A stretch of 64,000 nt of DNA from positions 1-64,000 of the IMG/VR virus record IMGVR_UViG_3300025015_000010. The stretch is one strand, 5' to 3'. The stretch's first letter is position 1. Each line of letters begins with the position of its first letter. Source of the DNA: a virus. The notes under the pieces were generated by a model. The model made no database searches. It saw nothing but the letters and a program-made list of their open reading frames with translations, and was not told the origin of the DNA. Of this stretch, positions 1-64,000 are shown one piece after another. Both the position numbers and the translations under genes were made by a program.

Positions 1-495
1 GACGCTGGCTGCGCTGAGCGCTGATCAGAATGACCTTGTGCGGTACTGGGTTGCACGGAATCCTAACACGCCTAGTGAGACGCTGGCTGCGCTGAGCGCT
101 GATCAGAATGCTGGTGTGCGACGGGGTGTTGCAAAGAATCCTAACACGCCTAGTGAGACGCTGGCTGCGCTGAGCGCTGATCAGAATGACCTTGTGCGGT
201 ACTGGGTTGCACGGAATCCTAACACGCCTAGTGAGACGCTGGCTGCGCTGAGCGCTGATCAGAATGACCTTGTGCGGTACTGGGTTGCACGGAATCCTAA
301 CACGCCTAGTGAGACGCTGGCTGCGCTGAGCGCTGATCAGAATGTTAGCGTGCGGTACCAGGTTGCAGGGAATCCTAACACGCCTGCGAAGGTACTGGCT
401 GTACTGAGCACTGATCAGGATGTTAGCGTGCGGTACCAGGTTGCAGGGAATCCTAACACGCCTGCGAAGGTACTGGCTGCACTGAGCACTGATAA
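1..495 (+). repeat. 78-bp tandem repeat, about 6 copies, encoding the LRV units
   Basis: gacgctggctgcgctgagcgctgatcagaat recurs at 1, 79, 157, 235 and 313; later units are more diverged. Confidence 0.95.
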
Positions 496-547
496 GGATA
501 CGCATATACGAAAATCAGCAAAGAATAATATCAATGCTCCTAGCTGA
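1..547 (+). CDS. Leucine-rich-repeat variant (LRV/HEAT-like) repeat protein, 5'-truncated by the window edge
   Basis: 26-aa repeats VR..VA.NPNTP...LA.LS.D; the frame is open from position 1. Confidence 0.8.
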   Translation, partial: TLAALSADQNDLVRYWVARNPNTPSETLAALSADQNAGVRRGVAKNPNTPSETLAALSADQNDLVRYWVARNPNTPSETLAALSADQNDLVRYWVARNPNTPSETLAALSADQNVSVRYQVAGNPNTPAKVLAVLSTDQDVSVRYQVAGNPNTPAKVLAALSTDKDTHIRKSAKNNINAPS

Positions 548-1097
548 CATCGATCAAAAAATCAGACTATGTGCCAAATGCTCACTATGTAATTCGAAGA
601 AAAATTATGTGCCAGGCTGTGGACCACAAAATGCTAAAGTGTTTTTTGTTTCTGATGCACCGAAGCCTGCTGACGACAACTCAGGTGTCCCTATGTCAGG
701 CGACCAAGGTGCCCTGTTTGACAGTTACTTAGACTTCCTGGGACTGTGCTCTGAAGATGTATTTATTACTCAGGCAGTCAAATGCCGGGCTCCTAAGGAC
801 CGTAAACCGAAGAAAAAAGAAATTGGTGCATGCTTACCTTATTTCTATCAGCAGATCGAGTCCATTAAACCAAGGCTAGTAATTATTCTCGGCGAACTAG
901 CGTTCAATTCTATTTTTACAGACTGCACTTTTGCAAAGTGTCGAGGAGACTTACTGACTAAACACCAAGTTAACTATACAAGTACCTACCATCCAGGTCA
1001 CGCTTTAAGAGTGCCGACTGTGAAAATTGATATTGTAGATGATTTGAAACGCATACGTGAATATTTAGTGCAACTCGGTGTAAATACTAGTGCCTAA
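534..1097 (+). CDS. Uracil-DNA glycosylase family 4-like (Fe-S)
   Basis: CxxCxLC, VPGCG, VKCR.P and TYHP motifs. Confidence 0.85.
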   Translation: MLLADIDQKIRLCAKCSLCNSKKNYVPGCGPQNAKVFFVSDAPKPADDNSGVPMSGDQGALFDSYLDFLGLCSEDVFITQAVKCRAPKDRKPKKKEIGACLPYFYQQIESIKPRLVIILGELAFNSIFTDCTFAKCRGDLLTKHQVNYTSTYHPGHALRVPTVKIDIVDDLKRIREYLVQLGVNTSA

Positions 1098-1348
1098 AGA
1101 CTGGATCAAACCTTCAAATGCTATTGCGGGCATGGGTGGACACTCCAGAGCATCCAATGGACTAAAAAACGAGTGGTTAACGCCACCAGACTTGATCAAA
1201 AAACTGGGGACATTTGATCTAGACCCATGTGCTTGTGCGGAGCCGAGACCGTGGTCTACAGCACTAAATCACATGCCTACCGGGTTGACGCCCCTTACTA
1301 CTATGGGTAGTATGTCCTTCCTACCATTTTTAGGAGGACGAGTGCGCC

Positions 1349-1822
1349 ATGGAAAACAAGGGTCAAAATACTCATTTGCCTGCTCCGCAGGCGGTATCGG
1401 AACCGCAGCAATCCGACAAAGTAGACTGGCCCGAAGTGGCTTTAACTGTGTTTACTAATAAAGACTTTTTGGTCACGGCCGAGAAAATTGCCGGTGATAT
1501 GACACATGCGTGGAATGAACGTGCAGGAGAACGCTTGGCGCTCGAAAAAGAGAGACTAGATCACACAAAGTCGGTAGAAAATGCTCGGCTAGAACATGAC
1601 AGAGACAAAACAACAAGACAACTAGACCACGATAAGGATAAGACCACCAAGTGGTACAGAATCACACTGTCGTTCATGTTGGGTCGATTCGCATTAGCCG
1701 GTGCGTCCTTGGCCGTGCTTTATGTATTTGCTACTGCGAATGTTCTATCAAAAGAGGTTATTGGCGTATTAATGACCGCAGTTATAGGCTCCTTGTTTAT
1801 TCCTCCGAGTAAAAATGACTAA
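1349..1822 (+). CDS. IS passenger protein: charged coiled coil plus two C-terminal TM helices
   Basis: SD aggagg upstream; L(E/D)HD(R/K)DKTT repeats; hydrophobic C-terminus. Confidence 0.75.
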   Translation: MENKGQNTHLPAPQAVSEPQQSDKVDWPEVALTVFTNKDFLVTAEKIAGDMTHAWNERAGERLALEKERLDHTKSVENARLEHDRDKTTRQLDHDKDKTTKWYRITLSFMLGRFALAGASLAVLYVFATANVLSKEVIGVLMTAVIGSLFIPPSKND

Positions 1823-2786
1823 ATCTCCGATTTATCCTTCTTCAATTCTTGAGTTTCAAGGCATGTTTCCTGATGATTCTGCATGTCTTGACTATCTGTT
1901 TCAACTCCGTTGGCCCGAAGGCTTTACGTGTCCATTCTGTGGCTTCACAGGAGACCCTTGGTACATGGATAAACGTCCTACTTTGCTTAGGTGCCCTTCA
2001 TGTCATAAAGACGTATCTTTGACCGCTGGAACGATCATGCATCGCACGAAGGTTTCCCTTCTCAAGTGGTTCTGGGGCGCGTACTTAGTTACATCGGAGA
2101 CTCCGGGTATGTCAGCGGTGCAATTCGCCAGACAGCTTGGAATTAAGTGCCATGAAACCGCATACATGATGCTTCAGAAGTTGCGGGCCGCTATGGTTCG
2201 TCCTGACCGTGAAATGATCGGCGGCGAATGGTCAGTTCAGATAGACGAAACCTTTATCGGTGGACGTGTGCGCAAGGGTAAGGGACGGCACGAAGGCGTC
2301 ACCGTAGTGGGCGCTGTTGAAATACGTGCCGATAGCAACGGTGACACCTATGCGGGGCGTGTGCGGCTCCAGGTCGTTCCGGCGGCTTGGCAGGAAGTCT
2401 TGGATCAGTTCGTTCTTGAGAACATATTACCTGGCACCAAAATAACGACCGACGGGAGCCAGGGTTATGACCACCTGACAGAAATGGGCTACAAGCACCG
2501 TCAAATCACTATGGATGGCGATCCGGTGAAGCTGGACAAGTATTTGCCCATGATTCACATCGTATTCTCGAACCTGAAAGCCTGGCTACTTGGGACATTT
2601 CACGGAGTGAGTCCAAAGCACCTTCCAGCCTACCTCAATGAGTTTGTGTTCCGGTTCAATCGACGTTTTTATCCGATGTCGGCGTTTAACTCAGTGCTAG
2701 GCATAGGGATGCAGGTCGAAGGGCCGAGTTACGATGGTCTGTATAAGGGCACTTGGACTCACCCGACTTTAGGTGAAGTGGGATGA
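1815..2786 (+). CDS. IS1595 (ISXO2-like) DDE transposase with N-terminal Zn ribbon
   Basis: RWPEGFTCPFC..CPSC, QIDETFIGG, ITTDG, HGVSPKHLPAYLNEFVFRFNRR. Confidence 0.95.
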   Translation: MTKSPIYPSSILEFQGMFPDDSACLDYLFQLRWPEGFTCPFCGFTGDPWYMDKRPTLLRCPSCHKDVSLTAGTIMHRTKVSLLKWFWGAYLVTSETPGMSAVQFARQLGIKCHETAYMMLQKLRAAMVRPDREMIGGEWSVQIDETFIGGRVRKGKGRHEGVTVVGAVEIRADSNGDTYAGRVRLQVVPAAWQEVLDQFVLENILPGTKITTDGSQGYDHLTEMGYKHRQITMDGDPVKLDKYLPMIHIVFSNLKAWLLGTFHGVSPKHLPAYLNEFVFRFNRRFYPMSAFNSVLGIGMQVEGPSYDGLYKGTWTHPTLGEVG

Positions 2787-3265
2787 CACTAGATACGGTG
2801 GGTAGGGGTCTTAACCCGGTAGGCATGCTAAATCATTACTCATTACCAGACCAAGATGGCTTAAATTTACCGTGGTTAGGCCGAGTGTGGATGAATCCGC
2901 CCTACGGAACGAACACAGGCACCTGGCTACAAAAACTATCTGATCATAATCACGGGACGTGCCTAATCTTTGCACGAACAGAAACAAAAATGTTTCAACA
3001 GTGGATATGGGACAAAGCTACTGCCATATTATTTATATATAACAGGCTGTACTTCTATCATAACAACGGTATGCGCGGGGAAACAAACAGTGGTGCTCCG
3101 TCTTGCTTAGTAGCCTATGGATTAGACGACGCCAATAGGCTAGAAAACAGCGGGATCGAGGGGAAATTTCTTAGGCTGAAAATTGAACTTTGGTGAGGGA
3201 AAGCCACCTGTGGAACTAGACTTGACGACTCGGAGAGACGAGCATTTTGACCCAAATGGAGACAC

Positions 3266-3493
3266 ATGGATAAAATTGCAAATATACTAGGCTCGATTAT
3301 GATTTTTATACTTGGATTCTTTTGGTGGCTTTTGCTCCCAAGAAGCATGCTGGGTGTCATTCTTGGATGCATACTCATACCACAAAGTGGACCAGATAAT
3401 TGGCTCGTGGCCTGGGTATTTTTTATAATAATGACTGTGGGTGGTCTCATTACTGATATAAATACACTATTCAATAGCGAAAGAAACAGTTAA
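3266..3493 (+). CDS. Small membrane protein
   Basis: Hydrophobic 75-aa ORF coupled to the next gene (TAATG). Confidence 0.55.
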   Translation: MDKIANILGSIMIFILGFFWWLLLPRSMLGVILGCILIPQSGPDNWLVAWVFFIIMTVGGLITDINTLFNSERNS

Positions 3494-4329
3494 TGGATCT
3501 CTCAGTATCGAAAATTGACGTCTACGGTTGTCCCAAGCGTTACAAACTGCGCCACGTGGACAAAATTGCTGAAAAGAAGCACGCTTACATGCTTTGCGGA
3601 GACTCTATTCACAAAGCTATGGAGGCTGGTGCCAAAGGCGAAGATCCTATCAAGGCATTCGCTGACTACATCGACAAAAATGAGGATAATTTCAAGACAT
3701 GCACATGGGCAGATAGGGCACCGCGCAATGATCTAAAAGTATGGGTTGATTATGCTACTTGGGCGCTGCAAAGCTACTTCATCTCCTGTGAGCCACACGT
3801 CCCACTACTACAGTGGGGTGAACCCTATGTTGAAAAGTATGAACGAGTCAAAGTTGATGGCTTGGATGTTATTGCGCTCAAAATCGACTTGGTAACACAG
3901 GATGATGTAATTGTGGATTACAAAACGGCGGGTAAATCGCTGAGCAAGAAAGATATTGAAGACTACCAAACCTCCTTTCAAACCAGGCTATATAGCTGGG
4001 CATTTGAACAGATACACGGCCGCCCGCCGCGAGGTACGATGTATGATTTCTTCATTCTGAATAAAACGCCTAAGTTCGACCGTACTCCAGTGTTACCTCA
4101 CAATCCTGCCGATATGCCTCTCGTTGAATCTATGATTAAAGAATACTTTCAGAATATCTACTGGAATCACCAAACTAGCATTTGGCCACGCGATTTCAGT
4201 CACTGCTTTGATTTTGGAAAAAAGTGTGATTTGTGGAATCATTGTCATGCACCTACAGAAGCGGAGGGATTAGCAGTACAAGTAGAAATTATCTCAGGGA
4301 ACAATAGTAAAATGTCTGAACTCTGGTGA
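3493..4329 (+). CDS. PD-(D/E)XK nuclease (RecB/Cas4-like, Fe-S Cys)
   Basis: CPKRY, KIDL, IVDYKT, Q..LY and a C-terminal C..C..C. Confidence 0.85.
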   Translation: MDLSVSKIDVYGCPKRYKLRHVDKIAEKKHAYMLCGDSIHKAMEAGAKGEDPIKAFADYIDKNEDNFKTCTWADRAPRNDLKVWVDYATWALQSYFISCEPHVPLLQWGEPYVEKYERVKVDGLDVIALKIDLVTQDDVIVDYKTAGKSLSKKDIEDYQTSFQTRLYSWAFEQIHGRPPRGTMYDFFILNKTPKFDRTPVLPHNPADMPLVESMIKEYFQNIYWNHQTSIWPRDFSHCFDFGKKCDLWNHCHAPTEAEGLAVQVEIISGNNSKMSELW

Positions 4330-4337
4330 GGTGAAAA

Positions 4338-4574
4338 ATGAGGCTGCGCGATCTGTATAAGTTGAAGCTAGGAACAAAACTTCGAGTGAAGTTATCAAAA
4401 GCCGAGCCTGATGCTGGACTTGGTGACTGGCATAACAAAATCGTTTATTTGGCTGCTAATGCTCTAGCATACTCTGGCTGGACTACATTCAAGACTAGAT
4501 CCAGCAAGAAAGTTACGGGTAGTACCATTTATGAACATTTCTATCCAAAGGAACTCTCCCTGGTAAAGGACTAA
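4338..4574 (+). CDS. Small basic protein, tandem paralogue 1
   Basis: MR.RDL..L..GTK...ELSLVKD. Confidence 0.8.
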   Translation: MRLRDLYKLKLGTKLRVKLSKAEPDAGLGDWHNKIVYLAANALAYSGWTTFKTRSSKKVTGSTIYEHFYPKELSLVKD

Positions 4575-4577
4575 TCT

Positions 4578-4826
4578 ATGAGAACACGCGATCTGAAAAA
4601 ACTGGAGCCTGGCACAAAAGTTAAAGTCACATTAACCAAAAGATGCCTGGAGGATGCACCTTACTTAAGGATTTGGACTAAGAGACCTGTCTACTTCCAC
4701 AAACAGCAACAATCGTGGATTGGCAATGTACCTGGCTGGTTTGATTTAAGATTGAATAAAAAATTAACTGCGTCTATAAGGATTGAACCTTTCAGTGCAA
4801 AAGAAATATCACTAGTGGAGAAATAG
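4578..4826 (+). CDS. Small basic protein, tandem paralogue 2
   Basis: MRTRDL..LEPGTK...EISLVEK. Confidence 0.8.
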   Translation: MRTRDLKKLEPGTKVKVTLTKRCLEDAPYLRIWTKRPVYFHKQQQSWIGNVPGWFDLRLNKKLTASIRIEPFSAKEISLVEK

Positions 4827-4829
4827 TCC

Positions 4830-5054
4830 GTGAGAGCACGCGATATGCATCGACTAAAGCACGGAACAAAACTAAAAGTCAAACTGCTACCCTGGCTAGG
4901 AATTATTAGGGATTTGTCGTGGAACGGAAAAACTGTATATCCACACGGCCTAGGTGGTTCAAACTGGGAATGTTTTCGATCTAGTAAACGTGTAAGAAAC
5001 ACTACTAAGTATGTATATTTACGTGCAAAAGAAATCTCCCTGGTAAAGGACTAA
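4830..5054 (+). CDS. Small basic protein, tandem paralogue 3
   Basis: MRARDM..LKHGTK...EISLVKD. Confidence 0.8.
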   Translation: MRARDMHRLKHGTKLKVKLLPWLGIIRDLSWNGKTVYPHGLGGSNWECFRSSKRVRNTTKYVYLRAKEISLVKD

Positions 5055-5057
5055 GCT

Positions 5058-5279
5058 ATGAGAACACGCGATACGCATCGACTAAAGCCGGGTACAAAAG
5101 TCAGACTCACTGGCAAAAAACTAATGACCGTGCCTTATTTGAAATTTTGGGCTAACAGAGACTTATATGTGCATGTAACAGGCCCTGGTGGAGCTTGTTT
5201 AAGAACAAGCAAGCAAGTGTGCAATAGCACAAGCTATTGCTTTTGCTTCCCGCGTGAAATCTCACTAATAAAGGACTAA
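5058..5279 (+). CDS. Small basic protein, tandem paralogue 4
   Basis: MRTRDT..LKPGTK...EISLIKD. Confidence 0.8.
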   Translation: MRTRDTHRLKPGTKVRLTGKKLMTVPYLKFWANRDLYVHVTGPGGACLRTSKQVCNSTSYCFCFPREISLIKD

Positions 5280-5282
5280 TTC

Positions 5283-5510
5283 ATGAGAACACGAGAACTA
5301 CTACGTCTTGAACCGGGTAGCAAGGTAAGACTCACCAAAAAAGTAAAGCCACACCTACAAAATTACTGGAAGAATCGAACAATCTATGTAGACGGTGTTT
5401 TTAATGTCAGCATTCCTGGTGCTAAAATTCGATCTAGCAAACGAAAAACACCCACAACTAACTATGAATTTTTCTACCCACACGAGATCCAACTAGTGAA
5501 GGGACAATAA
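5283..5510 (+). CDS. Small basic protein, tandem paralogue 5
   Basis: MRTREL..LEPGSK...EIQLVKG. Confidence 0.8.
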   Translation: MRTRELLRLEPGSKVRLTKKVKPHLQNYWKNRTIYVDGVFNVSIPGAKIRSSKRKTPTTNYEFFYPHEIQLVKGQ

Positions 5511-6683
5511 ATGGCTTACGACCTAGTACCCATTAAACCCGGCAGTGAAGCTTACAAGATTGCTCAAAGCATGGACTTGAAGCCTGAAGAAGGCGAATGT
5601 GGAATCATGTATAATCGATTCTATGTTACCAAGAAGGGATATATATCCAAAGCACAGAAGCGCGGGGCAAAGCGAATCGTCACAGAACTCGTGGAACAAT
5701 TCTGTGATATGAGCTTAAACCGTTGGGTGGTCAAAACTACTGTTGAAACTCAGGAAGGGCACATTCGAACTGGATATGCCAAATCAGAGTCTAAAACGGT
5801 CACGGGGGCTATTTACGGTCCTATGGCCAAAGGCGCTGGTTTGAATGAGTCCAACAGTGACAAAATTCGAGACAAGGTATTAGAAACGGCTGAAACTCAC
5901 TCCATTCGTCGGGCGCTAGAAAATGCTTATCCCGATTTAATAATTATCAACGGTGACGACAATATTGGCAACGAAGATATTGTTGTCACAGACATCACTG
6001 AGAAGGATTCAACAGTAGTGTCTACTGTTGGAACGAGTGAAAATTTATCAACTAAGGACGCGGATAATGATGCTAAAAAAATCCGCAATACAAAAAAGCG
6101 TAAAGAAGCACTGGCCAAACTTCAAACATTATCATCAGATGACCAAACTGCCTTAGTTGCCAACTTACTTAAAAACGCAAATGTTGGTACTCTTGACTTC
6201 GTGACTACTGAAGATATTGAACAGGGTATTGGCGCTTATACACAGCCTGAGACTGCGCCGACTGATAGTTCACGAGAGGCATTAGAAACTAGCTTTTGGG
6301 AATTAGCAGCCAAAATCGAGGACAAGGCGGCACTCAGAGAATCTCTAACAAGCCACTATTCTACTGACGATGTTACCAAGCTGACAGTCGAGCAGTTGAC
6401 TGAAACACTTGGTCACCTGACCACAGTTATAAATAATCTGGTACAAGAGGTGCCAGCAGAACAGGCGGTCGTTCCTGTGCCAGTAGCTAGAGCGGTCAGC
6501 GACCGTGTGCTGTGGACGCAAGATAAATTTGCAAAAGGCGTGATCATGGATACTCTGAAGAAACTATCTGCGCAAGCCACGGGTACAGCATTAGGGAAGC
6601 CTTTGGACCAAATGACAGAATCTGAATGGATTACCTACCAAGGGCTGGTTGAAAACAGCATGCTGGCTCCAACAACTGCCTAG
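5511..6683 (+). CDS. Putative single-strand annealing/recombination protein
   Basis: ETAETHSIRRAL motif reminiscent of Rad52/ERF-like annealases; lies between an exonuclease and an SSB-like gene. Confidence 0.4.
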   Translation: MAYDLVPIKPGSEAYKIAQSMDLKPEEGECGIMYNRFYVTKKGYISKAQKRGAKRIVTELVEQFCDMSLNRWVVKTTVETQEGHIRTGYAKSESKTVTGAIYGPMAKGAGLNESNSDKIRDKVLETAETHSIRRALENAYPDLIIINGDDNIGNEDIVVTDITEKDSTVVSTVGTSENLSTKDADNDAKKIRNTKKRKEALAKLQTLSSDDQTALVANLLKNANVGTLDFVTTEDIEQGIGAYTQPETAPTDSSREALETSFWELAAKIEDKAALRESLTSHYSTDDVTKLTVEQLTETLGHLTTVINNLVQEVPAEQAVVPVPVARAVSDRVLWTQDKFAKGVIMDTLKKLSAQATGTALGKPLDQMTESEWITYQGLVENSMLAPTTA

Positions 6684-6694
6684 TAGAGGAAATT

Positions 6695-6976
6695 ATGCAA
6701 TTAGCTGAATTTCGTAAGGAATATACATATAGACTTGGATTACCACCTATCAGAACTCGAATATTAAATGAACTGAAAGGACAGGTATTATCTGGAGATA
6801 ACCTTAGGAAAATCACACGAAAAGATCCGTGTGAAAATATAGCATTAGCCATAAAAAATCTTGTGGCTGAAAAAATATTATTAGAAATGCACGTGGCTGA
6901 AACCCTTGCTTGTAACATGACGCATATTGTAGAATACTATGCTCTTGCCGAAGATGTCATTCCTCAAATTATCTAA
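6695..6976 (+). CDS. Hypothetical protein
   Basis: SD gagg; tightly packed ORF. Confidence 0.6.
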   Translation: MQLAEFRKEYTYRLGLPPIRTRILNELKGQVLSGDNLRKITRKDPCENIALAIKNLVAEKILLEMHVAETLACNMTHIVEYYALAEDVIPQII

Positions 6977-7720
6977 ATGTCAAACCCACTAACTAGAAAA
7001 CGACTTGGCCCTGTAGCAGGTCCGTGTGGCGAATGCCCGGCAGGTATTCGTGAGCGCACAGCTAATAACCCTTTATGCATTCATCGTGTCCCTTGGGATG
7101 GAGAAATTTATTGCATCAGAAATGACAGACTAGTTTGTACAGACAAATCTATCAGAGAAGGAAAGGTAACCGAAATGGCAAAATTGAAAACAAATTTCGA
7201 CGCAGTTCCAGATCAGCAGCAATGGAGAGTGTTAGAACAGGGTGTCTATATTTTCGAAGTTACATCTGTAGACGATTCCAACTTTACCAAAGATGGTGAA
7301 CCACTAATTCATGCCGAACTAACATTCACCCACAAAGTAGACACAGCTACCAAAAAGGCAGCCCCGCTCGTTGGAGCGCCTGCCACTCTAAGGAAGCGCA
7401 TCTCGGATGAAGCCAACATTGCTGGCTTGGTAAAGCGATTCTTGGTAGGTATCAACGTATCTGGGCAGAATGTTGACTCGGCTGATTGGAAGGGACGTAG
7501 GGGTATTGCAGACGTCGCTCCTGGCAGTTATACATCCAAGTCTACAGGTAACCCTATTTCTTGCAACCAGGATAAGAACATTTACCCCTATGAAAAATAC
7601 CTAGAAGTCCTATCAGCAAATGGCGGAAGCTTACCTACGACCCCTCAGGCCGCGCCTGTACAAAGTGCTGTAGCGGCTTCTGCTGTGCCTGTCACGGCAT
7701 CTGCTAAGAAGTTGTGGTAA
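6977..7720 (+). CDS. Putative ssDNA-binding protein (DUF669-like OB fold); strong internal start at 7175
   Basis: LEQGVYIFEVTSVD and WKGRRG pattern, Ala/Pro-rich tail; SD aagg before ATG 7175. Confidence 0.6.
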   Translation: MSNPLTRKRLGPVAGPCGECPAGIRERTANNPLCIHRVPWDGEIYCIRNDRLVCTDKSIREGKVTEMAKLKTNFDAVPDQQQWRVLEQGVYIFEVTSVDDSNFTKDGEPLIHAELTFTHKVDTATKKAAPLVGAPATLRKRISDEANIAGLVKRFLVGINVSGQNVDSADWKGRRGIADVAPGSYTSKSTGNPISCNQDKNIYPYEKYLEVLSANGGSLPTTPQAAPVQSAVAASAVPVTASAKKLW

Positions 7721-7737
7721 GACTGTAAGTAACGAAC

Positions 7738-7777
7738 CTGGCCACGTACGTGTTTTGTATAGCATGTACGTGGCCAG
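7738..7777 (+). terminator. 15-bp stem hairpin after the SSB-like gene
   Basis: ctggccacgtacgtg pairs with catgtacgtggccag; short T-rich tail. Confidence 0.55.
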
Positions 7778-7779
7778 TG

Positions 7780-8185
7780 ATTTTGAATTAATAAGTGGTG
7801 GTCCAAAGGAATGAATTAATATGCACATAGCTAACAAACTATCAGGTGGTCCGGTATGTGGAATTAATGGATCACGGACCACCTCAGGTGAAAATAGACC
7901 AAAATTGATTAATAAACCAATTAATAACCAATTAATAGAACAGCGAACAAATAGTCTTATTAATTCTTTTTATATGGCCACGTCAAAACCTCGATTTCTG
8001 ACACAACTCCTACATATATACCTATTTACCTATATTAGTAAAACTTCCCTATATATCAATCCCTTATAGGGAATTAATGTATACGATAAATGAATCGCAT
8101 TAATACTATTAATACAGAATATTAATTGTTTATATAGGGGATTACTCTTATATAGGCAAATCACAAATACAGAAAAGAAGGCTAA
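7780..8185. other. Putative replication origin (AT-rich, iterated ATTAAT)
   Basis: 11 ATTAAT copies in 7787-8126; inverted repeat aggtggtccg/cggaccacct; directly upstream of the primase-like gene. Confidence 0.55.
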
Positions 8186-10018
8186 ATGGAACGACAGGAT
8201 ACTAATTTAGGAACAGGCCTGAGGCATGCACTGTTTGAGATGGCCCCCTATGGTCGAGCGCCCGCAGTTGGCAAACGTAAGCTGAGCGTAACTTGTAAAG
8301 GATCGATGCCTGAAAAATCATTAGTTGATTTGTTCACTATGCAGGATGGAACATGGGTGGGTAAAGAAAATAGGTTTTATTCTATAGCATCTGTCCGCAG
8401 TTCCTTTTTTGAATCCCGTGGGCGCAAAGGTAAAACCAGTGGGGAAGATTTTGCCTTCCAGGAGTGGATTGCATTCGATATTGATAAAGTTGACATAGGT
8501 ATTTGGGGCCTGGATAATTTTATGTCATTTATTGAAGAAGTCATGCCTACGGATGGCCAGCGAATTTACGTGTGGACTGGCAACGGTATTCAGATGCTTT
8601 TTAGGGTTTCTATTTTTTCTGACCCGAGTCTGTTTAATACCTTACGCTATGCCTATAAGTCCAAGTGCAGAGAAATAGAGGCTATACTAGTTAAAAATCA
8701 AGTAGGCTATGAGGTTGTCGATCCGACAGCCTGGGATTCAGCCAGAATGTTTCGGTTGCCTAATACAATCAATCAGAAGTGGAATGATGACGGTTCTGCT
8801 CGCGAGCCTAAGAAAGCCTTTTTGATTGGCATTTTTGGAAACGGCCCTAGCAATAGGCTTTGGAGTTGGTTGCAAGATTATAAAATACCAGAGGGCGCCT
8901 TACGTGATAATGCTAAAACGGGTGAAGTAGTCGATAAGATGCTTTCATTGTTTAATCCAGACACTACAGTTGAGTATACAGCATATTACAAAGTCCCCTG
9001 CCCGTTTCATAAAGATGGCAAAGAGGGTGATCCGTCGCTGGTTATTTATCGTGATGGCATGTTTGCTCAGGATTTTCACGAAACTGAGAACAAGCGCTCA
9101 GTTCATTTATTCAAGGTATGGATGGCAGTAAAATATTCTAACGAAAATCGAGAAGGCCAGGAAAGTAACCCTCGTTATCGTGAGTTTTGTCAGTTTGTAG
9201 GTATTGAACCGCCCCCCGCGCCTATTTCCGGTATTATTAGAGAGTGGGCAGAAGAAAAATTTTTACCGTTGTATCGCGACGTGGGTGAACGCGGCTTTTA
9301 CTCATTGGCTCAGCGACGGGTAGTCGAACTTACTGAATCAACACGTCAAGGAGATGATTTAATCTACGATGCTATCCGTGATAAGTCTCGTGAAAGTAGA
9401 ACATTCACCAAGGATGGCAGAGAGTCTAAGTGTGATCATTCACAGGCTATAAGTTTGTATCAAAAGGCCGCTCCGTCTGTTTTTACAGCAATATATGATC
9501 AACTACCTACATTGACAGAGATTGATCCCAAAGAATTGCCTACACGTGCTAAAGAAGACATTCTAGTGATGTTCAGATCGGCCTTCAATCAGTCAATACC
9601 TCACACATCCGACGGTCGCAATTTTAGGACGAGCTTATTTCAGTTAGCAAAGGAAGCCCCATGGGAAGATGATACTTGGTATAAGGCTGAACAGTATGCT
9701 TTTTTCTACCGTAGGTTTAACGGCGCCTACGAAGTTGCTTTTCAGTTTCAAGTCCTCACAGACTTAGCAGCTTCCAAGCGATGGACTAATCAATTCAGAC
9801 TGGAGAAAGAGTTTGTTCAGTTAGTGGAACAGCTAGGTATATGTGTTAAAGACAGAATTTCTCTGGGCCAAGGTAAGCATAGAGTTTTGAAGTTTACACA
9901 GGAAGCCTTGGACGTAATTGATTTTGGACAAAATATTGAAATGATTGCTGGATCAAATCGTATAGCTAGTTTTCTGAGCGACATAATCCTGTCCGAGGAT
10001 ACAGATGATCGAATTTAA
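8186..10018 (+). CDS. Primase-polymerase / RepB-like primase with a CPFH zinc-finger-like motif
   Basis: AFDID, WTGNGIQ, DSARMFRLPNTINQK, PCPFHKD...PSL. Confidence 0.7.
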   Translation: MERQDTNLGTGLRHALFEMAPYGRAPAVGKRKLSVTCKGSMPEKSLVDLFTMQDGTWVGKENRFYSIASVRSSFFESRGRKGKTSGEDFAFQEWIAFDIDKVDIGIWGLDNFMSFIEEVMPTDGQRIYVWTGNGIQMLFRVSIFSDPSLFNTLRYAYKSKCREIEAILVKNQVGYEVVDPTAWDSARMFRLPNTINQKWNDDGSAREPKKAFLIGIFGNGPSNRLWSWLQDYKIPEGALRDNAKTGEVVDKMLSLFNPDTTVEYTAYYKVPCPFHKDGKEGDPSLVIYRDGMFAQDFHETENKRSVHLFKVWMAVKYSNENREGQESNPRYREFCQFVGIEPPPAPISGIIREWAEEKFLPLYRDVGERGFYSLAQRRVVELTESTRQGDDLIYDAIRDKSRESRTFTKDGRESKCDHSQAISLYQKAAPSVFTAIYDQLPTLTEIDPKELPTRAKEDILVMFRSAFNQSIPHTSDGRNFRTSLFQLAKEAPWEDDTWYKAEQYAFFYRRFNGAYEVAFQFQVLTDLAASKRWTNQFRLEKEFVQLVEQLGICVKDRISLGQGKHRVLKFTQEALDVIDFGQNIEMIAGSNRIASFLSDIILSEDTDDRI

Positions 10019-11768
10019 TGAGCCAGAAATAGATTGTTACAGCGTTTTGACCCTAGATCAAGCGCTCATAAGATTCAAGATCAAAGAGCTTAAGCAGGAG
10101 CAGCAAAGCGCTATTCAGGCTGTACTCGACGGTAAAGACACCCTTGCAGTAATGCCTACTGGTTACGGCAAGTCTTTAATAGCTCAACTACCAGGTACTA
10201 TGTGTTATGGCGTTACCTTGGTACTTTCTCCCCTGATTGCGTTGATGAAGGACCAGGTAGATGGGCTGAATAAACTTGGAATTGGCGCCTGTTGTCTAAA
10301 TTCTTCTCTAGGCACTAAGCAGCAGCAAATCATTCAAGATCGAGTACGCCAAGGCAAGTACAAGTTTATTTACTGCGCTCCTGAGCGATTAGCCAAGCCA
10401 GACTTTATTGGCCTTATTCAAAGTTTGCCTATCGCCATTTTGTTCCTGGACGAAATCCACGTAATGTCTGAATGGCAAGATGATTTCCGTCCAGCTTATT
10501 CGCGAATTGGCGAGGCAATTAGGAAGATTAAGCCTAAGGTTGTTGTTGCAACGACAGCAACTGCTAATGCTCTTACGATCAAGGACATCGAGAGATCGCT
10601 TGCCATAAAGTTTAAAGCCACTTTTGTATTGTCCCCGGATCGACCAAATCTAAATTATGTGATCCAACGTGGCAATTCACATAAAAATATTATCGATTAC
10701 ATGCAGAGGGCTCCAAAGGGGCGAGGCATAATCTATGCTGATACAGTCAATAAAGTCATTGAAATCTATGATAATATAAAGCATATATCTGGTGTCTATG
10801 CTGGTATTTATCACGGTCAGATGCCACAGAAGTTGCGAGAAGAAAATCAGAATAAGTTTGAAACTGGCTTGATCACTACCATGGTAGCTACCAATGCATT
10901 TGGTTTGGGAGTTAACTATCCAGATGTTCGGTATGTGATCCATTCATCGTTACCATCGACGTTTGAAGGATTTACGCAGGAAGCGGGCCGTTCAGGAAGA
11001 GACGGACAGCCTTCTCTGTGTATGTTGTGCCTTTCACCTGACTATCTGAAAACCCCTATGTGGCTCATTGACACCAGTAATCCGAGTGTAAAGCAACTTA
11101 AAGCCGTGTTCGAACATTACAACAAACACAAGGATGTTATTATTCGAGATACTGCTGAAGAAGTTTCACAAGCAACATTTGGAAATAAATTTAAAGCCTT
11201 GACAGTGAGCACCTGTCGTGCTATACTACGTAGGTATGATCTAATTCAGTGCTGGAAAGAGCCACCACAGCCCAAACAGATAAAAATCTTGAAAGATGCT
11301 CACACGGCTGGTATTCCAGGTGGAGACAAGGCATTACAGAATATATACAAAGTATTTGACTGGCTCCGTGACTGGGGAGTCATTAATGAAAACGGGTACA
11401 TAGGTATCCACGCGGAAGCCTTAGCTGAGCATGTAGGGTTTAGTCCGCCTACTATAGATAAGCACCTGAAGACACTTGCGGGATGCAAGGTAATTGAATG
11501 CTTGACCGAGCGTCGTACAGGCTGTACAAAGGTGATCAAGCGCGAGTTTGAGATTAATGAAGCTGAGTTAGCCAAGAAAAAAGCTTTGGACCTATCCCGC
11601 TTCCAGGCTATGATCGATTTTGCCAATAAATGCAAAACAAACGAAGATTGCCATAGGTTCATTGTGGATTATTTTTCCAGGGCTGAAATTGAAGTTAAGC
11701 AAGCTGTGGCCGAAGTAGAACTTGTTCAAGAAGTGCCACAAGAGGCCCAATATGTCGATCTCTGGTGA
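10005..11768 (+). CDS. recQ: RecQ-family ATP-dependent DNA helicase
   Basis: MPTGYGKSL, SPLIALMKDQV, DEIHVMSEWQDDFRPAY, QEAGRSGRDG. Confidence 0.95.
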   Translation: MIEFNEPEIDCYSVLTLDQALIRFKIKELKQEQQSAIQAVLDGKDTLAVMPTGYGKSLIAQLPGTMCYGVTLVLSPLIALMKDQVDGLNKLGIGACCLNSSLGTKQQQIIQDRVRQGKYKFIYCAPERLAKPDFIGLIQSLPIAILFLDEIHVMSEWQDDFRPAYSRIGEAIRKIKPKVVVATTATANALTIKDIERSLAIKFKATFVLSPDRPNLNYVIQRGNSHKNIIDYMQRAPKGRGIIYADTVNKVIEIYDNIKHISGVYAGIYHGQMPQKLREENQNKFETGLITTMVATNAFGLGVNYPDVRYVIHSSLPSTFEGFTQEAGRSGRDGQPSLCMLCLSPDYLKTPMWLIDTSNPSVKQLKAVFEHYNKHKDVIIRDTAEEVSQATFGNKFKALTVSTCRAILRRYDLIQCWKEPPQPKQIKILKDAHTAGIPGGDKALQNIYKVFDWLRDWGVINENGYIGIHAEALAEHVGFSPPTIDKHLKTLAGCKVIECLTERRTGCTKVIKREFEINEAELAKKKALDLSRFQAMIDFANKCKTNEDCHRFIVDYFSRAEIEVKQAVAEVELVQEVPQEAQYVDLW

Positions 11769-11903
11769 TGATTTTGGCAAGCGAGATTGGTTGGAGCTTT
11801 GGGTCGATAAGCACAACCATAAGCTCGAATTGATTCGTACTATAACCAGTTTTCTAGCCGCAGCCGTAGGTATTCTGGTTGCCTTGAAGGTGTTTAGGTT
11901 GAT

Positions 11904-12521
11904 ATGAGAGTACTTGTTGCTTGTGAAGAATCTCAGGTAGTAACATCTGAATTTCGAGCACTAGGTCACGAAGCTTTTTCTTGTGATCTAGTGCCTTGTA
12001 GCGGTGGTCATCCAGAATGGCATATGCAGTGTGATGTTTTGAGTTTGCTAAATAACAAGTGGGATTTAATTATAGCACACCCTCCGTGTACTTATTTGTG
12101 CATAACAGGTAACAAGTGGATGAAGCCAGAATTTGCTAGCAGATTTCCAGATAGACCGAAGCAAAGGCAAGATGCTATTAATTTCTTTTTAGCTATTGCA
12201 AGCGCTGAGTGTAATAAGATAGCAGTCGAAAATCCAGTAGGAATAATGAGCACGGTCTGGCGGAAACCGGATCAATATATACAACCTTACCAGTTTGGTG
12301 AGCCACACTCAAAAAAAACAGGCATGTGGCTAAAGGGTTTGCCGCTGTTAAAACCGACTAATATTGTAGAACCTCAATATTATATCTATGCAGACGGTAG
12401 ACGAGATCCTGTATGGCATGTAGAAACCATTAATTTGCCAGCAAAAGACCGTGCTAGAATAAGAAGCAGAACATTCGTAGGTATAGCAAAAGCGATGGCT
12501 GAACAGTGGGGATGTTTGTAG
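11904..12521 (+). CDS. Phage DNA cytosine methyltransferase-like protein
   Basis: VLVACEESQ, AHPPCTY, VENPVG, RSRTF.GIA.AMA.QWG. Confidence 0.85.
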   Translation: MRVLVACEESQVVTSEFRALGHEAFSCDLVPCSGGHPEWHMQCDVLSLLNNKWDLIIAHPPCTYLCITGNKWMKPEFASRFPDRPKQRQDAINFFLAIASAECNKIAVENPVGIMSTVWRKPDQYIQPYQFGEPHSKKTGMWLKGLPLLKPTNIVEPQYYIYADGRRDPVWHVETINLPAKDRARIRSRTFVGIAKAMAEQWGCL

Positions 12522-13087
12522 AAAGGGCCTATATGCAAGCTACTAAAAAGTCTCGCGGCCGTCCGCAGGATAGGTTGATACTCAGCCTGTCAAAAGACCT
12601 GAGTGTTTATACGACGGGCTCAACTTGGTCGGCACAGCACAATACGAGCACTGTATACACTGACGACATCTCGCAATTGCTAGCATTAGTGCTCAATATG
12701 AAAGTCAAAAAGCCGATTGATCGAGATGGTTTACTGGAAATTACAGCCTGTGTTAGTACAAGTAAAAAACAAATAGCAGAAAAAGCCTCTGGGTTAAATG
12801 TATTCAGTCCAGCAGTCACAGGTCCAAAAACAAAGGGTCGTCCACAGGACATAGTTTTCTTGGAATTTTCCGACGGCTATGGCATTACAACCAGCGGCGA
12901 CACCTGGATGATCAATCTCGGAGGCAGATCGTGGTTCTATTCGAGTCTAGCAGAACTACTGTCTAGGTTGTTTGAGAAGAAATTAATGCAAGTAGTCAGA
13001 GGGCCTGATGTAGATAGCCTACTTCGTGACATTGATAATGTTAAGAATAATATTCTAGAAGCGCTAGCGAGCCCGCATGGCGCGTAA
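12506..13087 (+). CDS. Hypothetical protein with an internal duplication (GRPQD twice)
   Basis: KSRGRPQD and KTKGRPQD, each followed by a T(T/S)G.TW segment. Confidence 0.6.
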   Translation: MGMFVERAYMQATKKSRGRPQDRLILSLSKDLSVYTTGSTWSAQHNTSTVYTDDISQLLALVLNMKVKKPIDRDGLLEITACVSTSKKQIAEKASGLNVFSPAVTGPKTKGRPQDIVFLEFSDGYGITTSGDTWMINLGGRSWFYSSLAELLSRLFEKKLMQVVRGPDVDSLLRDIDNVKNNILEALASPHGA

Positions 13088-13757
13088 ATCACCTAGTGGA
13101 GTCGCTACTACCAACTTGATACACAGTGCTAGGGTCGGTGCTAATGCAGAATTATTTGCACGTATTTTAATGCTGCACGTGCCAGCAGGCTCGATTGTAG
13201 CAGATGTTACTTATGGCAGAGGAACATTTTGGAAGTTAGTGCAAAATGGTGTTTATCAACTAAAGGCCACAGATATTCAAACAGGCGCTGATTTTAAGCG
13301 ATTACCCTACGAATCTAATAGTATTGATTGTGTCATCTTAGACCCGCCTTATTTAGGTGGTATGGCGCGTGATGCTAAGAGTTCTGCTGGACAAGGCACG
13401 CACTCAGAATTCAGAGCCGCTTATGGCGGTGGTACAGTTGCACCAAAACGAGGTTCGACATTAGCCTGGCACGAGGTAACACTGGATTTATATTTGAGCG
13501 GCGGTAAGGAAGCACATAGGGTTCTCAGAAATAACGGCCTGCTAATTGTTAAGTGCCAAGATGAGGTGTGTGGCGGTAAGCAATTTCTAACTCATGTCGA
13601 AATAATTAATGCCTACGCCATTATGGGTTTTTATGCGAAAGATTTGTTCGTTTTAGTACGTTCAAATAAGCCAGGGGTCAGTAGAATGTTAAAACAGGTT
13701 CATGCCAGAAAAAACCACTCTTATTTTCTTATATTTCGGAAGATTAAGCAGGACTGA
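13077..13757 (+). CDS. DNA amino-methyltransferase (N4-C/N6-A)
   Basis: DVTYGRGTFW, LDPPY, IVKCQD, HARKNHSYFLIF. Confidence 0.85.
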   Translation: MARKSPSGVATTNLIHSARVGANAELFARILMLHVPAGSIVADVTYGRGTFWKLVQNGVYQLKATDIQTGADFKRLPYESNSIDCVILDPPYLGGMARDAKSSAGQGTHSEFRAAYGGGTVAPKRGSTLAWHEVTLDLYLSGGKEAHRVLRNNGLLIVKCQDEVCGGKQFLTHVEIINAYAIMGFYAKDLFVLVRSNKPGVSRMLKQVHARKNHSYFLIFRKIKQD

Positions 13758-13759
13758 TT

Positions 13760-14218
13760 GTGCCAAAACAACAGATAGTAGATAATATCTTTGCATCACT
13801 GCCTAAGCGTAGCCAGCGCGGAAATAAATATGCTTTAGAGGTTGAACAGGATCTGTTGTATGATGCCGTAGCAGGGCCTGATAATAAGACCGAGGCCAAA
13901 AAGAAAGCTATATTTGATGATTTAGACCAGCAGTACAGACGGCTAATGCAGGCGCAAGCCACAGATATTGCTAGACAGGAAGAACAGCGAAGAGCGATGT
14001 TGCAGCAGCAACAGGCACAAGCTATCAATAATGCAGCCAATCAAAGATCCCCAGAAATAGATTTCCTCACAAGTGGCGACGTAGGCTATTTTGATCAGCC
14101 CAAATTCAATATATTTAGTCCTTTTGGTATGCTCAAGGAAGAATCTGTGTCAGAAAAATCAAAGCTCTGCAAAGTAGACCCAAAAATACATCGACGAAAG
14201 TTCAATTTTGATGCCTAA
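13760..14218 (+). CDS. Hypothetical protein ending RRKFNFDA
   Basis: Packed ORF with a Gln-rich helix. Confidence 0.65.
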   Translation: MPKQQIVDNIFASLPKRSQRGNKYALEVEQDLLYDAVAGPDNKTEAKKKAIFDDLDQQYRRLMQAQATDIARQEEQRRAMLQQQQAQAINNAANQRSPEIDFLTSGDVGYFDQPKFNIFSPFGMLKEESVSEKSKLCKVDPKIHRRKFNFDA

Positions 14219-14672
14219 TCAACTCGGCGAATTCATGTTGTATGCTAGTAAGCATCAGCATGTGACCCCAAAATCTACTCAGGTATATCGAATCGGTTTC
14301 CCCGAGGACAAGGAATTTTGGTGTGAGTACATATTTGTTGTTACAAAGGATGTTGAAGCAAAGATTAGAATACTCTACAGAAATAATAGCGTAATTTCAA
14401 GTGATTTTGTAGTTGCGTCTGTGCTGGGTAGCACGTTTAAGGATCGTTTTCAATTTTCGGTTCCCATCGTCTTGAAATCCTGTGTCGATATCGTAACCTG
14501 TGCCAGTTCAGACATAGAAGTGTATCTAGGTGGTAGGCTTGTTGACGAGATGATGGAGCCAGGTACGCGGCGTATACCAGAAGCGAAACTACTTGATGCA
14601 CTAAAACGGGTTAAGGATGAACAGACGTTTAAACGGCCAGTCCTAATTCGGAAGTTCAACTTCGATGAGTAA
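14208..14672 (+). CDS. Hypothetical protein ending IRKFNFDE
   Basis: Overlap-coupled ORF. Confidence 0.65.
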   Translation: MMPNQLGEFMLYASKHQHVTPKSTQVYRIGFPEDKEFWCEYIFVVTKDVEAKIRILYRNNSVISSDFVVASVLGSTFKDRFQFSVPIVLKSCVDIVTCASSDIEVYLGGRLVDEMMEPGTRRIPEAKLLDALKRVKDEQTFKRPVLIRKFNFDE

Positions 14673-16515
14673 CCCATTTGAGTTAATTACTGCTCAAGCT
14701 AAAACTCATGGTCTTGTCGCGCTTGACTTCGAGACGACAGGCCTCGATGCTATTAATGATAAAGTAACTGGTGTTGCCGTAGCCGTTCTTGGATCGTCTT
14801 GGTGGATGCCAATCCCCAAGGACGATGTCGCTATCAAGGTCTGGTCGGCAGGTCTACAGGCACTGATCGAGTGTGGTGCCCAGGTAGTTTGGTGGAAGTC
14901 GTGGTTCGATATGGCGTTTTTACCCAGCCTTGGGCTACCCATTTATGATAATAATCACGATGCCCGTATTATGTGGCATCTGTTGGAGCCCTATAAATGG
15001 TCTCCTAAAGGTTTGAAGGCACGAGCGAAGAAAGAATATAAGATCAAGGTCATTGAATTTAAAGATGTTGATTGGAATGACTTAGAACAGGTCCATAAGT
15101 ACACCACTCAGGATGCTGAGTTTACACTGTCATTGTATTTGATGGCCAGAGAACGGCTCAAGCAACAAAACATGTGGTCATTCTATCTTGAAATTTATCC
15201 GGTATTAGCCGCAGTGGCTACCGAGATGCGCCTTACAGGTATCAAAGTAGATCGTGTGGAACTCGCAAAGCTAAAGATAGAGTTTGAGAGAGATCGTGAT
15301 AGCGCGCTAAATTGGCTAATCGATCTTGCTGACAAATATGGGCTAAAGAAATTTAATCCAGGCTCGCCACAACAGGTATCTGCGCTGTTGTATGATAAAC
15401 TCGGTATGGCCCCGCCTTTTGCAGACATGCGCGATAAGGGTAAGTCTGGATATGCTTCGACAGGCGCATACATTTTGAAGTTTATGGCCAGAGATAATAA
15501 GCGAAGTAGCATAGGCGCCGAGGTTGCTAGAAAGATTCAGGAATACCGTCAGAAATCAAAATTACTGACTACGTACATCGAGCCGATGATTGCCCTAGCG
15601 GCTAAAAGTCCAGACGGTCGTATTCACGCCGAGTTTAATCCAATTGGCACAGATACGGGTCGCTGGTCAAGTTCAGGTGGTAACACTTTAGTCAAAAAGA
15701 CTAAAAAGGGAAAAAAGTCTGTACGTGAAGGTATGAATCTTCAAAATATACCCAAACGGTCTGCTGCTGGGAAAAAAATTCGTGCCTGTTTTATTCCAGA
15801 CGATGAAGATAGTGATTGGCTGAAATCAGACTTTTCTCAGATGGAACTTCGCGTAAATGCATTCTTAGCAAATGTACGAAGTATGATTGATGCCTTTAAG
15901 TTTGGACGAGATTTGCACGAAGAATTAAGAGTCGCATTAGATATACCCGAGAGAGAACCAGCAAAAAACGTGTCGTTCGGATTTATTTATTCGATGTCCG
16001 CAAGGCGTTTCGCTCTTATGGAAGGCTATGTGCTTGAAGAAGCACAGAGATTAAAACAGGGCTATTTTCAAAAGTATCCCGAGATGGCTGAACACCATGC
16101 CAAGATTGATTCACTGGTGTACTCTAATCTATGGGTTCAGACTATTGCTGGGCGCAAGCACTTCTTAGGGTGGTATCCATTGCGTGGTGGTGAGCGTATG
16201 CGAAAGGCGCTTAACACACCTGTGCAGGGAACAGTGGGAGACGCAGTTAATAAATCGCTGGTTGATATGTGGAATTGGCGCAAGATGACAGGTATACCCT
16301 TTAGATTCCTAGCTCAGGTACATGACGAAGTGGATTTATCTGTAAAAAAGTGCTATTCTTCTATTGTGGCAAGTGCTACGAAATCAATTATGGAAAAATC
16401 AGTATCACTAGGCGAAGTTCCAGTGGAGGCCGAGATCAAATTGACTTCAAGATGGTACGTTCCCAAGGAAAAGAAACCAGAACCTATTCGACGGTTCGAT
16501 TTTAGTGGGGCTTAG
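14665..16515 (+). CDS. polA: Family A DNA polymerase with 3'-5' exonuclease
   Basis: LDFETTG (ExoI), TGRWSS, DFSQMELR (A), AKNVSFGFIY (B), QVHDE (C). Confidence 0.95.
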   Translation: MSNPFELITAQAKTHGLVALDFETTGLDAINDKVTGVAVAVLGSSWWMPIPKDDVAIKVWSAGLQALIECGAQVVWWKSWFDMAFLPSLGLPIYDNNHDARIMWHLLEPYKWSPKGLKARAKKEYKIKVIEFKDVDWNDLEQVHKYTTQDAEFTLSLYLMARERLKQQNMWSFYLEIYPVLAAVATEMRLTGIKVDRVELAKLKIEFERDRDSALNWLIDLADKYGLKKFNPGSPQQVSALLYDKLGMAPPFADMRDKGKSGYASTGAYILKFMARDNKRSSIGAEVARKIQEYRQKSKLLTTYIEPMIALAAKSPDGRIHAEFNPIGTDTGRWSSSGGNTLVKKTKKGKKSVREGMNLQNIPKRSAAGKKIRACFIPDDEDSDWLKSDFSQMELRVNAFLANVRSMIDAFKFGRDLHEELRVALDIPEREPAKNVSFGFIYSMSARRFALMEGYVLEEAQRLKQGYFQKYPEMAEHHAKIDSLVYSNLWVQTIAGRKHFLGWYPLRGGERMRKALNTPVQGTVGDAVNKSLVDMWNWRKMTGIPFRFLAQVHDEVDLSVKKCYSSIVASATKSIMEKSVSLGEVPVEAEIKLTSRWYVPKEKKPEPIRRFDFSGA

Positions 16516-16517
16516 AG

Positions 16518-16784
16518 ATGGTTACAGTAAACAGGCTTCTGCCTGCACTAGGCGACGAGGTTGTTTTAGTGGTTGTAGAAGATTTTGTCGAGTGGGAAGA
16601 TGAGGGTGGACCCAGATCGAAGTATGATCCTCACCGAGTTCAAGTCCCATGTAAGTTCATAACCGTGCAGGATGGTTTGGTGTGGGTTACGATTGATGGT
16701 GGATCGGTTGGATTTCCTGTGCCTAAAGTCGAAATCAACTATCTGCCTAAACCAGATAATTCAGACGAGGTAAAAGACATCTAG
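16518..16784 (+). CDS. Hypothetical protein
   Basis: Packed ORF. Confidence 0.55.
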   Translation: MVTVNRLLPALGDEVVLVVVEDFVEWEDEGGPRSKYDPHRVQVPCKFITVQDGLVWVTIDGGSVGFPVPKVEINYLPKPDNSDEVKDI

Positions 16785-17038
16785 TGGATGTCTCATATCT
16801 AGTTGTTTTAGTCTGCGGATTTGTGTACGAGGCTGCATGCGTCTATTGGGTCTATGCGGCTGAGCAGAGAAAGTGTTTAAAAATTGCACTTTGGTCTATG
16901 TTATGTGCTACTGTACAACTAACGGGGATTATTGAGACTGTAAAAGATTTGTGGCATGCACCAGTATTTATTTTAGGCTACGGTTTAGGTTCTGCTTTCG
17001 CTGTGTATTTAAATAGAAAGGCAAAAGATGGAAATTAA
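16784..17038 (+). CDS. Small membrane protein
   Basis: Three hydrophobic segments, G.GLGS motif. Confidence 0.6.
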   Translation: MDVSYLVVLVCGFVYEAACVYWVYAAEQRKCLKIALWSMLCATVQLTGIIETVKDLWHAPVFILGYGLGSAFAVYLNRKAKDGN

Positions 17039-17576
17039 TGAGTTTGCCAGGATGTCGAAAGATCGTGCTGTTAAGAATGATTCTGATCGTCGGTTCGATT
17101 GGAAGTACTATGTTGTAGCCTTAGCTGGGGAATCTGGTGAGATTAGTAATCAGCTAAAGAAAATTCTTCGTGGCGATCATGAGTTAGATACAAACGAATT
17201 GGCCGAAGAAGTAGCCGATGCAATCACCTACGGATTTTTGTTGCTGTCTACTTTGGGTGTTGATCCAGAGAAAGTTCTTCTGGACAAATATGAGAAGGTC
17301 AATAACCGTATTGCAGCAGGTGGTTTTGGTGCTAGACCGACTGAGCCAAAAACCTATGATGTTGTGGTTAATGGCAAAGTTATTACAACTACTATCCAGT
17401 TGCTGTCCTATAATGATGTTGTGTGCATGGCCGTAGGCAAACCATCCGATGCTGTTTTAACCATCACATATAGAAATGGTGGCGGCGCAAGAAAAGAAGG
17501 AATTCTTAGTAGAGGTCAACTGATCAGAATAGATCAAGGTACTACGTTTAGTGCCTACAATACGGGCAATGCCTAG
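17028..17576 (+). CDS. MazG-like NTP pyrophosphohydrolase fused to a multi-ubiquitin (beta-grasp) domain
   Basis: LAGESGE..N.LKK and EEVAD; C-terminal VVVNGK..LSYNDVV..TITYR.G..EG.L..G. Confidence 0.75.
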   Translation: MEINEFARMSKDRAVKNDSDRRFDWKYYVVALAGESGEISNQLKKILRGDHELDTNELAEEVADAITYGFLLLSTLGVDPEKVLLDKYEKVNNRIAAGGFGARPTEPKTYDVVVNGKVITTTIQLLSYNDVVCMAVGKPSDAVLTITYRNGGGARKEGILSRGQLIRIDQGTTFSAYNTGNA

Positions 17577-17578
17577 CC

Positions 17579-18259
17579 GTGAAACCTCGTGCAGTCGATT
17601 TGATCGGCCGAGGTTTCGGCCCCCTGAAAGTTACCCAAAAAGTGATCTCGAAAGATCGCCACGCTTACTGGTCAGGCACATGCATAGCTTGCAACCAGCC
17701 ATTCACTAAGCGCACATCCGATCTTCGTAATGGCCAGGGATGTCCCTGTCAAGGTGTCAATTCGGTTAATACCGGTGATCGGTTTGGTTACTTAAAAGTT
17801 GATTCGTTAGTAGATTCGAAACGAAGGCATAAATATTACGTGTGTACTTGTTCGTGCGGTTCTAGTACCGTTGTGCGAGCATTGGAACTAAAAACAGGAA
17901 AGACAATTTCATGTGGCTGCGCTAAATTTGCCCTAAGAAATGATCCACCTGAAGCACCAGAATATGCTAGGTATATTGCCTTGAATCGCGATTATTTTGT
18001 TTTGATAGACGAGGCTGATTATACAGTATTGAGTAAATACAAATGGCACTACAGAAACGGCTATGCCGCTCGCAGAACCCACACAATATCAATCTATATG
18101 CATCGAGAATTAATGGCTTGTCCAGAAGACAGGCAGGTTGATCATATTAACCGCGACCGACTAGATAATCGTAGAGATAATCTTAGGATCGTAACTCCGA
18201 CTGAGAACTGTGCAAATCGTAGTACAAGTGTTAGGTACGAAGATGAGGTGCCGTTTTGA
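17579..18259 (+). CDS. HNH endonuclease with N-terminal Cys repeats
   Basis: YMHR, VDHINRDRLDNRRDNLR..T..EN. Confidence 0.9.
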   Translation: MKPRAVDLIGRGFGPLKVTQKVISKDRHAYWSGTCIACNQPFTKRTSDLRNGQGCPCQGVNSVNTGDRFGYLKVDSLVDSKRRHKYYVCTCSCGSSTVVRALELKTGKTISCGCAKFALRNDPPEAPEYARYIALNRDYFVLIDEADYTVLSKYKWHYRNGYAARRTHTISIYMHRELMACPEDRQVDHINRDRLDNRRDNLRIVTPTENCANRSTSVRYEDEVPF

Positions 18260-18467
18260 TGCATGAGTGGATTCGTGGCAGTGATCGTGAGATTAGCCAA
18301 GAACGTGACAGGCTTAGGCCGGGGAACCCGCCCAAGATGTACACCGTCCCATTGGGCGGTCAAGGCCAATATGGGACCAGAGCACAGTGGGACGGTATTT
18401 TTTCCTTACAAACGGACGACATAGAAGCAGTTAAGAGGGCTGATGCCATAGTTAGAGGGAATGTAGT

Positions 18468-19022
18468 TTGTCCATAAAACCGTTTATCATAGGCATCGTA
18501 GGTAAAGCAGGCTCAGGTAAGAATACTCTTGCGCTTCATATTCAATCTTGTTTCAAATTTCCAGTGGCAATTCAAGAAATATCTGAAGTAGCTAAGAATC
18601 AAGCCAGACTGTTATATCGCTGGAATGGTGTAAAAGACGAACCTGGCAGACAGCTACTCCAAGATATCATGGAAGCCGGAAATAAGTATAATCCGAGTTT
18701 GTGGACTACGTTATTAGGTGAATTAATAGATAGCCTAAATGTCTGTGTGGTGATTGTTCCAGATATTAGACCGCAGAATCAAGCCGAGTGGATCAGAACC
18801 CGTGGTGGAGTCGTAGTAGGCATTGTACGTTCTGACAGTGTCGGCCAAGGCATTACTGAGATTACAGGTAATCATAAGTCTGAGTTGGCTGTGAACGTTA
18901 CACTCAAGTCTAAAGCTGTCAATGTCATTTTCACTAACGATGGTGATCAAGATAAGTTAAAGGCATTTGCTCAGGTAGTCGCCGAAAGCATAAAATTGTT
19001 AGATATTGGTCTTCGGAATTAG
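18468..19022 (+). CDS. Deoxynucleoside monophosphate kinase
   Basis: GKAGSGKNT P-loop, RQLLQ, PDIR, HKSE. Confidence 0.8.
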   Translation: MSIKPFIIGIVGKAGSGKNTLALHIQSCFKFPVAIQEISEVAKNQARLLYRWNGVKDEPGRQLLQDIMEAGNKYNPSLWTTLLGELIDSLNVCVVIVPDIRPQNQAEWIRTRGGVVVGIVRSDSVGQGITEITGNHKSELAVNVTLKSKAVNVIFTNDGDQDKLKAFAQVVAESIKLLDIGLRN

Positions 19023-19303
19023 TATTCTGAAGGACAGGAATTTCCATAAGTGCTAGACTAGGGTAGACTAACTTTGTGAGGAAATATGGCTGATACAATT
19101 AGCGATGCAACAACATGTCAATATTATGATGTTGGCATCTGTCTTCCAGAAGAACAACTTCAGCAGATTATTTTTAAATTGCAAGAAGCAATCAAAGATC
19201 CAAATAAACCTCACGTGATCACGTTTAATTACCCGTCTCAAGTTAAGACGGAACAGAATGCCCGCTGAATCGTACGGTGTGATAAGCTGAGCGAAAAATC
19301 CTA

Positions 19304-19672
19304 GTGCCAGAAATCTACACACTGCAAGGTAATTTGTTACCCAAAAAGAATGATTTGCGGCGAGGTAAGTTTGGTGGTGTGTTTCACGATGCTAAGCACA
19401 AAATAAACTGGGACGCATTCATTTTGCAGGCTAGATTACTTTGGAATAGCAAACCGCAAATTACAACTGATACAATAGTACGAGTTATTTTCTATCGCGC
19501 CACGAAGCATCGTGTTGATACTACGAACCTAGCTAGTGCATTAGCAGATATTTTAGAGCGAGCAGGCGTAGTTGTTGATGATGTTTTTTTGCATGTTTGG
19601 CCCGATCCTGTAAGACATGATAAGAAGAATCCACGAGTTGAGTTTTGGTTCCAGACGCCGATTCCAAATTAG
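19304..19672 (+). CDS. RusA-like Holliday junction resolvase
   Basis: D.TN...ADIL...GVVVDD, DKKNPRVE. Confidence 0.8.
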   Translation: MPEIYTLQGNLLPKKNDLRRGKFGGVFHDAKHKINWDAFILQARLLWNSKPQITTDTIVRVIFYRATKHRVDTTNLASALADILERAGVVVDDVFLHVWPDPVRHDKKNPRVEFWFQTPIPN

Positions 19673-19968
19673 CCGAGATGGTTGGTTATGCATACCTGAA
19701 GTATCTTCACGAGACAGAAACTGTTCCTGAGGACGTAAAGAAGCTTGTCAATAACTTATGTGTCTATCTGAGTATATCGATAGTTTTAGAAGACAGCCTG
19801 ACGGAGAACGAGAGCATAGCGTTAGATTGGGTTTACGGCTGCTGCCAGCGTGAGATATTCAATTACACGAGTCAGCGTTATCCACAGATTTTTGCAGATT
19901 TTTATAAGAAACTTCCAAGAGAAATTGTTCAAGCAACAATAGTCGAAGATAAGGAAGAAGCTAACTAG

Positions 19969-20955
19969 ATGCGTCCTGTTTCGTTTAATTTTCCGTTGAT
20001 GGATCGTGGGTCTGGTTGCTGGTATTATCGTCTGGAAATTCCACGGAGAGAATTACTGAAAAAAGGCCTGCCGGTTTATGAGAACGAACCATCTAAGGCC
20101 GATATTCAAGTTTTTTCCCGTGTACAAACTCCCGGCTGTATTAAGCTAATCAAACGACTCAAGCAGGACGGTAAGAAGATAGTTTGCGACTTAGACGACT
20201 TTACATGGGCTATCGACCCAAGAAATCCTTACAGCGAAGATGTCACGCCGTCGTTATTACAATATATGGATGAGGCTGTCGGTTTGGCAGATTTAGTGAC
20301 AGTCACAACCCGTAATCTTAAGAGCGCAGTAAAGCGACGATTTCCAGGTAAGAAGATAGAAATATTGCCAAATTTCGTGGACAAAGAGTTACCTGGTGGA
20401 GTATCGGCCGTGCCTGATACGCTTGATCCCCAGAAGTTTGTATTTTTAGCCTCAGGTTCGATCAGTCATATGGGTGATTTTAGTATACTGCCATATATTG
20501 CAAAGATGTTTTTACCTACAGAAGTCCAGTGGGTTGTATTTGGACCAGAAGACTTCAGAAACATTGTTCCAAATGCCACTTGGATTTCTGAGCAAAAGAC
20601 CCATGATTATCTAGCAACGTTAGCTGATTTAGGGCACCGGTTTAAGACAGTCGGAGTTGTGCCGCTCGAAAAAAATGCGTTTAACGAGTCCAAGAGCCGA
20701 TTAAAAATGGTAGAGTATAGTAACGCAAGTATTCCAGGGGTGTATTCAGCCGTTGGTGAATATGCAGAAACTAGACGTGGAGAAATGATTCCACCCGACG
20801 CGCCTGCAACCTCCTGGGCTTGTGGAATAAGATTAGTGATGACGAGGCATAAGCAGTTATCGAGTGCAGCAAAGCAGTCGATAGATAGCTGTTGTACAGC
20901 AGATATTGGTGTAGGAATGTGGGAACGTGCATACAATCAGTTAGGTGGTAATTAA
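19969..20955 (+). CDS. Glycosyltransferase (GT-B)
   Basis: GCWYYR, DLDD, VTVTT, LPN, FNESKSRLKMVEY. Confidence 0.85.
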   Translation: MRPVSFNFPLMDRGSGCWYYRLEIPRRELLKKGLPVYENEPSKADIQVFSRVQTPGCIKLIKRLKQDGKKIVCDLDDFTWAIDPRNPYSEDVTPSLLQYMDEAVGLADLVTVTTRNLKSAVKRRFPGKKIEILPNFVDKELPGGVSAVPDTLDPQKFVFLASGSISHMGDFSILPYIAKMFLPTEVQWVVFGPEDFRNIVPNATWISEQKTHDYLATLADLGHRFKTVGVVPLEKNAFNESKSRLKMVEYSNASIPGVYSAVGEYAETRRGEMIPPDAPATSWACGIRLVMTRHKQLSSAAKQSIDSCCTADIGVGMWERAYNQLGGN

Positions 20956-21884
20956 TGGCGTGCCAAGTTTGTGCTAATCAGCCTTATCACTGTAAACAGT
21001 GTATGAATCAAGTTCTTCAGCAGATCAAGAATGAAGCCGATCAACTTGGTAAAAAACAAGCAGCACTGATCCAAGTGCAGAATGACTTGGTCAAGCAAAT
21101 TCCGCCGCGCATTGTAGCTATCGAGAATACAATTAAGAAAATTATCGTGGCCAGGCCACGATCAGTATCCAATGGACCAGTTAGGTATGTTACACCTGGT
21201 AGTCAGGTGAATGATTTCGACCCTTCTACAGACGTAGAAGGTCCGACGGCTTATCCGAGAGAGGATTAGTATGCAACCAATTTATGTATTATATGCAGCG
21301 CTTACAGTGTTTGTAGTTTCATTGTTTTTGTTTTTGTTTACTAGGCACCTATGGAACGGTCTTGATGCCAGGATTGATGACTCTGGCACAATAGGGTTTT
21401 CAAAGATGGATGAAGCAAATATTAGAGGCAAATTTGATTTAAACAGGGCCGTGCTAGATAAGTCAGTTGCTAGGCATGATGCACAGAAGTCCAGGCTGGT
21501 AAAACTAGAGAGATTTTTCGAGGCAGACAACTTCGTGGGGGTTAACTAATGCAGACGTTCTTATTTGTAGTTTCAGCCGTCCTTTTGATTGCGTCATTTA
21601 ATGCCTTGTACAAGGCATATCAATTATACAACAGAATTACCTTTAGGCTGAATATTACGGCCCTTGGTTTGACCGACGATAATCAATTGTTTGTCGAGGG
21701 GGTTTCCAGGTCGCTCGCTAATACACAGAAGTGGATCAATGAAGAGCAGTTGATGTTTGATTCCAGATTAGTCCGACTTGAAACTGCGGCAGGAGTAGAA
21801 GTACCTGCGCAGGATAAAGTAGCACGTCGAACAAAGGCATCTTCCAATGTAAGTGCAGGTGTAACCGCCGGATTTGGTGGTTAG

Positions 21885-22715
21885 TTGAGAATACTAGTAC
21901 TTGGAAATGGCTATCTAGGTAACAGGATAGCCAGCTATCTGGGTAGGCAGCATGATGTAGTGTTAAGCCTGGCTAGAATATACGGTTCTAGCTATGTACC
22001 GTTATATGACAGGAAGTACGATCTAGTAATCAATGCTATTGGTCGCGCAGGCTCACCCAACGTAGACTGGTGCGAAACACACAAAGAAGAAACCTATGAC
22101 GCCAATGTAGCGGTTCCTATAGCTATAGCAACCGCATGTAAAGCCAGAGAAATACCTGTGCTGCATTTGAGTTCAGGTTGTGTATTCTATGGCGAAGCGC
22201 CTGACAAGCGAGGCTGGACAGAGTTAGACAAGCCTAATCCAGTGTCGTTCTACTCACAAACGAAAGCAGCCGCAGAAGAAGGATTGGCTAAGTTTGATAA
22301 TGTAACTAGTCTGCGAATTCGGATGCCTATTGATCATGTAGTCTCTGAGCGCAATACGATCTGTAAGTTGCCGAAATATAAACAAGTAATCGATGTAACG
22401 AATAGCGTGACTGTTGTGGATGATTTGCTTGAAGTTATCAGTAGGTTGATCGAAGATTTGCCGGGTGGGTTGGTGCATGTCACAAATCCAGGAGCGATAT
22501 CCCATCGAGAAATTCTTGAAATGTATAAACAGTATATTGATCCTGGTCATACTTGCAGTTTTATTGACGAAGATGCTCTGGTAGTGAGAGGTTTGGCCGT
22601 GAAGAAAAGATCTGTTTGCGTGCTACAGACGAGGGTTCTGGATAAGTTGGGAATTAAGATGCGAGATGTGAAGGTTGCGGTCGAGGATAGCGTGAGGAAA
22701 TTATCAAAAATATGA
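21885..22715 (+). CDS. dTDP/UDP-4-keto-rhamnose reductase (RmlD / epimerase-reductase)
   Basis: GNGYLG, G.PNVDWCE, SFYSQTK, LRIRMP. Confidence 0.85.
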   Translation: MRILVLGNGYLGNRIASYLGRQHDVVLSLARIYGSSYVPLYDRKYDLVINAIGRAGSPNVDWCETHKEETYDANVAVPIAIATACKAREIPVLHLSSGCVFYGEAPDKRGWTELDKPNPVSFYSQTKAAAEEGLAKFDNVTSLRIRMPIDHVVSERNTICKLPKYKQVIDVTNSVTVVDDLLEVISRLIEDLPGGLVHVTNPGAISHREILEMYKQYIDPGHTCSFIDEDALVVRGLAVKKRSVCVLQTRVLDKLGIKMRDVKVAVEDSVRKLSKI

Positions 22716-23647
22716 ATATTGTAGTCACAGGTGGCCTAGGGTTTCAAGGATCTCATTTAATCGAGAAATGGTCGGATAGTCATAATATTACTATAATCAA
22801 TACACCATCTGACAGAGCAACAAAGATGCATATGCATTTGATAAAAAAGTATAAATACAGAATAGTGTGGGCTAATATGACTGATAGCGAGATTGTAGAG
22901 AAGCTCCTAGAGGATTGCGACGTTGTTGTTCATTTAGCCGCATGGGCTAACCCAGACAAGTCAATAGAGCGTCCGTGGGATGCATTTTATGCCAATGTAT
23001 ATGGTACACATAATGTAATGATGTCGGCATTAAAGTCCGGCAGCAGAGTCATTCTAGGCAGTTCATGCGAAGTTTATGGCGAATGCGCGCCTGGATGTTT
23101 ACAAAGTGAGGTATCAACATTAAATCCGAAAACTCCGTATGCTGCATCAAAAGCTAGTTCAGATCGTTTAGCGTATGCATATGCTAAGACCTATGGGATA
23201 AAGACGACAATAGTAAGACCCTGTAATATATTCGGACCAAGGCAGCGAGAAGGAAAATACGGGGGCGTAATACCTAATTTTGTGCAGAGTATGCTGCAAG
23301 GTAAACCGGCCTTAATTAGCGGTGATGGATCACAGTCTAGAGAGTATATGTATATTGATGATCTAGTTTGTGGCTATGATTTGATACTTAATTATGCACA
23401 GGAATCAGGTGTAGATGTCTTCAATCTTGGAACACAGTATCGACCGAGTATTTTAGCTATAGCCGAGTACTTAGCAAATAAATTGAGAGGGTCATATAAG
23501 TTGTCTGAGCGACGACTAGGCGATGTTCATAGTTTTAATCTAGACAGTAGTAAGGCGAAGGCTATATTTAGTTTTGAGTCTAAGGTCGATTTTTACACAG
23601 GGCTCGATACGTACGTGACGTGGGCGCATGAAAAATGCCAGAGTTAA
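22712..23647 (+). CDS. NAD-dependent epimerase/dehydratase (RmlB-like)
   Basis: TGGLGFQG, SSCEVYG, PYAASK, RPCNIFGP. Confidence 0.9.
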   Translation: MNIVVTGGLGFQGSHLIEKWSDSHNITIINTPSDRATKMHMHLIKKYKYRIVWANMTDSEIVEKLLEDCDVVVHLAAWANPDKSIERPWDAFYANVYGTHNVMMSALKSGSRVILGSSCEVYGECAPGCLQSEVSTLNPKTPYAASKASSDRLAYAYAKTYGIKTTIVRPCNIFGPRQREGKYGGVIPNFVQSMLQGKPALISGDGSQSREYMYIDDLVCGYDLILNYAQESGVDVFNLGTQYRPSILAIAEYLANKLRGSYKLSERRLGDVHSFNLDSSKAKAIFSFESKVDFYTGLDTYVTWAHEKCQS

Positions 23648-24495
23648 ACAATCTGTTGGGGATGACTGGACTAACCAGGAGCATATTTTTTGATTCAGTG
23701 AGTCTTGCAAAGAGCACCTTATTTGGCACATTAGGAGAGAACATAGCCATAGCACCCGATGCTCAGGTCGAGACAATATTTGCGTGTAATAAGCCCGTCG
23801 AGTTTGTAGATTTTAACCGTCGTAGCTTAACATTGAATTTATCAAATATAAAACGTGACTATTCTGTGATTGTAGACACGGTTTTAGGTCTTAGCTCAGT
23901 TCTTGGTAGAGAAGGCATAAAGTATCTTGTTGGGGACGCTTCATACTCCTTAGGCACTTGTATAGATGGTGCCTTATTTAGTTATTTTGATGCCGTATGG
24001 ATAGATCTGTCTGTCGATCATTTAGGGAGTACAGGGTGTATGATTTTATGTAATAAAGATTTTCCTGATATAGTTGGAGGTACGTGTATCCATGAAAACT
24101 CAGTTAAAGATGTTGAACTATTCGTGCATAGAGTAAACGATGTCAGAGGCTGGTATAAAAGAAGGTTATCTGGCACTAAGAGACTAAAAATTATAGACTC
24201 AGACAGGGTTTCTTGCAACTGTTTGAGGATACCGGCTATTTTGGAGTCAGTATCCTCAAAATGGCTGACTATATTTCGGCTGTCGAAAGATGGTGTGAAA
24301 TTAAATTCTCCGATTGATCCTCCAAGTTATTTGGATAGCCGAGTGAAGTGTCAGGTTGGTGGACGAGCCGCTATTTGTATAGAGGCAGAGAAAATGTTGT
24401 CAAAAACAGTGCTACTGCCCTTAGTTGAAACCGAGGAAGACGCTTGTTTGTTTTGTGATAATATACTATTAGCATCCGAAATAAAGCATGGTTAG
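23635..24495 (+). CDS. Degenerate DegT/DnrJ-like sugar aminotransferase
   Basis: PVEFVD, GDASYSLG, C.EAE....VLLPL; the catalytic Lys is not recognisable. Confidence 0.5.
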   Translation: MPELNNLLGMTGLTRSIFFDSVSLAKSTLFGTLGENIAIAPDAQVETIFACNKPVEFVDFNRRSLTLNLSNIKRDYSVIVDTVLGLSSVLGREGIKYLVGDASYSLGTCIDGALFSYFDAVWIDLSVDHLGSTGCMILCNKDFPDIVGGTCIHENSVKDVELFVHRVNDVRGWYKRRLSGTKRLKIIDSDRVSCNCLRIPAILESVSSKWLTIFRLSKDGVKLNSPIDPPSYLDSRVKCQVGGRAAICIEAEKMLSKTVLLPLVETEEDACLFCDNILLASEIKHG

Positions 24496-25090
24496 ATTAT
24501 GGTATGATTCTCATGTGCATACTCGGTTTTCTGACGGAAAATCAACCGTAGACGAGATAAGAATAGCCGCTATAAGTAGGGGCCTTGAATACGTGGTTAT
24601 AAGTGATCACGTTAGAAAAGACATTAAATACAAGTATGAGGATCTTTTAGATGAAATAGAAAGCGCAAATAAGCGCGGGGGCGTATGCTTAATACCAGGA
24701 GCCGAGGCCAAGGTGCTGAGCCCTGACGGTGAGTTAGATATCAGTGATAATGTGTTTGATATGTGTGATATCTTAATAGGTTCGGTCCATAGTCTTGGGT
24801 CAATGACCATAAAAGAGGCATATATTGGACTGGTTAATTCTCGGTGTGATATTTTGGGTCATCCTTATAATATGCCAATAGAGTTATTAATTCAGCTAGG
24901 CGACAAGATGGTGGAGTTAAATGAGCGTTATCCGTTGAGTCATGAAATGCTCTCTAGGATGTCTAAATTAAATGCGCGTGTAACAGTGGGCACGGACTCT
25001 CATAGGGCATCAGACGTCGGTGTATTCTGTCGTGTGAATCAGGATATAAAGGATTTTAATTTGAATGTAGTAGACGCATGCGTTTATTAG
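24488..25090 (+). CDS. PHP-domain phosphoesterase
   Basis: DSHVHT.FSDG, SDH, PGAE, GHP, GTDSH. Confidence 0.9.
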   Translation: MVRLWYDSHVHTRFSDGKSTVDEIRIAAISRGLEYVVISDHVRKDIKYKYEDLLDEIESANKRGGVCLIPGAEAKVLSPDGELDISDNVFDMCDILIGSVHSLGSMTIKEAYIGLVNSRCDILGHPYNMPIELLIQLGDKMVELNERYPLSHEMLSRMSKLNARVTVGTDSHRASDVGVFCRVNQDIKDFNLNVVDACVY

Positions 25091-26010
25091 TTACTGGAGT
25101 AGGTGGTCCAGCAGGAATCGAGGTAGTCCGGTCACTGCTTGGATATGATGGTGTGACTGTTTTTGGCTGTGATTGTGATAAAAATGCACCTGGGTTTTTT
25201 CTATTAGGGACTAATTACTGGATTAGCCCTGAATATGATGACATGATTCTGGTTGATAGTTATGAGGCAGTAATACATAAATTTGGCATAGACAAGATAC
25301 TTCCAACAGTAGAAGATGAAACTTTGGTATTGAAAGGGTCTAGATTGTCGAGCGTTACAGTAGCTTCACCATTAAGCGCATTAAAAATTTGCAAAAGAAA
25401 GGATAGCACATACACGGCACTGGATGGCGAGGTTCCTGTGCCAAGATGGTTTAATCTAGACGGTATAGATAGTATCGGCGACGATGAGTTGTATGTTAGA
25501 CCCGTGAGCGGGCGCGGTAATCGTCACGGTTATAAGATAGAATTAGATCATCTTAATGTGTTTAGAAGCTTGTTTGTTTCTTTGCGCCTAGAAGGGATAG
25601 TCTGTGAGTACCTTCCAGGAATAGAGGTGTCAGCCGACTGTTTAGGTTTTAATGGCATAATGCAGTTGTGTGTACTTAGGAGTAGAGATAGAGTTATTGG
25701 TAGCACAGCAGTTGTTGGGTCTACCATGCATGATGATACCCTGGTTAAGTATTGTTATAAAATATACAAGTTATTGAATTTGCACGGCCCAGCCAGTATA
25801 CAATTTAAAAGAGGCAAGGACGGTGTTTTTAAATTACTGGAAGTTAACCCGAGGTTTGGTGGAGGTCTTGGTTTAACTAGGCTATTAGGTATAGATATGC
25901 CAAGATTACTTGTTGACAGCCTACTAGGAAAAGCCACTATCAATATTAGTGAATTAAAGTCAGGCAGAGCATGCTGTTATAGTGGGATTGATGAGGTACG
26001 TAATGTATAA
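25078..26010 (+). CDS. ATP-grasp domain protein
   Basis: EYLPG.E, QFK, LLEVNPRFGGG. Confidence 0.85.
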   Translation: MRLLVTGVGGPAGIEVVRSLLGYDGVTVFGCDCDKNAPGFFLLGTNYWISPEYDDMILVDSYEAVIHKFGIDKILPTVEDETLVLKGSRLSSVTVASPLSALKICKRKDSTYTALDGEVPVPRWFNLDGIDSIGDDELYVRPVSGRGNRHGYKIELDHLNVFRSLFVSLRLEGIVCEYLPGIEVSADCLGFNGIMQLCVLRSRDRVIGSTAVVGSTMHDDTLVKYCYKIYKLLNLHGPASIQFKRGKDGVFKLLEVNPRFGGGLGLTRLLGIDMPRLLVDSLLGKATINISELKSGRACCYSGIDEVRNV

Positions 26011-26653
26011 AGTATTAGTCATAGCGGCGCATGCAGATGATGAAGTGATAGGCTGTGGCGGTACAATAGCCAAACATGTTGACACAGGAGACGTTGTTAA
26101 GTTAGCAGTGGTTACTAGGGCTACATCCGATAGATATGGTAAAGAAGTGCAACCTACAGAAAGAAGGCAGCAAGAGGCAAAAAGCGCAGCGAGCGTTCTC
26201 GGTATAGATTCAGTGTTTTTTGGCTATTTTCCAGAAGTTAGATTAGACCATTTTTCTATGCCAGATATTGTAAATTTTATACAGACGTGTGCCGACGACA
26301 TAGACATTGTGTACATTCCTCATTGGGGGGATTTACACCAAGACCATAGAATAGTTTCAGAGGCCGCGCATATTGCTTTTAGGCCTGAATGTAGTCATGT
26401 GCTGTCTATACTAGCGTATACAGTAGCTCCTATGGCCTGGTCGGGTAGCAGCAAATTTAGTCCTAACGTGTTTATTGATATAAGTAAAACTTTAGATAAG
26501 AAGATGTTGGCATTGAGTCAGTATAAGAAGGAAATAAGACAGTATCCCCATCCTAGGTCAGAGGAATTTTTGATCGCCCAGGCGTCGTTTTATGGGGCCA
26601 AATTTGGATATTCCAAAGCGGAAGCGTTTGAATTAGTGTGGGATCGCAGATGA
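25982..26653 (+). CDS. PIG-L/LmbE family deacetylase
   Basis: AAHADDE..GCGG, HQDH, YPHPRS. Confidence 0.9.
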   Translation: MGLMRYVMYKVLVIAAHADDEVIGCGGTIAKHVDTGDVVKLAVVTRATSDRYGKEVQPTERRQQEAKSAASVLGIDSVFFGYFPEVRLDHFSMPDIVNFIQTCADDIDIVYIPHWGDLHQDHRIVSEAAHIAFRPECSHVLSILAYTVAPMAWSGSSKFSPNVFIDISKTLDKKMLALSQYKKEIRQYPHPRSEEFLIAQASFYGAKFGYSKAEAFELVWDRR

Positions 26654-27414
26654 TAGAGTATGAGTTGATAATACCGTCCGCGTCTAGGCCCCACCTCCTT
26701 GAGCCTACTTTAAGTACAATTCTTAAATATGTGGATCAGATGCCAAAAAAAATAATAATAAGCGATGATGCTGCATTTAGGGGTAAGAGGACTATGTTGG
26801 AGGACGCCCTGAGCAGGGCGATTCCAGCGTGCGTACCCTTTGTTTTCAAATATAATGACCCGCCAATAGGACACGGTAACGCTGTCTGTTGGATGCTAGA
26901 TCAAGTGTCCACCGGGTACATAATGTATGCACAAGACGATCATGTGGCAATGCGGCCAATACCAATAGCGAATTGTCTAGATGTGATGGACACTTACGAT
27001 TTACATCACGTCAGATTTAATAAGCGGGATACCATGGACGCAAAAGGAGATTGGAAAAAGATAGAAACAACATTTGGCAGTACTACGTTGACTGTATCAG
27101 ACCATTGGTATTTTCAAACGTCCATGGACCGGACGTCAAAATTTAAAATCGCAGCGTCCACATGGAAAGCTGGAACGTCTGGTAATAAGCTGTTCGAGGT
27201 ATGCATAAATGAGATATTTAATGGGCAGTGGGGTAGTATAGCCGGTCTAGACACTCCCGACAGCTTGGAACAGCCAATGTCTCAAGAGGTAAGAAGACGC
27301 AGGCAGAAAACATTTATTTATGGCACAGTGGGGGAAGAAAAATACATATATCATATAGGAGGCGCCCCTAGTGATTGGGCATTGGACAGACCAGGAAGGA
27401 CTAGGGCTGTATGA
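26638..27414 (+). CDS. Glycosyltransferase (GT-A like)
   Basis: SRPHLL..T, ISDD, YAQDD, HIG. Confidence 0.7.
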   Translation: MGSQMIEYELIIPSASRPHLLEPTLSTILKYVDQMPKKIIISDDAAFRGKRTMLEDALSRAIPACVPFVFKYNDPPIGHGNAVCWMLDQVSTGYIMYAQDDHVAMRPIPIANCLDVMDTYDLHHVRFNKRDTMDAKGDWKKIETTFGSTTLTVSDHWYFQTSMDRTSKFKIAASTWKAGTSGNKLFEVCINEIFNGQWGSIAGLDTPDSLEQPMSQEVRRRRQKTFIYGTVGEEKYIYHIGGAPSDWALDRPGRTRAV

Positions 27415-28010
27415 GTAAATTAGGGGCATTCCCGTTAAAAGAGTGGATCGAAATGTATAAATTAGTAAGTTTTATAGAGACAGGCACATATTTGGGCGAC
27501 GGCGTGTTAACAGCGCTTGATCACGGTATCAACTTTGCCGTCTCTAGTGAGTTAAATAGCCGGTTGGCAGATAGGGCAGTAGACAGGATTAGACAGCAGT
27601 TTGAGACTAAGTTGATAGACGGTAGCGTGCGTGTGTTCTGTGAAGATTCAGTTACCGCTTTGCCGAAGATGCTTGCAGCGGTTTCACGAGAACCCGCGCT
27701 TGTATTTTTAGATGCCCATGTGTCAGAAGGTTTCGGGGGCATTGAGAGCGATCCTCTGCCCCTCAGTAAAGAAATAGGTGTGCTGAAAGCCAATAGGGAC
27801 TGTTCCAGAGATGTTATAATTATAGACGATATGCATATTAATACGTTAGAGTACTGGGATAAAAAAAGTATTTATGGCAAAGCGCCTGAGTTTAAATTAG
27901 CCCAAGACATCGCAGATATTTTTAAATCGTCGCATATAGGTGCAGCCTTTAGAGAAGCCCTGGAGAATCACCCTGTTTTGATATTGCTACCACAGGGAGC
28001 TATAAAGTGA
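27411..28010 (+). CDS. SAM-methyltransferase-fold protein
   Basis: FIETGTYLG, DS, FLDAH, IIIDD. Confidence 0.75.
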   Translation: MSKLGAFPLKEWIEMYKLVSFIETGTYLGDGVLTALDHGINFAVSSELNSRLADRAVDRIRQQFETKLIDGSVRVFCEDSVTALPKMLAAVSREPALVFLDAHVSEGFGGIESDPLPLSKEIGVLKANRDCSRDVIIIDDMHINTLEYWDKKSIYGKAPEFKLAQDIADIFKSSHIGAAFREALENHPVLILLPQGAIK

Positions 28011-28546
28011 CTATAGGAACATATGGGGGATATGATTGTTTACATAGACCGGATGACTTTCCTTTAATGGCAAGAATTCTTAGTCTATTTAAGCCCAAGA
28101 CTTTAGTAGAAATTGGTACCCATTTTGGTGGATTTGCCTCATTTTTGGCACACACGTCATCCGCGTGGGGCGGCCAAGTAATAACGATAGATGCTTTTAG
28201 GCACCCAGAGTCAAAGGGACTAGAGGACAAATACAGCAATCTGACTTTTTTGAAGGATGATCTATCCGCATGTCTATCTAAAAAAGTGGTAGACATACTA
28301 TCTAAGCCCGAGTGCTTATTATATTGTAGTCGTGGGGGCAATAAAGTGTTAACGTGGTATTCCTCATACATGGGTAAACGCGGATTAGTAGGTTGTCATG
28401 GCTGGGGTCTGGAAGTTAATCCTGACGATGTCATTCCTGTGATGGTGTCTTTTAGATTTAGTAGAATATTTTGGCGTCAGTTTGAAGCTTTGGCACACCC
28501 TGAGTGGTATCCCAAAAGTTTGTCCCGTTTCTGGTGGCGCCGATGA
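28007..28546 (+). CDS. Methyltransferase-fold protein (CmcI-like)
   Basis: VEIGTHFGG, ITID. Confidence 0.65.
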   Translation: MTIGTYGGYDCLHRPDDFPLMARILSLFKPKTLVEIGTHFGGFASFLAHTSSAWGGQVITIDAFRHPESKGLEDKYSNLTFLKDDLSACLSKKVVDILSKPECLLYCSRGGNKVLTWYSSYMGKRGLVGCHGWGLEVNPDDVIPVMVSFRFSRIFWRQFEALAHPEWYPKSLSRFWWRR

Positions 28547-29520
28547 ATGCGTTATTTTTAGTTAATAGAGAAGTGTATGATACTAAAATATCGAGGGTAA
28601 GATTCGATCAGATAAAGTGGCTTTCAAAGATGCCTGGTGTCTGGTTAATCGCCACAGGCCCTGGGTGGCCTGACTGGAGTGACTCTTCAAGTGTAATGGC
28701 CAATGTCATGAGGGGAAGATTCGATGGCAAATTACCAGATGTAGTGATCACCTATGATGTGGCAGGACTTGAAGACGTGTCGTGCTTGAAAGTTGTACAG
28801 TACAATGAAGCTGATAAACCAGTAAAAATTCGTGAGTTTGTGTTAGGAAATAAAATAGACATAGTTGTATTTCACCATTGGAATGATATGGGTTGGTATA
28901 GCGATTTCGATTCTTTAGGAATTAAAAGAATACACATACCTCACTGCGCCGATCATACTGTGTATAAGGATTACGGTTTAGATAAAGATATAGATATTTT
29001 GGTTATTGGTAATTTATCGTCTCAGCATTACCCTTTAAGAAGTAGGCTAGCTTCTTTGGCGTCAAAATGGTTCGCTAAGAGAGGCTATAGAGTTAAAGTG
29101 CTGCCCCATCCAGGGTTTAATCTTGCCAAAATGAGAGAAGGCACGTGTGTAGGCGAAGACTATGCAAAGACCATAAATCGTGCTTGGTTGGTATTTTCAT
29201 GCACAGGAAGATGGCATAGCGCGTTTGGAAAGTTTAGTGAAGTAGCCCTTAGTAGGTCTTTGATGGTTTCCGATTTACCTGATGAGCGTCATCAATTTTT
29301 TGATTCGTCTATAGTCAAAGTGGGCTCGTGGATGACAGATCAGCAAATAATAGATATCATAGAACCACTGCTCGATGAACTGCCGGACAGGTCAAAAATA
29401 AGAATTATGACCGATATCGCGTATAAACAGGCACTGGATACGTCCACGATGGAACATTATGCTGCTAATCTGTACACCTCGATTATCGAACTGTTGGAGA
29501 TAAGACAATTAAATCTGTGA
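28504..29520 (+). CDS. Glycosyltransferase (CgeB-like)
   Basis: PHCAD, KDIDI..IG, YPLR, KFSE. Confidence 0.7.
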   Translation: MVSQKFVPFLVAPMNALFLVNREVYDTKISRVRFDQIKWLSKMPGVWLIATGPGWPDWSDSSSVMANVMRGRFDGKLPDVVITYDVAGLEDVSCLKVVQYNEADKPVKIREFVLGNKIDIVVFHHWNDMGWYSDFDSLGIKRIHIPHCADHTVYKDYGLDKDIDILVIGNLSSQHYPLRSRLASLASKWFAKRGYRVKVLPHPGFNLAKMREGTCVGEDYAKTINRAWLVFSCTGRWHSAFGKFSEVALSRSLMVSDLPDERHQFFDSSIVKVGSWMTDQQIIDIIEPLLDELPDRSKIRIMTDIAYKQALDTSTMEHYAANLYTSIIELLEIRQLNL

Positions 29521-30398
29521 TGATCGGGGATCTTAATTACATCAGCCCATATATGCTTGGAGTAGCCCAAGGTATGCGGTTTTTAGGCCATGAGCATTAT
29601 CAAGTGACCTTTCGCGAGTCTATTCAATCGATACATGACAAGGTAAATATGCTAGTTCCAGATATAATATGGACGCATATGTTATTGTGGCCATCAGAGC
29701 CAGGTATAAAGCAAGGGTTAATTGATCTGTGTACTAAGTGGAAGAAGCGGGGAACCAGGGTTATATTGCACGATGGCGATGCCAAAATAGCCTGTAGGCA
29801 TCCGCAAGATATATCGGATTTTGTAGATATTGCTTTATGTAATCATGTATGTGACAGGAGCGCTTGGAAGGTTGATTGTTTAAATTGGCCCTATTTTGCT
29901 TTTAATCAGAATAGCATAGCAGATAAGATTAGTAAGTATGAGTGTGATCTTGCATTTGCGGGTACTTTAGCTTCTGATGGGGTATATAACGAACGGACCG
30001 ATTTGGTGAATAGCTTGATTGCTAGCGGCATTAAGTTTAAAGTTTTTGGCCGAGAGAACAATACATTGACAGATACACCCGCGTTAGCAGCATCGGCAAC
30101 GTCCGTGCTAGGTTTTGGTCGGAGAGAAATACCGGGATGGACAGACGTCAGAGTATTTCAATATCCGGGTGCTGGGGGAGTTTTGATTCATGATCACGCT
30201 GAGCACTGGCTCACTCCACACGAGCACTATATACCATACACAAAGGGGAATATCGATTCGATAAAGTTGGCAGTAGAGGAATCGAAAAAGTATGGTAGTT
30301 TTATTAGAAAATCTGCCTTCGAGTTTGTACAAAAAAACCACTCGTCTACAGTAAGATGTTTAGAAGTGTTAACTAGGTTAGGATTAATTCATGATTGA
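29517..30398 (+). CDS. Glycosyltransferase (CgeB-like)
   Basis: DLAFAG, RVFQ..GAGG, EHYIPY, H....R. Confidence 0.75.
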   Translation: MMIGDLNYISPYMLGVAQGMRFLGHEHYQVTFRESIQSIHDKVNMLVPDIIWTHMLLWPSEPGIKQGLIDLCTKWKKRGTRVILHDGDAKIACRHPQDISDFVDIALCNHVCDRSAWKVDCLNWPYFAFNQNSIADKISKYECDLAFAGTLASDGVYNERTDLVNSLIASGIKFKVFGRENNTLTDTPALAASATSVLGFGRREIPGWTDVRVFQYPGAGGVLIHDHAEHWLTPHEHYIPYTKGNIDSIKLAVEESKKYGSFIRKSAFEFVQKNHSSTVRCLEVLTRLGLIHD

Positions 30399-31098
30399 CC
30401 TAAATGATGACAAAACAAAAAATCTATTATATCAGTTTTTAAGTAGGCAAGACAAGTTGGGGCCTACACCGAGGTCTCCATGGTTATCCGAGATTTTTGC
30501 CCTTTATTGGATGTTTAACCGGTTCGACGCAGATGAGTGGATAGAGAGCGGTTCTTACCATGGCGAGACGGCTATTAAACTTCGTTTACTGTCTGACAAG
30601 CCGGTGACCACGATAGAGTATAATCCTGATTTTGCCGAGGTGGCAAAAGGCAAACTGAAAGACATAGATGGTATCAAGTTATTAGTTGGGGATAGCAATG
30701 TGTTAATTCACTCTTTGATTGGTGATAAAAATTACGGCGTGTTTATTGACGGGCCTAAGGGGATGGACGCGGCCTTACTGTCCATAGCATTAATAGGTTG
30801 CAGTAAGGTATCTTTTGTCGCTGTGCATGACATGTATAAATCATCCCCAGGGCTTGCCGTTCCAGGGAGAGCTGCAATTCAGGAATTCTGTACATTTACC
30901 GAAGGTTTATCATTTTGGGCCACGGATGATCCACTGTACGCTCCAACGTGTAAATTATTGGATAGTAATCCTCAGATGTATCATCCAGAAGATGGGCGAG
31001 GTGGCTGGCAGCCATTTCAAAAAATAATGGGTGATAGAACTGTTATGAGGATGAATAGTTATGGCCCTACGGTTGCTTTTCTATTAAAAGACAGATGA
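30391..31098 (+). CDS. Class I SAM-dependent methyltransferase-like
   Basis: IESGSYHG, GDS, FIDGPK, VHD. Confidence 0.7.
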   Translation: MIDLNDDKTKNLLYQFLSRQDKLGPTPRSPWLSEIFALYWMFNRFDADEWIESGSYHGETAIKLRLLSDKPVTTIEYNPDFAEVAKGKLKDIDGIKLLVGDSNVLIHSLIGDKNYGVFIDGPKGMDAALLSIALIGCSKVSFVAVHDMYKSSPGLAVPGRAAIQEFCTFTEGLSFWATDDPLYAPTCKLLDSNPQMYHPEDGRGGWQPFQKIMGDRTVMRMNSYGPTVAFLLKDR

Positions 31099-31850
31099 AG
31101 GTAGTAACTTCTTTGTACGGAAATAGGGAGCCCGACTTTACTGAGGTTTTACTAGAGAGCCTCGCAGTCGTTGGATATAGAGATCCCATAGTAGTTATAG
31201 ACAAGATACGCGGCATTAAAACCGTATCCAGCAATCCCAGATATATTGTGGTAAATAGAGATTTTAATGGAGATAGGGTCAGATTGGTAGCCAGTAAGTT
31301 AATAGCATGGAATTGCGCATTGGATACGTTGACTAATGGAGATGAAGCCTTATTCTTGGATGATGATACGTTAGTGTTAAAGCCAGTAAGCGTTTTTAAC
31401 TGTGCCTTCGATGTCGGGTATACTGTAAGAACAGGGAGATGGCCCATCAATTCAGGTGTGGTGTTTTTGCGCGTTAATGAAAAGACAAGAAAATTTATGC
31501 GCGATTGGTTACATCTATGTCAGAATATTTTAAACGATGATGTAAAGATAAAGCTAGCAATTAGGACTGATGGGGCTCCTGACCAGGCAGCGCTTAGGCA
31601 TAATATTGATAACGCGGATCGAACACTTATATTTAATCCCCTTTCCTGCGATTTGTGGAACTGTGTTGACTGCCCTAAAGACGCGGTAAAACCCTTTATT
31701 ATGCATTTGAAGGGCTGTCTAGGCATACTTAAGGGTGAAAGACCATATGGGCCTGCATATGGAGATGAGCGAGAGCCAGTGACATGTGAGCCATTTTTTG
31801 ACATGTGGCGCAACTATAGAGACCTTATTTATGCTAGGAAACCTATATGA
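31095..31850 (+). CDS. Nucleotide-diphospho-sugar transferase
   Basis: FLDDDT, INSGVVF, DQAAL, HLKG. Confidence 0.75.
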   Translation: MKVVTSLYGNREPDFTEVLLESLAVVGYRDPIVVIDKIRGIKTVSSNPRYIVVNRDFNGDRVRLVASKLIAWNCALDTLTNGDEALFLDDDTLVLKPVSVFNCAFDVGYTVRTGRWPINSGVVFLRVNEKTRKFMRDWLHLCQNILNDDVKIKLAIRTDGAPDQAALRHNIDNADRTLIFNPLSCDLWNCVDCPKDAVKPFIMHLKGCLGILKGERPYGPAYGDEREPVTCEPFFDMWRNYRDLIYARKPI

Positions 31851-32965
31851 AAGTGGTTGACGAGCTAAATTTATTAGATATAGGTAGTGTTGTAGGTAAT
31901 CATTCTGCATGGTTGCCAAAGCTGAAAATAAAGGTGCCGTTTCAATATGGCGGACGCATAACTAAGTATAGGCGGGTAGAAACAACTTTTAGCCTAGAGA
32001 GCCTGGGGCACGAAGTGGCGATTCTATCTGAGCTAAGCAAACACGGTATGGCACCAAAGATAGGCGATTGGGTTTATTTTAAGTCAGTGATATCAGAACA
32101 TTCGGGGGCATGGCATATAGATCCATGTGGAGCATACGGTTATGAGATGGAAGACGCTAATAGTTTACCCAAGGGTAATTTTAGCATCGAATTTATGAAG
32201 ACTCTCCCAATAGTCGGTTCCAGTGGAGCATGGTCGGATATTATGGTCAATGGCCGAGAGAATGTAGTCAACGGCTATTTAGTAGACGTTAGGCGCTCAG
32301 CATTTGATATGTTTAGGTGGTCCGGTAAAATTCCGGAATTAGCTGTTTATGATGATCCAGTTATCAGAATAAAGGACGATGTATGTCTGTTGGGGGCTTT
32401 TCCTAAGGGAGAAAGATCCGAACCGTACCAAGATTATTACCTTGATGGCCTGTGGTACGAAGGGTCAAGGCGGGTAAAAGCCAGGGCCGATGCATTCGAA
32501 TTTTGCCCAAAATATGGTGAGTCTGTTCTTGAGATTGGGTGCCAAACAGGCGGTTTTGAGTCTTTTGCCTATCTTAGTGGGTCCAGGCGAATCGTCGGTG
32601 TGGATGTCGATAAAGACTATATTGATCTATGTCGTAGGCTAGCAAGAAAGAATAGGCATAATATGTGTTTTAGAAATATAGACGCATGCAGTGATGATTT
32701 TATGTCATGGGTTGAATGCTACTTCCCAAACGGTGTAGATCACTTACTGATATTATCTATGTACAAGCATGTTAAGCCTGAATGGTTCTATAGGTGGATG
32801 GATGAAATAAATGCTAGGAATGTATACATTGAAAGCAACGCATTGAAGCCTAATGAGCCTCCAGAATTTGATCAGCAAATTAAGCAGCGCGGTGGATTGA
32901 GGTTGTCAGATACTTCCGACAGGAATCCCAGAGCCGTGTACAGAATTGTGCGGGAAAAGTCATGA
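31847..32965 (+). CDS. Two-domain protein: kinase-like N-terminus plus SAM methyltransferase
   Basis: E...L..L...GMAP and NVVNGYLVD; VLEIGCQTG, GVDVD. Confidence 0.55.
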   Translation: MKVVDELNLLDIGSVVGNHSAWLPKLKIKVPFQYGGRITKYRRVETTFSLESLGHEVAILSELSKHGMAPKIGDWVYFKSVISEHSGAWHIDPCGAYGYEMEDANSLPKGNFSIEFMKTLPIVGSSGAWSDIMVNGRENVVNGYLVDVRRSAFDMFRWSGKIPELAVYDDPVIRIKDDVCLLGAFPKGERSEPYQDYYLDGLWYEGSRRVKARADAFEFCPKYGESVLEIGCQTGGFESFAYLSGSRRIVGVDVDKDYIDLCRRLARKNRHNMCFRNIDACSDDFMSWVECYFPNGVDHLLILSMYKHVKPEWFYRWMDEINARNVYIESNALKPNEPPEFDQQIKQRGGLRLSDTSDRNPRAVYRIVREKS

Positions 32966-33657
32966 AGACGGTAAATTATAATGGTACTTTAATTAATGTT
33001 AGTAGGAAAGATCACTACTATCATAGGTGGCCAGAAAGCCCTAAAGAGCCTTACACGTACAAAATATTTGATAAGTTTACTGATGATAAGACAGTATGTT
33101 TGGATATTGGAGCCTGTCGTGGTGTAACGACGCTGTATCTGGCTAAGAGGTGCAAAGTTGTCTATGCGATTGAACCAGATCCTGTCGCACTAGAGGATAT
33201 TAGTGCCAACATCGCAGTGAATGATATCACTAATGTTATTCTCATAGACAAGTGTCTTAGTGACGTGTCTGGTCCTAAGTTATTTGGCGGCAATGGTCCT
33301 CTTGGCAATAGTGAATCATCTGTGTTTGTTAATACTGGCACTAAATCGTTAGTAACTGTTGATGGTATTACGATAGATCAGTTACTAGTTATGCACCCTG
33401 GCATATTAGAATGCTCTTTTATTAAGATTGACATAGAGGGTTCAGAAAAAATAGTTATACCAGCTATGAAAAATTATCTGTCTGAGCATAGGCCTACCGT
33501 GTATATATCATTTCATACTAGGTATGGTATAATAACCAAGGAAGAAGAACGCGAAACCGCAGGAGTTCTTAAAAGTATATATCCGCACGTGTATGATATC
33601 GATTTGAATAGGTCAGACGGGAATTACATAGGCGAGTGCATGGTCTTCTGTGCATAA
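32962..33657 (+). CDS. FkbM-family methyltransferase
   Basis: LDIGA, IEPDP, IKIDIEGSE. Confidence 0.9.
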   Translation: MKTVNYNGTLINVSRKDHYYHRWPESPKEPYTYKIFDKFTDDKTVCLDIGACRGVTTLYLAKRCKVVYAIEPDPVALEDISANIAVNDITNVILIDKCLSDVSGPKLFGGNGPLGNSESSVFVNTGTKSLVTVDGITIDQLLVMHPGILECSFIKIDIEGSEKIVIPAMKNYLSEHRPTVYISFHTRYGIITKEEERETAGVLKSIYPHVYDIDLNRSDGNYIGECMVFCA

Positions 33658-33666
33658 AGGATTAGA

Positions 33667-34554
33667 TTGTCTAAACCTAAGATAGTTTTAGTGGCAGATG
33701 CGAGAGGATGGGCGTGGGAAAGAAAGTCCATGGCCATTAAAAAATACTTGTCCGATTTCTTTGATTTTGAAATTAGGTATGAACCGCAGATGCGTAATAC
33801 CGATTCTACAGCAGATTTGTATTTAACCTTTGATTTTCCTGGGTCTCAAAAAGTTCCAGCGGGATGTAAATACATAACAGGCATTACAGCCCATGTTGAC
33901 TGGAATGTTTGGGGTTTAAGTGAAGTGAGAAGATGGGCCTCGGGTGCTACCTGTTTACATGCCAACTCAAAACTGTTAGTTAACGAGGTAAAAGAACGTC
34001 TAGGCGTTGAGCCTTTTTATGTTCCTAATGGTGTTGATCATACAATTTTTTATCGTGACGCACCACGTGGCAAATTTACCGCTGGATACGTGGGCAAAGA
34101 TCAAGAACAAAAAGGAACCGACATCATAAAAAGAGCGTGTGAGTTGGCCGGGGTGCCGCTGAAATTTAATGCCAGTAGGTACTATAGTCAGGACGTTCTT
34201 TCTGCTAGCCTAATGCAAAAATGGTATCAAGACATCTGGGTTCAGATAACATGCTCAATAAAAGATGGTACACCTAATCAAGCGCTAGAGTCGGCGGCAT
34301 GCGAAAATATCAATATAGGAAACGCCATAGGTAATCTGCCTGAATTTATTAACACCGGAGTTAATGGTTTTTTGATAGAGCGTAATTGTGATGCAATTGT
34401 AGAAAAGCTTATATGGTGTAAGAATAATACTGGCAGCGTTATAGAGATGGGCAGAGAGTCTTTAAAAACAGTGTTGTCTGGATGGACTTGGGAAGTTATG
34501 GCCTTAAATTACAAGAATATGTTTATGCATGCCCTGGATAAGACTGATGCGTAG
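33667..34554 (+). CDS. Glycosyltransferase family 4
   Basis: VPNGVD, QKG, DGTPN.ALES, NGFLI. Confidence 0.85.
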   Translation: MSKPKIVLVADARGWAWERKSMAIKKYLSDFFDFEIRYEPQMRNTDSTADLYLTFDFPGSQKVPAGCKYITGITAHVDWNVWGLSEVRRWASGATCLHANSKLLVNEVKERLGVEPFYVPNGVDHTIFYRDAPRGKFTAGYVGKDQEQKGTDIIKRACELAGVPLKFNASRYYSQDVLSASLMQKWYQDIWVQITCSIKDGTPNQALESAACENINIGNAIGNLPEFINTGVNGFLIERNCDAIVEKLIWCKNNTGSVIEMGRESLKTVLSGWTWEVMALNYKNMFMHALDKTDA

Positions 34555-35530
34555 CGCATTGGTCACAGGTGCAGCCGGGTTTATAGGAAGTAATCTCTGT
34601 AGACATCTTTTAAGTTTAGGCTACCGAGTTACTGGAGTAGATTCATTTCATATATTTTATCCGAGGATACTGAAAGAGTTAAATCTGAATTACTTTAGGA
34701 AGCACTTTAATTTTACGTTTTTCGAGTGTGATATTCTAAATGTACGACAGCTTGATGTTGTTTTTAGTCAAAATCGCTTCGACGTTGTCGTACATTTAGC
34801 AGCTATTGCAGGAGTTGCACCAAGTATTGTAGACCCAGCCAGCTATTATCGTATAAATGTATTGGGGACATTGAATATTTTAGAACAGTGCAAAAAATTT
34901 GGAGTTAAGAAAGTAGTGATGGCCTCGTCGTCGTCTGTGTATGGCGATACCGACAAGTTACCACTTGCAGAAAATAACTTAGCGGGCAAGGCGTTATCAC
35001 CGTACGCCGCGTCAAAAAAAGCCATGGAGGAGTTAGCAGAGTCTTTTTCAGTCGCACACAAGATATCCATAGCGTGTATTAGATATTTTACAGTATATGG
35101 TCCAGCACAAAGGCCAGACATGGCCGTATCGTTGTTTACACGTAAGGTCTCAAGGGGGGATAAAATCGTATTGTATGGCTCGGATACTGCTAGAAATTAT
35201 ACGTATATTGATGACGTCGTTTTGGGCACGATCAAAATAGTTGAAGCCGATTTTTCCTTTGATATTGTTAATATTGGGGGTTCCGAGGTTGTTAGCTTGA
35301 CTAAACTTATCCGCGAGATATCAGACGCCCTGGGTCTTGAAGCACGGTATGAGATGCAAACTATGCCGCGCCAATATGATATGAAGGTTACGGATGCCAG
35401 TATTATACACGCACACGATAAATATGGGTATTCTCCTACAATATGTTTGCACGATGGCATAAAAAAGTATGTTAGTTGGTATTCTGGTCTGCGCAATGTA
35501 TATGACCAACTAGATAACGGTCAGTTGTGA
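34547..35530 (+). CDS. UDP-glucuronate 4-epimerase-like NAD-dependent epimerase
   Basis: TGAAGFIG, ASSSSVYG, PYAASKK, RYFTVYGP.QRPDMA. Confidence 0.9.
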   Translation: MRSALVTGAAGFIGSNLCRHLLSLGYRVTGVDSFHIFYPRILKELNLNYFRKHFNFTFFECDILNVRQLDVVFSQNRFDVVVHLAAIAGVAPSIVDPASYYRINVLGTLNILEQCKKFGVKKVVMASSSSVYGDTDKLPLAENNLAGKALSPYAASKKAMEELAESFSVAHKISIACIRYFTVYGPAQRPDMAVSLFTRKVSRGDKIVLYGSDTARNYTYIDDVVLGTIKIVEADFSFDIVNIGGSEVVSLTKLIREISDALGLEARYEMQTMPRQYDMKVTDASIIHAHDKYGYSPTICLHDGIKKYVSWYSGLRNVYDQLDNGQL

Positions 35531-36147
35531 CGGATAGAATTTCTGTTATAGTGCCATGTTACAACGATGCTCACAATCTCCCGTCACTAGTCAAATCAAT
35601 CCGTACGGCTTGTTCTTTTTCAGAAATAATCGTAGTAGATGACGGTAGTCAGTGCCCAGTAAAACAATCAACAGACTATAAACTTATTAGACAGAATAAT
35701 AAGGGGCTGGGACCGGCTAGAAATACAGGTGTAACCCATGCAACCAGTGATCTTGTGTTCTTCTGCGATTGTGATATTCAACTCGCCCCAGGGATTTTAG
35801 ACAAGTTAAAAAACAAGCTAGAAAGCACGCCAGGGGCGGTGTTGGCGTTCGGGGACTTTATCTGGGATCGAATAAAATATGCTCTTGGTCCTTATGATTA
35901 TGCTAGACTTAGAGTAGAGCCTTGCATATCTCCGATGTCTCTAGTTCGAAAATCATGTCTATTAGATTTCAGAAATATACCTTATGAGGACTGGGATCTT
36001 TGGTTACGAATGTTAAATCCAGAAAAATATCCAGGTCGAGTAGCAGTTTATTTACCTGAAATGGTGTTTGCCACGAGAGGTCGTAGGTTATCAAAAAATT
36101 TGCCCCAGGTACGAGGCACAACAGAAGGTGTGGTGATTAATAGCTAA
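35527..36147 (+). CDS. Glycosyltransferase family 2
   Basis: SVIVPCYN, VVDDGS, ARNTG, DCD, EDWDLWLR. Confidence 0.9.
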   Translation: MTDRISVIVPCYNDAHNLPSLVKSIRTACSFSEIIVVDDGSQCPVKQSTDYKLIRQNNKGLGPARNTGVTHATSDLVFFCDCDIQLAPGILDKLKNKLESTPGAVLAFGDFIWDRIKYALGPYDYARLRVEPCISPMSLVRKSCLLDFRNIPYEDWDLWLRMLNPEKYPGRVAVYLPEMVFATRGRRLSKNLPQVRGTTEGVVINS

Positions 36148-36348
36148 ATTGTTAACAGTTAAAGAATTAGACGCGCTACCCAGCGGTACGAGGTTGTTAA
36201 CCATTATGGGGAAGTCCCTAGTCAAAGGTGTAGATAGGCATGGAGCAAGGATACGCGGCATGGTGGTTTAACAGCCTACAGCATAGCACCAAAACCAAGG
36301 CGCAAAAGTCGTAAATCCAAACGTAAATCTAACAGAAAGGGAAAGTAA
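36140..36348 (+). pseudogene. Small phage gene remnant (ATA start, internal frameshift)
   Basis: IAKLLTVKELDALPSGT...KGVD continues in another frame as DTRHGGLTAYS...RKGK* ending next to the following start. Confidence 0.4.
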
Positions 36349-36660
36349 ATGCCACAAGAACAAGCACAAATCTGCCCGCTAACCTTTGCTCAGATTCCAA
36401 TCCCTCGTCAAACAGGTTCAGCAATCTTAACGGGCACTCCAGATTCTGGCCGTCAAGGAATGACTTTGGAAATTAACCAGGTAGCTAGGCCGTGTGTAGG
36501 GCCAGCATGCTTGTTTTATTTGGGCAACACACGTCCAGATCATCCATGCAGTTTTATTGCCCAGCAGGCCGATGCAGAGCAGTTGTTGGTTGAGCAAAAG
36601 AAAACCAACGATCTGCTAGCTAATTTGGTTAAGCATCTAGAGGATAAGTCTAATGGCTAA
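36349..36660 (+). CDS. Hypothetical Cys-containing protein
   Basis: CP...C...C...C pattern. Confidence 0.6.
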   Translation: MPQEQAQICPLTFAQIPIPRQTGSAILTGTPDSGRQGMTLEINQVARPCVGPACLFYLGNTRPDHPCSFIAQQADAEQLLVEQKKTNDLLANLVKHLEDKSNG

Positions 36661-36793
36661 ACCATTACCTAAGAAGCGCGAAAAAGTTGGCCTTGGAGAT
36701 CTTGTTAAAAAGATGCTCAAGAAGGTAGGTATCGAGAAAGATTGCGAGCCATGTGAAAAGCGCCGCAAAGCCCTAAATAAGATCAAGTTTTAG
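36653..36793 (+). CDS. 46-aa basic protein (GLGD..CEPC.KR..LN), missing from the ORF track
   Basis: SD gagg; overlaps both neighbours; MAKPLPKKREKVGLGDLVKKMLKKVGIEKDCEPCEKRRKALNKIKF. Confidence 0.65.
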   Translation: MAKPLPKKREKVGLGDLVKKMLKKVGIEKDCEPCEKRRKALNKIKF

Positions 36794-37287
36794 TGCGTAC
36801 CTTAAGCTATGCCGAACCAGCTAAGATATATGATTTAGCCGGTTACATCGGCCGCGCTAGTATTTTTGATGCCATTTGGAAAGACTGGCATGATGCCAGA
36901 GAAAAGAAGCGCGGTAAAAATCGAACAATTGCAGCGTGGTTAACAGGCACTGATCCTAAAAACGGGTTTGAGACCGAAGGCGAACCTAGAGAATGGGATT
37001 TTGATTTTAGTCGTAAGCCAGGCACGTTTCTTAATGTTGTAGTAGGCACTTCGGAAGATAAGCCAGTAGATTATATCCAGTGGGTAATTGCACCAGATAG
37101 AACGATACGGAATAAATATGATTGGGACACGTCCGGTTTAAAATCGTCCTGTGGCAATGACCGTTGCTACGAAAGTCGTGGTGACCCACCCTATTTTGCG
37201 TCATTTCCTGCATTATGGACAGTAGCCTCATTAGATTTATCAGAAGCCGTATTGGGGCTTCAAGCATTTCTTAGGCAGAAGCCTTAG
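36793..37287 (+). CDS. Hypothetical protein
   Basis: TAGTG-coupled ORF. Confidence 0.6.
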   Translation: MRTLSYAEPAKIYDLAGYIGRASIFDAIWKDWHDAREKKRGKNRTIAAWLTGTDPKNGFETEGEPREWDFDFSRKPGTFLNVVVGTSEDKPVDYIQWVIAPDRTIRNKYDWDTSGLKSSCGNDRCYESRGDPPYFASFPALWTVASLDLSEAVLGLQAFLRQKP

Positions 37288-37973
37288 TGCCAATTAAACG
37301 CCGTGGCTCACCTTTATATGAAGCCAGGTCGCGCTTGCATGACGTTACTGTTGTGCAGACAGATCATGGTATAGCTTTGTTGGTGGATGGTGTGCTTCGT
37401 GCAATTGAAAGTGACGAAAAGAAGTTTTTTGCACACTTAGTTTTACCCGCGATGGTCCAAGCCGGTAAACTGGAGCGAGTGCTAGTACTTGGTGGCGGCG
37501 ATGGATTGGCCACACGGGACGCGCTCAAATTTAGTCCAGACTCAGTGACCGTGATCGATCCAGACTGTGTTATTTTTGGTGTTGCCCAAAAAGCACCGTT
37601 TACTACTTTGAACAACTCAAGTCTGACCGATGCCAAGGTAACTAAGCAGTGTGCTATGTTGGATAGCTATCTGAAGGGTGTGTCAAAACCTTTCGATGTA
37701 GTGATTGTCCATCTTCCAGACCCGACTACGGATGTTATAGCTAAGCTGTATAACAATGATCTAGCCAGATTGCTGCGCAAGGCAGTAGTTAAGGGCGGAA
37801 CTTTGTCGTTTGTGGGCACAATGAAGACCGGCCGCGTAGAGCCAGTGATTGCTAGTCTTGAAAAGCTGTTTAAGTACAAGCAGCTAGTAACCAAAGAAAT
37901 TCCGCTTTATGGTGAGCGTAAGTTCTTATTAGTCAGCGATTTAGAATTAGTACCAAGAAGAAATCCGATTTAG
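37287..37973 (+). CDS. Spermidine synthase-like protein (divergent active site)
   Basis: VLVLGGGDGL..R..LK, FDVVIVHLPDP. Confidence 0.75.
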   Translation: MPIKRRGSPLYEARSRLHDVTVVQTDHGIALLVDGVLRAIESDEKKFFAHLVLPAMVQAGKLERVLVLGGGDGLATRDALKFSPDSVTVIDPDCVIFGVAQKAPFTTLNNSSLTDAKVTKQCAMLDSYLKGVSKPFDVVIVHLPDPTTDVIAKLYNNDLARLLRKAVVKGGTLSFVGTMKTGRVEPVIASLEKLFKYKQLVTKEIPLYGERKFLLVSDLELVPRRNPI

Positions 37974-37977
37974 TAGC

Positions 37978-38006
37978 TTGACTTTGTGTTCGCTGTAGTG
38001 TAGACT
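37978..38006 (+). promoter_or_regulatory. sigma70-type promoter, leaderless transcript
   Basis: TTGACT-17-TAGACT; ATG 7 nt after the -10. Confidence 0.7.
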
Positions 38007-38012
38007 TAAGTA

Positions 38013-38507
38013 ATGCGATCAGTTCAAGCTATTCAGGATATGATTTCTCGTGGCATTATTTTAGACGCTGCCATGGGTGGTGCGACGGCAGTAATTTACT
38101 ATACAGAACCATTTTCTACCGAAGATATAGATTTCTTTGTGCTTATTCCAGAAGGTGGTTCGTTATTTTTGCCACTAGATGGAATATATAGGTACGCCGA
38201 GCAGCACGGTTTTAAGCTAAGTGAAGAACATATTTTGATCGGCGAAGATAAAGTTCAATTTTTGCCAGTGTTTAACAAGTTAACTGAAGATGCTGTAGCA
38301 GATGCTTCGCAGTACGATATTGATGGCTCGCAAGTTAAGATATTATCTCCTGAGTATCTTATTGCCATTATGCTGCATACAGGTAGACATAAGGATTTTC
38401 TAAAGCTAAGATTGTTGTTAGATCAAACGAAGGTCAATAAGCAGAAACTAAAGTCCGTTTTGCGTAAGCACAAACTCGAAGAAGCCTGGAAAAAGTTCAA
38501 TGCGTGA
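38013..38507 (+). CDS. Minimal nucleotidyltransferase (AbiEii/DUF6036-like)
   Basis: GGATAV..Y...F.TEDIDF, GR.KD. Confidence 0.75.
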   Translation: MRSVQAIQDMISRGIILDAAMGGATAVIYYTEPFSTEDIDFFVLIPEGGSLFLPLDGIYRYAEQHGFKLSEEHILIGEDKVQFLPVFNKLTEDAVADASQYDIDGSQVKILSPEYLIAIMLHTGRHKDFLKLRLLLDQTKVNKQKLKSVLRKHKLEEAWKKFNA

Positions 38508-38664
38508 TTACTCTCGGATCGAGCATTATGTAAAAACGGTGCTGTTTCCTGCAAAAGAGAAGTCCCGGCAGGAGGCCGCTAAGTTGCCGTTCGCAGAGAA
38601 GATGCGGCGCGTTAGGCATATGCAAAGTAGGATAGTTTCGATCAAGAATGCAAAGAAGGTTTAA
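38500..38664 (+). CDS. 54-aa basic partner of the nucleotidyltransferase, missing from the ORF track
   Basis: MRDYSRIEHYVKTVLFPAKEKSRQEAAKLPFAEKMRRVRHMQSR...; overlaps both neighbours. Confidence 0.65.
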   Translation: MRDYSRIEHYVKTVLFPAKEKSRQEAAKLPFAEKMRRVRHMQSRIVSIKNAKKV

Positions 38665-39320
38665 TGCCACAGGAATCCTCATGGAAACTCAAAGATCGCA
38701 AAAATATCAAGCCCGATGAAGTGTCGAGGCTATTTACAGCAGCAAAGAATTCCAGTATTCGTGATTATATTATGTTGGCTTTGACAGCCAATATGGGGCT
38801 CAGGGTCGGTGAGCTAGTACAATTGAAGTTTGAGGATTTTTTGCCCCAACAAGGTATCGCTTTAGTCAAGACGTTAAAGCAAAAAGAAGCCGTAGTGGAC
38901 GAACTCAATGTAGATAAGGGTGTTTTCGAATTAGTAGACGAGTGGAAGAAAGCCTCAGGTCGTTCACGAGGTTGGTTGTTTCCTGGGAAGAATCCTGAGC
39001 AGCCTATAACAACTCGTGGAGCCCAAAAGATATTCGAAAGAGCAGCGCGAGCAGCAGGAATTGAGACAGACGCCCCGCTAGCCTTGGTTGATTCAAATAA
39101 TGCCAGAGGTAAAGGCATACATTCATTGAGGCATTATCGCGGGACTGTATTGGCTACATCAGGGGCAGACATGCCAACAGTGGCCAGACAACTTCGGCAC
39201 AAGTCACTCCAGGCTACGCAAGCATATTTTGACACTTTAAATGAGTCCAGTGCAGTCCGTAAAGTTGGTACACTGAAGATAGCAAACTCCATTAAACGAA
39301 AATTTAATCTGGAGGATTAA
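38664..39320 (+). CDS. Tyrosine recombinase (catalytic domain only)
   Basis: GLRVGEL, HSLRH, LRHKS..ATQAY. Confidence 0.9.
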   Translation: MPQESSWKLKDRKNIKPDEVSRLFTAAKNSSIRDYIMLALTANMGLRVGELVQLKFEDFLPQQGIALVKTLKQKEAVVDELNVDKGVFELVDEWKKASGRSRGWLFPGKNPEQPITTRGAQKIFERAARAAGIETDAPLALVDSNNARGKGIHSLRHYRGTVLATSGADMPTVARQLRHKSLQATQAYFDTLNESSAVRKVGTLKIANSIKRKFNLED

Positions 39321-39767
39321 ATGCTACCATATACGCAGGTTTCAAATGTCACGCCTATTCCAGCCCAGCGGGTGATCGTTGTTTCCAAGATAGGGGAACA
39401 GTGGATTGTTCGAATGGCTGGGTTGGTGGCTCCTACATTTCTAACGGCTGCACCTATGCCAGTGTTGAAGATTGAGCGCGAGCCATGGCAAAGTACTGAC
39501 GACGATGCAGAACGTCATCAGGCCCAGCCATCGATTGCAGTAACCATAGGCAGCGCTAACGAAATCGATGAAATTCTGAACAGTTCTCCAGAGTCATTTT
39601 TTATAGTGGAAAATGGTCATAATGATGCTTACGTATTTACAAGAATTTCACCGTTGGCACCTAATGTACATGTAGGCGGGTATCCAAAAGTATTTTCCAG
39701 CATGAGAGAATTGGCTAAGTATATCGTGGATATTTTGAGTGCAAATACGACTTTAACTGTAAATTAA
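39321..39767 (+). CDS. Hypothetical protein
   Basis: SD ggagg; abuts the previous stop. Confidence 0.55.
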   Translation: MLPYTQVSNVTPIPAQRVIVVSKIGEQWIVRMAGLVAPTFLTAAPMPVLKIEREPWQSTDDDAERHQAQPSIAVTIGSANEIDEILNSSPESFFIVENGHNDAYVFTRISPLAPNVHVGGYPKVFSSMRELAKYIVDILSANTTLTVN

Positions 39768-39848
39768 TCTGTGCCATTAAGGCACAAAAAGTCCACTGTT
39801 GAGGTGGCAGAAGTCCTGCATGAGCAGGCAGATTAAGTGAGGAACATC

Positions 39849-40673
39849 ATGGCAGATTATAGTTTGGCAGTGTTGGTACACGGCAACGCAGTAAAGACGT
39901 ACGAACACAACAGTAAGACGTACGTAGAGGGCCGCAAAGGGTCTGAGTTTTCTATTCAGCTTCGCAACAATACAAGTTCCCAAGTTGAAGCCGTAGTTTC
40001 TGTAGATGGCAAGTCCGTGAACAACGGTGAAGCAGCCGCGTATGCGACTCGTGGCTACATTTTAGATGCTCACAGCACGCTCACAATTCCAGGCTGGCGG
40101 TTAAATAACCAGGAAGTTGCAAAATTTGGTTTTAACAGCGTTGGTGGATCATATGCGGCAAAGACAGGTGTGCCCGAAAATATTGGTGTTATTTCAGCCG
40201 CTTTCTTCAAAGAGAAGGTCAGTGTTTCGTTGGGTGGATCGGCAATTACAGTCTATTCTACGCAGCCGTGGGTTTACCAGAATCTGCAATGGCCAGAGTA
40301 TCCTAATAAGTTTTGGCTTAGCTCAGGCGGCACAACTGCCGACAGTTACAAAGGTTTGCGAAGCTGTACTACGTCTGCGAGCCTGAATTCTGGGCCTGCT
40401 TGTGCGGGTCACGAAGGCGCCCTTTGTGCGGATCAAACCAGCCAGAATATTGGTATTAGCTTCGGTCAAAAGGCAGATCATCAGGTGCATGAGGTATCTT
40501 TCGTTCGCGCCTCAGTGTCTCCTGATTCAGTAATCTCAGTTTATTATAATGACCGTCAAGGGCTTGAAACTATTGGTATTAACTTCAAGCCTGTGTCCAA
40601 GATAGCCGCTCCAAACCCATTTCCTGGTAATCCCGGTCAGGCATGCAAACCGCCCGACGGTTGGGTAGGCTAA
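39849..40673 (+). CDS. Conserved phage-type hypothetical protein
   Basis: EAVVSVDG, IPGWR, GVISAAFF.E and PFPG motifs; SD gagg before ATG 39849. Confidence 0.7.
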   Translation: MADYSLAVLVHGNAVKTYEHNSKTYVEGRKGSEFSIQLRNNTSSQVEAVVSVDGKSVNNGEAAAYATRGYILDAHSTLTIPGWRLNNQEVAKFGFNSVGGSYAAKTGVPENIGVISAAFFKEKVSVSLGGSAITVYSTQPWVYQNLQWPEYPNKFWLSSGGTTADSYKGLRSCTTSASLNSGPACAGHEGALCADQTSQNIGISFGQKADHQVHEVSFVRASVSPDSVISVYYNDRQGLETIGINFKPVSKIAAPNPFPGNPGQACKPPDGWVG

Positions 40674-40691
40674 AATTCTTCGAGAAAGTAG

Positions 40692-40720
40692 TTGACATTA
40701 GCTCGCACAAGTGGTATAGT
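40692..40720 (+). promoter_or_regulatory. Strong sigma70 promoter heading the ncRNA/Ro60 locus
   Basis: TTGACA-17-TATAGT with TG extension. Confidence 0.8.
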
Positions 40721-40769
40721 ACTAGCATAAGAAACAAATGACTTTGGAAACGGAGTCAAATTATGAAAA

Positions 40770-41061
40770 ATAGCGCGTAGATCCATGGGCCATAGCGAGA
40801 ATCCTAACAAAAAGTGCTACCAAGGCACCTCTATCCTACCTGTAAGGAATCGGACTGAGCATGTATGGCGGTATTGGGCAAAGCTCGCAAAGGTCCAAGC
40901 TAGGGATTGGACAATAAGATCCTTGGAGCCGGGTGAAAACCTCACTTCGTGTGACAGCAGGAAACCTGCTTTCAATCCTATTAGCGATTCGTTACCAGTA
41001 TACTGTTCGGGTAACGTCACTCATTCATGATTGTCATAAATGGGTATGAGAAATTGAACGG
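40770..41061 (+). mobile_element. Orphan IS607 right end (tnpB 3' tail plus omegaRNA scaffold)
   Basis: Colinear, gap-free match to 48692-48983; the last 85 nt differ at one base; ends at ..gaaattgaacGG. Confidence 0.9.
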
Positions 41062-41099
41062 TTGCCATGTTAAAGTCCCGGAAACGGAACGAAATTAAC

Positions 41100-41357
41100 C
41101 TCTTGGTGCAGTACAGCGAAGTGAAAGCACAGGAATAATTCTAGTGGATATAGCCGTAATCTATAGTACGAGTTGGCCATAGTAACTATAGTTGTGAGCA
41201 AGGCTGCTAGATACGTTGGACGACAGACGGTGACCTATGCCGGAAATGTACTTTGCGCCTTAATTGGCGGCGTACGAGCAAGGCTGATTAATCGTCAGCC
41301 TACTTAGCCTTCTAAAGATGCCGTAGTTCGTGTCGGTGAAAGCCCGGCCACCGAGAG
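41100..41357 (+). ncRNA. Candidate ~258-nt structured RNA with a tRNA-like terminal stem and T-arm
   Basis: ctcttggtg/caccgagag terminal stem abutting gtcgg-tgaaagc-ccggc; internal hairpins; no ORF in the track. Confidence 0.55.
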
Positions 41358-41371
41358 TTTAATTTTAGAAT

Positions 41372-41440
41372 ACTGAACGAGACGCTTTTGCAGGGTTATC
41401 CTATGGAGATAAAATCCTGCATACTAATTTGCCGTTCAGT
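41372..41440 (+). ncRNA. Y-RNA-like element 1
   Basis: actgaacg/cgttcagt stem, tgcaggg/tcctgca stem, GGTTATC motif. Confidence 0.55.
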
Positions 41441-41449
41441 TTTGTTTGT

Positions 41450-41546
41450 GTGGTACGGATGTTTGGGTTACCTACTGAGAAGTGATCCTCTTTAACTGGA
41501 TCACAAATAACAAGTAACACCCTAGCCCAAGCAAACACTTGACCGC
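41450..41546 (+). ncRNA. Y-RNA-like element 2
   Basis: GTGGTACG...TTGACCGC Ro-binding-type stem; tgtttggg/cccaagca; GGTTACC. Confidence 0.75.
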
Positions 41547-41563
41547 TTCTACAAACGAATATC

Positions 41564-41637
41564 GTGGTACGAATGCTTTTGGTTACCTTCAAATGGAAGT
41601 GGCTTCGGTCACAGAGCCAAAACAACTACTTGACCAC
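41564..41637 (+). ncRNA. Y-RNA-like element 3
   Basis: GTGGTACG...TTGACCAC; ttttgg/ccaaaa; GGTTACC. Confidence 0.75.
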
Positions 41638-41663
41638 ATTATTTTAACCAGAGGAGATTATCG

Positions 41664-43313
41664 ATGTCGAGTTATTTGAAGACTGCTGCGAATCGTAATC
41701 AGAGTACTACACTCCAGACCGAACAGGCACGCGAAGACCAGGTAGTCAACAACGCTGGTGGTTATGTATTTAGCCAGGATGCTTGGTTGAAGGTGAGGTC
41801 GTTTCTTATTCTTGGTGCCGAAGGTGGTACTTACTATGTCGGCGAGAAAGAATTGACTAAGCAGAACACCACTAATTTGCAGGCTTGTCTCAAGGAAGAT
41901 GGGCCACGCTTGGTGCAGTTGATACGCGAGGTATCAGTTAACGGTCTGGCGTCCAAGCAGTCAGCTACCTTGTTTTCCTTGGCGCTAGCCGCTGCGGATG
42001 GTAATGCTGCTACTCGTACGGAAGTTTTGAAGGTACGCGACGAAATTCTGCGTACTGGTTCACATCTGGAAGAATTTGCCAGTTATTTGCTTGGGCTCGG
42101 CTCAAAGTCTTCTAGGTTTACTCGCAGGCTGCTCGGTGGTTGGTACAATAAGCCTATTGACGATCTTGCTTATCAGGCTGTCAAGTACCAGTCCCGTGAA
42201 GGCGTGAGTCACCGCGATATTTTGCGCGTCGCCCATCCCAGGCCAGCGAGTGCATCTCACGATCACTTGTTTAAGTGGGTTGTAGATGGTTCAGCAACAA
42301 CAAAGCCGGTTCCAGAAAAGTTTGCTAACAGAATCAATGTAAAAGCTTTGAAGTCTGTCTTGCAGTTACCAGCGATTGTACAAGCTTTCGAGCGGGCTAA
42401 GGCAGCAACTACTGATACCGAGATTGTGCAGCTTATTACAGAGCATAATCTTCCTCGCGAGTGTATTCCCACACAGTGGCTGAATTCGATTCCAGTGTGG
42501 GAAGCCTTATTGGCAAAGATGCCATTGACCGCGCTGATTCGTAATTTAGGGAAGATGTCTTCGGTCGGACTACTTAGGCCACTTAATGAGGCTTCTAAGC
42601 TGATTGTAGAGAAGCTTAATGACCAAGAGTACTTGACCAAGTCTAGGATTCATCCTATCGGTGTATTGTCGGCTCTGAAGACTTACGAAAGTGGTCACGG
42701 CGTTCGTGGTAAGCTATCTTGGGAACCAGTCAAGCAGGTAATTGATGCGTTGGATAGTGCGTTCTATAAGACGTTTAAGAATGTAGAACCCACTGGCAAG
42801 AACTTCCTACTAGCCTTAGACGTATCAGGTTCGATGGGTGAGGGAGATGTGGGTGGCGTACCTGGATTGAGTCCACGCGAAGCTTCTGCGGCTATGGCTC
42901 TAGTGACTGCTGCCACTGAACCAAACTACGAAATTTTTGGATTTTCAAATAGCTTTGTAAGACTTAATATTACACCCAGGATGCGCTTGGATCAGGCTAC
43001 GAAGGTCATTAGTAATCTGCCATTTGATGGCACAGATTGCTCATTACCAATTCAGTATGCAGATAGGCAGGGCTTAAACGTGGACACGTTTATTGTCTAT
43101 ACTGACAGCGAGACTTACACAGGCAGAATTCATCCGTTCCAGGCTCTCAAGAAGTACCGCGCTAAGACGGGTAAGTTTTCTAAATTGATCGTTGTTGGTA
43201 TGGTTTCCAATGGTTTTACGATTGCAGATCCAAATGACCGAGGCTCACTAGACGTAGTTGGTTTTGACTCATCTGTACCCGAGGTTATTAGGTCGTTTAC
43301 TCTAGCTCAGTAA
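41664..43313 (+). CDS. rsr: Ro60 / Rsr TROVE-domain RNA-binding protein with vWA domain
   Basis: NNAGGYVF, FLILG.EGGTYY, KYQSREG.SHRD.LR.AHP, MPLTALIRNLG, DVSGSM, YTDSET, DVVGFD. Confidence 0.95.
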   Translation: MSSYLKTAANRNQSTTLQTEQAREDQVVNNAGGYVFSQDAWLKVRSFLILGAEGGTYYVGEKELTKQNTTNLQACLKEDGPRLVQLIREVSVNGLASKQSATLFSLALAAADGNAATRTEVLKVRDEILRTGSHLEEFASYLLGLGSKSSRFTRRLLGGWYNKPIDDLAYQAVKYQSREGVSHRDILRVAHPRPASASHDHLFKWVVDGSATTKPVPEKFANRINVKALKSVLQLPAIVQAFERAKAATTDTEIVQLITEHNLPRECIPTQWLNSIPVWEALLAKMPLTALIRNLGKMSSVGLLRPLNEASKLIVEKLNDQEYLTKSRIHPIGVLSALKTYESGHGVRGKLSWEPVKQVIDALDSAFYKTFKNVEPTGKNFLLALDVSGSMGEGDVGGVPGLSPREASAAMALVTAATEPNYEIFGFSNSFVRLNITPRMRLDQATKVISNLPFDGTDCSLPIQYADRQGLNVDTFIVYTDSETYTGRIHPFQALKKYRAKTGKFSKLIVVGMVSNGFTIADPNDRGSLDVVGFDSSVPEVIRSFTLAQ

Positions 43314-43320
43314 AAGCATT

Positions 43321-43450
43321 AGTCGGTACGTCAGTACTGGGTTATCTTCTTAGGGAAGTGAGGCACAGGTTCGAATCCTGTCGGGTGACGCGAGTCACAC
43401 GTAGCTTAGTGGACAGAGCGCATTAGCTCCAGTACAGTATTTGACCGGCT
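43321..43450 (+). ncRNA. YrlA-type Y RNA (circularly permuted tRNA mimic)
   Basis: agtcggtacg...ttgaccggct stem; T-arm acagg-ttcgaat-cctgt precedes a closed acceptor-like hairpin and the D-arm tagcttagtggacagagc. Confidence 0.85.
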
Positions 43451-43457
43451 TTATTTT

Positions 43458-43588
43458 AGGCTGTACGTAGTTTTGGATTATCATCCAATCAGAAGGTTGT
43501 AGTTGTTACTACCATGGCATTCTATGCTGTGTAGCTCAAAAATAGAGCATCTGACAAAAAAAATATCTAAAGCAAAATTTGACAGCCT
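43458..43588 (+). ncRNA. Second YrlA-type Y RNA with a degenerate T-loop
   Basis: aggctgtacg...ttgacagcct; tcaga/tctga, gtagt/actac, catggcat/atgctgtg, tagctc-aaaaata-gagc. Confidence 0.75.
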
Positions 43589-43609
43589 ATTTTTTAGGGA
43601 AACAAAGTA

Positions 43610-43834
43610 ATGCTAATAATCTGTCAGCCAGATTTCGAAGGTAATATCAGGTCAGTGTACGTTGAGATTTGTGATCGACCTATATTCGATACGGACAAGG
43701 CATCCAAGTTAGCTCGTGTAGATTATACAAAGGATGGTATTGTAGTAGGCATTGAGCTAGTTGGTGGAATATCAAGAACAGCAATTGAGCGCGCTTTTAA
43801 GGTGGCTATAGAACAGTCATCAGTTAAGCAGTAA
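43610..43834 (+). CDS. DUF2283-like small protein
   Basis: VDYTKDGIVVGIELVG motif. Confidence 0.55.
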   Translation: MLIICQPDFEGNIRSVYVEICDRPIFDTDKASKLARVDYTKDGIVVGIELVGGISRTAIERAFKVAIEQSSVKQ

Positions 43835-43884
43835 CTTCGTGGTGTTCGTAAAACGGTTACTCGGATTTTGCTAGACTAATACAT

Positions 43885-43956
43885 TGCGGGGTGGAGCAGT
43901 GGCAGCTCAGAAGGCTCATAATCTTCAGATCGCAGGTTCGATTCCTGCCCCCGCTA
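43885..43956 (+). tRNA. tRNA-Met(CAT), initiator-like
   Basis: Cloverleaf; 1:72 mismatch, A11:U24; anticodon loop CTCATAA; CCA not encoded. Confidence 0.9.
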
Positions 43957-43969
43957 GAAATAAGGTAGA

Positions 43970-44044
43970 ATGGACGTACTAGGTTATACGATAGTGATTG
44001 CAGCATTCGCTGTGGCCATATTCTTAGCTCGCAAAGTACTATGA
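43970..44044 (+). CDS. 24-aa hydrophobic peptide
   Basis: MDVLGYTIVIAAFAVAIFLARKVL; SD aagg; abuts the GIY-YIG start. Confidence 0.45.
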   Translation: MDVLGYTIVIAAFAVAIFLARKVL

Positions 44045-44776
44045 GTGCTTATGATAGTGTCAGAGAATAAAGGCTCTCTTAATGTGAAAGTTTATGGCTT
44101 TATTTACCGTATTACTAATATAATAAACGGAAAGCACTATATAGGGCAGACACTTCGAACGGTGCAGAAACGATTTTCCAGTCATTGTTGGAATTCTATG
44201 CTAGAAAAGTGTAACATGCCGATAACAAGAGCTATACGAAAATATGGCAAGAATAATTTTGATCTAGTAACTTTATGCGAATGCGCTTCTCAACTAGAGC
44301 TAGATGAAATGGAAATTCGTTATGTCAAGGATTTGAAGACATTTGTTCCACACGGATATAATTTAAAAGCCGGTCAGGGTCGCGGAATTACATCTGAGAT
44401 AACTAAGAAACGTATAGGAGATGCAAACAGAGGTAAGAAAGTTGGTGTAGAAGCTAGGCAGCACATGTCAGATGCACATAAGGGCAAAAAATTATCGGAC
44501 ACACAGGTTCAGAAACTCAGGGATAAGTATAGAGGACGGCAGGTGAGTAGTTTGGGTCGGGTAGCTACTAGTTTAAAATCTGCTAAGACATTTTTATTCA
44601 TGGACCCACACGGTGTAATATTATGTATTCGTAATATGAGACAATATTGCGTTGATTATGGGCTCAGTCCATCAAAAATGTGTCTAGTGTCACAAGGAAA
44701 AAGAAATTATCATAAAGGATGGAGGATTTGTACTTCTGCGGTCATAATTGGCGACGCCATCTTAGTAGGTTGCTGA
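44045..44776 (+). CDS. GIY-YIG homing endonuclease with NUMOD3-like repeats
   Basis: GFIY...YIGQT, AIRKYG..NF, GYNL, MSDAHKGKKLS. Confidence 0.9.
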   Translation: MLMIVSENKGSLNVKVYGFIYRITNIINGKHYIGQTLRTVQKRFSSHCWNSMLEKCNMPITRAIRKYGKNNFDLVTLCECASQLELDEMEIRYVKDLKTFVPHGYNLKAGQGRGITSEITKKRIGDANRGKKVGVEARQHMSDAHKGKKLSDTQVQKLRDKYRGRQVSSLGRVATSLKSAKTFLFMDPHGVILCIRNMRQYCVDYGLSPSKMCLVSQGKRNYHKGWRICTSAVIIGDAILVGC

Positions 44777-44833
44777 TGAAAATTCGAGATGAGTTGCGAG
44801 GTAGGTTGCGAGCTTTGTAGATTTAGAAAGGAT

Positions 44834-44943
44834 ACTCTGGTTGGCGTGTCGCAGATACAGTTTCCCCTCCTTTTCTGTGTTTGTGACCGAGGCTTTGCTG
44901 TCAGACCGTCATAGTTTCGACGCGGGTCAGAGCCAACCAGAGT
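44834..44943 (+). ncRNA. Candidate sRNA with an anti-SD loop
   Basis: Perfect 12-bp terminal stem actctggttggc/gccaaccagagt; 13-bp hairpin presenting tttcccctcctttt; U-tract follows. Confidence 0.65.
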
Positions 44944-44952
44944 TTTTAACTT

Positions 44953-45450
44953 ATGAGCGTTAGCAAATTTGAGCAGTGGCTATCCGCTAGAGTCAAAGAT
45001 CGTCAAGCCTGGGGCGCCGACAATATAAGTCTTCCAATAGCTTTTTGGAATGATGATGGTAAATCTCTTGATGTCTACTTATCCAATGACGAAGCCTATT
45101 CTGAGTGGATTGATCGTCGCGTAAGTATCCAGCGAGCGGTCAAGGATAATAGGTTGATAGGTATAACTTTTGAGCACCTAGACGATATCGATGCCGCTGT
45201 TCAAAAGCTTTCGCCAGATACACATGAATACAAGTCGTTTTTGATCTATCGTCAGGTGATTTCAACATACAGAAGTTTTGCACGCGGGCATGTGGATTTG
45301 GCCAGTTTAATTTCGCTTCTCTACTTGGTCTTCGATCCGCAGCCTTCAGCAGTATACGACGAGATTGAGCAGGTAGGTCGTGAGGTTGGATTGATTCCAA
45401 TAGACAGTGGTAAACAGGAATTGTTAGATCATTTCACTGGAGTGTTATGA
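44953..45450 (+). CDS. Hypothetical protein
   Basis: Packed ORF. Confidence 0.55.
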   Translation: MSVSKFEQWLSARVKDRQAWGADNISLPIAFWNDDGKSLDVYLSNDEAYSEWIDRRVSIQRAVKDNRLIGITFEHLDDIDAAVQKLSPDTHEYKSFLIYRQVISTYRSFARGHVDLASLISLLYLVFDPQPSAVYDEIEQVGREVGLIPIDSGKQELLDHFTGVL

Positions 45451-45746
45451 GTCTTATAGGTAGTCATTTACGAGTACTGGTCACAGCATGGAATCTCAAG
45501 CGTCGAGGTTATCATGATTTTAGATTGTGTTCTAAGTGTGGCAAGAATCAGACAGGTTATGAGTTTATCGCTATGTGTAACGGCACGAGTCCAGATGATT
45601 GTCCCAACTGCGGCGGTGTAAACACATCAAAGCGTCCATGGCCTCTGCCTCAGATCGCTCGTGTAGAGGCTACGGGCGAGCCTATGATGCGAAAACTGGA
45701 AGGTCAAGAGTTGATCGAGGCTTGGAAAGTACTAGGTCCAGACTAA
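45447..45746 (+). CDS. Zinc-ribbon protein
   Basis: CSKCG...CPNCGG. Confidence 0.6.
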   Translation: MSLIGSHLRVLVTAWNLKRRGYHDFRLCSKCGKNQTGYEFIAMCNGTSPDDCPNCGGVNTSKRPWPLPQIARVEATGEPMMRKLEGQELIEAWKVLGPD

Positions 45747-46231
45747 TGGCTGATACACTCAACTCTATATGGTCTGGTACGACAACGCAGTATTGCACGG
45801 GTAAAGTCCCGATGTCGCCTAAAGTAACCAGAGTAGTCGTTAGTGCTATTATCCGCAGTCATGGCCAGATATTGATAGGCCAGCGGACTAAAGAGCCGTA
45901 CCAAGAAAAATATACATTTCCTGGTGGAAAGATTAATTTTCTTGAATCGTTGCAAGTCGCTTTAGCCCGTGAAGTCCACGAAGAAACAGGCTTGAGCATT
46001 AATCCAGCTAATGTCAAGCAGTTAGTGACATCGGAGTGGATTGATCCAGTAGATGAGATTCACTACATCGATGTGTTGTTCGAGGTTGTAGATTTTGATG
46101 GCGAGCCGAGAGCGGCCAGCGACATGTCCAGTTTGCAGTTTGTGGACGCAGGTCATTTGGCTGATTATGATCTAGCTCCTTATGCATACAAAACAGTCAG
46201 CGATCTGATTAAGATTGGATACCATTTTTGA
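45746..46231 (+). CDS. NUDIX hydrolase
   Basis: PGGKINFLESLQVALAREVHEETGL Nudix box. Confidence 0.9.
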   Translation: MADTLNSIWSGTTTQYCTGKVPMSPKVTRVVVSAIIRSHGQILIGQRTKEPYQEKYTFPGGKINFLESLQVALAREVHEETGLSINPANVKQLVTSEWIDPVDEIHYIDVLFEVVDFDGEPRAASDMSSLQFVDAGHLADYDLAPYAYKTVSDLIKIGYHF

Positions 46232-46926
46232 GCGACGAAACGACATTACGGGGCATGACTTCTTTATCATTTTTTTGCTACTTATTAGATGACGAGAGCG
46301 TACCACAGAAGATTAAGAATTTAGCCCGAGTATCTAGAATGTTACTGACTGTTATACCCAATCCAGAAGATATGACCGATGAGTTACAAGATTTCAAACA
46401 AGAAGCAGACGAATGCTATCAAATTTCTATAGACATTCTCGCGGACGTGATCCGAAAAGAATCACCCAAAGTTTGGGTTACGTTTCTTGACCGGATTCCA
46501 TCCGAGATTCAAGATGGCATAGCATTAGAGGGCAAGCCGTGATACAGACAGATGTAAAGATTGTGAAGGCAGTGTGTGATTCGTGTCACAAGACGCTTGT
46601 AGATAAGAAGTCGATACCGGGCGCGACGTTGCTGCATTACGCCGAATTGATACCTAGATTTGGTTATGGACACGAGCTAGATAATATCAACGATGGCGAG
46701 TACCATGTCTGTGGTAAGTGTTGGCAGCGAGTGCTGAAGTTGTTGGGATTATCGCGTGGCACATAGATTTGATGGTCGATGGAAGTGGTGTCCAGCGTGT
46801 AAAATACCTAGGATCAAATGTCTAGACCCAGACTGTTTTGGCCCGTCTTGTAATGGCGGCGGGTTCTCAACAGTAAATTAGAATCTACCCTTGAAACCCC
46901 CATCAATACAGTGGTAGACTTAATAT

Positions 46927-47499
46927 ATGAAGCTGAATGATTGGGCAAAGCTGCAAGGGATCACTTATAAAACAGCACATCGCTGGTTTCAAGCAGGTAT
47001 TATTCCTGATCCTGTAAGACAACTTCCAACAGGAACGATTCTGGTCGATGTCGAAAACATTACGAAAGTAGAAAATAGGACCGCGCTTTACGCCCGAGTT
47101 TCATCTTCTGGCCAGAAGGTTGATTTAGACCGACAAACATCAAGACTTATGAGTTTTGCACTCGAAAACAAACTGACCATTGTTGATTCTGTACAGGAAA
47201 TCGGCAGTGGTCTTAACGGACATCGCAAAAAGTTACTGAAGTTGCTGGCCGATAAAAGCATAAATACCATTGTTATAGAGCATCGAGAACGTCTTGCACG
47301 ATTTGGATTTGATTACATCGAAGCAGCCTTGGCCGCGACTGGGCGTAAGCTTGTAGTGATAGACAGCACTGAGATGAAAGACGATTTAGTTCAGGACATG
47401 ATTGATGTTTTGACATCATTTTGTGCAAGACTTTACGGACGCAGGTCCGCAAAGAACAAGGCAAAGAAAGCCATAGAAAGCATTCATGAGCAAGGATAG
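46927..47499 (+). CDS. tnpA: IS607 serine transposase
   Basis: MerR-type HTH, YARVSS..QK.DL.RQ, EH.ERLARFG, SFCARLYGRRS. Confidence 0.95.
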   Translation: MKLNDWAKLQGITYKTAHRWFQAGIIPDPVRQLPTGTILVDVENITKVENRTALYARVSSSGQKVDLDRQTSRLMSFALENKLTIVDSVQEIGSGLNGHRKKLLKLLADKSINTIVIEHRERLARFGFDYIEAALAATGRKLVVIDSTEMKDDLVQDMIDVLTSFCARLYGRRSAKNKAKKAIESIHEQG

Positions 47500-48952
47500 C
47501 ATTTCCACATTTCAGACTAGGATCGATTCATACCCAGCTTTACAGGCTTATGCAGACCGTCATAATCTGGTCGAGCACAAGTTGTACGCCCAGATATTAG
47601 CCGGTAAAAAGCCGAACAAACTTAAGCAAGCGTTCCTAGTTAAGTATGGCATTACGGCGCGACAATTCAATGCTATTGAGCGAAATCTACGCGGTAAAAT
47701 TAGCAGTGTTCAAGAACTTCGCAAGGACCATAAAAAGGAAACAAACTACAGGATCAAGGATTGTGAGCGCAAGATAGAATTTGTCAAGGACAATCTCAAA
47801 CAGCACAATTTGAAGCGCAGATTGCATGGCCTAAAAACCAGGTTGGCCAGGCTCGAACAGATGCCAAAATCCTTGTGTTTCGGGTCCAGGAAGTTGTTCA
47901 ACTCACAATTCGGTCCAGAAATAGATCATGATGTTTGGTCCAGTGATTGGAAACAGTCCCGTTCGAGTCAGTTCTATGTTCTCGGTTCTCACGAAGAAAC
48001 ATCAGGGTGCCAAGGATGTGTCGCTACTGTGCAGGACGACGGCAGCTTAACGCTACGTTTGCGCCTTCCAGATGCACTGATGGCCATCCATGGTAAGTAT
48101 ATTGAAATCCCCGGCGTGTACTTTAACCACGGCCATGAGCATGTACTACAGGCCCTGGCTTTGGGTAATACACCAACCAACTACAGGTTTAAGCTAGATG
48201 GCATTGGCTGGAGAGTCTTCGTTTCAGTTCACGTCATCGAAGCCAAAATTGTTACCAGGGACAGCCTGGGCAGAGTCGGTTTTGACCTTAATGAAGATCA
48301 CATCGCAGTTACCGAGACCGACCGTTTTGGAAATATAATCAACACGTTCAATGAGCCTGTAATAACCACAGACTTGACCACGCACCAGACATTGGCAGTC
48401 TTAGGCAATGCAGTTAAGAATATCGTAGCTTACGCCAAGAACGTTCAAAAGCCTATTGTTATTGAGAAGTTAGATTTCCAAAAGAAACGTGCTGAACTTC
48501 GTGGCCGAGGCCAAACTGCGAAGAATCTTAGTTCATTCGCGTACAGTAAATTCAGATCCATAGTCGTATCGCGTTGTCAGCGAGAAGGCATTAAGGTTTA
48601 CAACGTGAATCCGGCCTACACATCGATTATCGGTAGAAATAAGTTCGCGCTTCGGTACGGACTCACAGTACACAATGCAGCGGCGCTAACTATAGCACGT
48701 AGATCCATGGGCCTAAGTGAGAACCCAAATAAAAAGTGCTACCAAGGCACCTCTTTCCTACCTGTAAGGAATCGGACAGAGCATGTGTGGCGGTACTGGG
48801 CAAAACTCGCAAAGGCTCAAGCTAGGGATTGGGCCACAAGATCCTCGAAACCTGACGCAAATCACGTTTCGTGTGATAGCAGGAAACCTGCTCTCGGTCC
48901 TATTAGCGATTCGTTACCAGTATACTGTTCGGGTAACGTCACTCATTCGTGA
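47486..48952 (+). CDS. tnpB: TnpB-related RNA-guided nuclease
   Basis: RuvC-I GFDLN, RuvC-II VIEKL, VNPAYTS, RuvC-III HNAAALTIARR. Confidence 0.9.
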   Translation: MSKDSISTFQTRIDSYPALQAYADRHNLVEHKLYAQILAGKKPNKLKQAFLVKYGITARQFNAIERNLRGKISSVQELRKDHKKETNYRIKDCERKIEFVKDNLKQHNLKRRLHGLKTRLARLEQMPKSLCFGSRKLFNSQFGPEIDHDVWSSDWKQSRSSQFYVLGSHEETSGCQGCVATVQDDGSLTLRLRLPDALMAIHGKYIEIPGVYFNHGHEHVLQALALGNTPTNYRFKLDGIGWRVFVSVHVIEAKIVTRDSLGRVGFDLNEDHIAVTETDRFGNIINTFNEPVITTDLTTHQTLAVLGNAVKNIVAYAKNVQKPIVIEKLDFQKKRAELRGRGQTAKNLSSFAYSKFRSIVVSRCQREGIKVYNVNPAYTSIIGRNKFALRYGLTVHNAAALTIARRSMGLSENPNKKCYQGTSFLPVRNRTEHVWRYWAKLAKAQARDWATRSSKPDANHVSCDSRKPALGPISDSLPVYCSGNVTHS

Positions 48953-50158
48953 TTGTCATAAATGGGTATGAGAAATTGAACGGTGTTCAAAATGTTCGGA
49001 CGATTTCGATGAGGCTATCGATATGATCAATAATGGTACGGCCCCAACCCATGCTGATTTTCCAAATGCAGACGCCGATGAGATTGAGTACAATAATGAT
49101 CCATTAGGACTTGGTTCGTTGAGTAAAGGAACATCTTGATGGCTGAGTGGACCCGAGAACGCCACGATAAGTGCAAGCAGGCTATTGCCAAGGCCACGCC
49201 AGGCCCGTGGTTTGGTAATAGTTATGGCGAGATGTTTTCAGCTAAAGACTGCACTTGCTGGCCAGGTGACCCAGAGGGTGGAGGACATTTTAAGGAAGGC
49301 TGTCCGTACTATGATTCAGAAGAAGCTAGATTTCCAATAGTGCCCATTTGGGGACACGAAAGTTCGATGGATATGGTGTTTGTCGAGGTGGCTAGGAATC
49401 ATCTGCCCGATGCCTTAGCCGAGATCGAGCGCTTGTGCATTAGGTGCGATGATTTAAAGCATGAGTTAATCGCGGCTGGACGGTGTAAGTAATGTCGTTC
49501 AGCATGTTTCTTCCAAACTATCCAAATAGTGGCTTAGCCGCTGATATGAGTGAGTTGTTCGAAGTTTGGCCAAAGGTACATAGATTGTCTATGGAACAAC
49601 AGGCTGTATACGCTGATGCAGTATTTCGTTGCCATATCGACAATAATGAGTTTTTGTTTCTAAGCCTAGTGCGCTGCGGATCGCCAGCAACAACGACCGC
49701 TGTTGGTAATCTGGCATTCGTGATTTTGTATGTCAAGGACGAGGCAATTAAAGAAAAAGCCAGAGAAATTCTAGGTAATTTTGTTCAGCAAAGAAACCTT
49801 TTAGATGAGAAGCGAGGTAGAAAGTGAGCAAGTCTAAGTGTACAGGCGCTTGCTGTAAACATGTTGCCGGTAAATTAGCCCTCCAAGTGTCTGATTCGAG
49901 ATACGAGCGCTTAACAAAGCGTGTAGACGAAAGTAAGAAGCTGGCAGATTTGTACCGCGAGCTAGGAATAATTCATGGACAATATGCAGAAGATGTGGGA
50001 CAGTTGTTGTTCGAAGTTAGCATAGCCTCGATGAGTGGCAGTTTAGCCTCTGAGATAGGGAATGCTTGTGTACTGCCACAAGAATTGTCAGAGATGAGTA
50101 ATTCTAAACCAAATGGTAGGCTAAAAAGTGCTATAAAAAAGCACGGACGTAATTTTGC

Positions 50159-50187
50159 TTGATTATCTGCAATAAGTATGGTACACT
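50159..50187 (+). promoter_or_regulatory. sigma70-type promoter of the apyc1-sigma operon
   Basis: TTGATT-17-TACACT with TG extension. Confidence 0.65.
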
Positions 50188-50214
50188 AGACAGAAATCTA
50201 TCAAAGGAAATCCT

Positions 50215-51096
50215 ATGACGTTGCCACAGAAGGTGTATTTGCAGGCCGATCAGAAGTTATCCTTGACAAATGATGGCCAGCTAGAAGTCTTTTTTCTTGG
50301 TGTAGGCTCTGCATTTGCCAAGACACTTAATCAGTTAAATTTCTTGCTGATCAAAGGGAATCAGCATGTGCTGATCGATTTTGGCATGACGGGTCCACGT
50401 GCGCTTCAGGAAACCGCCAGACTTGATCCTACGGATATTGAGTACCTTTTGCCAACGCATCTCCATGCCGATCATGTAGGCGGTATCGAGGCACATGCTT
50501 TGCTTAGTAGATATGTAGGTATTCCGTTTAAGAAGAAGCCAAAGCCGAAGGCCATCCTATCTAGGGAACTGGAAATTCAGTTGTGGGATGATACCCTTCG
50601 CGGTGGGATGCAGTACAATGAGAATATTGCAGAAGTAAAGTCTGGCCGTAGGTCACTTACTTTTGGCGATTACTACGATGTGATTCGTCCGCGATGGAAG
50701 CAAAATCAGCCACGCGAAATGTTAGAAATTAACTTAGGCGGCATTCAAATCGAGTTATTCCGCACTAAGCACATTCCAGACGGCGTCGGTTCATGGGAAG
50801 ATTCGTTTACCAGCTTCGGATTGTTTGTAGACAATCATGTATTTATTTCGGTGGATACCAGATTTGATTTAGAACTTATCAATCAGTACAAAGACCGTGC
50901 AGATGTTTGGTTTCACGATTGCCAGTTATTTGAGCCCGAGTCAGTGCATGCAACTTTAGGTTCACTACGGACACTTCCGGCCGAGGTCAAGCGAAATATG
51001 TACTTGATGCATTATGGCGATAACTATAAGACAGTTGATGTTGGCGAATTCGCAGGCTTTGCAGAGCAAGGTGTGATCTACCGTTTCGCAAATTAG
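50215..51096 (+). CDS. apyc1: MBL-fold cyclic-nucleotide phosphodiesterase, Apyc1 (anti-Pycsar)-like
   Basis: G.GSAF.K, THLHADHVGG, LW..TL.GG, DTRFD, FHDCQ, VHA.L, LMHYGDN. Confidence 0.8.
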   Translation: MTLPQKVYLQADQKLSLTNDGQLEVFFLGVGSAFAKTLNQLNFLLIKGNQHVLIDFGMTGPRALQETARLDPTDIEYLLPTHLHADHVGGIEAHALLSRYVGIPFKKKPKPKAILSRELEIQLWDDTLRGGMQYNENIAEVKSGRRSLTFGDYYDVIRPRWKQNQPREMLEINLGGIQIELFRTKHIPDGVGSWEDSFTSFGLFVDNHVFISVDTRFDLELINQYKDRADVWFHDCQLFEPESVHATLGSLRTLPAEVKRNMYLMHYGDNYKTVDVGEFAGFAEQGVIYRFAN

Positions 51097-51108
51097 CGAG
51101 GAGCGCAT

Positions 51109-51864
51109 TTGCCATTTGAGGAATACTTAGACGAAATAAAGCAATACCCGCTTCTTACAAGACAACAAGAGAAAGAGTTAGGAACATTAGCATTAGCTGG
51201 AGATAAAAGAGCACAAGGCAGATTAGCCAATGCTAATCTTCGTCTTGTTGTGTCAATAGCCAAAAAATACACAACAAGTGGGGTATTGATTGAAGATATT
51301 GTGCAAGAAGGTAATATTGGTCTTCTTAGGGCTGTAGAAAAGTTTGATCCAAATTTTGGTGTTCGTTTTTCAACCTATGCAACTTACTGGATCAAACAGG
51401 CTATTCAGCGTGCAGTACGCGGTAAAATGGGTGTCATCAAAGTACCTACCAATATAGCTGAATTGGCAACTAAAGGGCAAGTGAGTGACATTGCCGATTT
51501 TGCACGCCGTGCTATGACGCCATCGACGTCTATCGACGAAGAAGATACCAAACTGACAGACATAATGATAGGTAGTGATCCTAATCCACAGGATGTTACG
51601 GATGTGGTGATCACCAGAGAGTATCTCCGTGATGTTTTAGATCGACTACCTAAGCGCACAGCGGATGTTTTGCGACGCAGATTTGGCCTACATGGTAAAC
51701 GCGGTAAATGCGCTACTCTGTCAACACTGTCTAAGCTGTTGAAGATATCGAAAGAGCGCGTCCGCCAAATCGAAGATGAGGGACTAGTTATGTTACGCGA
51801 GTTAATGACAGGGAAGCAGGAAATGTGTGACTTAGATCAAAGAGACAGAGAAAAGTTTTGGTAG
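51109..51864 (+). CDS. sigma70-family RNA polymerase sigma factor (RpoD/RpoS-like, no region 1.1)
   Basis: [50 protein letters not shown]. Confidence 0.95.
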
Positions 51865-52428
51865 CTATTTTTCTTTCCAGCAATTATAGCATCTAGGTTC
51901 GTACTGATCAAATCCTACCTCGACACGGTTACCGCCCGCCTGCTTCCAGGTAAACCGCGCAGGCTTGTTGCAGAGCGCGCATCGAGCTTCAAGGCTCAAA
52001 ACTAAGTTTGCTATGGATGCAATGTCCGCAGTAGTTTCAAACGGTTTTCCTAAGTAGTCTAAATTTAATCCACCGAGCAATGTAGGTCGGTGGATAGATT
52101 GTCGTTGCCATAAAGCGTTTAGAAGATTTTGCGACGGCTTGAAGAACTGTAATTCGTCTACTACAGCCAATCCGGAGATGCTAAGCAGTTTTTCAACCAA
52201 GTCCTCAGTATTTTTAGACAGCACCGATTCCCAAGTATCCCCATTGCGACTTTCCCAGGCATTAGTTCTACTGGCGTCAAAAGCATGCCGTATAGCTGCT
52301 GGCTTAGTTCCCCATGTATTGGCTAGCATTTTCACTGCCTTGATGAGAGTGCTAGTTTTTCCAGACGCCATACAGCCGGTGACTAATACAATTTTGTTAG
52401 CACAAAGCGCTTCAGTGATATCTGGCAC
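51865..52428 (-). CDS. tdk: Thymidine kinase
   Basis: GCMASGKTS, VDELQF, GL..D..G.PF, C..C and YEPRC..C. Confidence 0.9.
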   Translation of the reverse strand: MPDITEALCANKIVLVTGCMASGKTSTLIKAVKMLANTWGTKPAAIRHAFDASRTNAWESRNGDTWESVLSKNTEDLVEKLLSISGLAVVDELQFFKPSQNLLNALWQRQSIHRPTLLGGLNLDYLGKPFETTADIASIANLVLSLEARCALCNKPARFTWKQAGGNRVEVGFDQYEPRCYNCWKEK

Positions 52429-52712
52429 TAGCCACGCCCCCGTGCTTGTCTAGCTGGATCTCGCAAAGCTTTTTCACCCAAGAATCCAAAGCATGGAGCG
52501 TGTGCTGACATGCACAAAATGCAAAGCAGTTTACCACATTCTAAGCATACGCCACACTTGTTGTTAGGTAAAAACTGGTTTACTTTGAAATCTCGATGGC
52601 ATCGATAACAGCATACTTCTTCTTTGTTATTATGTAAGTCTTGCACTATCTGGTTTATTTTATTGGGGTTGTTTTCGCACAGAGTTCTTGTAAATTCTAC
52701 GATTCGAGCCAC
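52428..52712 (-). CDS. Cys-rich zinc-finger protein
   Basis: CYRC, CLECG, CILC..AH. Confidence 0.55.
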   Translation of the reverse strand: MARIVEFTRTLCENNPNKINQIVQDLHNNKEEVCCYRCHRDFKVNQFLPNNKCGVCLECGKLLCILCMSAHAPCFGFLGEKALRDPARQARGRG

Positions 52713-52714
52713 TA

Positions 52715-53506
52715 TTAATACTCCTTAACAATTTCTAGCTTTTGGGGTAGTGCCTTCCACTTGATAGCTATCTTGATACCCTCGTCGCCTGATAGTGGGG
52801 CAGAAAAATAGGGGAGTTGTCGGCCACATGTTCCAGTTACCTTGTTTGTGAATACAGGTGCAGCGTTGTTCTTTAACATAGTAGCCAATGAATCAAGTAC
52901 AAAGAACCCAGGTAGATCACTGTTGAATGATTCTACCGTTTGGTGGGTAGCTAAAAATAATGGTGGTACAGGACACTGTTTAAATTGTTTAGTTAATTCA
53001 CCTACAGGTTCGATGTTTTCAAACAGATTATCTGCTGGATTTCCATACTGTACATTAAGTCTTTCGTGGAGTATTTTTCCATAAGCCACAGGCGAGTTTT
53101 TGATTGCGTCTAGCAAGTCTTTTAGTGTCGAGTCTAGTAGCTTGATTCCTGGCCATACGATTAAGTAGAAATCCGAAGGATATTTGATGGCTGCATACTG
53201 TAATGCTCGCACCTCGGATGGCTGTCCGTAAGACATCATTTTTATATTACAGTAACGATTATCGCTGCGTACGAAAGTAACGCCCGCCGTTTTTAGATCC
53301 TTAGACCGTCCTTTACTTGGAGTACCCGACAAAATAAATGACTTTGTTAGTAGCGGGTTCCAGCAATCAACTACAACAGTGTTTAAATCTATGCCTGTAG
53401 AGTCAGTTGAGGCTACGGACATCGCCGTGTCCCGCAGGTAGTCACGTAATTGGTTTTTTCGCCAGGAGCGTGGGGAGACTGGTATGAGGATGGTAACTTT
53501 AGGCAT
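52715..53506 (-). CDS. Divergent GT2-fold protein
   Basis: PKVTILIP, YL.DT..SV, VVVD; DxD absent. Confidence 0.45.
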   Translation of the reverse strand: MPKVTILIPVSPRSWRKNQLRDYLRDTAMSVASTDSTGIDLNTVVVDCWNPLLTKSFILSGTPSKGRSKDLKTAGVTFVRSDNRYCNIKMMSYGQPSEVRALQYAAIKYPSDFYLIVWPGIKLLDSTLKDLLDAIKNSPVAYGKILHERLNVQYGNPADNLFENIEPVGELTKQFKQCPVPPLFLATHQTVESFNSDLPGFFVLDSLATMLKNNAAPVFTNKVTGTCGRQLPYFSAPLSGDEGIKIAIKWKALPQKLEIVKEY

Positions 53507-54381
53507 TAGTGGATTTCACCGTTTCACTTTTAGCTTTGGGCGGATGCTCTACACGGTCCAAAGCCTTTACCAGGTCTTTTGTGTTGGCAGAGAATTTCCA
53601 CAGCAAAAATATACCTAGCTGGCGCCTTTTTACTTTAGTGGTTAGCCCAGCAGGAGACTCTAAAAATCGCTCAAAATCGTCTTGCCAGCCCTGGTCTTGC
53701 ACTACGGATACTAGTGTGTCTTCAGTAGCAATGCTCAGCCTGTAGGTTTCTCCAGCAGTTTGTAGCGTTTGAAACAGCAAAGGAACATAGTCACCACCCT
53801 TCGCTTTGTCGATCACTTTTTGCCACGGTCCCATACTCAAGTTGTAGGCCCTCCATATCGCATGTTTTTAGCCAAGCTTCGCATAAGCTTGAGCACCCAG
53901 CTTTCTTTGTTTGCTACCATTTTGTTTGCTATAAGATACGGATAGATCGTGTCCGCCAATTCAGCCGGATTCATATCATCTCGATATTCTTGAAGTATTT
54001 CTTTGAGCGGATCGCCAGTGATACCAGCGCGAATGAGCATACCTGCGAACCGCAGTTTTTTGGACAGATCCTCGACATCGGGGTCATACTCCCAGCTCAT
54101 TTGTCTTCATATTCGTTAGGATCGTCATCGGGTTCATCACGTAGTCCAGCATTGAAATCCCTTAGAATGTCCTGTTGTGCAATTACTAGGAGTCCTAAAG
54201 TTGTAATAAGATCAGGTGAATAGTAGGTGAAAAAACCCTCTTCAAAAGATTCTTCATTGTTGACCATCTCATGCGATCCTATGATTGCAATGTGATCGAA
54301 TCTAGCGCCTATTTCACGGGCAAGATCAGCAGTTGAGACCCAAGCTAAATCTGTTGGACCTTTGGATATTTCATCAGGCAT
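53499..54381 (-). CDS. Three coupled hypothetical ORFs (53499-53840, 53837-54100, 54097-54381)
   Basis: Overlapping start/stop codons; minus-strand promoter gtggTAGACT at 54410-54420. Confidence 0.55.
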
Positions 54382-54521
54382 GATAGGTTCCTTAAAGACT
54401 AGATATTGAAGTCTACCACTTCTTGAAAATTGTGTCCTTTTTATTGCTACAATGCAGGTATGGCAGGCTAGTTATGCCTAGCTAGCAGGATTGATGCGAC
54501 CGAGATACTGTAGACTGGAGT

Positions 54522-54950
54522 ATGATCAAACAGCTAGTTAATGGGGTTGATGTCAATAAAGAGTACCAGCAATTTCGTAATTTAAGTGTGTTCGATCAGT
54601 ATAATTTACCTGAAGCTGTCAATATTACAATTAACGAACATAAGCACACTCGTTGGGTATCTGGTTCACAGCAAGGCTCGAATATAGCATTGATCGTACA
54701 TAAAAAGTCAAAGCCAGAGGCAATTCGAGAAGTGTTGCTTCACGAGGTATGCCACCTGGCTTTGGACGTTGGCGGTAAAGAAGGTCATCAGTTGCACGAC
54801 ATTATTTTTCAGGATTTATTGTTACAATCAGCCTTTGAAGCTTTTGGAGTTAGGATTAAAGTCCCAAAAGGAGAAGGCTGGAAGTGCATAGCTTACGCAA
54901 TGGATGAGAAGATAGTTCGGTCGATGTATGCCAAGAAGCGCTACACTTGA
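54522..54950 (+). CDS. Zincin-like metalloprotease (SprT-like)
   Basis: LLHEVCH...H...F. Confidence 0.65.
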   Translation: MIKQLVNGVDVNKEYQQFRNLSVFDQYNLPEAVNITINEHKHTRWVSGSQQGSNIALIVHKKSKPEAIREVLLHEVCHLALDVGGKEGHQLHDIIFQDLLLQSAFEAFGVRIKVPKGEGWKCIAYAMDEKIVRSMYAKKRYT

Positions 54951-56035
54951 ACGAATTTGACCGACAGTAGATCGGTTTTCCAAGCGTCCATGGATCGCGT
55001 CTGTTCGAATACCGTATACCCGAAAACAGGTGGCCTGAAGCATATTTGTCCATAGTCGTGGGCATACTGTAGAGATTTGATATCACCACCAAATCCACCC
55101 TCTGTCAGTATCTGATGTCCACCGTGGCCGTAAGAAATGCCCGCGCCATGAACGTGTGCCTGGATAATTAGTCTAGGCAGTATAAAGCCAAGCTGTTGGT
55201 GCCAAGTGTTGGCCCAGTCCGCTAAGGCGGCTACTGAGCGCGTATCGTGTTTTCTAGCCACTTCGGCGTGTCCGATTAAAGCATCTCCGACATGGGCAAC
55301 GAATACGTTATGGAATGCCTGTGGCATAATCACGCCAGATGGTCTGGAGTAGTCGTATACGTTTCTCACGAGAGTTACATTGGGTATACCGGCAGAAGCT
55401 AATTCAAGTAGATTGTACTTACATAACGGTAAAAATTGCGGATCGACGTGCGTCGAAAAGTATTTCTTGGCCCGTTCATCGTGATTGCCGGTGGTCAGTA
55501 GCTGTTCATCACAGTGCGCGCGCATAGATTCAAGCATCGCACGTACAGAGGCGATCTCATCAGCAACATTTACAACGTGATCTTTTGGATGGCGAGAAAA
55601 AGCAAAGCTGTCGAAGATATCGCCGTCGTAGACAATGGTGTTTGGATGTTCTTTAGCGACTTCAATCAGCACACGTTCATCAGGCCGACCGTGGATATCA
55701 CAGACTACAACTACTTTGCGTCGATCTGTCTTTTTGACCTGTTTTTCTTTGAGTTTTGGCCGATCAGGGTTGCGGCCGATGAGCGTGTTATACAGTTCCA
55801 TGTATTGTTCAAATTCGCCAAGATCCATGACGATAGGCTCAGGTACTCGTTCAGGCAAACCTTTTTTGTCCCGCCATTTTCTTAATGATCGCCCCAACCC
55901 TTGGTAGTTTTCAATCCCAAGTTCAGATGCCAAATCAGCACTGTGTTCGCCATTAGTATACCGTTCAAGTAATGTATCTCGTTCTGCGGAGGATAGACTG
56001 CCCCAAGATTTTCTTCGTGTAGTCTGTCTACTCAT
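54941..56035 (-). CDS. Calcineurin-like metallophosphoesterase with N-terminal HTH
   Basis: CDIH, GDIFD, GNHD, GH, AHVH. Confidence 0.85.
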   Translation of the reverse strand: MSRQTTRRKSWGSLSSAERDTLLERYTNGEHSADLASELGIENYQGLGRSLRKWRDKKGLPERVPEPIVMDLGEFEQYMELYNTLIGRNPDRPKLKEKQVKKTDRRKVVVVCDIHGRPDERVLIEVAKEHPNTIVYDGDIFDSFAFSRHPKDHVVNVADEIASVRAMLESMRAHCDEQLLTTGNHDERAKKYFSTHVDPQFLPLCKYNLLELASAGIPNVTLVRNVYDYSRPSGVIMPQAFHNVFVAHVGDALIGHAEVARKHDTRSVAALADWANTWHQQLGFILPRLIIQAHVHGAGISYGHGGHQILTEGGFGGDIKSLQYAHDYGQICFRPPVFGYTVFEQTRSMDAWKTDLLSVKFVQV

Positions 56036-56151
56036 CAGTTTGCCTCACAATGAAATTGAGCGCCTCAGGCGCGATAAGAATGAACTTCTAACTGTAGTCT
56101 AGCACATTTTCTTGGGTTGTGTCTTGTGCTGCCTCTATTTTGTCTAGGCTA

Positions 56152-56216
56152 TTGACTTTGTTCCGAACACGTGATACACTAATTTTCTGACAGGCAAAAA
56201 TAAAAAGTGGTAGACT
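56152..56216 (+). promoter_or_regulatory. Tandem promoters upstream of 56251
   Basis: TTGACT-17-TACACT and CTGACA-18-TAGACT (TG-extended). Confidence 0.55.
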
Positions 56217-56250
56217 TAAAGTAGAAAGGTAAGCAGTTATTAGGTAAGTT

Positions 56251-56778
56251 ATGAGAACATTAACAGGACAACAAACACTTGAACAGGCTGAAGCACTTAG
56301 ACTTGCGGATACGATAGTTCGTAGAGCGGCCGAAAAGGTGTCTGAAAACGAACCATGGAATAGGGTTCGTAATGCTTTTTTGTATGTGGCTTCTCAGCGC
56401 GAAGATTATGCAGTAAAGACGTTAGCCAAGGCTTTTTCGTTATCCACAAAAAATATACGAAAAATTCTCAAAGACATGCAAAGAGCCGTAGGCATCATAG
56501 TAAAAAATATGGAGCGCGGCGAGAGCCCAGAGCCGGGTTGGAACATCGCTGCGGATAGTCCATTTGCTTGGTTGAGTACTTTTTCAGTGGACGACTTACT
56601 GGTTTTGGCTAAGCAGTATAAACTCGAACCAATGGCCAGTAATTGTGTAGGATGCAAGTTTAAACAGATATTGGATGTATCTAGTCTAGGCGGTTCGGAA
56701 AATCATCCAGGATGTTTCTTGCACAAGACGCTGTTTCATGGTATAGTAGATAAGGAATGTGAGGATCGAAATGGCTAA
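56251..56778 (+). CDS. Hypothetical protein (HTH-like plus Cys cluster)
   Basis: Downstream of promoters; CVGC...C...C. Confidence 0.55.
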   Translation: MRTLTGQQTLEQAEALRLADTIVRRAAEKVSENEPWNRVRNAFLYVASQREDYAVKTLAKAFSLSTKNIRKILKDMQRAVGIIVKNMERGESPEPGWNIAADSPFAWLSTFSVDDLLVLAKQYKLEPMASNCVGCKFKQILDVSSLGGSENHPGCFLHKTLFHGIVDKECEDRNG

Positions 56779-57374
56779 TCTTGTTTTTGTGTCGAGATCT
56801 TATGCGGTGCGCGGGGTATGGCCACCAGCATCACGCGTCACAATTGTTTTAGACGGTTCGATGGAACAAATTGAGGACTATGCGTTAATGCATAATTTGG
56901 CCTGGGTAGTTTCGGCTTCAATTGAAGAATCAGATTTAAAAGACCGTGTTGTGTACAGTGGCTATTGGACTGATTCTGTTGGCAACATGTTTGTTCCAGT
57001 GTAACTCGATGAAACTCCTAGACAATTCTTTCAAGTGTGATCGCTGTTCTCATGGACAGCAGTATATTAGCACAGAGCAGTGTGTTACTATTGGCGGGTC
57101 GTGGCTTGATTTATGTGATGCTTGCTCGGAAAAATTTAGACAAATTTGGTATGGTGACAGTAAGATGTTCGAGTCTGGTACTAAAATTAAACCCGCGCCG
57201 AAGTATCCAGATGTTAAATTAGGTGTAAAAATAAGTGGTGCCTTAACTACTATTTATGACGAGGACGTAGCAGAATTGACCGAATGGCTGCGTGCTGGAC
57301 GAACAATCCCGAAGACAACACATACCTACTAATCGCGTAACCTTTGCAATACGTGTGAGTACTGAGATCCAGCC

Positions 57375-57403
57375 TTGAAACTTTGTCTACAAGCCTGTAG
57401 ACT
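57375..57403 (+). promoter_or_regulatory. nrdJ promoter with an overlapping palindrome
   Basis: TTGAAA-17-TAGACT; gtctaca-agcc-tgtagac. Confidence 0.6.
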
Positions 57404-57451
57404 TAGAGTAATTCTACCTATTTTTTTAGTCCCAGTAAGCGAGGAAAATCC

Positions 57452-59467
57452 TTGATAGTTCTTGCGTCCGTAGAGTACATTATTAAAAGAGAAGATAGAA
57501 AGCCGTTTGTAACTCACAGGTTTGAACTAGGGCCAGCATCAGTAGCTAGAGTACGTGGTACATCTTACGAATTTGGCTTCGACGGCTTTGGAGAAGCAGT
57601 TTATTATAGAACCTACTCAAGGCCAAAAGCAGACGGCACACAGGAGGATTGGCACGACACGGTTATCAGGACTGTGAACGGCGTGATGAGTATACGCAAG
57701 GATTGGTATATGAAGAATTATCTGCCTTGGGAAGACGCTTATTGGCAAGAGTTCGCCGAGAAGATGGCCATCTATTTTGTGCAGATGAAGTGCATGCCAC
57801 CAGGTCGTGGGCTAGCCGTTATGGGCACCGATTTCGTGTATGAGCGCGGATCTATGGCCCTTTTTAATTGCGGCGCCAGTAAAACGGATCACCTGTCGTA
57901 TGATTGTAATTGGATTATGGACGCTTTGATGTGCGGAGTCGGCGTGGGTTTTGGAGCGACGTCTGAACCTGTGTCCATGTCTGCTCCTAATGGGAAGCCT
58001 TATACTTTTGTGATACCTGATAGCCGAGAAGGCTGGGCAGAGTCTGTAGAACGTCTGATATTAGCATATGAGACAGGCACAAACCCAGTAAGATTTGATT
58101 ATTCAGATTTACGCCCGAGTGGGTCACAAATAAAGGGGTTTGGTGGAATTGCGTCTGGCCCAGAACCATTGATTAAACTCCACGATAGAGTGACACAGTA
58201 TCTCGATAAGTTTATCAGCGGTGAGACATCCAGTCTGAGGATGAAAGCCGACATTATCAATGCATTAGGTTGCTGCGTGGTAGCCGGTAATGTGCGTAGG
58301 TCGGCTGAGATTATGTTAGGTTCGGCGGATGACAAAGAATTTTGGGATTTGAAAAATTACGAGCTACATCCAGAGCGCGAAGAGATCGGTTGGATGAGTA
58401 ATAATTCAGTAGCTTTGAGTAATTCCGATGATTTTTCTAAGATACCAATGATTGCAAAAAGGATTAGGGCTAATGGCGAGCCCGGTTTTGTTAACCTGAA
58501 GAATGTACAGAAATTTGCAAGGTTTGGCAGGCACTCTTCAGACAAGGCGGATTGCATAAATCCTTGCGGCGAGATACCTTTGGAGAATAAAGAGCTATGC
58601 AATTTGTTCGAAACATACCCTTCAAGGTGTGCGGATGACAATGAATTTTTTCAGGCACTGAAGTTCGGAGCATTCTACACTCAGACCGTATCGTTATTGC
58701 CTACACACAGGCTTGACACCAACAAAATTATTGCCAGAAATAGGCGCGTCGGTATCTCGATTAGTGGCGTCGCCGATTGGAGCGCTACAGTTACGCACGT
58801 CAAAATGACTAAGACTCTTCGCGAGGGATATGCACTGGTCAAAGAAGAGAACGAGAATTTGGCGCGAGACGCTGGAGTATCACCGTCGATAAGATTAACT
58901 ACGATCAAACCAAGTGGCACGGTCTCACAATTAGCCGGGGTGTCTCCAGGTATGCACTTTCCTACATTTAAGTATGCTATACGGCGTATGCGAGTCGCTC
59001 AGAATAGCCCGATAGCTAAAGTTTTAAGAGACGCAGGCTATAACTCTGAGAAGGACGTAAGCTCGGATAATACTGACGTGTTTGACTTTGTAATAAATCA
59101 GGGAAGGTCGCGCCCCGCCACCGATGTGAGTATGTGGGAACAGGCCATGATGTTAGTTATGCTTCAGCGTGAGTGGGCTGACAACGCGGTGTCCTGTACT
59201 ATTTATTTTGATCCAGAGAAGGAAGGCGGCCAGTTAGAGCATATGCTTGCTGAGATAGCTCCTCTAGTGAAGTCAGTGTCAGTACTTCCTCACACGCAGC
59301 ACGGCGTATATAAACAGGCTCCTTATGAAGGAATTACTTACGAGGAATATTTGGAACATAAGAGTAAGTTTCAGCCAATAAACTGGTCGGGAGTTCTGAA
59401 TACCCTGCCCGATCTAGCCGCTACCAAGTTCTGTTCAAATGATACTTGTGAGTTGGTGTCTAAGTGA
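57452..59467 (+). CDS. nrdJ: Class II (adenosylcobalamin-dependent) ribonucleotide reductase
   Basis: PPGRGL, VAGNVRRSA, NPCGEI, TTIKPSGT, C-terminal FC...TC. Confidence 0.92.
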   Translation: MIVLASVEYIIKREDRKPFVTHRFELGPASVARVRGTSYEFGFDGFGEAVYYRTYSRPKADGTQEDWHDTVIRTVNGVMSIRKDWYMKNYLPWEDAYWQEFAEKMAIYFVQMKCMPPGRGLAVMGTDFVYERGSMALFNCGASKTDHLSYDCNWIMDALMCGVGVGFGATSEPVSMSAPNGKPYTFVIPDSREGWAESVERLILAYETGTNPVRFDYSDLRPSGSQIKGFGGIASGPEPLIKLHDRVTQYLDKFISGETSSLRMKADIINALGCCVVAGNVRRSAEIMLGSADDKEFWDLKNYELHPEREEIGWMSNNSVALSNSDDFSKIPMIAKRIRANGEPGFVNLKNVQKFARFGRHSSDKADCINPCGEIPLENKELCNLFETYPSRCADDNEFFQALKFGAFYTQTVSLLPTHRLDTNKIIARNRRVGISISGVADWSATVTHVKMTKTLREGYALVKEENENLARDAGVSPSIRLTTIKPSGTVSQLAGVSPGMHFPTFKYAIRRMRVAQNSPIAKVLRDAGYNSEKDVSSDNTDVFDFVINQGRSRPATDVSMWEQAMMLVMLQREWADNAVSCTIYFDPEKEGGQLEHMLAEIAPLVKSVSVLPHTQHGVYKQAPYEGITYEEYLEHKSKFQPINWSGVLNTLPDLAATKFCSNDTCELVSK

Positions 59468-60064
59468 TCAAGCCAGAGGAAGACAAAAATGACTATGGCC
59501 TAGAGCCCAGACCGACAAAACCAATCGAAGTTAAATTGAACGGCTGTAAGGATTTAGACTGGCATCTCGAACTTGATGAACAAAATTTTTAGCTGCCTTC
59601 TAGGTAGAAAAGTGGTAGACTTAAGTTAGCGCCCCGCGAGATTCTACCATGTCATGCTTTAATTTAGCCAAGATCAGTTCCCGTGCCAACCGTTCTGGGT
59701 CGCGCTGTAGGTCTAGCGCAGGCTTCCGTTTTGTCCCATTCAGTGCCAAGTTCAATCGGGGATCGCCCTGGAAAGGTCGTTCTATGCTCACCGAGACGCA
59801 GAAAGACACTTTACGCGAATGTCATACGTTAGCTCTGAAATATTTACACAAGGAGTTCACCTATGCAGAGTTTCAGACCCCTCTTGAAGACATGCAACTG
59901 CACATTTTAGGGCTACTTTTGGATCATGATCTAGCAAGCGAAGACGGTAAGACCTTGGATCTAGCATATAAACTAGCAAATATGATGGGTCAGCAGGAGC
60001 CTACTGATTGTGCTAATAGTGTTCATACTTTAGCAAATTATCTAGAACGAGCACTTGGCATTGT

Positions 60065-60847
60065 GTGAACGATTTCAATCTTGAGGCTGTAGTCAACGAT
60101 GTTCGAGTCTCGATTAGCTGTCGAGAGTCAAGCCCAGGTTTTAGCCCTACAGTTATTTTCTTGCATGGATGGTTTGATTCACAAAAAACTTGGGACCTTG
60201 TTGTATCTAAGGTCAAAAATTGCAACGCCGTGACCATTGATTTTCCTGGTTTTGGGAAATCAGAGCCGCTGCCGATAGTTTTGACGACTCTGAGTGTTTA
60301 TTCCAGTATTTTAGTTCAAGTGTTGGAACAGCTACCTAAGCCCAGATATATCGTAGCCCATTCAATGGGAGGGCTGATCCTATATGAAGCTTTGAAAGCT
60401 AGGTTTTTAGCCGAAAAGGTGGTTTTCGTAGGCACGCCTTTTTATGGCGTATCTTGGTTAGCCCGAGCCTCCAGACTGCCTAAGTTACCAAAGATTCTTC
60501 CGTGGCTGTTCAAAAAATGTGTTCGATTAACCCGATGGATTTACTTGCCGCACAATCTTGCGGGGATACCTCTCAGGGCTTACGGAATACAGTCTGCAAA
60601 CTCCAGGACTGTTGTAGACCTATGCTCTCAAGTTGCTAACTATGATAAGCCTTTGGCTCCGCTGGGCATTTCTACGCTTATTGCACGGGGCGAGCATGAG
60701 TGGCTGTTATCCCAGCAGGATATGAGCCGGGCAGCTAGAGAGTTAGATGCCAAGACTTTTGTGTTTACAGGCGCAGATCATAATCCGCAACTCGAACATT
60801 CTGAGATGCTTACGTTAATGCTTGAAAATTTCTTTGAATTGTGTTGA
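60065..60847 (+). CDS. Alpha/beta hydrolase
   Basis: FLHGW, DFPGFGKS, AHSMGG, H.PQLE. Confidence 0.9.
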   Translation: MNDFNLEAVVNDVRVSISCRESSPGFSPTVIFLHGWFDSQKTWDLVVSKVKNCNAVTIDFPGFGKSEPLPIVLTTLSVYSSILVQVLEQLPKPRYIVAHSMGGLILYEALKARFLAEKVVFVGTPFYGVSWLARASRLPKLPKILPWLFKKCVRLTRWIYLPHNLAGIPLRAYGIQSANSRTVVDLCSQVANYDKPLAPLGISTLIARGEHEWLLSQQDMSRAARELDAKTFVFTGADHNPQLEHSEMLTLMLENFFELC

Positions 60848-60878
60848 TTTTCCTGGGCCAAGATAGTATAATCTTGGC
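60844..60878 (+). promoter_or_regulatory. Promoter with a palindromic operator over the -10
   Basis: TTGATT-17-TATAAT; gccaagat-N6-atcttggc. Confidence 0.7.
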
Positions 60879-61100
60879 GTTGAGACAAAAAACTTATGAG
60901 GAGGCGAGACATGTCATGTGATCGTGAAGTTATCAGCATAGTTCGCGGACTGTGGCATTATTATAAGGATGAAATTACGGCATGTCATTCTGTATTGGAC
61001 ACGAAGAAGTTTAGTTGCGGCTTTGGAATTAGCGGCTATGATTTGTTGGTCGCTGCTTCCGGCTTAGGAGTGACAGCATTGAAGATAGAGGAGGCGGACC

Positions 61101-61361
61101 ATGCGTAAAGATCAAGAGAGATTCATCGAAGCGCTTACGGGCTTCGATCTTCGGCTGAATTATTCCGGTCGTAGTATGTATGGTCGGACCTGTCCAGGTG
61201 TAACTGTAGAGGACGCCAGGGAAGTCTACGCTGCTCTGGCCGATTTTGATGCAGATTGTCCTCCGATGGACGATGATCCGACCGCCTCGGATATAATTCG
61301 CAAGTGCCGCGTAGATAACATGGGCCTTGATTTGATTGTGTATCTGCCGTGGTCATCTTAG
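61101..61361 (+). CDS. Phage hypothetical protein (YSGR.MYG..C, DNMG motif)
   Basis: SD gaggagg; conserved-looking motifs. Confidence 0.65.
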   Translation: MRKDQERFIEALTGFDLRLNYSGRSMYGRTCPGVTVEDAREVYAALADFDADCPPMDDDPTASDIIRKCRVDNMGLDLIVYLPWSS

Positions 61362-61761
61362 TAAATGCAGTAACTGCGGTGATCTGTACTATAGCCTGCA
61401 AGAAAAGTACGGACGTTGGCAACAACAAGGCAGCTTTGTTTGTTGCAGTATTGGTAGCTATAAATGTAGTTATCCTGGGTGTTAGCTTGTATAAGACGCT
61501 GTAAGGAGGTATGCCGTGAATTTAACCAGGGAAATAGTTGACGTAGTCGCGGGTGAACACGGTCGTACGTCGTGTTCGGATAAAGATTTGGCTAATAGTT
61601 TTGGCGGCTGGAGCGGGAAGTACAGTCCTGAAACTGGCGCGAAGGTAATTATGTATCCGAGGTGTAATCGGTGCTATTTACTCGCTAATCTTGGGTGTGA
61701 TACTAATGATCTGGAGTTCAAGATGGAAACGTCGTTAGTCTGGGTTGAAAGGTGATCAGTC

Positions 61762-61998
61762 ATGGATAAACTCACATTTGTAGTTTTCAAGCTGTTTATA
61801 ATTTTGATGTTCACCGCAGGCTGTTTTCTGCCGTCGATTCTATATGCAGTGTTCTGGCATCTGGCTAGCCCGGAAGGTTTTTGGCAGAAGATGTTTCTTG
61901 CCGGGCTGGGGGTGTGGTTTTTAGCTGCAACTCAATTTGTTCTTGCAATTGTTTGGATCGCTGGTACAATTTGGTTTGTCCTGTGGGATGGAAAGTAA
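61762..61998 (+). CDS. Small membrane protein
   Basis: Two hydrophobic segments; SD aagg. Confidence 0.6.
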   Translation: MDKLTFVVFKLFIILMFTAGCFLPSILYAVFWHLASPEGFWQKMFLAGLGVWFLAATQFVLAIVWIAGTIWFVLWDGK

Positions 61999-62575
61999 TA
62001 TGTGTACTAACCAGGACGTGGCTACTTTGGTGATGGGCATCGAGCAGATACCGTATGATGTGATGGTCGCTGAAGCAAAGCGAGTGTGGGAAGCCCAGCC
62101 AGCATGTACAAGTTTTCTGCTCGGCTTTGAAGCATACCACTCTGCGGATGGAGATGTGTATCATCAGAGGTTCAGGAATTATCTGGAAGACGCCAAGGCA
62201 GATTTTGAGGTACTTCAGCGTGTTCGAGACGATTGGTCTGAACGAGATCAAGTCGATTTTGTGCTTGAGTTAGCAACGGAATTAGAGTCTAGAGTTTCGG
62301 GTGATAAACTCGAAAATATGTCGCACGCGGGTCTTTTGTTCTATTCGGTAGGTGACTACAGTCATGCAGCCGTGAAAGTAGTAGGCCGCAGGATGGCAGG
62401 GCGCTAGGAAGGATAATCATGCTGTGGGTAAGCTTGGCGGTTAATTGTCTAGGCGTTGGCATATGTGGTGCTTTTGTGTTGCGGCATCGTGGCAAGGATA
62501 AGCTTATGATCGCGCTCGCTATAGGTAATCTTCTTTTTGTTGCTCGTGCAATTGTTCTTTTGAACCAGTGATTTT

Positions 62576-62658
62576 GGCCCAGTGCTGGAATGGCAGACAG
62601 TCAGCATTTAAAATGCTGTGTCCGTAAGGGCGTGTGGGTTCGAGTCCCACCTGGGCTA
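62576..62658 (+). tRNA. tRNA-Leu(TAA)
   Basis: Long variable arm; cagca-tttaaaa-tgctg; gtggg-ttcgagt-cccac. Confidence 0.9.
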
Positions 62659-62668
62659 CTAAATACTA

Positions 62669-62741
62669 GGGACCGTAGCTTAATGGTCAAAGCGTCCCGC
62701 TCATAACGGGTTGAGTACTGGTTCGAGTCCAGTCGGTCCCA
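62669..62741 (+). tRNA. tRNA with CAT anticodon (probably Ile2; elongator Met not excluded)
   Basis: gggaccg/cggtccc acceptor; CTCATAA loop. Confidence 0.85.
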
Positions 62742-62751
62742 CAGAAATCGT

Positions 62752-62828
62752 GTCCCTGTAGCTCAAATGGATAGAGCAAGTCGGTTCTAACGACAAGGTT
62801 GAAAGTTCGAATCTTTCCAGGGATACCA
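62752..62828 (+). tRNA. tRNA-Arg(TCT)
   Basis: gtccctg/cagggat acceptor; GTTCTAA loop; CCA encoded. Confidence 0.85.
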
Positions 62829-62843
62829 AAACGGAGGCAAAAA

Positions 62844-63284
62844 ATGTCGGTAGCAACAAAGGTAGTGAGGGTGGATTCAACTGGCTATTGGAAGCAAGCT
62901 GGTTGGTCTGAAACATGGACGGACATCTGGCTAGCTTGGAAGGATGGTCGTAAGCCGCGTCACGCCTGTCTTACAGTGATGTCCAGGTCCGATATCGAAA
63001 ATGAGATTGCGACCTATGAGTACGGTTTGAAGAGCGGTTCGTTTGATGAAGATACTAAGCAGATATTTCAAACGGATCTGGATCTAAACAAGATGCTGTT
63101 TGAAACTCTGGCTAAGACGGAAATTCACTTTGGCGAGGACAATAGCAACGTCTGGGTGGCAGCAGAGTTTCTCGATAGGAAAGCAATCGAGAAGGCTATT
63201 AGGCTGTATTTTAGCAAGTTTGTGAGTGAGCGGCCGATTCGCATTAAGTGGAAGAAGCCAATTTGTGTTGTCCATAGTAGTTAA
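62844..63284 (+). CDS. Hypothetical protein
   Basis: SD ggagg before ATG (MSVATK..). Confidence 0.6.
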   Translation: MSVATKVVRVDSTGYWKQAGWSETWTDIWLAWKDGRKPRHACLTVMSRSDIENEIATYEYGLKSGSFDEDTKQIFQTDLDLNKMLFETLAKTEIHFGEDNSNVWVAAEFLDRKAIEKAIRLYFSKFVSERPIRIKWKKPICVVHSS

Positions 63285-63612
63285 AGGATATGCATATGGA
63301 CTGGACGCCAGGAAGCGATTTTAGATACGTACTTTCGTGCTTCGTTGCAGTAATACTGTTCGGTATGGCAATCTATGGATCTAGGAGATTTTGAAGTGCA
63401 GCATGATCAAGAATATTGGGAAGAAGTTGGTGATGACCTCTTGGAGCAATCCAGGAGGGAAGTAAAGCCTAAGCTACGCATCAAGGACGGCGCGGGGCTA
63501 AATGCAGATAAGAAGAAGTTGGTCGATATTCGGGCCGGAAAGAAGCACAGAAATAAGGAAAAGAACTTGATTGTTCACGAGGATGACGGTAATATAGGCT
63601 GAGAAAGGAGAA

Positions 63613-63978
63613 GTGGCTATGGGCGTCAGCAAGATTCTCGGCGAAATCGAAATATATCTTGAAAGCACGTTTGCCAACTGTGGAGACAAGATTGTTGTTG
63701 ATGTGCGCCGTACAGTTGTTCGTGGACAGGCCCCGTGGGATTTGTATGTTACGGTTCGTGACGCTACAGAAGATCAATCTGTAGGAATTTTTGCCCGAGA
63801 TTTATTCTGGATTTATCTCGGTGCAGATGAGGCCGGAGCGCCAATATTTAAGCAAGAATGGCCAATGGATATGCCGGACGAGGACGAGAAAGAATTTCGG
63901 TTAGGTGTTGAGAAGATTCTAGCCACGAGCGTCAAGCAAATTCTTAGACACTATGACAAGTATAGGTTTAGGGTTTAA
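63613..63978 (+). CDS. Hypothetical protein
   Basis: SD aggag. Confidence 0.6.
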   Translation: MAMGVSKILGEIEIYLESTFANCGDKIVVDVRRTVVRGQAPWDLYVTVRDATEDQSVGIFARDLFWIYLGADEAGAPIFKQEWPMDMPDEDEKEFRLGVEKILATSVKQILRHYDKYRFRV

Positions 63979-64000
63979 AACTGGAAAGGAAGTTTAGTCG

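Follow-up and report, generated by a model that had tools for sequence, protein, structure and literature searches.

A solo IS607-type right end with a predicted omegaRNA scaffold behind a promoter cassette in the ncRNA/Ro60 locus of a large groundwater phage

Elements of the IS607 family are the first point of comparison for the locus described here; in an experimentally studied case, the Clostridium botulinum IStron, the omegaRNA scaffold ends in UCGG and the flank that follows is the guide (bioRxiv 10.1101/2023.11.20.567912). PATEs are protein-less derivatives of IS200/IS605 elements that encode an omegaRNA only and have been proposed to be served in trans (Meers et al. 2023, PMC10055086). 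TldR proteins are domesticated, nuclease-dead TnpBs that work with fixed guide RNAs (bioRxiv 10.1101/2023.11.30.569447). Among TnpBs themselves, the RIIIr-4 clade has a histidine in place of the RuvC-III aspartate and no zinc finger; it is over-represented in viruses, is presumed active because the aspartate-to-histidine change is conserved, and is linked in part to RHH/MazE partners (Altae-Tran et al. 2023, PMC10691335).

We analysed a window (the whole stretch of DNA under study) that covers positions 1 to 64,000 of an IMG/VR virus record of 168.7 kb. The full record, G000, has a completeness estimate of 77%, and several groundwater metagenome assemblies contain the same phage. The window holds a complete IS607-type element at 46861–48983 on the plus strand, and upstream of it, at 40770–41061 on the same strand, an orphan IS607-type right end consisting of the last 87 tnpB codons together with the whole predicted omegaRNA scaffold, and ending in GAACGG. 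The limits of the orphan come from gapless alignment, the open frame and a breakpoint. We think it reasonably probable that the orphan is the solo right end of a second insertion, recently fused to a cassette with a promoter for non-coding RNA, that it is probably transcribed and possibly loadable into TnpB, and that its guide is merely the flank of the old insertion site.

The resident element is like the IStron in that a serine-recombinase TnpA is followed by an overlapping tnpB, a GG core is present at both ends, the scaffold ends in CGG with the 3' flank as guide, and many sites are used. Unlike the IStron it has no group I intron, its left flanks are RYGG (at four sites) rather than TGGG, and its TnpB has histidine for aspartate and is without a zinc finger. 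The orphan departs further from IS607 elements, being without left end, tnpA and most of tnpB; having neither a left end nor a transposase, it does not count as an IS607 insertion sequence. It is like a PATE in being an omegaRNA gene without a TnpB of its own while TnpB is encoded elsewhere in the genome. PATEs, however, keep both ends, stay mobile and belong to the Y1-transposase family, whereas the orphan is one-ended and immobile and sits behind a phage promoter cassette with no left end near it. With TldR systems it shares a transposon-derived guide RNA placed outside transposition, with a fixed genomic target that for the orphan is putative. In TldR systems both protein and RNA are immobilised, conserved across species and directed at known targets, whereas the phage TnpB is still encoded in a mobile element, and for the orphan RNA we found neither a target nor conservation. 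Even if functional here, a trans-served omegaRNA would not be new in kind, since one has already been proposed for PATEs (PMC10055086).

The earlier note on this DNA had matched the orphan without gaps to the terminal 292 bp of the element, and so do we (40770–41061 against 48692–48983; 89% identity, 33 of 292 positions differing). Within the 168.7-kb genome the match between the two right ends has an E value of 4e-107, and both blastn and nhmmer return these two right-end copies only. The copies are spaced 7,922 bp apart, with the orphan ending 6.4 kb from the start of the resident tnpB. The differences are concentrated at the 5' side, 32 of the 33 lying in the first 207 nt and one in the terminal 85 nt (Fisher p 1.5e-4), so the near-unchanged terminus that had been pointed out is borne out; the single terminal change, A versus G at 41027, preserves a predicted pair with U, again as proposed. 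The drift had also been called largely synonymous, a description that suits the 18 differences at third codon positions and not the 15 at first or second positions, and there are 13 amino-acid changes among the 86 codons common to both copies.

In the orphan the TnpB frame is open from 40767 to 41030 and closes with the same TGA stop as the resident gene. We confirmed the reported absence of tnpA, upstream tnpB and left end; the DNA preceding 40770 has no relation to the element. Downstream, the flanks of the orphan and the resident copy diverge from the first base or two after GAACGG, as had been noted, in keeping with a solo right end made up of an omegaRNA-coding block and a different flank. 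Both junctions of the orphan recur unchanged in independently assembled contigs from ENA, from JGI and from one more sample (L003, L004, L005, L007 and L032).

Boundaries of the resident element were set by comparison with the related contigs L010, L013 and L017. Its tnpA (46927–47499, plus strand) encodes a small serine recombinase of the IS607 type (NF033518, 200 bits against a cut-off of 110; PF00239, 2.5e-18), and tnpB (47486–48952, plus strand), which overlaps it, encodes 488 aa. An omegaRNA block at about 48690–48983 (plus strand) was recognised from third-position conservation, and the flank directly after the right end, 48984–49003 (plus strand), is taken as the guide. A 93%-identical relative, L015, has an IS607-type element at the same site with this same right flank. 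The left end begins at GG at 46861, and the left-end motif occurs once in the genome, at 46862. In related contigs the right end is always GAACGG followed by seven different flanks, and the left ends have four different flanks, all ending in YGG (GCGG, ATGG, ACGG and ATGG), which places the GG core at both element ends (four left sites, seven right sites). The element is evidently mobile and active in this group of related groundwater phages, because these seven right-end and four left-end flanks differ among related contigs. The left flanks are indistinguishable from the right end's own ACGG, and so no target-adjacent motif could be derived from them.

Two minor observations concern the IS607-type elements themselves. 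A 13-nt stretch identical to the resident guide occurs at G000 77145–77157 on the minus strand, where about 0.005 such matches would be expected by chance; it is not preceded by GG. The sister element closest to the orphan (L011:362–3125) has its tnpA shrunk to a 56-aa stub, located directly after a second, canonical TnpB gene of 373 aa (NF040570, 131 bits), an arrangement that resembles a nested or adjacent insertion.

The RuvC-fold nuclease domain of the resident TnpB is recognisable by profile, scoring 50 bits with TIGR01766 (cut-off 32), though only 41 bits with NF040570 (cut-off 100). A sequence search of the PDB with it gave nothing relevant, whereas a Foldseek search with its AF2 model (pLDDT 73) matched Cas12f, Cas12k, Cas12m and the IS607 TnpB structure of ISFba1, with E values of 1e-9 to 2e-5 and low TM scores of 0.3–0.4. 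In an alignment of 23 TnpB homologues at 43–86% identity, D267 and E327 are invariant, and the third catalytic position is an equally invariant H396 in place of the last residue of the canonical D-E-D triad. The C4 zinc finger is absent, with no cysteine pairs between the YTS motif and H396. The protein is 85% identical to that of the sister lineage, and from residue 415 onward its pLDDT drops below 50, so that a disordered tail is predicted. It is thus like the RIIIr-4 clade in having H396 for the RuvC-III aspartate, in being without the C4 zinc finger and in being phage-borne; unlike part of that clade it has no RHH/MazE partners, and the likeness is one of clade description, not of phylogeny. 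Because the resident IS607-type element encodes a protein with a predicted TnpB fold, loading of the orphan RNA in trans, as had been suggested, is plausible.

Third-codon-position conservation among four intact copies of the element is about 0.2 along most of tnpB and rises to 0.8–0.95 from about 48,680 to the end. This jump marks a second, non-coding constraint on the 3' end of tnpB. The position where the orphan begins corresponds to 48,692, at the edge of the constrained block, and the orphan hence retains the entire predicted scaffold and almost nothing else. By our own post hoc estimate, a random cut would fall within 50 nt of the block edge with a chance of about 3%. At the other end, identity among the seven insertions stops exactly after GAACGG, which we take as the boundary between scaffold and guide, with the variable flank as putative guide.

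Support for a folded scaffold was mixed. RNAalifold on the right ends predicted 89 pairs, six of them with compensatory changes, from five closely related sequences only, and the single-sequence fold of the block was no more stable than shuffles (z −1.26). Where changes private to the orphan fall at predicted paired positions, the pair is kept in five of seven cases; one predicted pair is C-G in the orphan and U-A or U-G in the other copies. Two conserved predicted pairs, 40792/40891 and 40929/40944, are broken in the orphan. An Rfam search with the orphan sequence found no family, a lysM-Actino match at 18 bits being noise.

Upstream of the orphan lies a sigma-70-type promoter, TTGACA-17-TATAGT with a TG extension (40692–40720, plus strand), which matches 11 of 12 consensus positions. 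Its near-consensus quality and its position, 49 nt away, agree with what had been reported. The region has no excess of promoter-like sites (7 against an expected 6.4), yet this one is conserved in relatives. The related contigs L013, L021 and L020 share with the window an upstream gene of 278 aa, a TTGACA-17-TAYAGT promoter and a leader hairpin (40740–40757, plus strand), whose pairing is preserved through compensatory changes, on both sides of the stem, in L021, L020 and a further copy of the cassette. That copy, of promoter plus leader, lies at G000 113288–113210 on the minus strand (L024), making two in the genome. Similarity to the three relatives ends at a common base, equivalent to window position 40764; its location right after the hairpin suggests a recombination breakpoint. 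The orphan had been called promoter-driven, but the promoter is not its own: promoter and leader are part of the phage backbone and predate the orphan, and all three relatives carry other cargo there.

A repeated unit with variable cargo from a common breakpoint is the pattern of promoter/stem-loop shuffling. T4-type phages reportedly contain such cassettes, termed PeSL, said to have been described by Arbiol and colleagues in 2010. The window cassette is like a PeSL in being a repeated unit of early-type promoter and stem-loop with differing cargo behind it in related genomes; unlike in PeSLs, the cargo in the window is a non-coding RNA, the genome has two copies, and recombination is deduced from the shared breakpoint.

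No terminator-like site was found between the promoter and the orphan or after the orphan. Following the putative guide (41062–41081, plus strand) comes a stem-closed structured RNA candidate at 41091–41364 (plus strand; about 275 nt), whose paired ends form a long terminal helix in both MFE and centroid folds and which is not part of the IS; its folding energy has a z of only −1.2, and it has no relative in L013 or L021. The conserved backbone resumes with a YrlB-like small RNA at 41369–41441 (plus strand; a weak match to Rfam RF02565, 22 bits, E 0.38), nearly identical in L013 and L021. Beyond it are a Ro60/TROVE protein gene at 41664–43313 (plus strand; PF05731, 7.5e-36; PF25045, 3e-63) and a YrlA-like RNA at 43339–43450. 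Because relatives share the cassette up to 40764 and then have unrelated cargo, and because the cassette is repeated in the genome, we conclude from these comparisons that the orphan is in the apparent cargo slot of a promoter cassette driving a long RNA-rich operon (the stem-closed RNA, Y-RNA-like elements, Ro60 and tRNA-Met). Transcription through the orphan is likely, given the conserved promoter cassette with no terminator behind it.

In L013 (6832–7167, minus strand) and L021 (1514–1833), the slot taken by the orphan is occupied by a conserved non-coding element about 335 nt long. Its two versions are 78% identical, a strong hairpin forms its end, Rfam gives no match for it, and it is itself an RNA candidate. 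We considered whether it could be a diverged omegaRNA and rejected this, having found no similarity by Smith-Waterman comparison against shuffles, blastn, nhmmer or Rfam. The flank 41062–41368 likewise has no homology to L013 or L021. At 15 of its 18 positions, 41080–41097 resembles the loop, 3' arm and tail of the leader hairpin (shuffle p about 0.0005; a score as high in 0.24% of genome windows), so that a leader-like piece lies on either side of the orphan and its next 18 nt or so.

Derivation of the orphan from the resident copy did not hold up. The orphan is 93.9% identical to the right end of the sister lineage L011/L019, 88.7% to the resident copy and 86.5% to L010; the higher identity to L011/L019 argues that it is not a duplicate of the resident copy. 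It is also a mosaic, following L011 at 20 of 23 informative sites in columns 6–206 and the resident copy at 3 of 3 in columns 250–286, the last 40 nt or so. This suggests that the orphan either underwent gene conversion with the resident copy's right end or descends from a recombinant parent, and such a mosaic origin would account for part of the near-identity in the last 85 nt.

That the 5' part has drifted while the 3' end is conserved had been put forward as a sign of domestication, which the comparison with intact copies does not support. Intact copies are likewise variable at the 5' side and conserved at the 3' side (23 versus 3 differences between the resident copy and L011), and dN/dS among intact copies, 0.29–0.81, is equal to or higher than that between the orphan and intact copies, 0.21–0.41. 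The contrast thus appears to be a family-wide signature and no sign of selection on the orphan. The orphan has 11–12 private changes, and 7 of them are third-position and synonymous. Because dN/dS is not raised and the private changes are mostly synonymous, most of the divergence arose while tnpB was whole, which makes the truncation recent. The orphan is found only in near-identical contigs of one phage population. We sought an empty-site allele in relatives and did not recover one, there being unrelated DNA at the position in L013 and L021 while L020 and L032 end early; since no such allele was recovered, we infer the decay history rather than observe it.

The account we favour would run as follows. 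A second, independent IS607-type copy landed inside the non-coding-RNA/Ro60 locus of the phage, and a later deletion or recombination would have taken its left end, tnpA and the first 1.2 kb of tnpB along with the upstream neighbouring DNA, the same event joining the remaining 292 bp to the pre-existing promoter-plus-leader cassette. The orphan would then be transcribed as the first part of a long ncRNA/Ro60 transcript, and the resident TnpB could bind its RNA. Like any TnpB guide, that RNA together with TnpB would recognise the uninterrupted version of the old insertion site. The orphan on this account reads as a recent relic that happens to be expressible, with no evidence of retention for a purpose. 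As a relic the orphan would be the kind of by-product that an active IS ordinarily leaves in a family of large groundwater phages, of mainly descriptive value: an IS607 whose TnpB is a His variant without a zinc finger is recorded moving within phage genomes, and the locus illustrates a route by which a guide-RNA gene can fall under the control of a promoter cassette.

The main competitor, unlikely but to be taken seriously, is a retained stand-alone guide RNA, expressed from the ncRNA cassette and loaded in trans by the resident TnpB, which would cut or bind DNA matching 41062–41081. Its likely targets would be related phages with the uninterrupted site, in competition or homing, or a host locus. 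The main argument for it is the breakpoint at the edge of the RNA-constrained block, which favours function and counts against a pure relic. It draws further support from the strong conserved promoter upstream with no terminator behind, from the largely intact predicted structure, from the complete element with a TnpB-fold protein 6.4 kb away and from the precedent of omegaRNA-only PATEs already proposed as trans-served (PMC10055086). Evidence on the other side includes the restriction of the orphan to a single phage population, a substitution pattern explained by evolution in intact copies, the two broken pairs, and the identity of the right end's own ACGG with one observed left flank, which left the target-adjacent motif of the clade not derivable. 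To our knowledge no RIIIr-4 member has been characterised biochemically.

The search for a target also weighs against a stand-alone guide. Guide length was taken as 16–20 nt by analogy. The guide has no second match in the window, as had been noted, and none elsewhere in the whole 168.7-kb genome at up to five mismatches; searches of related loci, and of IMG/VR for an exact 18-mer, also gave no match. Retargeting at a host or rival phage, as had been proposed, therefore found no backing in a target from the phage, viral contigs or relatives. In a genome collection of 596 Gb there is one exact match to a 20-mer of the orphan guide, in fact 21 nt long, at L023:689–709. The base before this match is T, where an upstream GG had been suggested. 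The match falls inside an ORF of more than 2600 aa with HopA1 and FHA domains in a MAG of Gammaproteobacteria. By our own arithmetic, a collection of this size searched on both strands should yield about one exact 20-mer by chance; the match is at chance level and lacks the GG core, and we rejected it as a host target and keep it only as a lead.

A more purposive version, in which the phage wired a scaffold-plus-guide RNA into its ncRNA operon and so gave the His-variant TnpB a second, fixed guide against a competitor phage or a host locus, strikes us as rather improbable. If the orphan RNA is made and loaded, this would be a natural TnpB with two guides, one of them fixed and non-mobile, which is the usually assumed first step from transposon nuclease to domesticated RNA-guided system. 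If the second fixed guide is real, the locus would be a naturally occurring intermediate, with a selfish transposon guide on one side and a domesticated CRISPR-like or TldR-like system on the other, and it would make that step testable.

Readings other than the relic and the stand-alone guide together take up a small share of the probability. One, which we hold to be very unlikely, is that the remnant works as DNA, a solo right-end site for the serine recombinase, or as protein, an 81-aa peptide from 40785–41030. It would fit the GAACGG core, the last 85 nt almost identical to the resident right end and an ATG-initiated open frame of 81 codons. Against it, nothing like a Shine-Dalgarno sequence was seen ahead of 40785, disorder is predicted for the matching TnpB tail, and we saw no rearranged contigs joining the orphan right end to the resident left end.

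Slightly more doubtful still is that the orphan and about 20 nt of flank were captured from an IS copy in a bacterial chromosome, with the guide matching the HopA1/FHA ORF of L023. Besides the 21-nt exact match itself, a one-T indel lets the match extend 5' through CGG, and the leader-like piece at 41080–41097 comes right after the guide, so that a foreign block could end there. Such capture is opposed by the chance expectation, by the T in place of the GG that IS607 sites require, by the L023 MAG (1.2 Mb), which shows no further resemblance to the phage and lacks a TnpB homologue, and by the end of the match having been set by the choice of query. That the orphan is an assembly artefact, a repeat made by mis-joined reads of the resident element, is scarcely credible, for although contigs of the group often break or misjoin at the repeat (L012, L032, L014 and L016), both junctions recur in independent assemblies and 33 positions separate the orphan from the resident copy.

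Relatives of the phage came solely from a metagenome scan and a protein database. Megablast of 38–50 kb of the window against GenBank phages found no close relative, nor did single-protein scans or exact motif scans of IMG/VR; L013 is about 77% identical to the window along the backbone. L012, a chimera that joins the resident and sister elements, was not counted among the independent relatives. Breaks and wrong joins at the IS right end are frequent in public contigs of this group: L014 and L016, which are one 50-kb contig, contain two right-end stubs head to head, and the end of L032 (L032:1320–1333) jumps to the other right-end copy. Downstream of the resident IS, the gene table lists an Apyc1-like gene of the metallo-beta-lactamase fold (50215–51096; an anti-Pycsar family hit is on record), followed by a sigma-70 family gene (51109–51864).

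What the first reader, a model, noticed from the sequence alone, without database searches (positions are those of the whole stretch)
41100..41357. Unassigned ~258-nt structured RNA with a tRNA-like end, directly upstream of the Y RNAs
Seen: a 9-bp terminal stem (ctcttggtg/caccgagag) stacks directly on a 5-bp stem with a 7-nt loop (gtcgg-TGAAAGC-ccggc), the acceptor plus T-arm geometry of tRNA and tmRNA, but with no CCA or tmRNA 5' motif. GTGAAAGC also occurs at 41121, and gagcaaggctg occurs twice (41196, 41276). Internal helices include ctagtgg/ctgctag, cgcc-ttaatt-ggcg and aggctga-N7-tcagcct. The ORF track has nothing here. Inference: a large phage ncRNA, conceptually like GOLLD/ROOL/raiA-class RNAs, that I cannot assign to a family; it may be a Ro60 client.
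Basis: partly seen in the sequence, partly recalled or inferred. Interest (0 to 1): 0.72.

Follow-up and report, generated by a model that had tools for sequence, protein, structure and literature searches.

The report
Orphan stem-closed RNA cassette beside Ro60
A 258-base non-coding stretch in a groundwater phage, lying between a stray transposon guide RNA and the phage's Y RNAs, looks like a self-contained RNA unit whose two ends pair in a tRNA-like way, but it has no relatives anywhere I could search, so its reality as a functional RNA is plausible and unproven.

Summary
The closing stem abutting a 5-bp/7-nt hairpin occurs in 0.2% of shuffles and at about 1% background in this genome. The 11-nt repeat occurs in 0.8% of shuffles.

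New context favours a discrete unit:
- The stretch starts right after a degenerate second copy of the operon's leader hairpin.
- It ends at the AU-rich spacer before the first Y RNA.
- Its closing helix extends into both flanks, giving 17 bp.
- In sister phages (Ro60 90% identical) the same slot holds an unrelated, strongly structured 735-nt RNA that also ends in a tRNA-like domain.

Evidence against:
- No Rfam, tRNA/tmRNA, Y-RNA or RNase P assignment.
- No homologue in any collection searched; all other copies are 100% identical, so covariation cannot be tested.
- Overall folding energy is no better than shuffles (z about -0.5).
- The sister lineages lack it.

It directly follows an orphan IS607 TnpB omega-RNA copy (40767-41062).

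Verdict: probably (about 45%) a lineage-specific, stem-closed RNA cassette, released by processing at its tRNA-like or double-stranded closing helix. A relic with no function is nearly as likely (about 35%). Interest is modest. Earlier scan notes concern this genome only.

The parts
40692..40720 (+). Near-consensus sigma-70 promoter (TTGACA-17-TATAGT, TG before the -10). It is the only strong + strand promoter upstream of the candidate.
   Evidence: 11 of 12 matches; conserved in relatives L004/L006
40740..40763 (+). Leader 1: 7-bp hairpin with a GAAA loop (GACTTTG-GAAA-CGGAGTC), followed by AAATTA
   Evidence: conserved in L004/L006 and in a third copy at genome ~113.2 kb
40767..41062 (+). 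Orphan copy of the last ~89 codons of IS607 tnpB plus the right end (omega-RNA scaffold region). Homology stops at ...GAACGGT.
   Evidence: full element tnpA 46927-47499 and tnpB 47486-48952
41063..41099 (+). Flank of the IS607 right end, where an omega-RNA guide would lie. It contains leader 2: a degenerate copy of the leader hairpin (41075-41090) followed by AAATTA (41092-41097).
   Evidence: GGAAACGGA-NNN-AAATTA occurs only at 40746 and 41080 in the 168.7 kb genome
41091..41108 (+).
41100..41357 (+).
41196..41206 (+). First copy of the 11-nt repeat GAGCAAGGCTG. GTACGAG lies upstream at 41166.
41276..41301 (+). Second copy of GAGCAAGGCTG. It runs into the 7-bp hairpin AGGCTGA-TTAATCG-TCAGCCT. 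GTACGAG at 41272 overlaps its start.
41332..41348 (+). T-arm-like hairpin: 5-bp stem and 7-nt loop UGAAAGC, abutting the 3' strand of the closing stem
41349..41366 (+). 3' strand of the closing helix: CACCGAGAG (41349-41357), unpaired U41358, then TTAATTTT (41359-41366) in the AU-rich spacer
41369..41441 (+). First Y-RNA-like unit. Homology with the sister phages resumes here.
   Evidence: (weak YrlB match)
41664..43313 (+). Ro60 (TROVE + vWA_Ro60) gene of the operon

Best explanation
41100-41357 is a lineage-specific non-coding RNA cassette within one long RNA operon. The operon order is promoter 40692-40720, leader, orphan omega-RNA, this unit, three Y RNAs, Ro60, then more Y RNAs.

Shown:
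- The unit begins immediately after a second, degenerate copy of the operon's leader hairpin plus AAAUUA.
- It ends at the AU-rich spacer that precedes Y1.
- Its two ends form a 9-bp helix. The helix extends into the leader tail and the spacer (17 bp with one 1x1 mismatch) and is stacked on a 5-bp/7-nt-loop hairpin.
- In sister phages the same slot (leader, RNA, spacer, Y1) holds an unrelated 735-nt, strongly structured RNA that also ends in an acceptor/T-arm domain, there with an encoded GCCA.

Inferred:
- The unit is transcribed by read-through from the 40692 promoter. No terminator-like site lies between.
- It is cut out of the precursor at its closing helix. Candidate enzymes are tRNA-end enzymes (RNase P at the 5' side, RNase Z or exonucleases and possibly CCA addition at the 3' side) or RNase III on the 17-bp duplex.
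- The same cut would set the 3' end of the upstream omega-RNA/guide and free the Y RNAs.
- The released RNA of about 258 nt would be a stem-closed, nuclease-protected molecule. Its loosely structured interior, with two GUACGAG...CAAGGCUG arms, would act with the Ro60/Y-RNA machinery or as a tRNA-like decoy.

That last step is the weakest and is pure inference.
For: - Boundaries: sister phages (Ro60 90% identical) align with the window up to 40763 and again from 41371. Everything between differs.
- Leader 2: GGAAACGGA-NNN-AAATTA occurs only twice in 168.7 kb, at 40746 and 41080. The candidate starts 2 nt after the second copy, just as the relatives' RNA starts after theirs.
- Closing architecture: 0.2% of shuffles reach it, with about 1% genome background.
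- End-to-end duplex: -20.2 kcal/mol, reached by 0.23% of shuffles and 1.8% of same-geometry genome controls. Pair probabilities are above 0.9 in local contexts.
- 11-nt internal repeat: 0.8% of shuffles.
- No ORF with homologues.
- One strong promoter upstream and no terminator-like site before 43323.
- Analogue in relatives: the 735-nt RNA has z -6.7. All 13 substitutions in predicted pairs keep pairing, and two pairs changed on both sides. Its 8-bp stem + T arm + GCCA is found by the same scan.
- A third promoter-leader copy in this genome also drives stem-closed, ORF-free RNA.
- Precedent: M. smegmatis YrlA, encoded next to Ro60, is cut by RNase P and receives CCA (PMC4201824).
- Missing CCA is uninformative: 3 of 4 tRNA genes of this phage also lack it.
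Against: - No homologue was found. The phage collection gave no blastn match. Three IMG/VR pattern scans and one scan of 185,579 species genomes gave only chance matches.
- All other contigs carrying it are 100% identical. There is therefore no conservation or covariation evidence at all.
- The closest relatives lack it.
- Folding energy is ordinary: z -0.5 to -0.66.
- The centroid leaves most of the interior unpaired.
- The terminal stem loses out (p 0.09) when a 660-nt context is folded at equilibrium.
- The loop UGAAAGC is not a T-loop consensus, and the stem is 9 bp rather than 7 bp.
- About ten such architectures occur by chance elsewhere in this genome.
- The pattern was picked post hoc.
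- No expression data could be obtained.
Confidence: 0.45

Rival explanations
1. A relic without function of its own. The stretch is whatever lay next to an old IS607 insertion, or was brought in with it. It survived the deletion that fused leader 1 to tnpB codon ~402. Its stems and repeat are chance, or vestiges of a decayed earlier cassette.
For: - It directly follows an IS607 right end whose other copies sit at different sites in related phages.
- It is absent from the sister lineages.
- No homologues were found.
- Folding energy matches shuffled sequence.
- The same stem/hairpin architecture occurs about ten times by chance in this genome.
- Leader 2 is degenerate: it has a C-A mismatch and no promoter is left upstream.
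Against: - Three independent low-probability features coincide in one ORF-free unit: the closing architecture (0.2-1%), the end-to-end duplex (0.2-1.8%) and the 11-nt repeat (0.8%).
- The unit's ends match the leader and spacer boundaries exactly.
- The slot holds a clearly functional structured RNA in relatives.
Confidence: 0.35
2. It is not an independent RNA. It is the 3' trailer of the orphan omega-RNA transcription unit. In this reading it is a structured insulator or processing block that defines the omega-RNA/guide 3' end and keeps the omega-RNA and the Y RNAs from misfolding together.
For: - It starts 38 nt after the omega-RNA scaffold ends.
- It shares that promoter, with no terminator between.
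- The closing helix starts at 41091, about 29 nt past the scaffold. A cut there would leave a guide-length tail.
Against: - 258 nt is far more than such a role needs.
- The full IS607 copy and the copies in relatives have no similar sequence downstream of their right ends.
- The unit has its own leader copy, which argues that it predates the IS insertion.
Confidence: 0.12
3. A very divergent member of a known RNA family: tmRNA, Y RNA/YrlA, RNase P RNA, SRP/6S RNA, or GOLLD/ROOL/raiA.
For: - Acceptor/T-arm closure around a large insert resembles tmRNA.
- GUACG words resemble the 5' handle of this phage's Y RNAs.
- It shares the words AAAGTCC, GTGAAAG, GAGCAAGGC and ACGACAGA, in the same order, with E. 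coli RNase P RNA.
Against: - No Rfam match at E up to 10, even in a 336-nt search.
- RF00010 finds nothing in the whole phage record.
- ARAGORN finds no tmRNA.
- The regex that finds Y1-Y4 finds nothing in the candidate.
- The colinear word chain with rnpB is reached by 5.5% of shuffles and 2.9% of genome windows.
- No partner for a P4 helix exists.
Confidence: 0.04
4. It encodes a small protein (44-aa ORF at 41173-41307 on + or 43-aa ORF at 41070-41201 on -).
For: The ORFs exist.
Against: - Both have TTG starts.
- No homologue was found in 5.8 billion clusters.
- Only sub-threshold Pfam noise was seen.
- Gene callers did not call them on any of the contigs fetched.
Confidence: 0.02

Closest known systems
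Bacterial/phage Y RNAs of the YrlA type with a tRNA-like domain (Rfam RF02553; Chen et al. 2014, PMC4201824)
   Same: Both are encoded next to Ro60 in a polycistronic RNA precursor and contain an acceptor-like stem stacked on a T-arm-like hairpin. In M. smegmatis that module is cut by RNase P and receives CCA, which is the processing route proposed here.
   Different: The candidate has no Ro-binding handle: no G(U/A)ACG...GG(U/A)UA(U/C)C with a 3' UUGAC. It has no D arm and no T-loop consensus, gets no covariance-model score, and is two to three times longer. In YrlA the RNA ends form the Ro-binding stem; here they form the acceptor-like stem.
tmRNA tRNA-like domain
   Same: The 5' and 3' ends pair as an acceptor stem stacked on a T arm, enclosing a large insert in place of the D and anticodon arms (my knowledge of tmRNA; geometry).
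   Different: ARAGORN and Rfam detect nothing. There is no G3-U70 pair, since the only wobble is at pair 5. There is no encoded CCA, no UUCGA T loop, and no recognisable tag reading frame.
The 735-nt RNA that occupies the same slot in sister phages
   Same: Both share the same position (leader hairpin + AAAUUAC, RNA, UUUAAUU spacer, Y1). Neither has an Rfam family. Both have a 3' domain closed by a long stem abutting a 5-bp/7-nt hairpin.
   Different: There is no sequence similarity. The sister RNA is three times longer, very stable (z -6.7), has compensatory changes, a near-consensus T loop (UCCGACU) and an encoded GCCA end.
tRNA-like or duplex processing signals in precursor RNAs (mascRNA at the MALAT1 3' end; RNase III stalks flanking rRNAs and phage early RNAs)
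   Same: A helix that brings the two ends of a unit together inside a longer transcript, suited to RNase P/Z or RNase III cleavage (from my own knowledge of these systems; helix).
   Different: This is function by analogy only. No cleavage data exist for this RNA.
Large phage-associated RNAs GOLLD, ROOL, raiA (Rfam)
   Same: All are phage-borne, ORF-free and close to tRNA-like genes.
   Different: The candidate gets no model hits. It is much smaller, shows no thermodynamic signal and has no family of homologues.

Membership tests
tRNA / tRNA-like structure | Detected by tRNA covariance model or ARAGORN (cloverleaf with D and anticodon arms) | tested here: not met
   four true tRNAs found in the window, nothing at 41100-41357
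tRNA / tRNA-like structure | Acceptor stem coaxial with a 5-bp T stem carrying a 7-nt loop | tested here: met
   9 bp + 5 bp with no intervening base and a 7-nt loop. The stem is 9 bp, not 7 bp.
tRNA / tRNA-like structure | T-loop consensus U-U(psi)-C-R-A | tested here: not met
   the loop is UGAAAGC; only positions 1 (U) and 5 (A) fit
tRNA / tRNA-like structure | 3' discriminator + CCA | tested here: inconclusive
   CCA is not encoded (UUUAAUU follows), but 3 of 4 tRNA genes of this phage also lack an encoded CCA
tmRNA | ARAGORN/Rfam detection, G3-U70 alanine identity pair, tag-peptide frame | tested here: not met
   The only wobble pair is U41104-G41353 (pair 5). The tag frame was not examined.
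Y RNA / YrlA / YrlB | Ro60-binding handle formed by the RNA's 5' and 3' ends (in this phage G(U/A)ACG...GG(U/A)UA(U/C)C with a 3' UUGAC) | tested here: not met
   The regex finds Y1-Y4 and the relatives' units but nothing in 41100-41357. There is no YrlA/YrlB/Y_RNA score there at E up to 10.
RNase P RNA (RF00010) | Covariance-model match, and a P4 helix between the CR-I and CR-V motifs | tested here: not met
   No hit in the whole record at E up to 10 or in the 336-nt search. The shared-word chain with E. coli rnpB is not significant. No CCGG..CUU partner for AAAGUCCCGG is present.
GOLLD / ROOL / raiA / HEARO / OLE | Match to the family covariance model | tested here: not met
TnpB omega-RNA (IS607 right end) | Homology to the 3' end of tnpB and the transposon right end | tested here: not met
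   Homology to all five IS607 copies stops at 41062 and the flanks differ. The candidate lies outside the scaffold.
Discrete functional ncRNA (generic) | Conservation with compensatory base changes, or a defined transcript | not testable with these tools
   Only 100% identical copies exist. No homologues were found.

The most novel reading that the evidence does not exclude
This group of groundwater phages has an exchangeable 'RNA slot' in its Ro60/Y-RNA operon. Unrelated RNAs occupy it: this 258-nt unit in one lineage and a 735-nt RNA in the sister lineages. Each is launched by the same promoter-leader module and closed by a tRNA-like acceptor/T-arm domain. The occupants would form a new class of tRNA-ended phage RNAs that are matured by host tRNA enzymes. 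They would work with phage Ro60, or act as decoys for tRNA-targeting host defences.
Probability: 0.15. Interest if true: 0.65.

Novelty: new variant of a known kind. Interest (0 to 1): 0.35.

Why it matters
If real, the unit would add a third kind of RNA to phage Ro60 operons, beside Y RNAs and tRNAs. It would show that such operons swap whole RNA cassettes between close relatives, with tRNA-like closure as the common processing handle.

It would also bear on how the adjacent orphan TnpB guide RNA gets its 3' end.

As it stands, this is a singleton sequence from one clonal phage population. The well-supported 735-nt RNA of the sister phages and the promoter-leader module are better entry points for experiments than this stretch.

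Tried and rejected
1. Known families. Rfam at gathering and at E up to 10 on 64 kb, 3.9 kb and 336 nt and ARAGORN gave nothing.

2. Homologue hunt.
- blastn against 50,697 phage records.
- IMG/VR pattern scans with the doubled 11-mer, the T-arm 17-mer and the 11-mer-plus-hairpin.
- The same hairpin pattern in 185,579 species genomes.
- All matches were chance hits without flanking similarity, several inside coding sequence.
It returned only the known relative and a chance match in a eukaryote-like retroelement.

3. Variation. Contigs carrying the identical Ro60 are 100% identical across the region.

4. Other sources of relatives. Ro60 relatives at 53-55% identity sit in bacterial contexts and came without DNA. 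IMG/VR holds no relative of the TnpB.

5. Truncated-RNA idea. I first thought the stretch was the 3' remnant of a larger RNA cut by IS607. I dropped this after finding its own leader copy directly upstream.

6. Degenerate Y RNA units. Rejected.

7. Mini RNase P RNA. This was suggested by shared words with E. coli rnpB. I rejected it (no P4 partner).

8. Small protein. Rejected.

9. Expression.

10. Kin search.

Full report
**What the window is.**
The window is the first 64 kb of a 168.7 kb IMG/VR virus record. Identical contigs come from groundwater metagenomes.

The ORF at 41664-43313 is a Ro60 protein with TROVE and vWA_Ro60 domains. Y-RNA-like units lie on both sides of it:
- 41369-41441, a weak YrlB match;
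- units starting at 41449 and 41563, found by their shared handle;
- 43321-43454, weak YrlA and Y_RNA matches.

A near-consensus promoter sits at 40692-40720. No terminator-like site follows before 43323.

**The observation.**
- The 9-bp terminal stem (41100-41108 with 41349-41357, one U-G) and the abutting hairpin (41332-41348, 5 bp, loop UGAAAGC) are kept in both the minimum-energy and centroid folds.
- Their pair probabilities are 0.9-1.0 and about 0.7 in contexts up to 41000-41445.
- With a few flanking bases the helix grows. 41091-41098 (GAAAUUAA) pairs with 41359-41366 (UUAAUUUU). Only C41099 and U41358 stay unpaired, giving 17 bp.

**Is it more than chance?**
- A stem of 9 bp or more (at most one G-U) directly abutting a 5-bp/7-nt hairpin appears in 0.2% of 3000 dinucleotide shuffles of 41063-41370. 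At 7 bp or more the figure is 3.6%.
- A scan of the whole phage genome finds 12 such architectures in 337 kb of both strands. One is the real tRNA-Arg. The background for any given 308-nt stretch is therefore about 1%.
- The end-to-end duplex (-20.2 kcal/mol) is reached by 0.23% of shuffles and 1.8% of same-geometry controls across the genome.
- The 11-nt repeat GAGCAAGGCTG occurs in 0.8% of shuffles.

Against this:
- The fold as a whole is ordinary. Its z-score is -0.58, or -0.49 to -0.66. The Y RNAs score -1.1 to -4.7 and the two omega-RNA copies -1.4 and -2.4.
- The terminal stem is out-competed when 660 nt are folded at equilibrium.

**What lies immediately upstream.**
Window 40767-41062 is a copy of the last ~89 codons plus the right end of an IS607 element. 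The full copy lies at 46927-48985:
- tnpA matches the IS607 transposase equivalog at 200 bits;
- tnpB matches the TnpB-related domain TIGR01766 at 50 bits.

Homology stops at ...GAACGGT (41062). Four other copies of this element in related contigs end at the same place, each with a different flank. So 41063 onward is ordinary target-site flank and not part of the transposon. The orphan copy is closer (93.9%) to the copy in L034/L035 than to the resident one (88.7%).

**The sister phages.**
Two lineages have a Ro60 that is 90% identical (L004/L005 and L006/L007). They align with the window up to 40763 and again from 41371. In between they carry a completely different sequence of 735-741 nt.

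That RNA is strongly structured:
- Its z-score is -6.7.
- Of the 29 differences between the two lineages, all 13 substitutions in predicted pairs keep pairing. Two pairs changed on both sides. One caveat applies: the structure was predicted from these same two sequences.
- It matches no Rfam family.
- It ends with an 8-bp stem (TGCCCTGC/GCAGGGTA) abutting CTGGG-TCCGACT-CCCAG, followed by G-CCA and then TTTAATT.

So the same slot in close relatives holds another RNA that also has a tRNA-like 3' domain.

**A second leader.**
The operon's leader is a GAAA-loop hairpin followed by AAATTA (40740-40763). It is conserved in the relatives and in a third promoter-leader copy at about 113.2 kb on the minus strand.

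The string GGAAACGGA-NNN-AAATTA occurs only twice in the 168.7 kb genome, at 40746 and 41080. The second copy (41075-41097) is degenerate and has a C-A mismatch in the stem. It lies directly in front of the candidate.

This gives the candidate the same layout as the relatives' RNA: leader hairpin, AAAUUA(A)C, then the RNA. It is therefore a complete cassette, not the truncated 3' end of something cut by the transposon.

The simplest history (inference) is this:
- Two tandem leader-driven cassettes once stood upstream of Y1.
- An IS607 inserted just upstream of the second leader.
- A deletion then ran from just after leader 1 to tnpB codon ~402.

The third promoter-leader copy drives about 720 nt of ORF-free RNA (z -3.96). 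It is made of units closed by 13-17-bp stems. Stem-closed RNA units behind this module are thus a habit of this phage.

**What it is not.**
- It matches no Rfam family at E up to 10, even when only 336 nt are searched.
- ARAGORN finds no tRNA or tmRNA.
- It has no Y-RNA handle.
- RNase P RNA was considered because the stretch shares AAAGTCC, GTGAAAG, GAGCAAGGC and ACGACAGA, in the same order, with E. coli rnpB. The model RF00010 finds nothing in the whole record. The word chain is matched by 5.5% of shuffles and 2.9% of genome windows. No partner for a P4 helix exists.
- The 44-aa ORF has no homologue.

**Homologues.**
None were found. Sources searched:
- phage records;
- IMG/VR pattern scans (checked in 41-43);
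- species genomes;
- the metagenome scan with the leader motif.

All contigs that carry the stretch are 100% identical, so covariation cannot be tested.

**Mechanism.**
I think the most likely reading (about 45%) is a lineage-specific RNA cassette that is transcribed from the 40692 promoter as part of one long precursor. It would be released by cleavage at its closing helix. Either tRNA-end enzymes or RNase III could do this.

There is a precedent: the Ro60-linked YrlA of M. smegmatis is cut by RNase P and receives CCA (PMC4201824). The missing CCA says little, since three of the phage's four tRNA genes also lack it.

The same cut would trim the omega-RNA/guide upstream and free Y1 downstream. 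What the released RNA then does (Ro60 partner, tRNA-like decoy) is conjecture.

The main rival (about 35%) is that the stretch is a relic beside an old transposon insertion. The other rivals are a mere trailer or insulator of the omega-RNA unit (about 12%), a hidden member of a known family (about 4%) and a small protein gene (about 2%).

**Novelty and score.**
If real, it is a new variant within a known theme: tRNA-like modules in Ro60-linked RNA operons. As a singleton without conservation, covariation, thermodynamic signal or transcript evidence, it deserves only modest interest (0.35). The neighbouring findings are stronger: the 735-nt RNA of the sister phages, the reusable promoter-leader module and the orphan omega-RNA.

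Noticed in passing
L004:303-1037 and L006:2323-3063 (sister phages, same slot as window 40764-41370): A 735-741-nt ORF-free RNA with no Rfam match and a folding z-score of -6.7. All 13 substitutions in predicted pairs keep pairing, and two pairs changed on both sides. Its 3' domain is tRNA-like: 8-bp stem, T arm with loop UCCGACT, encoded GCCA. It looks like an undescribed large phage RNA. One IMG/VR pattern scan found no further copies.
   Followed up: partly
window 40767-41062: The orphan IS607 tnpB 3' end/right end (omega-RNA scaffold) sits behind a strong promoter. It is 93.9% identical to the IS607 copy in L034/L035 but only 88.7% to the resident copy at 46927-48985, so it stems from a separate insertion. 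All copies end at GAACGG(T/C) with different flanks, so the element is mobile in this phage group. Its would-be guide (41063-41082) is simply the old target flank, which is the start of leader 2.
   Followed up: partly
L037:1995-2800 minus strand (genome about 112.5-113.3 kb, outside the window): A third copy of the promoter plus leader hairpin (TTGACA-17-TATAGT, GACTCGGAAACGAGTC). It is followed by about 720 nt without convincing ORFs and with a folding z-score of -3.96. This RNA is made of units closed by 13-17-bp stems; the first unit, 105 nt, has z -3.2.
   Followed up: partly
L004:1038-1100 and L006:3064-3125 versus window 41358-41371: The sister phages carry a second promoter-like site (TTGACT-17-TAGACT) directly upstream of Y1. 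The window lacks it, so in the window the Y RNAs depend on read-through from 40692.
   Followed up: no
window 43885-43956, 62576-62658, 62669-62741, 62752-62825: Three of the four phage tRNA genes do not encode the 3' CCA. Only tRNA-Arg does.
   Followed up: no
window 40793-41131: Several independent assemblies of this phage break inside or just after the orphan IS607 end: contig starts correspond to 40793, 40809, 41033 and 41131. The L006 contig ends exactly at the IS607 right end. This is typical of repeat-induced assembly breaks.
   Followed up: no
window 41664-43313: Apart from the 90-100% identical phage copies, the nearest Ro60 relatives (53-55% identity) lie in bacterial contexts. One sits beside RtcB and some are named Verrucomicrobiae. 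This hints at the source of the gene and perhaps at the host group.
   Followed up: no

What the first reader, a model, noticed from the sequence alone, without database searches (positions are those of the whole stretch)
41372..43588. Phage Ro60 flanked by an array of five diversified Y-RNA-like cassettes with a constant handle and variable payload
Seen: three short elements upstream of rsr (41372-41440, 41450-41546, 41564-41637) and two downstream (43321-43450, 43458-43588) share one architecture. A terminal stem with 5' GT-ACG and 3' TTG-AC (looser in element 1) leads into a second stem ending in GG(T/A)TA(T/C)C, followed by a different insert in each. The two downstream inserts are circularly permuted tRNAs (T-arm, closed acceptor hairpin, then D-arm). 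Established: this stem resembles the Ro60-binding stem of Y RNAs, YrlA RNAs are tRNA mimics, and a few phages carry Ro60 with Y RNAs. Inference: a modular set of adaptor or decoy RNAs that lets one phage Ro60 tether different effectors or absorb tRNA-targeting toxins. No rtcB or PNPase is present in the window.
Basis: partly seen in the sequence, partly recalled or inferred. Interest (0 to 1): 0.85.

Follow-up and report, generated by a model that had tools for sequence, protein, structure and literature searches.

The report
Phage Ro60 gene with five Y RNAs
A large uncultured groundwater phage carries a Ro60 RNA-binding protein gene flanked by five small partner RNA genes (Y RNAs) that share one docking handle but have different interiors; this is a real and well-conserved example of a system already known from bacteria, phages and animals.

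Summary
ORF 41664-43313 is a canonical Ro60/Rsr. Three elements upstream and two downstream share a terminal stem, a bulged GU[A]CG/UUGAC helix, a second stem and a G(G/A)UUAYC motif. That combination occurs nowhere else in the 169-kb genome.

A relative with 90% identical Ro60 (L004) keeps all five in order. They are 77-93% identical while rsr third codon positions are 54%. Of 24 changed base pairs, none is broken and 8 are compensatory.

A covariance model built only from other phages' Ro60 loci finds element 4 at E 1.6e-10 and element 5 at E 4e-4. Elements 1-3 match a short-Y-RNA model only weakly. No element reaches an Rfam gathering score.

These are Y RNAs: two of the YrlA tRNA-mimic class (element 5 degenerate) and three short ones. 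The kind is known (Chen 2014; Thermus phage phiLo 2025).

Five is not exceptional. Among 85 other phage Ro60 loci, at least seven carry 5-7 such RNAs, one of them split around the gene. This scan has also noted such arrays on other DNA.

The handle is the vertebrate Y RNA / nematode sbRNA scaffold, UUAUC included.

Expression and Ro60 binding are untested. The toxin-decoy idea is weak, because the mimics have no anticodon arm and no free acceptor end.

The parts
41372..41440 (+). [quoted passage not shown] It has an 8-bp terminal stem, then G[A]CG/UUUGC, a second stem UGCAGG/CCUGCA and GGGUUAUCC.
   Evidence: Fold z -3.83. Sub-threshold Rfam YrlB match of 22.3 bits over the full model. 93% identical in L004, with one A-U to G-U change and no broken pair. 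Weak hit of the short-Y model R2, 10.8 bits.
41450..41546 (+). Y RNA element 2: short class. Handle GUGGU[A]CG...CUUGACCGC, second stem UGUUUGGG/CCCAAGCA, GGGUUACC. Its interior holds a 39-nt hairpin that the L004 copy lacks.
   Evidence: Fold z -3.02. Four one-sided compatible changes and no broken pair. The payload indel is seen. The L004 copy hits R2 at 15 bits.
41564..41637 (+). Y RNA element 3: short class. Handle GUGGU[A]CGAAUG...ACUUGACCAC, UGGUUACC, then a CUUC/GAAG hairpin shared with el4 and a UUCG-capped hairpin.
   Evidence: 89% identical in L004, three compatible changes, none broken. R2 15-17 bits and R1 18.6 bits. The L004 copy folds with z -3.32.
41664..43313 (+). rsr: Ro60 ortholog, 549 aa, TROVE ring plus vWA domain with a DxSxS MIDAS motif. 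An RBS (GGAG) lies at 41652-41655.
   Evidence: Pfam TROVE 7.5e-36 and vWA_Ro60 3.1e-63. PDB sequence matches: 9NEN Ro60 1.1e-121, Xenopus 1YVP 1.8e-116, D. radiodurans Rsr 2NVO 1.6e-110.
43321..43450 (+). Y RNA element 4: YrlA-class tRNA mimic. Terminal stem AGUCGGU/ACCGGCU, bulged helix [A]CG/UUUG, second stem CAGUACUGG/CCAGUACAG, GGGUUAUC, V hairpin, T arm, closed acceptor-like hairpin, D arm.
   Evidence: R1 (built from other phages only) 62.9 bits, E 1.6e-10, full length. Rfam YrlA 23.1 bits and Y_RNA 19.8 bits, both below gathering. Two compensatory pairs in the acceptor hairpin. L004 has deleted both strands of the second stem together.
43458..43588 (+). Y RNA element 5: degenerate YrlA-class RNA. 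Terminal stem AGGCUGU/ACAGCCU, [A]CG/UUUG, second stem, GGAUUAUC, an inner UCAGA/UCUGA stem closing a three-way junction (short hairpin, 8-bp acceptor-like hairpin, D-arm-like hairpin). A U-run follows.
   Evidence: Fold z -4.60 and -4.18 for the L004 copy. Six compensatory and five one-sided changes, none broken. R1 30.7 bits, E 4e-4. The L004 copy scores 30.5 bits with Rfam YrlA.

Best explanation
This is a phage-borne Ro60 (rsr) module with five Y RNA genes on the same strand: three short ones upstream and two YrlA-type tRNA-like ones downstream.

Shown: the protein is a canonical Ro60. All five RNAs share the Y RNA scaffold (paired ends, bulged CG/UUG helix, upper stem, UUAYC motif). They are under purifying selection and their stems are kept by compensatory changes. 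el4 and el5 belong to an RNA family that accompanies Ro60 genes in many other phages.

Inferred: the RNAs are made with rsr as one or a few precursors. The spacers are only 7-26 nt. A strong sigma-70-like promoter lies at 40692, and the relative L004 has one just upstream of el1. The precursors would be cut into RNAs of about 70-130 nt. Each RNA would dock by its bulged lower helix on the outer face of the Ro60 ring, as in the Xenopus Ro60-Y RNA complex. Its interior would then either gate the ring's central cavity or tether the ring to a host partner. The likeliest partner is a 3'-5' exoribonuclease such as PNPase, which the phage record does not encode. The tRNA-like module could also recruit tRNA-recognising enzymes. 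The net effect would be to redirect structured-RNA decay or quality control during infection.
For: Ro60 identity.

Handle specificity: 4 matches against 0.12 expected, and the full handle is unique in the genome.

Conservation: the elements are 77-93% identical to L004, against 54% at rsr third codon positions. Homology between the two contigs starts exactly at el1.

Structure: 129 predicted pairs, of which 105 are unchanged, 16 changed on one side, 8 compensatory and 0 broken. Both strands of el4's second stem are deleted together in L004.

Family: model R1, built from 12 RNAs of other phage Ro60 loci in which 19 of 21 pairs covary, finds el4 at E 1.6e-10 and el5 at E 4e-4. All 142 hits of R1 and R2 in 85 other loci lie on the Ro60 strand.

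Precedent: Y RNAs lie within 4 kb of Ro60 on the same strand, are processed from polycistronic precursors, and come at least two per species, one tRNA-like and one a long hairpin (PMC4201824). Thermus phage phiLo Ro60 binds two upstream Yrl RNAs and host PNPase (PMC12135203).
Against: No element reaches an Rfam gathering score: YrlA 23.1 against 69, YrlB 22.3 against 97, Y_RNA 19.8 against 38.

el1-3 get only weak scores from the independent short-Y model (E 0.13-3).

Covariation rests on a single close relative.

The host, and therefore the partner nuclease, is unknown.

The bulged base is A, where other phages and animals have C or U. Its effect on Ro60 binding is unknown.
Confidence: 0.85

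Rival explanations
1. el1-3 and el4-5 act in cis as structured leader and trailer of the rsr mRNA rather than as free small RNAs. Ro60 would bind its own transcript at Y-like handles to autoregulate translation or stability.
For: Spacers are very short. el3 ends 26 nt before the ATG with the RBS in between, and el4 starts 8 nt after the stop codon. The consensus scan finds no hairpin terminator or strong promoter between the elements.
Against: Each element is a self-closed unit with its own terminal stem. The same RNA classes lie at variable distances and in variable numbers beside Ro60 in other phages. Bacterial Y RNAs in the same arrangement are known to be cut out of polycistronic precursors and to accumulate as free RNAs (PMC4201824).
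Confidence: 0.07
2. Only el4 (and perhaps el5) is a working Y RNA. el1-3 are decaying duplicates without function.
For: el1-3 score only 9-19 bits with the independent models. el2 lost or gained a 39-nt interior hairpin between close relatives.
Against: el1-3 are 81-93% identical to L004 where synonymous sites are about 54% identical. All 8 changed pairs in them stay paired. A short long-hairpin Y RNA next to a tRNA-like one is the rule in characterised bacteria (PMC4201824) and in other phage loci.
Confidence: 0.07
3. The tRNA-like elements mainly serve as decoys that absorb host tRNA-targeting defence nucleases; this is the first reader's second option.
For: el4 carries a near-canonical T arm and D arm. 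The phage invests in tRNAs (5 in the record) and in RNA ligase-family genes elsewhere.
Against: The anticodon arm, the target of the known anticodon nucleases, is replaced by the Ro60-binding stem. The acceptor end is closed by a loop, so there is no CCA end. el5 lacks a T-loop. The handle shared by all five points to Ro60 docking as the common function.
Confidence: 0.05
4. The repeated TTGAC motifs are -35 promoter boxes, and the similarity among the elements is a by-product of tandem promoters.
For: The scan lists weak promoter-like sites that use these hexamers: window 43551 CTGACA and L004 2876 TTGACC.
Against: The number of promoter-like sites equals what shuffled sequence gives (6 against 5.5; 4 against 3.6). 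The TTGAC always pairs with a GUACG 60-125 nt upstream, and that pairing is kept by covariation.
Confidence: 0.02

Closest known systems
YrlA (Rfam RF02553): tRNA-mimicking Y RNA of Salmonella, Mycobacterium smegmatis and mycobacteriophages (Chen et al. 2014, PMC4201824)
   Same: It is encoded next to Ro60 on the same strand. Its ends pair into the Ro60-binding stem, and its interior reads V hairpin, T arm, closed acceptor-like stem, D arm. el4 aligns over the whole Rfam model, and it matches a model built from other phages' YrlA-like RNAs at E 1.6e-10.
   Different: el4 scores only 23 bits against the Rfam gathering score of 69. The published motif GNCGAAN0-1G reads GUACGUCAG in el4. el4 and el5 lie downstream of rsr. 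el5 has lost the T-loop.
YrlB of Salmonella and M. smegmatis, and Yrn2 of Deinococcus radiodurans: the 'long hairpin with a small loop' Y RNAs
   Same: el1-3 are short (69-97 nt), lack a tRNA-like domain and lie upstream of rsr beside tRNA-like Y RNAs. el1 aligns end to end with Rfam YrlB, including the GGAUUAC-like motif.
   Different: The Rfam score is far below threshold (22 against 97). There are three such RNAs instead of one, with different interiors.
Thermus phage phiLo Ro60 with Yrl1 and Yrl2 (PMC12135203, 2025)
   Same: A phage Ro60 with Y RNA-like genes beside it, and no phage PNPase, so a host partner is implied.
   Different: phiLo has two RNAs, both upstream. Its Ro60 is very distant from this one (E 6e-7, against 1e-121 for the best Ro60 chain).
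Vertebrate Y RNAs (Rfam RF00019) and nematode stem-bulge RNAs (RF01656)
   Same: The handle is nearly the same. The window has GGU[A]CG...UGGGUUAUC...AUUUGACC. The vertebrate consensus is GGUCCGA..GUGGGUUAU...ACUUGACU. The sbRNA consensus is GGUCCGG..UGGGUUAUC...ACUUGACC. The UUAUC motif is a known conserved feature of sbRNAs and vertebrate Y RNAs (PMC4726728). The Ro60 protein is also closest to the animal type.
   Different: The bulged base is A, not C. The interiors are bacterial-type (tRNA-like). The window elements do not reach either Rfam threshold.
Multi-Y-RNA arrays beside Ro60 in other uncultured phages
   Same: They hold five to seven same-strand RNAs with one handle and different interiors, short and tRNA-like ones mixed. 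L040 is split into 2 upstream and 3 downstream, like the window.
   Different: Their handle is GG[C/U]CG...UUG(C/U)C, with a G-C or G-U pair and a bulged pyrimidine. The window lineage has a U-A pair and a bulged A.

Membership tests
Y RNA (functional class: Ro60-bound small RNAs) | Encoded close to a Ro60 ortholog and on the same strand (within 4 kb in bacteria and phages) | tested here: met
   All five lie within 300 nt of rsr on the + strand.
Y RNA (functional class: Ro60-bound small RNAs) | 5' and 3' ends pair into a long stem that contains a conserved bulged helix, the Ro60 site (GGUCCGA/UUGACU type) | tested here: met
   Folds. The anchored table shows 5-8 bp terminal stems next to [A]CG/UUG. 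el1 needs one extra bulge.
Y RNA (functional class: Ro60-bound small RNAs) | Physical binding to Ro60 and Ro60-dependent accumulation | not testable with these tools
   This needs RIP or EMSA.
Y RNA (functional class: Ro60-bound small RNAs) | Discrete transcript of about 70-130 nt | not testable with these tools
   Predicted sizes are 69-131 nt. No expression data could be obtained.
YrlA (Rfam RF02553) | Score at or above the curated gathering threshold (69 bits) | tested here: not met
   el4 scores 23.1 bits and the L004 el5 30.5 bits. By Rfam's own cut-off these are not members of the seed-defined family.
YrlA (Rfam RF02553) | Interior order V hairpin, T arm, closed acceptor-like stem, D arm, with the Ro60 stem in place of the anticodon arm | tested here: met
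   el4 aligns to the full model with T, acceptor-like and D stems in place. For el5 this is only partly met: the T hairpin lacks a T-loop.
Phage YrlA-like RNAs beside Ro60 (model R1, built here from 12 other loci) | Significant full-length match to a covariance model that does not include the window lineage | tested here: met
   el4 62.9 bits, E 1.6e-10. el5 30.7 bits, E 4e-4. The L004 copies score 50.5 and 30.1 bits.
Short phage Y RNAs beside Ro60 (model R2, built here from 18 other RNAs) | Significant full-length match to the model | tested here: inconclusive
   el3 scores 15-17 bits, el2 15 bits and el1 10.8 bits (E 0.13-3). None is significant alone, but these are four of the five best hits in 71.6 kb and all are full length. 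The model's invariant GGCCG/UUGCC is GUACG/UUGAC here.
YrlB (Rfam RF02565) | Score at or above the gathering threshold (97 bits) | tested here: not met
   el1 scores 22.3 bits.
Vertebrate Y RNA (Rfam RF00019) | Score at or above the gathering threshold (38 bits) | tested here: not met
   el4 scores 19.8 bits, E 1.1. The resemblance is limited to the handle.

The most novel reading that the evidence does not exclude
Phage Ro60 genes commonly come with expandable sets of 5-7 or more Y RNAs. All are built on the complete animal-type Y/sbRNA scaffold (bulged lower helix, upper stem, UUAUC). Their interiors are swapped, shortened or replaced even between close relatives; here, el2's 39-nt hairpin and el4's second stem differ between the window and L004. 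If so, two things follow. The UUAUC motif, so far tied to DNA replication in animals, would be an ancient Ro60-linked part of the scaffold. And phages would use one Ro60 ring with a repertoire of adaptor RNAs that aim it at different host partners.
Probability: 0.3. Interest if true: 0.6.

Novelty: new member of a known kind. Interest (0 to 1): 0.38.

Why it matters
It adds a clean, well-conserved case of a phage Ro60 with five partner RNAs. The published phage example has two, and characterised bacteria have two or a few.

Together with the survey made here, it shows that multi-RNA sets with one handle and varied interiors are common beside phage Ro60 genes.

It also shows that the phage handle is almost the animal Y RNA / nematode sbRNA handle, UUAUC included. 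That bears on whether bacterial or phage Y RNAs and animal Y RNAs are homologous.

For this one locus the practical value is modest. It gives a natural set of five RNAs, plus natural deletion variants in L004, for testing what Ro60 recognises and what the different interiors recruit.

Tried and rejected
- Rfam at gathering thresholds found only tRNAs in the window.
The contigs of P0002 and P0003 (about 100% and 90% identical Ro60) could therefore not be fetched, and covariation rests on L004 alone.
- An exact-pattern scan of IMG/VR for the el2/el3 handle found nothing.
- The single-protein scans of the viral and metagenome collections gave only distant Ro60 loci besides L004.
- A loose generic stem scanner was too noisy (169 hits on the + strand against 145 on the - strand). 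It was replaced by motif-anchored scans and then by Infernal models.
- MFE and alifold folding of el4 did not recover the cloverleaf-like interior. The model alignments did.
- Two review papers (PMC10870794, PMC6047535) are not held, and the supplementary phage table of Chen 2014 is not held. Whether arrays of five or more have been described there could not be checked.
- The tandem-promoter reading of the TTGAC motifs was rejected.
Full report
**What is there**

The window is the first 64 kb of a 168,734-bp IMG/VR virus record, estimated about 77% complete. It is a large phage with DNA polymerase, helicase and ribonucleotide reductase genes.

ORF 41664-43313 (+) is a canonical Ro60/Rsr. Pfam gives TROVE 7.5e-36 and the Ro60 vWA domain 3.1e-63. 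By sequence it matches solved Ro60 chains very strongly: 9NEN 1.1e-121, Xenopus 1YVP 1.8e-116 and D. radiodurans Rsr 2NVO 1.6e-110. It matches the only solved phage Ro60 (phiLo, 9KOP) at just 5.9e-7.

**The five elements**

Each folds with its two ends paired, and so do the copies in the relative L004.

Anchoring on the invariant CG and UUG gives the common plan:
- a terminal stem of 5-8 bp;
- a bulged helix, 5'-(U)[A]CG / UUG(A)-3';
- a short internal loop;
- a second stem;
- G(G/A)UUAYC at the start of the interior.

el1 has G[A]CG / UUUGC instead. A G-C pair replaces the U-A pair of the others, and one extra unpaired A sits above a perfect 8-bp stem.

The pattern GTACG-N2-12-GRTTAYC has four matches in 64 kb, all at el2-5, against 0.12 expected. 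The full three-part handle is found nowhere else on either strand of the 169-kb genome.

**Selection and structure**

One close relative could be fetched: L004, a 9.5-kb metagenome contig whose Ro60 is 90% identical. It holds all five elements in the same order.

Similarity between the two contigs begins exactly at the first base of el1. The 340 nt upstream are unrelated.

The elements are 93, 81, 89, 88 and 77% identical. rsr third codon positions are only 54% identical, and first and second positions 90 and 95%. The RNAs are therefore under purifying selection about as strong as that on the protein.

The consensus folds hold 129 pairs. Of these, 105 are unchanged, 16 changed on one side and stay paired, 8 changed on both sides and stay paired, and none is broken. 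The compensatory changes sit in the acceptor-like hairpin of el4 and in four different stems of el5.

Two indels are informative. L004 lacks a 39-nt hairpin inside el2. L004 has also lost both strands of el4's second stem (8 nt on the 5' side, 14 nt on the 3' side) while keeping the terminal bulged helix.

**Family**

Rfam's curated thresholds are not reached. The best sub-threshold matches are the right families over their full length: YrlA on el4 (23.1 bits), YrlB on el1 (22.3), Y_RNA on el4 (19.8), and YrlA on the L004 el5 (30.5).

To test membership independently, I fetched 80 other phage Ro60 loci from IMG/VR and built two covariance models that exclude the window lineage.

R1 was built from 12 tRNA-like RNAs; 19 of its 21 consensus pairs covary. 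It finds:
- el4 at 62.9 bits, E 1.6e-10;
- the L004 el4 at 50.5 bits;
- el5 at 30.7 bits, E 4e-4;
- the L004 el5 at 30.1 bits.

All four alignments are full length.

R2 was built from 18 short RNAs. It gives only weak scores to el3, el2 and el1 (17-11 bits, E 0.13-3). Still, these are four of the five best hits in 71.6 kb, and the alignments show the same layout. The low scores follow from the lineage's own handle, GUACG/UUGAC, where the model has an invariant GGCCG/UUGCC.

I therefore file el4 as a YrlA-class Y RNA and el5 as a degenerate member of that class. Its 'T' hairpin has a 4-5 nt loop and no T-loop sequence. el1-3 are short Y RNAs by architecture, position and conservation, with model support that is suggestive only.

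**How unusual is it**

Ro60 is common in phages: 364 deposited records and 384 IMG/VR stretches encode it.

In 85 other loci, all 73 R1 hits (E<1e-3) and all 69 R2 hits (E<1e-2) lie on the Ro60 strand, in its flanks.

Merging overlapping hits gives these array sizes:
- L088 and L049: 7 each;
- L029 and L039: 6 each (L029 read by eye);
- L038, L042 and L040: 5 each;
- cultured Mycobacterium phage Tonenili: 3.

L040 is split into two upstream and three downstream, like the window. A simpler motif count agrees: 12 of 84 loci have five or more 5' half-handles on the Ro60 strand, while the opposite strand never has more than two.

Five Y RNAs is therefore at the upper end but not exceptional. 'Constant handle, variable interior' is the general design.

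What is particular to this lineage is the U-A pair plus bulged A. Other phages have G-C or G-U plus a bulged C or U.

Notes of this scan list similar 4-10-RNA sets beside Ro60-like genes on other DNA. They are unchecked leads, and I did not rely on them.

**What is known in print**

Chen et al. 2014 (PMC4201824) found YrlA-like RNAs within 4 kb of Ro60, on the same strand, in 254 bacteria and 22 phages. They described the V/T/acceptor/D layout. [quoted passage not shown] Thermus phage phiLo Ro60 binds two upstream Yrl RNAs and host PNPase (PMC12135203).

**A point worth noting**

The phage handle is almost the animal one.
- Phage consensus: GGGCCGAAG..AGGGUUAUC...ACUUGCCC.
- Vertebrate Y RNA consensus: GGUCCGA..GUGGGUUAU...ACUUGACU.
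- Nematode sbRNA consensus: GGUCCGG..UGGGUUAUC...ACUUGACC.

One short phage RNA (L037 1160-1233) reaches the sbRNA family's gathering score, 38.1 against 38.

The UUAUC motif is described as conserved in sbRNAs and vertebrate Y RNAs and needed for their DNA-replication activity. The same review calls bacterial Y RNAs not homologous to the vertebrate clades (PMC4726728). I did not find the motif discussed for bacterial or phage Y RNAs in the papers I could read, but two key reviews are not held.

**Mechanism**

Shown: gene identity, shared scaffold, selection, covariation and family membership of el4 and el5.

Inferred, by analogy with Xenopus, Deinococcus, Salmonella and phiLo:
- The RNAs are co-transcribed with rsr. 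A strong promoter-like site lies at 40692-40720, and L004 has TTGACT-17-TAGACT ending 7 nt before el1.
- The transcript is processed into separate RNAs.
- Each RNA docks by its lower helix on the outside of the Ro60 ring.
- Its interior gates the cavity or tethers a partner.

The record encodes no RtcB and no RNase PH/PNPase domain, so a host partner is implied. Two or three RNA-ligase-family genes lie far away.

The decoy idea is weak, because the mimics have no anticodon arm and a closed acceptor end.

**Limits**

- There is no expression or binding evidence.
- Only one close relative was available.
- E-values of the home-built models are rough.

**Verdict**

The finding is real and correctly recognised. 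It is a new member of a known kind, and interest is moderate.

Noticed in passing
L037:1160-1233 (also L051:1165-1294, L046:842-911): Short Y-like RNAs beside phage Ro60 genes hit the nematode stem-bulge RNA family RF01656. One reaches its gathering score (38.1 bits against 38). The phage consensus handle, including GGGUUAUC, is nearly that of sbRNAs and vertebrate Y RNAs.
   Followed up: partly
L097:1099-1447 (Mycobacterium phage Tonenili, NC_031080.1, about 133684-134032): Three predicted Y RNAs lie upstream of the annotated Ro60 gene. No RNA is annotated there. The annotated hypothetical CDS gp136 (locus 1152-1292) overlaps two of them, so it is probably not a real gene.
   Followed up: no
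L029:674-1469: Six tandem Y RNAs lie upstream of Ro60. Each is preceded by a CTAGACT -10-like box. The fifth (about 1216-1361) also carries an anticodon-like loop CUCAUAA, so it looks like a nearly whole permuted tRNA-Met.
   Followed up: partly
L004:2634-2715: A GGTACG...CTTGAC stretch of 82 nt with two internal hairpins lies just upstream of el1 in the relative only. It could be a degenerate sixth element, but its TTGAC is also the -35 box of the promoter-like site at L004 2711-2739.
   Followed up: no
L004:4920-5369: The relative has an extra 149-aa ORF (no Pfam match) inserted between el5 and the conserved 74-aa ORF. The window goes straight from el5 to that ORF (43610-43834).
   Followed up: partly
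window 41030-41371: A 340-nt non-coding stretch lies between a small ORF and el1. It has no counterpart in L004, where homology starts exactly at el1. Another reader of this scan noted it as a possible structured RNA. A strong promoter-like site lies further upstream at 40692-40720.
   Followed up: no
window 43884-44776: tRNA-Met (CAU) lies at 43884-43957, directly followed by a GIY-YIG homing-endonuclease-like ORF at 44045-44776. The tRNA is also present in L004 (5833-5904).
   Followed up: no
window 45599-48952: A NUDIX hydrolase gene (45599-46231) and an IS607-like pair (serine resolvase 46927-47499, TnpB/Cas12f-like 47486-48952) lie downstream of the Ro60 module.
   Followed up: no
window 41581-41602 and 43340-43361: el3 and el4 share GGUUAYCUUC-N4-GGAAGUG right after the handle. 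el3 therefore looks like el4 with the tRNA-like domain replaced by a UUCG-capped hairpin, which suggests the set arose by tandem duplication and interior replacement.
   Followed up: partly
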